Part shown: positions 1-4,335 of the stretch, in pieces | Numbering within the stretch: the stretch's first letter is position 1 | How the letters are laid out: the number at the start of each line of letters is the position of its first letter | Virus record (IMG/VR): IMGVR_UViG_2534681647_000010 | DNA: 4,335 bases | Direction: 5' to 3' (one strand) | From: a virus | Lineage: Duplodnaviria > Heunggongvirae > Uroviricota > Caudoviricetes | The notes under the pieces: generated by a model | What the model saw: only the letters and a program-made list of their open reading frames with translations | Told to the model about the DNA's origin: nothing | The model's database searches: none | Translations under genes and position numbers: made by a program

Positions 1-134
1 TAATCGCCCTGATCGTCATCTGTTTAACCGTCATAGTGACGGCACTGGTAACGAGGAAAGACCTCTGCGAGGTACGAATCCGAACCGGCCAGACGGAGGT
101 CGCTGTCTTCACAGCTTACGAACCTGAGGAGTAA
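1..134 (+). CDS. hokD: Hok-family type I toxin (HokD/RelF-like), 5'-truncated by the window edge; frame begins at nt 3
   Basis: Translating from nt 3 gives IALIVICLTVIVTALVTRKDLCEVRIRTGQTEVAVFTAYEPEE, with TAA at 132-134. This is a hydrophobic transmembrane segment followed by a short Cys-containing periplasmic tail, as in Hok/Gef/RelF toxins, and it matches my recollection of E. coli HokD/RelF. The mok/sok region and the start codon lie outside the window. Confidence 0.8.
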   Translation, partial: IALIVICLTVIVTALVTRKDLCEVRIRTGQTEVAVFTAYEPEE

Positions 135-202
135 GAGACCAGGCGGGGGAGAAATCCCTCGCCACCTCTGATGTGTCAGGCATCCTCAACGCACCCGCAC
201 TT

Positions 203-229
203 AACCCGCTTCGGCGGGTTTTTGTTTTT
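203..229 (+). terminator. Intrinsic terminator at the 3' end of the hok transcript
   Basis: Stem AACCCGC (203-209) pairs with GCGGGTT (214-220) around a TTCG loop (210-213), followed by a T-rich tract (219-229: TTTTTGTTTTT). Orientation is + strand (U-tract downstream of the stem). Confidence 0.6.
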
Positions 230-354
230 ATTTTCAACGCGTTTGAAGTTCCGGACGGCGCCGGAATAGAATCAAAAATACTTAAGTAGCGCGCAGGGAG
301 AAGAGGGATGGACCCCGAACAGGGGAGTGCTATTTATCTGGAAGGATTCTGTTG

Positions 355-612
355 ATGAGAATCGAAGAATTACGTGAAATTTTTAGTGAAGATGGCCTCT
401 ATACTGTGCGCGTTGAGAAGGGCGCTATTGTCAGCCACTGCCGTATTAAATGTTTACAGTCTCAACAAAGGAAGAGTGGAGCTGCGTTAATTCATTTTGT
501 GGATGGGCTTGTGACGGATGGTTTTATTTTGCGTGCAAATGAATTTGTCACATCGTTGCCGTCTCTGAAAGAAGCTGGGATTAAGGCTGGTTTTTCTGCT
601 TTTGAAGATTAG
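355..612 (+). CDS. rem: Rem-like small prophage protein of unknown function
   Basis: ORF with ATG at 355 preceded by GGAAGGA (341-347); the six-frame track starts 3 nt earlier at TTG 352. Stop TAG at 610-612. Its position directly downstream of hokD matches the Qin prophage order hokD-rem-ydfU. The sequence MRIEELREIFSEDGLYTVRVEKG... has ordinary coding composition. Confidence 0.7.
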   Translation: MRIEELREIFSEDGLYTVRVEKGAIVSHCRIKCLQSQQRKSGAALIHFVDGLVTDGFILRANEFVTSLPSLKEAGIKAGFSAFED

Positions 613-681
613 TGAATTCATCTACAATTCAGCGCAGGGCTGAACCCCTGTTGAGTAACACTGTGCCACCGGAGAAAGCCG

Positions 682-960
682 ATGGCGCAAAATTCCAGAC
701 TACACAATTCTGATAATTCAGCCGTCTTTGCCAGCAGGCACGGGCGGCGTTCTCATGCATTCAAATCTGACTGGTTCCGGCACGCCCCATGCACTGAAGA
801 ACAGGCCGAATGGCTGATTCAGAACTACCGCAGACGTGGGTATGAGTTTAGGAAAGCCCTCAGCCTCGATTATCGTCACTGGATAATCTACGTCAGGCTG
901 CCGTACTCCGAGCGCCCACCGCGTCCGTCCCGCACATTCCAGCAACGCATCTGGAGGTAA
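682..960 (+). CDS. Hypothetical small basic protein (92 aa), translationally coupled to the downstream DUF968 gene
   Basis: ATG at 682 preceded by GGAG (671-674). The ORF exactly fills the gap between rem and the ydfU-like gene. Its stop TAA (958-960) lies 1 nt before the GTG start at 962 and directly follows the GGAGG (952-956) that serves as the next gene's RBS. Protein is Arg/His/Trp-rich and contains several rare Arg codons (AGA/AGG). No family recognised. Confidence 0.35.
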   Translation: MAQNSRLHNSDNSAVFASRHGRRSHAFKSDWFRHAPCTEEQAEWLIQNYRRRGYEFRKALSLDYRHWIIYVRLPYSERPPRPSRTFQQRIWR

Positions 961-961
961 C

Positions 962-2011
962 GTGCGGGTATTACTTCGACCTGTTCCGGTACCGGAACTT
1001 GGGGTGGTGGTCCTTAAACCAGGCCGTGAATCCATGCAGGTATTCCATAACCCTCGAGTGCTTGTGGAGCCGGAGCCGAAAAGCATGCGCGGTCTGCCGT
1101 CCGGCATCGTCCCTGCCGTTCGCCAGCCGCTGGCGGAGGATAAATCATTACTGCCGTTTTTCAGCAATGAGCGTGTGATTCGTGCTGTTGGTGGCGCTGG
1201 TGCACTGTCTGACTGGCTGTTGCGTCATGTCAAATCCTGCCAGTGGCCTCATGGTGACTATCATCACAGTGAAACCGTTATTCACCGTTATGGTACCGGC
1301 GCAATGGTGTTGTGCTGGCACTGCGACAACCAGCTGCGTGACCAGACATCCGAATCACTCGAGCAACTTGCTCACCAAAACCTGTCAGCATGGATGATTG
1401 ACGTCATTCGTCACGCAATGAATGGCACACAGGAGCGTGAATTATCGCTGGCTGAATTATCCTGGTGGGCGGCCTGCAATCAGGTGGTGGATGCACTACC
1501 TGAGGCAGTAGCGCGTCGTTCGCTGGGATTACCAGCGGAAAAAATCCGCTCCGTATACCGTGAGAGTGACATCGTACCGGGAGAACAGACAGCCATCAGC
1601 ATACTGAAGCAGCGCACAAAAAATATTGCGCTGCCACTTCACGTCCACCAGCAACAAAATCCACCACAGAAAAAAACGGTTGTCAGTATCGCCGTTGATC
1701 CGGAGTCTCCTGAATCGTTCATGAGGCGGCCTAAACGTTGCCGCTGGGTAAATGAGAAATACACGCGCTGGGTAAAGACACAGCCGTGTGCGTGTTGTGG
1801 TAAGCCTGCTGACGATCCGCATCACCTGATTGGTCATGGTCAGGGGGGAATGGGGACAAAGGCCCACGATATTTTCACGCTACCGTTGTGCCGGGAGCAC
1901 CACAACGAACTTCATGCAGACCCGCTGGAGTTTGAGAAAAAGTACGGCTCTCAGATTGAGTTAATTTTTCGTTTTCTTGATCACGCCTTTGCGACTGGCG
2001 TGCTCGGGTAA
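962..2011 (+). CDS. ydfU: YdfU-like prophage protein (DUF968 family) with C-terminal Cys/His-rich HNH-like zinc-finger motif; putative nuclease
   Basis: 349-aa ORF, GTG start at 962 with GGAGG at 952-956, stop TAA 2009-2011. The C-terminal segment CACCGKPADDPHHLIGHGQGGMGTKAHDIFTLPLCREHHNELH (about nt 1787-1915) has CxCC...HH...CxxHHNxxH spacing typical of HNH-type zinc-finger nucleases. Position (after rem, before rusA and Q) and length match the Qin YdfU as I recall it. Confidence 0.8.
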   Translation: MRVLLRPVPVPELGVVVLKPGRESMQVFHNPRVLVEPEPKSMRGLPSGIVPAVRQPLAEDKSLLPFFSNERVIRAVGGAGALSDWLLRHVKSCQWPHGDYHHSETVIHRYGTGAMVLCWHCDNQLRDQTSESLEQLAHQNLSAWMIDVIRHAMNGTQERELSLAELSWWAACNQVVDALPEAVARRSLGLPAEKIRSVYRESDIVPGEQTAISILKQRTKNIALPLHVHQQQNPPQKKTVVSIAVDPESPESFMRRPKRCRWVNEKYTRWVKTQPCACCGKPADDPHHLIGHGQGGMGTKAHDIFTLPLCREHHNELHADPLEFEKKYGSQIELIFRFLDHAFATGVLG

Positions 2012-2023
2012 AAGAGGTGACTG

Positions 2024-2395
2024 ATGCTCATAGATTTGGTTTTACCTTACCCGCCGACGGTGAACACTTACTGGCGACGCCGTGGCAGCACATATTTTGT
2101 ATCAAAAGCCGGGGAGCGTTATCGCCGGGCAGTGGTGCTTATTGTTCGCCAGCAGCGACTGAAATTAAGCCTGTCCGGACGGCTGGCAATAAAAATTATT
2201 GCAGAACCACCGGATAAGCGCCGCCGTGACCTGGACAACATTCTGAAAGCACCGCTGGATGCGCTGACGCATGCGGAAGTGCTCATTGATGACGAGCAGT
2301 TTGATGAAATCAATATTGTGCGCGGTCAGCCTGTGCCAGGTGGACGGCTGGGCGTGAAGATTTACGAAATCAGAGGTGGTAACGATGGCGCGTGA
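2024..2395 (+). CDS. rusA: Crossover junction endodeoxyribonuclease RusA (Holliday junction resolvase)
   Basis: ATG at 2024 with RBS AAGAGGTGA (2011-2019); stop TGA 2393-2395. Protein contains [13 protein letters not shown] near the N-terminus, the acidic core [14 protein letters not shown], a DDEQ segment and GGRL, which match the conserved RusA pattern (E. coli RusA has PDRRRRDLDN ... DDAQ ... GGRL). Confidence 0.9.
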
Positions 2396-2756
2396 TATCC
2401 AGATGGTTCTTGAGCGATGGGGGGCATGGGCAGCAAATAATCATGAAGATGTAACATGGCCCTCGATAGCTGCTGGTTTTAAAGGATTAATCCCGACTAA
2501 AGTGAAATCACGTCCTAAGTGTTCTGATGATGACGCCATGATAATTTGTGGTTGTATGGCACGATTAAACAAGAATAATCAGTATTTGCACGATTTGTTG
2601 GTGGATTATTACGTAGGTGGAATGACATTTATGGCTCTTGCACGTAAGCATAGATGTTCTGATGGGCTTATTGGTAAAAGGCTTTATAAAGCGGAAGGTA
2701 TTATTGAAGGAATGCTTATGGCTCTGAATGTCCGGTTAGATATGGATATGCGGTAG
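2385..2756 (+). CDS. Late-gene antitermination protein Q (short QuuD/phage-82-like type)
   Basis: ATG at 2385 preceded by AGAGGTGG (2373-2380); the track's start at 2376 is a GTG inside that RBS. Stop TAG 2754-2756. [25 protein letters not shown]... and the Cys-rich segments ([19 protein letters not shown]) are consistent with the short Q antiterminator family, to which DLP12 QuuD belongs. Overlaps the 3' end of rusA by 11 nt, as is typical for this operon. Confidence 0.85.
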
Positions 2757-2812
2757 GGATATATAGTGATGAGGGTTATGTTTTCTGTGTTTATAATTAA
2801 CATGTTTATTTT

Positions 2813-2846
2813 TTGATGGTCATGTATTGTGGAAGGTAGATAAAAT
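2813..2846 (+). promoter_or_regulatory. Candidate sigma70-like promoter just downstream of Q (possible late promoter or moron promoter); weak call
   Basis: TTGATG (2813-2818), 18-nt spacer, TAGATA (2837-2842), with TAAAAT at 2841-2846. The region is AT-rich, so hexamer matches are expected by chance; a perfect TATAAT also occurs at 2792-2797 without a good -35. Confidence 0.2.
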
Positions 2847-2847
2847 G

Positions 2848-2884
2848 TTGCCTGGTGAATTGAAAATATTGATAATCAATCTTC
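2848..2884 (+). promoter_or_regulatory. Candidate promoter of the CPBP gene with overlapping 13-bp perfect palindrome (operator-like)
   Basis: -35 TTGCCT (2848-2853), 17-nt spacer, -10 GATAAT (2871-2876). The perfect palindrome ATTGATAATCAAT (2868-2880) overlaps the -10. The element lies about 25 nt upstream of RBS AAAGGAG (2896-2902) and ATG 2908. Confidence 0.3.
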
Positions 2885-2907
2885 ATCATTAAATAAAAGG
2901 AGTGCTT

Positions 2908-3726
2908 ATGTGGATTGTGTTAGTACTGTCACTGTCAACTCTCAGTTGGCATAAGGTAGTGGCTTTTTCATTGTTGACGGTGTCTGTTGTCCTGGCTGTG
3001 CTTAATGATATTATTGATTGGTCGGTGTTATTTTTTGTTGCTACAATCGTTTTTTTTATTATTTTGAAGTTCAACTGGAAATATAACGCCTGGGCTAAAT
3101 CTATATATGAAGTTGGCATAGTTTTATCAGCCATAGCATTATTTTTCCATCTATGGCCAGGGTTTCACAATCCTGTAGTGCTAAATTCTGTTACTGTTGG
3201 CCCTCAAAGTACTCCCTATACAATGTATTTTAATTTTGATAAAGCGCTGGTGCCATTTTTGTTAGTCCTGTGTACATCTTCTTTGTTTAAAAAAGAAGTA
3301 AAATCAGAAGTGTCTTTGTGGAAGTGGGGGGCTCTGTCGCTCTCTGTTCCTCTTATCCTGTTTTTGGCTGTTTTTTTTGGTGGATTAAAGCCAGAGATTC
3401 ATTTTCCTGAGTGGTTGCCAGAGTTTATATTGGCTAATTTGTTTTTTGTGTCTCTGGCAGAGGAATCATTATTTAGAGGGTATATTCAATCACGGCTATC
3501 AGAAGTAACGTCTCCATTGGTTGCATTAATTGTGGCGGCTTTGTTGTTTGGTTTTTATCACTATTCAGGTGGTGCTTTACTTGTATTATTTGCCACGTTA
3601 TCTGGTGTTGTGTATGGATTGTCATGGATGTGGAGTGGGCGTTTGTGGGTTGCCACCCTTTTCCATTTTGGTTTGAATCTGTGTCACTTGTTATTCTTTA
3701 CCTATCCATTTTTAAAACATAATTGA
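2908..3726 (+). CDS. CPBP-family (CAAX protease / Abi-type) intramembrane glutamic metalloprotease; polytopic membrane protein
   Basis: ATG at 2908 with RBS AAAGGAG (2896-2902); the track start at 2902 is a GTG inside the RBS. Stop TGA 3724-3726. The protein is highly hydrophobic with multiple predicted TM helices and carries all three CPBP signature motifs in the correct order: EExxxR (EESLFR, nt 3460-3477), FxxxH (FGFYH, ending at H 3559-3561) and HxxxN (HFGLN, 3664-3678). The gene is AT-rich relative to its neighbours. Confidence 0.85.
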   Translation: MWIVLVLSLSTLSWHKVVAFSLLTVSVVLAVLNDIIDWSVLFFVATIVFFIILKFNWKYNAWAKSIYEVGIVLSAIALFFHLWPGFHNPVVLNSVTVGPQSTPYTMYFNFDKALVPFLLVLCTSSLFKKEVKSEVSLWKWGALSLSVPLILFLAVFFGGLKPEIHFPEWLPEFILANLFFVSLAEESLFRGYIQSRLSEVTSPLVALIVAALLFGFYHYSGGALLVLFATLSGVVYGLSWMWSGRLWVATLFHFGLNLCHLLFFTYPFLKHN

Positions 3727-3806
3727 TTTTTTCTATGGTTTTAAATTTATAAGACTGAAAAATAGCAGGACGTGACATTTGCATGAAAAATATGCACGGC
3801 AAAGCA

Positions 3807-3841
3807 TTTACGTACGTAAAAAATCAGGTATGCTGTTAAGA
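3807..3841 (+). promoter_or_regulatory. Candidate sigma70 promoter at the downstream edge of the AT-rich island; possible displaced pR'-like late promoter
   Basis: -35 TTTACG (3807-3812), 16-nt spacer, -10 TATGCT (3829-3834); predicted start near 3841. An intrinsic terminator follows about 30 nt downstream, giving a short promoter-terminator module. Confidence 0.3.
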
Positions 3842-3867
3842 GTGGTTATTTCGCCGCATAGCTTGAC

Positions 3868-3889
3868 CCCGCCTCTGAGCGGGTTTTTT
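3868..3889 (+). terminator. Intrinsic terminator (short GC stem plus T6)
   Basis: CCCGC (3868-3872) pairs with GCGGG (3879-3883) around loop CTCTGA, followed by TTTTTT (3884-3889). Oriented for + strand transcription; the reverse complement lacks a downstream U-tract. Could end the CPBP transcript, act as a tR'-like terminator, or both. Confidence 0.5.
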
Positions 3890-4012
3890 GTGCCCGCAAA
3901 GTAGCGCAGTGCGTTAAATGTGCTGGTAGTTATTAATACAGGTCTTTCAGCTTGCTGGCTTTTTCGACAAGAGTTATTGGTGTGTCACGTTAACCGGAAA
4001 GGGTAAAAAGAC

Positions 4013-4252
4013 ATGCTGAAACAGCAGGATATGACAGAAACCGCCAGAGTTGTGTTTGATGAATTAAGCGTCACCGAACCGGCGACGGTCGGGGAGATTG
4101 CGCAGAATACGTACCTTTCACGCGAGCGCTGCCAGTTAATACTGACCCAGCTGGTTATGCGGGTCTGGCAGACTATCAGTTCGGTTGTTACAGACGCCTT
4201 CAGTCCTGAAGGCTTTTTTATTTGTGGTAAATGGGCGGCTGGTGGGTGTTAG
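4013..4252 (+). CDS. Hypothetical small soluble protein (79 aa) with HTH-like segment
   Basis: ATG 4013 preceded by GGAAAGGG (3996-4003); stop TAG 4250-4252. The segment ATVGEIAQNTYLSRERCQLILTQL resembles a helix-turn-helix. No hydrophobic TM segment, so it is not a holin. No family recognised; could be a gene remnant. Confidence 0.35.
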   Translation: MLKQQDMTETARVVFDELSVTEPATVGEIAQNTYLSRERCQLILTQLVMRVWQTISSVVTDAFSPEGFFICGKWAAGGC

Positions 4253-4280
4253 CGGCACCTGTCAGTCCTTTGCTTATGTG

Positions 4281-4311
4281 TTGATGATAATTTACCTTTT
4301 GGGGCTATAAT
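4281..4311 (+). promoter_or_regulatory. Promoter-like element with consensus -10 (TATAAT) near the window end; weak call
   Basis: Perfect TATAAT at 4306-4311; the nearest -35-like hexamer, TTGATG (4281-4286), gives a 19-nt spacer, which is suboptimal. Any downstream target lies outside the window. Confidence 0.2.
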
Positions 4312-4335
4312 TGAACTAACCAATTGCTAATGAAA

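Follow-up and report, generated by a model that had tools for sequence, protein, structure and literature searches.

The window analysed here, a stretch of 4,335 nt from a virus of the Caudoviricetes (IMG/VR record IMGVR_UViG_2534681647_000010), carries a ydfU-like gene of the DUF968 family on its plus strand (positions 962..2011). The gene encodes a protein of 349 aa, begins with a GTG start codon that is preceded at a distance of 5 nt by GGAGG, and ends with a TAA stop at 2009-2011. Starting 12 nt past this stop is rusA (2024..2395, plus strand, 123 aa), the gene for a Holliday junction resolvase; that rusA adjoins the ydfU-like gene had been proposed in the sequence-only reading of this DNA, and the assignment is borne out by matches to Pfam RusA (E=7.5e-15) and PHROG 34 (E=2.9e-54). 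The translation of rusA shows the acidic motifs RRRDLDN and IDDEQ and is 39% identical to the RusA of DLP12. The next gene, for a Q-type late antiterminator (2376..2756, plus strand; Pfam Phage_antitermQ, E=8.7e-52), overlaps rusA by 20 nt, and its product is 84% identical to QuuD of DLP12. On the other side of ydfU, a 92-aa ORF of unknown function (682..960, plus strand; PHROG 1212, E=1.5e-36) ends within the ribosome-binding region of ydfU. Because the gap between the two genes is only 1 nt and the stop of the first lies inside the ribosome-binding region of the second, they probably form one operon. Rem was considered as the identity of the 92-aa ORF and rejected, as the ORF is unrelated to K-12 Rem. 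The three genes ydfU, rusA and Q are thus found in tight packing within the early-right operon, and besides rusA and Q the window also encodes a CPBP protease moron. Scanning the window against Rfam and for tRNA genes gave no matches.

The identification of the ORF at 962-2011 as a DUF968/YdfU-like protein stands. Residues 160-346 match Pfam DUF968 (PF06147) at E=7.5e-77, with a score of 257.6 bits against a cut-off of 27.8, and the match extends over the whole length of the profile (positions 1-171 of 171), making the protein a member of the family; it is also 85% identical to K-12 YdfU. An exact database match is WP_001686696.1 (E. coli), and PHROG 96, which is labelled 'HNH endonuclease', covers the full length of the protein (E=6.8e-175). 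Most complete E. coli genomes contain a relative of the window. In that of O55:H7, the YdfU copy is 90% identical, the DNA identity over the whole window is 96.5%, and the lysis genes come after.

The C-terminal part of the protein (1691..2008, plus strand; residues ~244-349) has a conserved basic lead-in, FMxRPK, and a C-terminal helical extension, and contains the HNH core (1787..1915, plus strand). The core consists of CACC at residues 276-279 (nt 1787-1798), DDPHH at 284-288 (nt 1811-1825) and CREHHNELH at 310-318 (nt 1889-1915), and so agrees position for position with the arrangement CxCC...DDPHH...CxxHHNxxH that had been read from the letters at nt ~1787-1915, with H287 and H288 being the very residues that had been named. 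When the protein was shuffled 20,000 times, 138 shuffles reached the Cys/His density of 11 in 43 residues. Conservation was assessed in 79 family representatives covering the core (clusters at 50% identity), and the catalytic set was intact in 69/79: H288 was kept in 74, D303 in 78, H314 in 72 and H318 in 70. The zinc positions of the core were kept in 71 (C276), 60 (C279), 68 (C310) and 62 (H or C at position 313) of the same 79, and K258, C276, H287, H288, K300, D303, H314 and H318 were invariant in the C-terminal alignment A2. As judged from the sequence, the C-terminal Cys/His motif exceeds what is expected by chance, and the conservation of its residues is a stronger argument than the shuffling. 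The roles of these residues were assigned by alignment to YbcO and to the HNH domain of IscB, together with general knowledge of HNH sites. C276/C279 and C310/H313 would be the ligands of a structural zinc. The predicted general base is H288 (with H287), where the first strand ends; D303 would take the position of the motif Asn, and H314/H318, on the helix, are the predicted ligands of the catalytic divalent metal.

Structure prediction had been suggested as a check for a beta-beta-alpha fold, and the AF2 model gives this fold at residues 285-319, with beta strands at 285-288 and 306-309 and a helix at 311-319. The pLDDT exceeds 90 there (~95-98 in the blocks flanking the hairpin loop), and the mean for the full model is 86. 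A Foldseek comparison of the whole model to the PDB gave nothing at E<=0.001; the best five PDB matches, namely Cas5-HNH, the type I-E HNH Cascade, IscB (twice) and Cap5, were all HNH nucleases, with a best E of 0.44. A profile search of PDB sequences had YbcO (3g27) as its top match, at a marginal E=0.039, and the direct hhalign alignment to YbcO/3g27 gave a probability of 80% and E=1.3e-5 over 47 columns. A single-sequence phmmer search of the PDB returned only C2H2 zinc-finger matches at E~1.6, which we regard as spurious. The PHROG HNH families 131, 7370 and 22514 were matched at E=1.8e-6 to 2.3e-4. The C-terminal domains of 26 family members were compared to Pfam, where HNHc_6 was matched by 21/26 (best E=1.7e-8), RecA_dep_nuc by 10/26, YbcO by 5/26 and HNH by 3/26, the secondary matches all being His-Me finger families; the protein studied here matched HNHc_6 at E=1.1e-5 and RecA_dep_nuc at E=0.009. 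The domain thus combines the features of a His-Me finger, that is, a predicted beta-beta-alpha fold, a His on the first strand, D303 with the helix His, and profile similarity. Also present are the Cys/His pairs flanking the hairpin that mark the treble-clef zinc-finger subclass of HNH proteins (C-x2-C ahead of the first strand and C-x2-C/H at the N-terminus of the helix). These sequence comparisons and the model support the prediction that the C-terminal ~75 residues form a His-Me finger (HNH) domain in which all the catalytic and zinc-ligand positions are intact.

The N-terminal module (962..1531, plus strand; residues 1 to ~190) was modelled as small beta strands and helices, a zinc beta-beta-alpha unit and a long helix, with a pLDDT of 90.9 for residues 1-160 and of ~93 for residues 160-190 in the full model. 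Further downstream, residues 226-242 (1637..1687, plus strand) form a poorly conserved linker that is predicted to be disordered (pLDDT <50) and is rich in gaps in alignment A1. The sequence-only reading had also pointed out a second Cys/His cluster near residues 93-121; its positions are exact, with CQWPHGDYHH at 93-102 (nt 1238-1267) and CWHC at 118-121 (nt 1313-1324), and it is conserved in the family. The cluster supplies a predicted four-ligand zinc site (1238..1336, plus strand) made up of C93, H101, C118 and C121, with a hairpin at 105-118 and a helix at 119-125. The ligands were kept in 75/77 (C93), 74/77 (H or C at position 101), 76/77 (C118) and 76/77 (C or H at position 121) of the aligned sequences, and the neighbouring W119 and D122 were each kept in 66/77. 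A beta-beta-alpha unit and four ligands are therefore present in this module without a conserved catalytic His, since H108 is found in only 11/77, and for this reason the second cluster is a predicted structural zinc site and not a second nuclease centre. The N-terminal module taken alone matched no Pfam family, and a Foldseek search of BFVD and the PDB with it gave no meaningful match. The one match among PDB sequences, to halohydrin epoxidase (E=0.27), was put down to chance.

The two fingers of the protein are alike in that each has a CQ-x6/7-C/H knuckle, followed by a hairpin and then by C-W-H-C/H-D-N at the start of the helix. It can be hypothesized that YdfU is an internally duplicated His-Me finger in which residues 93-125 are a degenerate, dead copy. 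The protein would then be a pseudo-dimer with a single active site that recognises branched DNA and nicks one of its strands, so that substrates for RusA are created or prepared, and lambdoid phages would have a two-enzyme module for junction processing that has not been described before. The hhalign comparison of the N-terminal with the C-terminal profile does pick the expected register, but without significance (E=0.15), and that of the N-terminal cluster with YbcO gave E=0.52; a duplicated HNH/YbcO-like finger is thus statistically unsupported, and we consider the whole scenario doubtful.

Among the closest known systems is YbcO of prophage DLP12 (Pfam YbcO/DUF1364; PDB 3g27). Jablonska et al. 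2017 (PMC5714182) grouped YdfU/DUF968 with YbcO in group 7 of the His-Me finger proteins, noted RusA and Q as neighbours and proposed a role in recombination. In our alignment, H288 is paired with the predicted catalytic His of YbcO, in AHIR, and D303 with the Asp of PPDL, and the GTGTK/GMGTK loop and the C-x2-C/H followed by His are paired as well. The genomic slot of YbcO, directly beside rusA and upstream of Q, is also that of YdfU. However, YbcO is a single domain of 96 aa, whereas YdfU adds ~240 N-terminal residues that include the second zinc site. No match of the protein to YbcO/DUF1364 (PF07102) was found at E<=0.1, and those of its relatives that matched (5/26) did so weakly, with a best E of 0.012. 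By these sequence comparisons, YdfU is related to YbcO at the level of the superfamily and is not a member of its family. The nuclease activity of YbcO is itself a prediction only (PMC4999995), and in the searchable literature we found no experiments on either DUF968 or YbcO proteins.

Lambda Rap/NinG belongs to the His-Me finger proteins, as is predicted for YdfU, and its non-essential gene likewise lies in the nin region, on the upstream side of Q. Rap is a branch-specific endonuclease, and experiments have established that it acts on D-loops and junctions. Membership of YdfU in the NinG/Rap family (PF05766) was rejected, there being no Pfam NinG match and the hhalign alignment being limited to a 13-column Cys knuckle with a probability of 10%. 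It is plausible that Rap/NinG is the functional counterpart of YdfU, whose sampled loci are without ninG. The P1 protein Ref (Pfam RecA_dep_nuc, PDB 3PLW) is a phage accessory recombination enhancer and a RecA-dependent HNH nuclease. The similarity to Ref is weak and recurrent, being seen in 10/26 of the C-terminal domains with a best E of 0.0047 and always below the Pfam cut-off, and 3PLW was not among the PDB sequences that the profile search recovered. The N-terminus of Ref is disordered and basic, while that of YdfU is predicted to be a folded zinc module. NinG has been placed in His-Me finger group 24 (PMC5714182), and YbcO has been linked to Ref by FFAS (PMC4999995). The DUF968 proteins of Gram-positive bacteria, with members in Listeria and Staphylococcus, have been described as Orf-HNH fusions (PMC4118853), and they belong, like YdfU, to DUF968 and have a zinc-finger HNH motif at the C-terminus as well. 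An Orf/NinB-like N-terminal domain was sought in YdfU and not detected, as the hhalign alignment of A1 to lambda NinB gave E=0.57 over 11 columns and lambda Orf (1PC6) was absent from the Foldseek lists. Unlike the Orf-HNH fusions, the enterobacterial N-terminal module showed no kinship with any Pfam or PDB entry.

The genomic context was sampled by tblastn of a phage collection together with annotated regions, and the sample is small. In 7 YdfU loci of four genera (E. coli, Shigella, Klebsiella and Yersinia phages), RusA was encoded no more than ~1.3 kb away, and NinG, NinB, NinH, YbcO and YbcN were absent from all 7 YdfU loci sampled. The slot of ydfU is just before Q here and in SfV, mEp390, KpF5 and YeP3, and before lpa in P1. 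The order of the genes varies, being ydfU-rusA here and rusA-ydfU in mEp390 and KpF5. The link to RusA is not obligatory, because both the ydfU of K-12 Qin and the pdcB of P1 stand without a rusA, in the latter case without one nearby.

P1 PdcB is a full-length homologue of YdfU (26% identity over 359 columns, E=1e-39) that shares the N-terminal zinc site and the overall architecture, and its gene lies after phd-doc-pdcA and before lpa. PdcB is without H287, H288, H314 and H318, the rest being kept, and because of this loss it is probably not a nuclease. In P1, pdcB is non-essential (PMC10695390), and a pdcB::kan mutant has been recovered (PMC10067587); since PdcB does not have the catalytic histidines, we discarded this non-essentiality as functional evidence for the protein studied here. 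The loss of these histidines in a full-length clade that includes PdcB does imply that the family is able to persist without catalysis.

With moderate confidence, we propose from the sequence and the model that the role of YdfU is that of a non-essential, predicted metal-dependent DNA endonuclease, acting on recombination or replication intermediates as a two-module accessory protein of the nin operon. The gene would be part of the 'nin' (early-right) operon in a lambdoid prophage of E. coli and would be co-expressed with RusA just before Q. In such a protein, residues ~244-349 would be the zinc-stabilised HNH nuclease domain and residues 1 to ~190 a separate module, built around the second structural zinc site and lacking a catalytic His, whose most likely task would be binding to DNA or to a partner protein; the flexible linker would join the two modules. 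YdfU may then nick or cut D-loops and branched DNA, and would fill the slot in which DLP12 has YbcO and lambda has NinG/Rap. We infer the catalysis, the substrate, the structure specificity and the cooperation with RusA from the position in the nin region.

The PdcB clade, which retains the N-terminal zinc site, the fold and the cysteines while the catalytic histidines are lost, is what would be expected if the protein were instead a non-catalytic DNA-binding or regulatory factor acting before the late-gene activator, with the HNH-like fold serving as a zinc-finger scaffold. The gene does lie directly upstream of the late activator, Q or Lpa, in very different phages, some records label the protein as Q or as a regulator, and a 'phage transcriptional regulator' is mentioned in PMC5714182. 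However, the 'Q' labels seem to have spilled over from the annotation of the adjoining gene, and H288, D303 and H318 are strictly kept here and in 69/79 representatives. As the catalytic residues are kept even where the zinc cysteines are lost, as in Vibrio phage Len, selection appears to be on catalysis and not on a scaffold, and we judge a regulatory role to be unlikely.

A selfish, mobile gene for a homing-type HNH endonuclease, lodged in the variable nin region, is another candidate, and the different order relative to rusA in mEp390 and KpF5 fits this, as does the mosaicism suggested by the lower identity of YdfU than of the window DNA to O55:H7. HNH genes are often mobile, and PMC12315714 cautions against deriving function from position. 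Yet the gene keeps the same slot, among the last genes before Q, in phages of Escherichia, Shigella, Klebsiella and Yersinia; it encodes a large conserved N-terminal module of ~190 aa, has no intron or intein context, and is maintained as full-length copies that are catalytically dead, all of which makes a homing origin improbable.

Equally improbable is a nuclease for defence, counter-defence or degradation of host DNA, carried as an accessory gene of the prophage. No PADLOC defence-system model was matched in the window (a Cas6 match of RusA at E=0.007 was dismissed as chance), the protein has no recognisable sensor domain, and its gene sits inside the early-right lytic operon with rusA and Q and not in a separately transcribed island. 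These observations stand against the accessory cargo nearby, consisting of hokD, a SIR2-family gene in the O55:H7 relative and the CPBP protease moron, and against the fact that HNH domains are common defence effectors, with Cap5 and ScoMcrA among the weak fold matches. Less probable still is a packaging-associated HNH protein that stimulates terminase cutting like gp74 of HK97: such proteins are described as widespread in phage packaging machines (Kala et al. 2014, as cited in PMC12315714) and P1 pdcB is two genes upstream of pacA/pacB, but ydfU lies in an early operon upstream of Q, flanked by rusA, Q and the CPBP protease and not by a terminase gene or cos end, with Q, the moron and the lysis genes between it and any terminase, and P1 pdcB is without the catalytic histidines and non-essential (PMC10695390) while pacA and pacB are essential.

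The HNH motif reported here is real but ordinary, and it is not new. Both the HNH assignment and the recombination hypothesis have been published (PMC5714182, PMC4118853), and 'HNH endonuclease' is already the label of PHROG 96 and of RefSeq phage records (SfV orf45, mEp390 gp45 and P1 pdcB), so the statement of the sequence-only reading that the function of DUF968 is still undefined goes too far. Flagging the motif again adds little, because the prediction is already in the literature and in annotation pipelines. What is new is modest: a conserved, non-catalytic N-terminal zinc module without detectable relatives, the loss of the catalytic histidines in a clade including P1 PdcB, and the finding that the YdfU loci sampled carry neither NinG nor YbcO, points that would not surprise specialists. 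Nevertheless, should YdfU prove to be an active nuclease, a 'y-gene' that ranks among the most widespread in E. coli prophages would gain a function, and YdfU would be the third, non-homologous occupant, after NinG/Rap and YbcO, of the nuclease slot in the lambdoid nin region.

The window belongs to a lambdoid prophage of E. coli, shares 96.5% DNA identity with a Qin-like prophage from O55:H7 strains and recurs in part in 4781 of the 5426 complete E. coli genomes. Its ydfU-like gene (962-2011, + strand), with a GTG start 5 bases after GGAGG, encodes a 349-aa protein that is an exact match to RefSeq WP_001686696.1 and 85% identical to K-12 YdfU. Pfam DUF968 matches residues 160-346 (257.6 bits; cut-off 27.8), and PHROG 96 ('HNH endonuclease') covers the full length (E=6.8e-175). 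Two conserved phage ORFs with functions unassigned in PHROG precede ydfU: a small one (352-612, +; PHROG 340) and one of 92 aa (682-960, +; PHROG 1212), which leaves a single nucleotide before the ydfU start, has its stop codon within the ydfU ribosome-binding region and shows no relationship to Rem, the occupant of that position in K-12 Qin. Downstream, ydfU adjoins rusA (2024-2395, +), with 12 nt between them, and rusA overlaps the Q-type antiterminator gene (2376-2756, +) by 20 nt. Given this tight spacing and overlap, the 92-aa ORF, ydfU, rusA and Q look like one tightly packed operon.

The sequence-only reading had suggested that the protein was probably an active structure-specific or DNA-processing nuclease working alongside RusA, and the Cys/His motifs lie exactly where it had put them: CACC at residues 276-279 (nt 1787-1798), DDPHH at 284-288 and CREHHNELH at 310-318 (ending at nt 1915) in the C-terminal finger, and CQWPHGDYHH at 93-102 and CWHC at 118-121 in a second, N-terminal cluster. 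In an AlphaFold2 model built with a 29-sequence alignment (mean pLDDT 86.2), strands 285-288 and 306-309 and helix 311-319 are predicted to form a beta-beta-alpha unit, with three helices after it. Foldseek found no significant match in the PDB for the whole model; the best five matches, none significant, were all HNH nucleases, with Cas5-HNH Cascade first (E=0.44, probability 0.75), the others being type I-E HNH Cascade, IscB twice and CBASS Cap5. A profile of the C-terminal domain searched against PDB sequences gave YbcO (3g27) as the best, marginal match (E=0.039), followed by IscB, and in a pairwise profile comparison YbcO matched the domain over 47 columns (probability 80%, E=1.3e-5), with H288 paired with the YbcO histidine that falls on the catalytic His of His-Me nucleases in the superposition by Kaur and Subramanian (PMC4999995). 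When 26 domain sequences were scanned against Pfam, the secondary matches were solely to His-Me finger families: HNHc_6 in 21 (best 1.7e-8), RecA_dep_nuc/Ref in 10, YbcO in 5, HNH in 3 and HNH_5 in 2. Sequence and model together lead us to read the C-terminal domain as a predicted zinc-stabilised His-Me finger whose active-site pattern is intact. By homology we infer that H288 would be the general base, with D303 replacing the motif Asn and H314 and H318 as putative metal ligands, and that C276, C279, C310 and H313 would form a structural zinc site.

When the protein was shuffled 20,000 times, a density of at least 11 Cys/His in 43 residues arose in 138 of the shuffled sequences and is thus unusual in itself, but the decisive evidence against chance is conservation. 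Searching 1.84 billion cluster representatives gave 3029 relatives, of which 100 reached E<=1e-30, and full-length homologues extend down to 26% identity. Among the 79 representatives covering the C-terminal core, the catalytic positions are kept in 74 (H288), 78 (D303), 72 (H314) and 70 (H318), and the zinc positions in 71 (C276), 60 (C279) and 68 (C310), with His or Cys at position 313 in 62. The N-terminal cluster is similarly kept in 77 representatives (C93 in 75, H or C at 101 in 74, C118 in 76, C or H at 121 in 76), and the nearby W119 and D122 are each found in 66.

In the model, the N-terminal region (pLDDT 90.9 in the N-terminal model) has a hairpin (105-110/113-118) followed by a helix (119-125), with C93 and H101 before the hairpin and C118 and C121 at the helix start, a predicted treble-clef layout shared with the C-terminal finger. 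The cluster was nevertheless ruled out as a second nuclease centre, because the first-strand H108 is kept in only 11 of 77 representatives, an Arg stands at the position equivalent to H318, and the N-terminal profile was not significant against either the protein's own C-terminal domain (E=0.15) or YbcO (E=0.52). Residues 1 to ~190 matched no Pfam family and no PDB sequence, and gave no meaningful Foldseek match in the PDB or BFVD. In our reading the cluster is therefore a conserved zinc site with a structural role, and the uncharacterised module around it probably serves to bind either DNA or a partner protein. The linker to the HNH domain (226-242) is poorly conserved and modelled with low confidence.

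The phage P1 homologue PdcB (P1 locus L003, 3905-4948) aligns over the full length of YdfU (26% identity, E=1e-39) and keeps the N-terminal zinc site, with PY for HH and CQSCQRDIE for CREHHNELH. The same catalytic loss is seen in three further divergent representatives (P0198, P0220 and P0250), and it thus appears that the YdfU family can persist without catalysis. RefSeq labels PdcB 'HNH endonuclease', an annotation probably wrong as to activity because the catalytic histidines are missing. The pdcB gene has been reported as non-essential (PMC10695390) and a pdcB mutant was recovered (PMC10067587), which says little about the catalytically intact clade. A mainly non-catalytic DNA-binding role for the window protein is the likeliest alternative, and we consider it unlikely. 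The homologue of Vibrio phage Len has lost the C-terminal zinc cysteines and kept the HH, HD and helix His residues, a pattern pointing to selection for the catalytic residues across most of the family, the window protein included.

By tblastn, the protein was found in 186 phage records (Escherichia, Shigella, Salmonella, Klebsiella, Yersinia and Vibrio phages, and phage P1). The order is ydfU-rusA-Q in the window and its O55:H7 relative and rusA-ydfU-Q in mEp390 and Klebsiella KpF5; in SfV a single gene separates rusA and ydfU (rusA-orf44-ydfU-Q), in Yersinia YeP3 two genes do so before ydfU-Q, in K-12 Qin ydfU adjoins Q without rusA, and the P1 homologue pdcB lies in the order phd-doc-pdcA-pdcB-lpa-pacA-pacB. 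Local tblastn placed RusA at most ~1.3 kb from YdfU in seven loci and found NinG, NinB, NinH, YbcO and YbcN absent from the same seven. Since the orders in DLP12 and lambda are ybcO-rusA-Q and ninG-ninH-ninI-Q, YdfU occupies the slot held by YbcO or NinG, respectively, in this small sample. In two records (LR597642.1, Evi; LR597641.1, mEp460_ev081), the homologue is annotated 'Phage antitermination protein Q', which appears to be a mislabel inherited from the neighbouring gene. A selfish homing nuclease seems improbable, and so, to the same degree, does a nuclease serving defence or host degradation; a role as packaging helper is the least probable reading.

Directly downstream of Q lies a gene for a 274-aa CPBP/Rce1-like intramembrane glutamic protease (2902-3726, +; Pfam Rce1-like E=1.4e-19; PHROG 13291), in the 'moron' position, where stx sits in Stx phages. 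Its surroundings (2760-3900) are AT-rich (33-40% GC vs 50-60% in neighbouring genes), with several promoter-like sites upstream (2817-2889) and a GC hairpin and T-run downstream (3868-3883); its role might be self-immunity or exclusion. A 79-aa ORF (4013-4252, +; PHROG 331, function unassigned in PHROG) is likely a pseudogene remnant; its O55:H7 counterpart is annotated as a TrmB-family transcriptional regulator with a frameshift. Judged by alignment to the O55:H7 annotation, the window opens within hokD, of which it includes the last ~134 nt, and a hairpin terminator (203-220) follows; an Rfam scan of the window at the gathering threshold found no hok/sok RNA. In the O55:H7 relative there is an additional 1.8-kb cassette of two genes, a hypothetical protein and an HTH protein (L001 6225-8038), flanked on each side by a copy of a 21-bp sequence (window 204-224) that overlaps the terminator hairpin and T-run. 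This arrangement suggests a hot spot where cargo is exchanged by recombination. Separately, several database proteins (P0146, P0189, P0190, P0191 and P0251) have an SfV-type YdfU N-terminal part, most often residues 1 to ~153 and also 1-115 and 1-272, joined in the same reading frame to the C-terminal portion of a tail protein (tip attachment protein J domains, tail collar or fibre repeats). One such fusion, in a Logan contig (L009, 4785-7208), occupies the usual place of ydfU, behind rusA and a KilA-N gene. The fusions, with their recurrent junction near residue 153, probably arose by large deletions in defective prophages or are artefacts of assembly.

The nuclease proposal is already published, and known as a prediction. 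Curtis et al. (2014) described a C-terminal zinc-finger HNH motif in DUF968 members, with an Orf/NinB-like domain reported for Gram-positive ones (PMC4118853), and Jablonska et al. (2017) assigned DUF968, with YdfU named, to His-Me finger group 7 together with DUF1364/YbcO, listed RusA and Q as genomic neighbours and hypothesized a recombination role resembling that of NinG and RecA-dependent nucleases (PMC5714182). PHROGs-based and RefSeq annotation likewise calls SfV orf45, mEp390 gp45 and P1 pdcB 'HNH endonuclease'; full-text searches found no DUF968 or YbcO protein that had been studied biochemically. The window protein belongs to DUF968 and to the His-Me finger superfamily and is related to YbcO yet outside its family; membership of the NinG family was rejected, as was an Orf-HNH architecture, no Orf/NinB-like domain being detectable. 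Of the earlier proposal, the HNH fold and the intact active site are supported, while we only infer that the protein is active as a nuclease, that it is structure-specific and that it partners RusA. The most likely mechanism, which we hold with slightly better than even confidence, is that the protein would be a non-essential, metal-dependent endonuclease encoded in the nin operon, which may process recombination or replication intermediates and would be positioned by its zinc-containing N-terminal module.

Follow-up and report, generated by a model that had tools for sequence, protein, structure and literature searches.

What does a gene for an intramembrane protease do beside the antiterminator gene Q of a lambdoid prophage? 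The question arises from a 4,335-nt stretch of viral DNA (IMGVR_UViG_2534681647_000010, hereafter the window; coordinates are counted from its first nucleotide), in which a gene of the CPBP (Rce1-like) family of glutamic endopeptidases occupies positions 2908-3726 of the plus strand. The reading that we favour, with a probability of about one half, is that this gene is prophage cargo encoding an active protease that alters the envelope of the lysogen to the benefit of the latter.

The window opens with the 3' end of hokD (1-137), which encodes the C-terminal part of the Hok toxin, and continues with two small phage ORFs, a DUF968 gene (962-2011), rusA (2024-2395) and a Q antiterminator gene of the QuuD (PF06530) type at 2385-2756 on the plus strand (Pfam Phage_antitermQ, E 8.7e-52), where a RefSeq CDS maps as well. 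The CPBP gene comes next, and a 286-bp spacer separates it from a small TrmB-like ORF (phrog_331) on the plus strand at 4013-4252, the first after a terminator discussed below; an HTH protein gene and tRNA genes complete its neighbourhood. The TrmB-like ORF has 79 aa here; its counterpart in phiP27 and other phages has 65 aa (198 nt), and for O157:H7 and O55:H7 RefSeq marks a frameshift in it. Rfam returned no match in the window apart from a sub-threshold isrK-like one (24.9 bits against a gathering score of 50 bits) for a stem-loop with a T-run just 3' of the hokD coding sequence, at 143-224. The window is a mosaic: positions 2757-4012 are 100% identical to E. coli O157:H7 genomes, as is the Q-CPBP part in general, while 661-4335 overall is only about 95% identical to that locus. 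Among the best full-length matches listed for complete E. coli genomes none exceeds 96.5% identity to the window; IMG/VR contigs reach 98.9-99.7%.

The CPBP ORF runs from an ATG at 2908 to a stop codon ending at 3726 (819 nt, 272 aa), and the identical CDS is present in RefSeq. The first-pass annotation had described it as intact with all three family motifs, and a script confirmed this, placing EESLFR at residue 185, FGFYH at 214 (H218) and HFGLN at 253 (N257), so that the predicted catalytic residues E185, E186, R190, H218, H253 and N257 carry exactly the numbers proposed then. The profile search that had been suggested as a check came out clearly on the same side: Pfam PF02517 (Rce1-like) matches residues 169-258 with 70.6 bits against a cut-off of 22.4 bits (E 1.4e-19), covering profile positions 3-92 of 93, with EExxxR, FxxxH and HxxxN present in order. 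The protein has the polytopic alpha-helical membrane fold of Rce1-like proteins, and its AlphaFold model has a pLDDT of 87.6. The six catalytic residues are unchanged in 14 homologues, down to 47% identity, and a segment characteristic of the subfamily, HLxPGFHNP...GPxSxPYxMYFNFDKA (residues 81-113, outside the Pfam match), is invariant or nearly so. By contrast with the Pfam result, the NCBIfam CPBP equivalogs all stay below their cut-offs (MrtP 33 vs 250, MrtS 31 vs 130, MrtC 27 vs 195, MroQ 14 vs 270), and these myxosortase and MroQ matches are motif-level only. Taken together, we infer that the ORF encodes a catalytically competent Rce1-type glutamic intramembrane endopeptidase, and proteolysis is its predicted activity.

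The Rce1/CPBP family comprises type II CAAX prenyl endopeptidases and bacteriocin-processing enzymes; to our knowledge bacteria offer no prenylated CAAX substrate. A profile search of PDB sequences gave no match to our protein at E values up to 1, and its identity to the solved Rce1/CPBP structures is 15-17%, the conserved segment at residues 81-113 being an addition of its own. The closest solved structure, at 15% identity, is SpdC/LyrA (lysostaphin resistance protein A) of Staphylococcus aureus, whose entry title places it in a peptidoglycan-release complex. This likeness raises the idea of a scaffold or regulator that binds a partner enzyme or sensor, as SpdC does, and cleaves nothing. SpdC, however, is the partner of the SagB glucosaminidase, whereas our protein retains every catalytic residue and, unlike SpdC, is prophage-borne in a Gram-negative host. 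The invariance of the six residues argues for retained catalysis, and we regard a purely non-proteolytic role as highly unlikely.

The gene is not new; it is an already annotated, unstudied member of the CPBP family. RefSeq names the product "CPBP family intramembrane glutamic endopeptidase" (WP_000265265.1), and the Sakai equivalent in the lambda-like prophage Sp4, ECs_1085, "phage CAAX amino terminal protease family protein", adjoins Q (ECs_1084); PHROGs places the protein in a family of unknown function. Our literature search found no paper, experimental or other, that studies the gene. Two papers that came up were set aside: one on the prophage sRNA svsR is unrelated (svsR lies at the 3' end of cI), and one on a pneumococcal prophage names CPBP merely as an integration target. 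A tblastn search of 50,697 deposited phage genomes found no encoded homologue, and all copies therefore reside in prophages, some of them defective. What is new here is a corrected position of the gene with respect to the late promoter, the linkage of Q, cargo and promoter, a list of alternative cargo, and the chromosomal origin of the subfamily.

The position of the gene depends on what follows it. At 3807-3820 lies a perfect 14-bp palindrome, TTTACGTACGTAAA, which overlaps the -35 element of a putative late promoter PR' on the plus strand (3807-3834; -35 TTTACG, 16-nt spacer, -10 TATGCT at 3829-3834). A short leader starting with GTTAAGAGTGG ends in an intrinsic terminator (3835-3890, plus strand; stem 3868-3883, T-run to 3890), found by the terminator scan, and would correspond to tR' and a 6S/StxS-like short RNA. 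The order of elements (TTTACGTACGTAAA, 8 nt, TATGCT, GTTAAGAGTGG, hairpin with T-run) gives the promoter the same geometry in the window, in K-12, in 18 representative loci and in two diverged loci with their own CPBP gene (L008 and L010).

A scan of IMG/VR for the palindrome plus the -10 element returned 119 loci, 103 of them with this Q family at most 4 kb upstream, and most of those without Q are cut by a contig end. In more than 100 viral contigs the palindrome thus lies 28 nt to about 2.9 kb beyond a QuuD-type Q, and a hairpin with a T-run falls within about 110 nt of the motif in 107 of 118 loci. Among the 80 closest relatives of Q, those lacking the exact 14-mer form one Q subgroup and carry TTTACGATCGTAAA at the same spacing; this variant leaves the dyad symmetry intact, which would be expected of a site bound by a protein. 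In K-12 the same unit (NC_000913.3, ~577195-577290; L251 5696-5790) is found in prophage DLP12 about 200 bp before essD, in the order quuD, nmpC::IS5, palindrome/promoter/terminator, essD-rrrD-rzpD. Because the DLP12 unit sits just ahead of the lysis genes, we read 3807-3890 as a late promoter unit. From about 3819/3834 on, the window shares 87-89% identity with Stx2 phages and phiP27, in which the conserved block comes right after Q or its cargo (in Stx2_EH2201, 37 nt after the Q stop codon). The unit would accordingly combine PR', a Q-utilisation site and tR', with the palindrome as a candidate Q-binding site, of which we found no earlier description.

Measured in the IMG/VR palindrome loci, the distance from the Q stop codon to the palindrome falls into discrete classes. 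The slot is empty at 28-65 nt (15 loci); it holds ORFs of 187 or 197 aa at about 0.8 kb (3 loci), the CPBP gene at about 1.05 kb (7 loci), a minus-strand porin gene of the nmpC type at about 1.55-1.68 kb (about 80 loci), other ORFs at about 1.7 kb (1 locus), and a porin gene with IS5, as in DLP12, at 2.9 kb (1 locus). The GC content of the cargo is 0.39-0.48. Between Q and the conserved block, phiP27 carries a GIY-YIG nuclease gene and Stx2_EH2201 carries nothing. Yet another cargo, directly after a closely related Q in E. coli UR21/11-869 (L005 3404-3599) and in L314-L326, is a P1-like immunity module made up of a C4 antisense RNA (74 bits) with its a1b1 targets and an RNA of the isrK family (79 bits); a gene with an ORF6N domain comes next. 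At UR21/11-869 a similar Q seemed to lack the palindrome; the locus was considered as a counter-example and rejected, as loci of its type carry TTTACGATCGTAAA further downstream.

The first-pass annotation had proposed a moron in the slot between Q and the lysis genes, at a site like that of stx, and had suggested looking for presence or absence in related prophages. In prophages with the same Q family the slot is indeed vacant or taken by other genes, and the optional character and atypical GC of the cargo bear out the first part of the proposal. The comparison with stx holds for the region, the stretch from Q to the lysis genes with a tRNA and nanS-p-like layout downstream, but not for the position: stx lies 3' of the late promoter/terminator and tRNA genes and is Q-dependent, whereas the CPBP gene lies 5' of that unit. 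Judged from these comparisons, the CPBP gene is optional moron-type cargo of lambdoid prophages, in the nmpC porin slot and upstream of the putative late promoter. With nmpC of DLP12 it shares the slot, a low GC content (0.39-0.41 in nmpC) and an envelope product, although NmpC is an outer-membrane beta-barrel encoded on the opposite strand and the CPBP protein an unrelated inner-membrane protease whose gene is co-oriented with Q. Together with the lc porin gene of phage PA-2, nmpC counts as a classic lysogenic-conversion gene.

If the CPBP gene sits between a QuuD-type Q and the cognate late promoter/terminator unit of that Q, its place upstream of the late promoter implies that Q antitermination should not control it. 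Two routes of expression would then be available: an AT-rich promoter of its own, active in the lysogen, and read-through of early transcription after induction, the latter being proposed because nothing terminator-like turned up when the stretch from Q to the CPBP gene was scanned. The sole terminator 3' of the gene is the 3868-3890 hairpin, in common with the putative late promoter unit.

For the first route, the region upstream of the gene holds three pairs of promoter-like hexamers (TGGTCA-18-TAAAAT, TTGCCT-17-GATAAT and TTGAAA-18-CATCAT), in agreement with the promoter-like element noted in the first pass. A consensus scan of 2300-4335 is weak evidence by itself (10 sites against 5.3 +/- 2.1 in shuffled sequence); the candidate sigma-70 promoter is TTGCCT-N17-GATAAT on the plus strand at 2848-2876, the form TTGCCW-N17-GATAAT being kept among variants of 83-100% identity (TTGCCA or TTGTCA in those of 83-97%), while L008 and L010 have good hexamers of their own at a similar distance. 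A Shine-Dalgarno sequence, AAGGAG (2897-2902, plus strand), precedes the ATG by 5 nt and is matched by GGAGG or AAGGAGG at the same place in those two loci. The gene may have its own promoter and be expressed in the lysogen. The assignments of this promoter, of the late promoter and of Q to the palindrome have a purely comparative basis.

The AT-rich block in which the gene had been placed is real but wider than the gene. GC content is 0.377 in the CPBP coding sequence and 0.285 in the spacer that precedes it, versus 0.53-0.54 in the DUF968 gene and rusA (0.53 for the backbone); Q itself has 0.42, and low GC extends from about 2400 to about 3830, taking in Q.

Expression with Q suggests a different account of the protease, in which it is made together with Q, or with the late genes in other phages, after induction, and aids phage development or the timing of lysis by acting on a membrane protein of host or phage. 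The CPBP gene reads in the direction of Q, no terminator-like site separating the two, and a 55%-identical homologue of 287 aa (L330/L331 3741-5268), which follows a lambda-type Q (PF03589), lies after a promoter (TTGATT...TATGCT) and terminator and directly before the holin gene, in an stx-like late-operon position; phages thus differ in where the gene stands with respect to the late promoter. On the other hand, many phages of the same Q family lack the gene or carry unrelated cargo, so that it must be dispensable for the phage; the gene in the window comes with its own strong ribosome-binding site and with a promoter-like element that is conserved; and defective prophages retain it under purifying selection, as described below. 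A role in the lytic cycle thus appears distinctly unlikely.

The association with Q extends well beyond the window. All 43 prophage-type CPBP loci are flanked by Q immediately 5' and by the palindrome 3', while none of 81 chromosomal homologues has either. E. coli and Shigella prophages that differ in other respects hold copies of only 59-62% protein identity, again with a QuuD-type Q directly before and the palindrome after them, and the homologue beside a lambda-type Q means that members of the subfamily adjoin Q in two Q families unrelated to each other. Across the loci compared, the Q-CPBP pairing is old and recurrent. Within E. coli, the gene is carried by 572 of 5,426 complete genomes, and the Q allele of the window (plus spacer) is found in 571; from this match, Q, CPBP gene and promoter behave as one inherited module. 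Both the linkage to a single Q allele and the low-GC block that spans Q can be explained by the location of the gene inside a Q-promoter specificity pair, as recombination that parts Q from its cognate promoter would break late-gene control.

Such linkage would also be expected of a neutral passenger, trapped between Q and the promoter with no gain for the lysogen. The carriage count is largely clonal, since 547 of the 572 copies have at least 99% identity and the carriers among the strains listed are mainly O157:H7, O55:H7 and O111; one copy is interrupted by IS1, and 3 of 40 IMG/VR copies are broken. The remaining 37 are intact, however, and dN/dS between the window and other prophage copies (Nei-Gojobori) is 0.12-0.25, even in pairs with dS >1. 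The gene is also kept in strain PV15-279, in a prophage whose terminase and portal genes are frameshifted. The comparison of copies shows purifying selection on the gene, defective prophage included. Low dN/dS, intact copies and invariant catalytic residues argue against both a decaying passenger and a purely non-catalytic role, and the persistence of the Q-CPBP pairing at 59-62% identity likewise speaks against the former, which we hold to be highly unlikely.

The gene has a wide chromosomal kinship. Full-length homologues of 45-60% identity (around 50%) occur in 289 species-level genomes, mostly Enterobacterales, in genera that include Providencia, Proteus, Photorhabdus, Xenorhabdus, Serratia, Enterobacter, Pantoea and Dickeya. 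In the 81 chromosomal loci (80 fetched from the scan of the 289 genomes, plus L011) no phage genes surround the homologue; a ModF-like ATPase gene precedes it in 46 and a gpmA-like gene follows it in 33, both neighbours being named from the start of their sequences. In Pseudomonas aeruginosa (L332 4001-4819) the homologue lies between an iPGM gene and genes for M23 and S41 (Ctp-type) peptidases, which hints at a cell-wall link. A phosphoglycerate mutase gene adjoins the homologue in both lineages, gpmA-like in many Enterobacterales (L052-L131) and iPGM in Pseudomonas. Three Helicobacter assemblies (L061, L071, L109), set among hits that otherwise come from Enterobacterales, also contain full-length homologues of about 50% identity, where horizontal transfer or contamination is possible.

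Neither a bacteriocin gene nor an obvious substrate gene was seen in the chromosomal and Pseudomonas neighbourhoods, which suggests that the subfamily originally served the envelope on its own. The prophage copy might simply do the job of the chromosomal homologue of Proteus, Providencia, Serratia, Photorhabdus, Enterobacter or Pseudomonas, that is, general processing or quality control of the envelope or cell wall with no specific role against phages or toxins. The number of species with a homologue, the phage-free loci with their recurrent neighbours, the peptidase genes in P. aeruginosa and the peptidoglycan-release complex of SpdC all agree with such a replacement. Against it, most E. coli genomes do without the gene, the prophage copies form a clade of their own that is always linked to Q, and the other cargo of the slot is accessory (porin, nuclease, antirepressor module). 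We consider replacement of a housekeeping function unlikely, even though a general envelope role fits the solitary homologues in housekeeping neighbourhoods at least as well as specific immunity does.

According to the cargo reading that we prefer, the protease would act at the inner membrane, cleaving either a peptide or an envelope protein in its membrane-proximal part, and the resulting change would benefit the lysogen, most likely through immunity to a membrane-acting peptide toxin or through exclusion of incoming phages. Immunity, exclusion and envelope processing are all inferences drawn from family and context. The link to abortive infection made in the first pass found no support among PADLOC defence models, none of which matched the protein at E up to 0.1. 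Its observation that no partner gene is visible was borne out: the spacers flanking the gene hold only ORFs of at most 41 aa, none precursor-like, and each reads across the promoter-like hexamers or the terminator or lies opposite to them in strand. Cognate bacteriocin, microcin or export genes, the neighbourhood typical of self-immunity, were not found beside the CPBP gene, which might be an orphan immunity gene.

A precedent within the superfamily is McsI, the microcin S immunity protein of E. coli G3/10, described as a member of the CAAX protease family, which shows that in E. coli a protein of this family is able to protect against a peptide toxin (PMC3316575). McsI, likened here by its family description, has 216 aa and is encoded within the microcin operon, whereas the CPBP gene is without an adjacent toxin, export or precursor gene.

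A more specific version of the cargo reading would make the protease a lysogenic-conversion factor of enterohaemorrhagic E. coli that cleaves an incoming microcin-type peptide toxin, or else a membrane protein, of host or phage, that DNA entry requires. We advance this as a tentative and rather doubtful idea. If true, it would be the first characterised CPBP immunity or exclusion determinant carried by a phage of Gram-negative bacteria, and it would also fit the recurrent capture of the subfamily beside Q in two unrelated Q families. Protection against microcins, colicins or phages would be relevant to the competition of EHEC in the gut and to interventions with phages or probiotics.

Independently of what the protease cleaves, the comparison yields a testable picture of late control in lambdoid phages of the QuuD type, with a dyad-symmetric candidate Q site fused to the late promoter and, ahead of it, a slot for a porin, a protease, a nuclease or an antirepressor module. 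This picture predicts which prophage cargo genes escape control by Q. In the same prophage Sp4, a few kb downstream of the CPBP gene (L328, Sakai, 33366-33680), lies pchA, annotated as a transcriptional regulator.

Follow-up and report, generated by a model that had tools for sequence, protein, structure and literature searches.

A putative Q-dependent late promoter-terminator module displaced from its Q gene by a low-GC insertion in a lambdoid prophage of Escherichia coli

The window, that is, the whole stretch of 4,335 nucleotides analysed here, belongs to a lambdoid prophage of E. coli, and its features are listed in Table 1. It begins within a hok gene and continues through two small ORFs, a DUF968 gene and rusA to a Q antiterminator gene. 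Behind Q lie a low-GC segment carrying a gene for a CPBP/Rce1-like membrane protease, the short module that is the subject of this analysis, and a small ORF that is annotated in related records as a TrmB-like regulator. The latter ORF has no Pfam match, and it is annotated as frameshifted in RefSeq.

Table 1. Features of the window; positions marked with a sign are numbered from the predicted transcription start
Feature	Position	Strand	Remarks
hok gene, 3' part	1-133		
Two small ORFs	between the hok 3' part and the DUF968 gene		
DUF968 gene	962-2011		
rusA	2024-2395		
Q antiterminator gene	2385-2756	+	Pfam PF06530, E=8e-52
Inserted cargo ('moron')	2757-3806	+	low GC; between Q stop codon and late promoter
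CPBP/Rce1-like membrane protease CDS	2908-3726	+	Pfam PF02517, E=1.4e-19
PR'-terminator module (putative)	3807-3889	+	
Candidate Q-binding element, perfect 14-bp palindrome TTTACGTACGTAAA	3807-3820	+	-34 to -21; overlaps -35 TTTACG
-35 hexamer TTTACG	3807-3812	+	read from sequence
16-nt spacer	3813-3828	+	contains A tract 3818-3823
-10 hexamer TATGCT of PR'	3829-3834	+	aligns with TATCAT of the annotated VT2-Sakai late promoter
Transcription start, predicted	A3841	+	placed from the Sp5 PR' start
Start region and leader TAAGAGTGGTTAtTTCGCCgC	3837-3857	+	-4 to +17; nearly invariant; presumed pause/Q-loading part of qut
Leader RNA of about 49 nt, predicted	3841-3889	+	from start and terminator positions; counterpart of the StxS_L 5' end
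First late terminator, CCCGC-CTCTGA-GCGGG + T6	3868-3889 (hairpin 3868-3883, T6 3884-3889)	+	+28 to +49; terminator scan, RNA fold
TrmB-like small regulator ORF, first in late transcript (predicted)	4013-4252	+	annotations of related records
Second terminator of late leader, GCCTTCAGTCCTGAAGGC + T6	4196-4219	+	about +356 to +379; terminator scan

Prophage Sp4 of strain Sakai (ECs_1082 to ECs_1086), in which the late region is rearranged, matches the whole window at about 95% identity, and its site homologous to the module is near NC_002695.2 1,178,171-1,178,219. A 321-nt query (3700-4020) finds matches in 1,942 of the 5,426 complete E. coli genomes; many chromosomes of O157:H7 and other STEC strains match it at 100% identity, and 537 E. 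coli records match it at an identity of at least 99%. The related prophages are defective: they carry IS elements, and their late genes are rearranged or truncated. Downstream of the module, the complete prophage has the late genes, and the DNA beyond the window contains tRNA-Ile, two tRNA-Arg, an esterase, a holin, a lysozyme and terminase. ECs1084-1086 are mentioned in no paper found in the literature. Searched against Rfam with a permissive threshold, the module has no match, and the only one in the whole window is a weak isrK-like match at 143-224.

The Q ORF encodes 123 amino acids from the ATG at 2385, and a GTG at 2376 is an alternative start. Residues 3-119 match the family profile (Phage_antitermQ), and a phmmer search against the PDB finds the Q21 chains 6P18 and 6JNX (E=1e-7), so that the protein is placed in PF06530 both by its profile and by its match to a solved structure. 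Its likeness to Q21 of phage 21, a member of the same Pfam family, is distant, and the alignment covers only residues 9-90 of the window Q. The identity is much higher to the Q of VT2-Sakai (78.5%) and to the Q of DLP12-type phages (85%).

The first-pass annotation had described a sigma-70-like promoter (TTTACG, 16-nt spacer, TATGCT) followed by an intrinsic terminator (CCCGC/GCGGG stem, T6), and these motifs are found exactly at the positions claimed. The hairpin at 3868-3889 is also picked up by a terminator scan. The promoter at 3807-3834, which agrees with the consensus in 8 of 12 positions, is missed by a promoter scan with a threshold of 9, and the motif alone therefore proves nothing. 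Promoter-like sites of equal quality number 36 in the window and about 23 in block shuffles. A promoter with a terminator 15-60 nt past its start occurs once in the window; the mean in the shuffles is 0.05, and 4% of them hold at least one such pair. Taken by itself, the pair of motifs is only suggestive, and it is conservation that puts the feature beyond chance. Two other candidates for the segment were rejected, namely a bidirectional terminator at 3868-3889, because the minus strand has no T run, and a 41-aa ORF at 3779-3904, because the sequence of its upstream half varies among the insert classes described below.

When the region from Q to the end of the window is compared with phage genomes by megablast, similarity sets in abruptly at 3811-3834. 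The record of VT2-Sakai (Stx2 phage Sp5) carries, directly after Q, a 'putative late promoter', a 'putative Q-utilization' site and a 'possible rho-independent terminator', and the sequence of this region, TTTACGATCGTAAAAATCTGCATATCATGATAAGAGTGGTTACATTGCCACGCAGTCGAACCCGCCGATGCGCGGGTTTTTTT, aligns element by element with 3807-3889 of the window. The PR' start of Sp5 and of Sp15 has been mapped by dRNA-seq, and the 3' end of the RNA was placed 258 nt downstream by Term-seq (Sy et al., PMC7547250). On the Sp5 sequence, this length puts +1 at the A of AAGAG, 7 nt past the -10 hexamer. The start that had been predicted in the window, near 3841, falls by alignment on the same position as the mapped Sp5 start (PMC7547250), and the module is in this respect homologous to an experimentally mapped PR'.

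The Stx phages of the 933W, VT2-Sakai (Sp5) and H-19B type (stxS locus) share with the window the -35 hexamer TTTACG, the 16-nt spacer and a -10 element of the form TAnnnT. Their palindromic box TTTACGWWCGTAAA and start region AAGAGTGGTTA correspond to those of the window, and a CCCGC..GCGGG hairpin with a T run lies at the same distance. The promoter of these phages is constitutive, and its start has been mapped (PMC7547250). The arrangements differ in three respects. First, the -35 and the end of the Q ORF overlap in the Stx phages (distance -13 nt), whereas the -35 of the window lies 1,050 nt further, behind the CPBP gene. Second, the centre of the box is AT in the Stx phages and TA in the window, and Q has changed to match. 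Third, the StxS body, tR' at +258, tRNAs and stx follow downstream in the Stx phages; in the window, in contrast, the StxS body is absent, and the TrmB-like ORF and the second terminator are found instead.

Among the relatives proposed earlier (phage 82 and DLP12-type phages), the DLP12 type proved to be close, and the nearest others are of the 933W/H-19B type. In DLP12-type phages and in DLP12 of K-12, the lysis genes are preceded by the promoter TTTACGTACGTAAAAAATTGGTTATGCT, which lies 1.6-2.9 kb downstream of Q and has a box and -10 element (TTTACGTACGTAAA ... TATGCT) identical to those of the window. In K-12 (NC_000913.3, about 577,195-577,280), the distance from quuD to the module is 2.86 kb, and essD follows the module after 165 nt. 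DLP12 and the DLP12-type phages (quuD, nmpC/ompD, essD promoter) thus have the closest Q together with a module that is likewise displaced by an inserted gene. The insert is an opposite-strand porin gene (1.6 kb; 2.9 kb with IS5 in K-12), whereas the window has a same-strand CPBP gene, and the lysis cassette follows the DLP12 module directly, unlike in the window. The same logic may be seen in the PR'-6S RNA-tR' unit of lambda, in which the late promoter is constitutive, a short leader is made and terminated in the lysogen, and read-through depends on Q. The Q of lambda, however, belongs to a different Q family, its leader is 194 nt long as compared with the predicted 49 nt or so in the window, and its module, unlike the window's, adjoins Q. 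The DLP12 lysis operon is controlled by the Q-type antiterminator of the prophage, according to work as cited in PMC7918800. The 3'-end tables of PMC7815308 have no entry for essD, nmpC or quuD. The PR' regions are compared in PMC6266700, where the box and leader elements are not defined.

To place the module in a wider context, the window and 330 further Q-encoding loci were surveyed. These belong to four Q clades, which are the window/DLP12/933W type, the Stx2_EH1846 type, the Stx2a_1447 type and the phiP27 type; the Q proteins of the last three are 42-51% identical to the window Q. A profile that runs from the -10 element to the T run finds exactly one module per sequence in 307 of the 331; without exception, this module lies downstream of Q and on its strand. 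The box correct for the clade is kept in 10 of 11 loci that have no usable module, and the leader is more diverged in them. In L028, a close relative, the leader has decayed.

In 113 loci the module directly adjoins Q, and in 193 the two are 0.45-3.75 kb apart. The DNA in between belongs to 33 unrelated insert classes, mostly of low GC and mostly coding on the opposite strand, and homology between the classes starts exactly at TTTACG. The inserts include the OmpD/NmpC porin gene in DLP12-type phages, a gene for a GIY-YIG protein in phiP27, genes for Bro/KilAC-like proteins (judged by eye from translated ORFs), and genes with Pfam NACHT/STAND and NYN domains. Several match defence candidates (KAP NTPase/PDC-S20, RelA-SpoT/PDC-S33, caspase and TIR-TM), and one has a weak match (E about 5e-4) to the PADLOC NYN nuclease model. 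The displaced arrangement of Q and promoter is common and mostly ordinary, and DLP12 already exemplifies it.

The CPBP insert class (n=21) is one of the 33 alternatives at this position. Its GC content is 0.31-0.40, as compared with about 0.5-0.6 upstream of Q, and it has no PADLOC match. It combines the properties of a moron, which are presence or absence at a fixed site, atypical composition, and a predicted promoter with a shared terminator. Because the 1,050-bp segment separates the stop codon of Q from the -35, the CPBP gene lies upstream of the putative late promoter and outside the late transcript, as the first-pass annotation had proposed for the case that Q acts on this module. The gene is probably expressed from its own promoter or by early read-through. 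The terminator at 3868-3889 probably ends its mRNA too, since there is no other terminator between 3727 and 3868.

The latter point was also part of an alternative, in which the terminator merely ends the CPBP mRNA, the hexamers in front of it occur by chance, and the late promoter lies at 2757-2900. Promoter-like sites are indeed clustered at 2817-2889 in the promoter scan, the quality of TTTACG/TATGCT is common in the window as seen above, and the CPBP gene has no other terminator downstream of it. The stretch 2757-2900, however, belongs to the low-GC insertion and therewith to a single one of the 33 insert classes. The module profile is negative there, and no match to the box within 3 mismatches is found in it, while the module at 3807-3889 is conserved in phages that have no CPBP gene, including those in which it abuts Q. 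It is thus very improbable that the late promoter lies at 2757-2900, and of this alternative only the ending of the CPBP mRNA is retained. The late promoter is instead placed at 3807-3834.

The anatomy of the module was derived from 116 distinct module sequences, numbered from the start. In the -10 element, T-12 is conserved to 88% and A-11 and T-7 to 100%, and the inner positions to 43-55%. This pattern is that of a sigma-70 -10 element correctly spaced from the start, and promoter activity is predicted. Positions -4 to +6 (TAAGAGTGGT) are conserved to at least 97% across Q clades that share only about 45% identity. The leader is nearly invariant from +1 to +17, and high conservation extends to about +24 to +27. 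There is an A tract at -23 to -19. An A-rich stretch at -45 to -38, present in most clades, is missing in the window, and the window leader departs from the consensus at +9, +16 and +19.

No canonical sigma-dependent pause hexamer (TAnnnT) is conserved in the leader among the 116 distinct modules. The best pause candidate is at +7 to +12, where the most frequent sixth base is C (69%) and the consensus is T. On RNA folding, the leader forms a 5' hairpin (+2 to +17) in addition to the terminator hairpin. Diverged variants keep the 5' hairpin by wobble pairs or register shifts, and the window leader is predicted to keep it by a G-U pair. A hairpin followed by a T run is present at +27 to +56 in 294 of 305 loci. 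Its stem is usually CCCGC/GCGGG with variable loops, and in distant clades CCUCGC/GCGGGG about 10 nt further downstream. Judged from these alignments, the conservation pattern of the hairpin is that of a selected intrinsic terminator.

The clades have no -35 hexamer in common; in its place stands a palindromic box at about -34 to -21, which is specific to the Q clade. The box is TTACG(TA/AT)CGTAA with the window, DLP12 and 933W-type Q (154 loci), CGCGTACGC with the 1447-type Q (78 loci), GCGGTCCGC with the EH1846-type Q (70 loci), and GCGGAATTCC with the phiP27-type Q (4 loci). In the window, TTTACGTACGTAAA at 3807-3820 is the only match to its box within 3 mismatches. The class of the box agrees with the clade of Q in 306 of 306 loci, and linkage may contribute to this perfect agreement by clade.

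Covariation may also be seen on a finer scale. The box centre AT goes with the Q sequence CSDTCIGK in 90 of 91 loci, and the centre TA goes with CSDG[L/Y/F]IGK in 63 of 63. This covariation between the central dinucleotide and Q residues spans six Q clusters, and the residues concerned are at the start of the predicted recognition helix, a region that is conserved within each box class and differs between the classes. Any given insert class occurs with a single Q clade, and there is no homology between Q and the box at which recombination could take place, so that linkage alone could hold Q and box together, and part of the association could be simple linkage. A function of the box is nevertheless argued for by its invariance amid variable flanks and by the fine-scale covariation, and the palindromic box is likely to be the Q-binding element. 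Identical downstream halves (+11 to +62) are found behind different boxes, with five haplotypes linking all four classes, which indicates recombination inside the conserved leader. We conclude that the invariant leader would be the part concerned with the host polymerase.

A comparison with phage 21 shows both the common plan and the differences. In PR'21 as in the window, the Q-binding element (a candidate in the window) lies inside the promoter, upstream of the -10, and the promoter is in each case followed by a terminator. The site of Q21 consists of directly repeated TGAGCA between the -35 and the -10, with C:G pairs at -21 and -13, whereas the window has a single palindromic box overlapping the -35. 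A -10-like pause element is defined for phage 21, whereas none was identified in the window leader. [quoted passage not shown]

The first-pass annotation had likened the terminator to tR', and this holds for a conserved first terminator and not for the whole of tR'. The PR' transcript of Sp5 and Sp15 runs past the first hairpin to +258, the site named tR' by Sy et al., and a transcript from PR' cloned on a plasmid in K-12 in the absence of Q likewise reaches +258 (PMC7547250). The homologous first hairpin therefore does not stop all polymerases. The predicted stability of the first hairpin is -9.0 kcal/mol in the window and -12.6 kcal/mol in the Sp5 counterpart. The second intrinsic terminator of the window (-10.5 kcal/mol) is identical in Stx2_EH1846, where it follows the same ORF, and by analogy it is probably the counterpart of the +258 tR' of the Stx phages.

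The weaker hairpin, the lineage-specific changes in a nearly invariant leader and the loss of the upstream A-rich element suggest another reading, namely that the module is a true homologue of PR' that has become a non-functional relic, with Q inactive on it or the late operon dead. The relatives, being defective prophages with IS elements and damaged late genes, are in keeping with such a fate, and L028 demonstrates that modules of this kind decay. In the window, however, the Q ORF, the box, the -10, the start region and the terminator are all intact, and the leader changes are of a kind that preserves the predicted 5' hairpin. Moreover, 16 independent loci share this variant without any difference, and the surrounding 3700-4020 segment is maintained in the 537 records mentioned above. 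It is therefore quite unlikely that the module is a relic.

A further possibility concerns the product of the module. Its main product could be a small regulatory RNA, about 49 nt long, that the lysogen produces constitutively, and the leader would then be conserved for a function of this RNA, through a seed, the 5' hairpin and the terminator with its U tail, instead of for the loading of Q. The leader is conserved to about +27, far beyond the needs of the known qut sites, and the RNA would consist of a 5' hairpin and a terminator hairpin with a U tail. In Stx phages, moreover, the terminated PR' transcript yields the Hfq-binding small RNA StxS. The activity of StxS, however, comes from the 3'-terminal 74 nt of an RNA of 258 nt, and this part has no homologue in the window: homology to StxS_L is confined to its first 49 nt or so, and a blastn search of StxS_L from +50 to +258 against the window returned only chance matches of 11 nt. 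The module has no Rfam match, and its predicted fold is not significantly more stable than those of shuffled sequences (z = -1.77). A regulatory RNA as the main product is considered unlikely, although it would be compatible with a Q-dependent late module at 3807-3889. A leader RNA of about 49 nt is predicted from the sequence in either case, and standard RNA-seq size selection would lose an RNA of this length.

From homology, position, the pattern of conservation and the covariation of Q and box, it is highly probable that 3807-3889 is a Q-dependent late module, consisting of PR', qut and the first terminator, and cognate to the Q gene at 2385-2756. As far as its sequence goes, it is an unannotated PR'-qut-terminator unit of the 933W/DLP12 type. 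The earlier suggestion that the real target of Q is this module, separated from Q by the insertion of the moron, is borne out, with a displacement of about 1.05 kb, by the homology to VT2-Sakai, the identity of Q, the match of box class and Q clade in all loci compared, and the 33 different inserts at the site.

The module may be envisaged to operate as follows; Q binding to the box, pausing, the efficiency of termination and antitermination are parts that we infer. The sigma-70 promoter TTTACG-16 nt-TATGCT would start transcription at about A3841. Without Q, the polymerase would make the leader of about 49 nt and stop at the hairpin and U6 of 3868-3889, and polymerases leaking past this hairpin would stop at the second terminator, 4196-4219. 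After induction, Q would be made from the early transcript, bind to the box TTTACGTACGTAAA (-34 to -21), and load onto a polymerase held in the conserved leader (+1 to +17). By analogy with Q21, it would narrow the RNA exit channel so that terminator hairpins could not form, and transcription would read through into the tRNAs, the esterase, and the lysis and virion genes. The low-GC CPBP segment of 1,050 bp would have entered behind the stop codon of Q and in front of the -35, the CPBP gene borrowing the late terminator.

On this assignment of 3807-3889, the start of the late operon is fixed for this O157-type prophage. The CPBP gene would be lysogen or early cargo and not a late gene, and the tRNAs and the genes downstream of them would be under the control of Q. 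The module can also be found in phages with four types of Q, including those in which stx2 is driven from Q alleles other than Q933. The clade-specific box offers, from comparison of the loci, a simple sequence rule by which a Q allele may be paired with its promoter, and this rule bears on why different q alleles give different Shiga-toxin output.

Three wider propositions may be considered jointly: that the palindrome at -34 to -21 is the Q-binding element of the whole 933W/DLP12/Q-EH1846/Q-1447 group, that the gap between Q and the box is a hotspot for cargo, and that the leader is a widespread prophage small RNA. They are joined here tentatively, as a possible reading about which we are slightly more doubtful than confident. 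If it is true, Q in this group loads from a symmetric site of 8-14 bp that overlaps the -35, unlike Q21 with its two direct repeats, and the pairing of Q with the late operon, stx included, is readable from sequence. The gap between Q and the box would then be a dedicated cargo hotspot of lambdoid phages, in which inserted genes are shielded from late transcription. By comparison, the 33 unrelated inserts in the present sample include several candidate anti-phage defence genes, and the gap between Q and its promoter is thus a place to look for prophage cargo, defence candidates among it. The module itself, of 80 nt, is annotated in the classic VT2-Sakai record, and in the other phage records examined it stands under no feature or under 'hypothetical protein'.

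Among the further collected Q-encoding loci (L002-L330), the interval that separates the Q stop codon from the late promoter, which in the window corresponds to 2757-3806, is occupied in 193 loci by inserts of 33 unrelated classes. The inserts are mostly of low GC content and are mostly encoded on the opposite strand, and each insert class is associated with a single Q clade. Several of them correspond to defence candidates in PADLOC (PDC-S20 KAP NTPase, PDC-S33 RelA/SpoT, caspase, and TIR-TM), and NACHT/STAND and NYN proteins are likewise encoded in this interval.

Recombination has affected the module itself. In locus L255 and four other haplotypes, different clade-specific boxes (the palindromes that are candidate Q-binding elements) are joined to identical downstream module halves (+11 to +62). 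This arrangement shows that recombination breakpoints fall inside the conserved leader.

Within the near-invariant part of this leader (+2 to +17; window 3842-3857), a 5' hairpin is predicted, the stem of which is GUGGU/GCCGC in the window versus GUGG/CCAC in most variants. The diverged modules retain the hairpin via wobble pairs or register shifts. Comparison across the modules revealed no conserved canonical sigma-dependent pause hexamer in the same +2 to +17 segment.

Upstream of the promoter, most clades possess an A-rich stretch at -45 to -38, which could be an UP-like element. The stretch is absent from the window (3795-3806) and from the DLP12-type modules; in both, the insertion adjoins the -35 element. 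This loss may make for a weaker late promoter here.

Signs of decay are seen at three loci. L028, in which Q is 94% identical and the CPBP insert is the same as that of the window, retains the box, but its leader is degenerate and the tail of its terminator is lost. In phage ev207 (L006) the hairpin is broken by a singleton mutation (GCTGG), and in a third locus, L052, no module was found within 6 kb downstream of Q.

Additional features of the window outside the module
Feature	Window position	Remark
hok-family toxin ORF, 3' part	1-133	opens the window
Second intrinsic terminator, strong	4196-4219	lies where the TrmB-like ORF ends
Top promoter-like site of the window	4284-4311	ATGATA-16-TATAAT, 10/12

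RefSeq marks the first ORF downstream of the module, the TrmB-like ORF, as frameshifted; this ORF encodes 79 aa in the window, as against a 198-nt (65-codon) gene in phiP27. The second terminator is identical in the Stx2 phage Stx2_EH1846 (L005, 3284-3301).

The identity between window 661-4335 and the Sakai prophage Sp4 (L331) is only 95.2%, and Sakai Sp4 has no counterpart of window 230-660. On these alignment grounds, the window is derived from a prophage related to Sp4, and not from Sp4 itself.

Near the left end, Rfam gives a weak match of isrK type at 143-224 (24.9 bits, under the gathering score of 50). A terminator at 203-220 falls inside this match, which is probably the 3' end of the hok mRNA. 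At the right end, the promoter-like site directly precedes the next gene, which related prophages annotate as HTH-domain or AraC-family.
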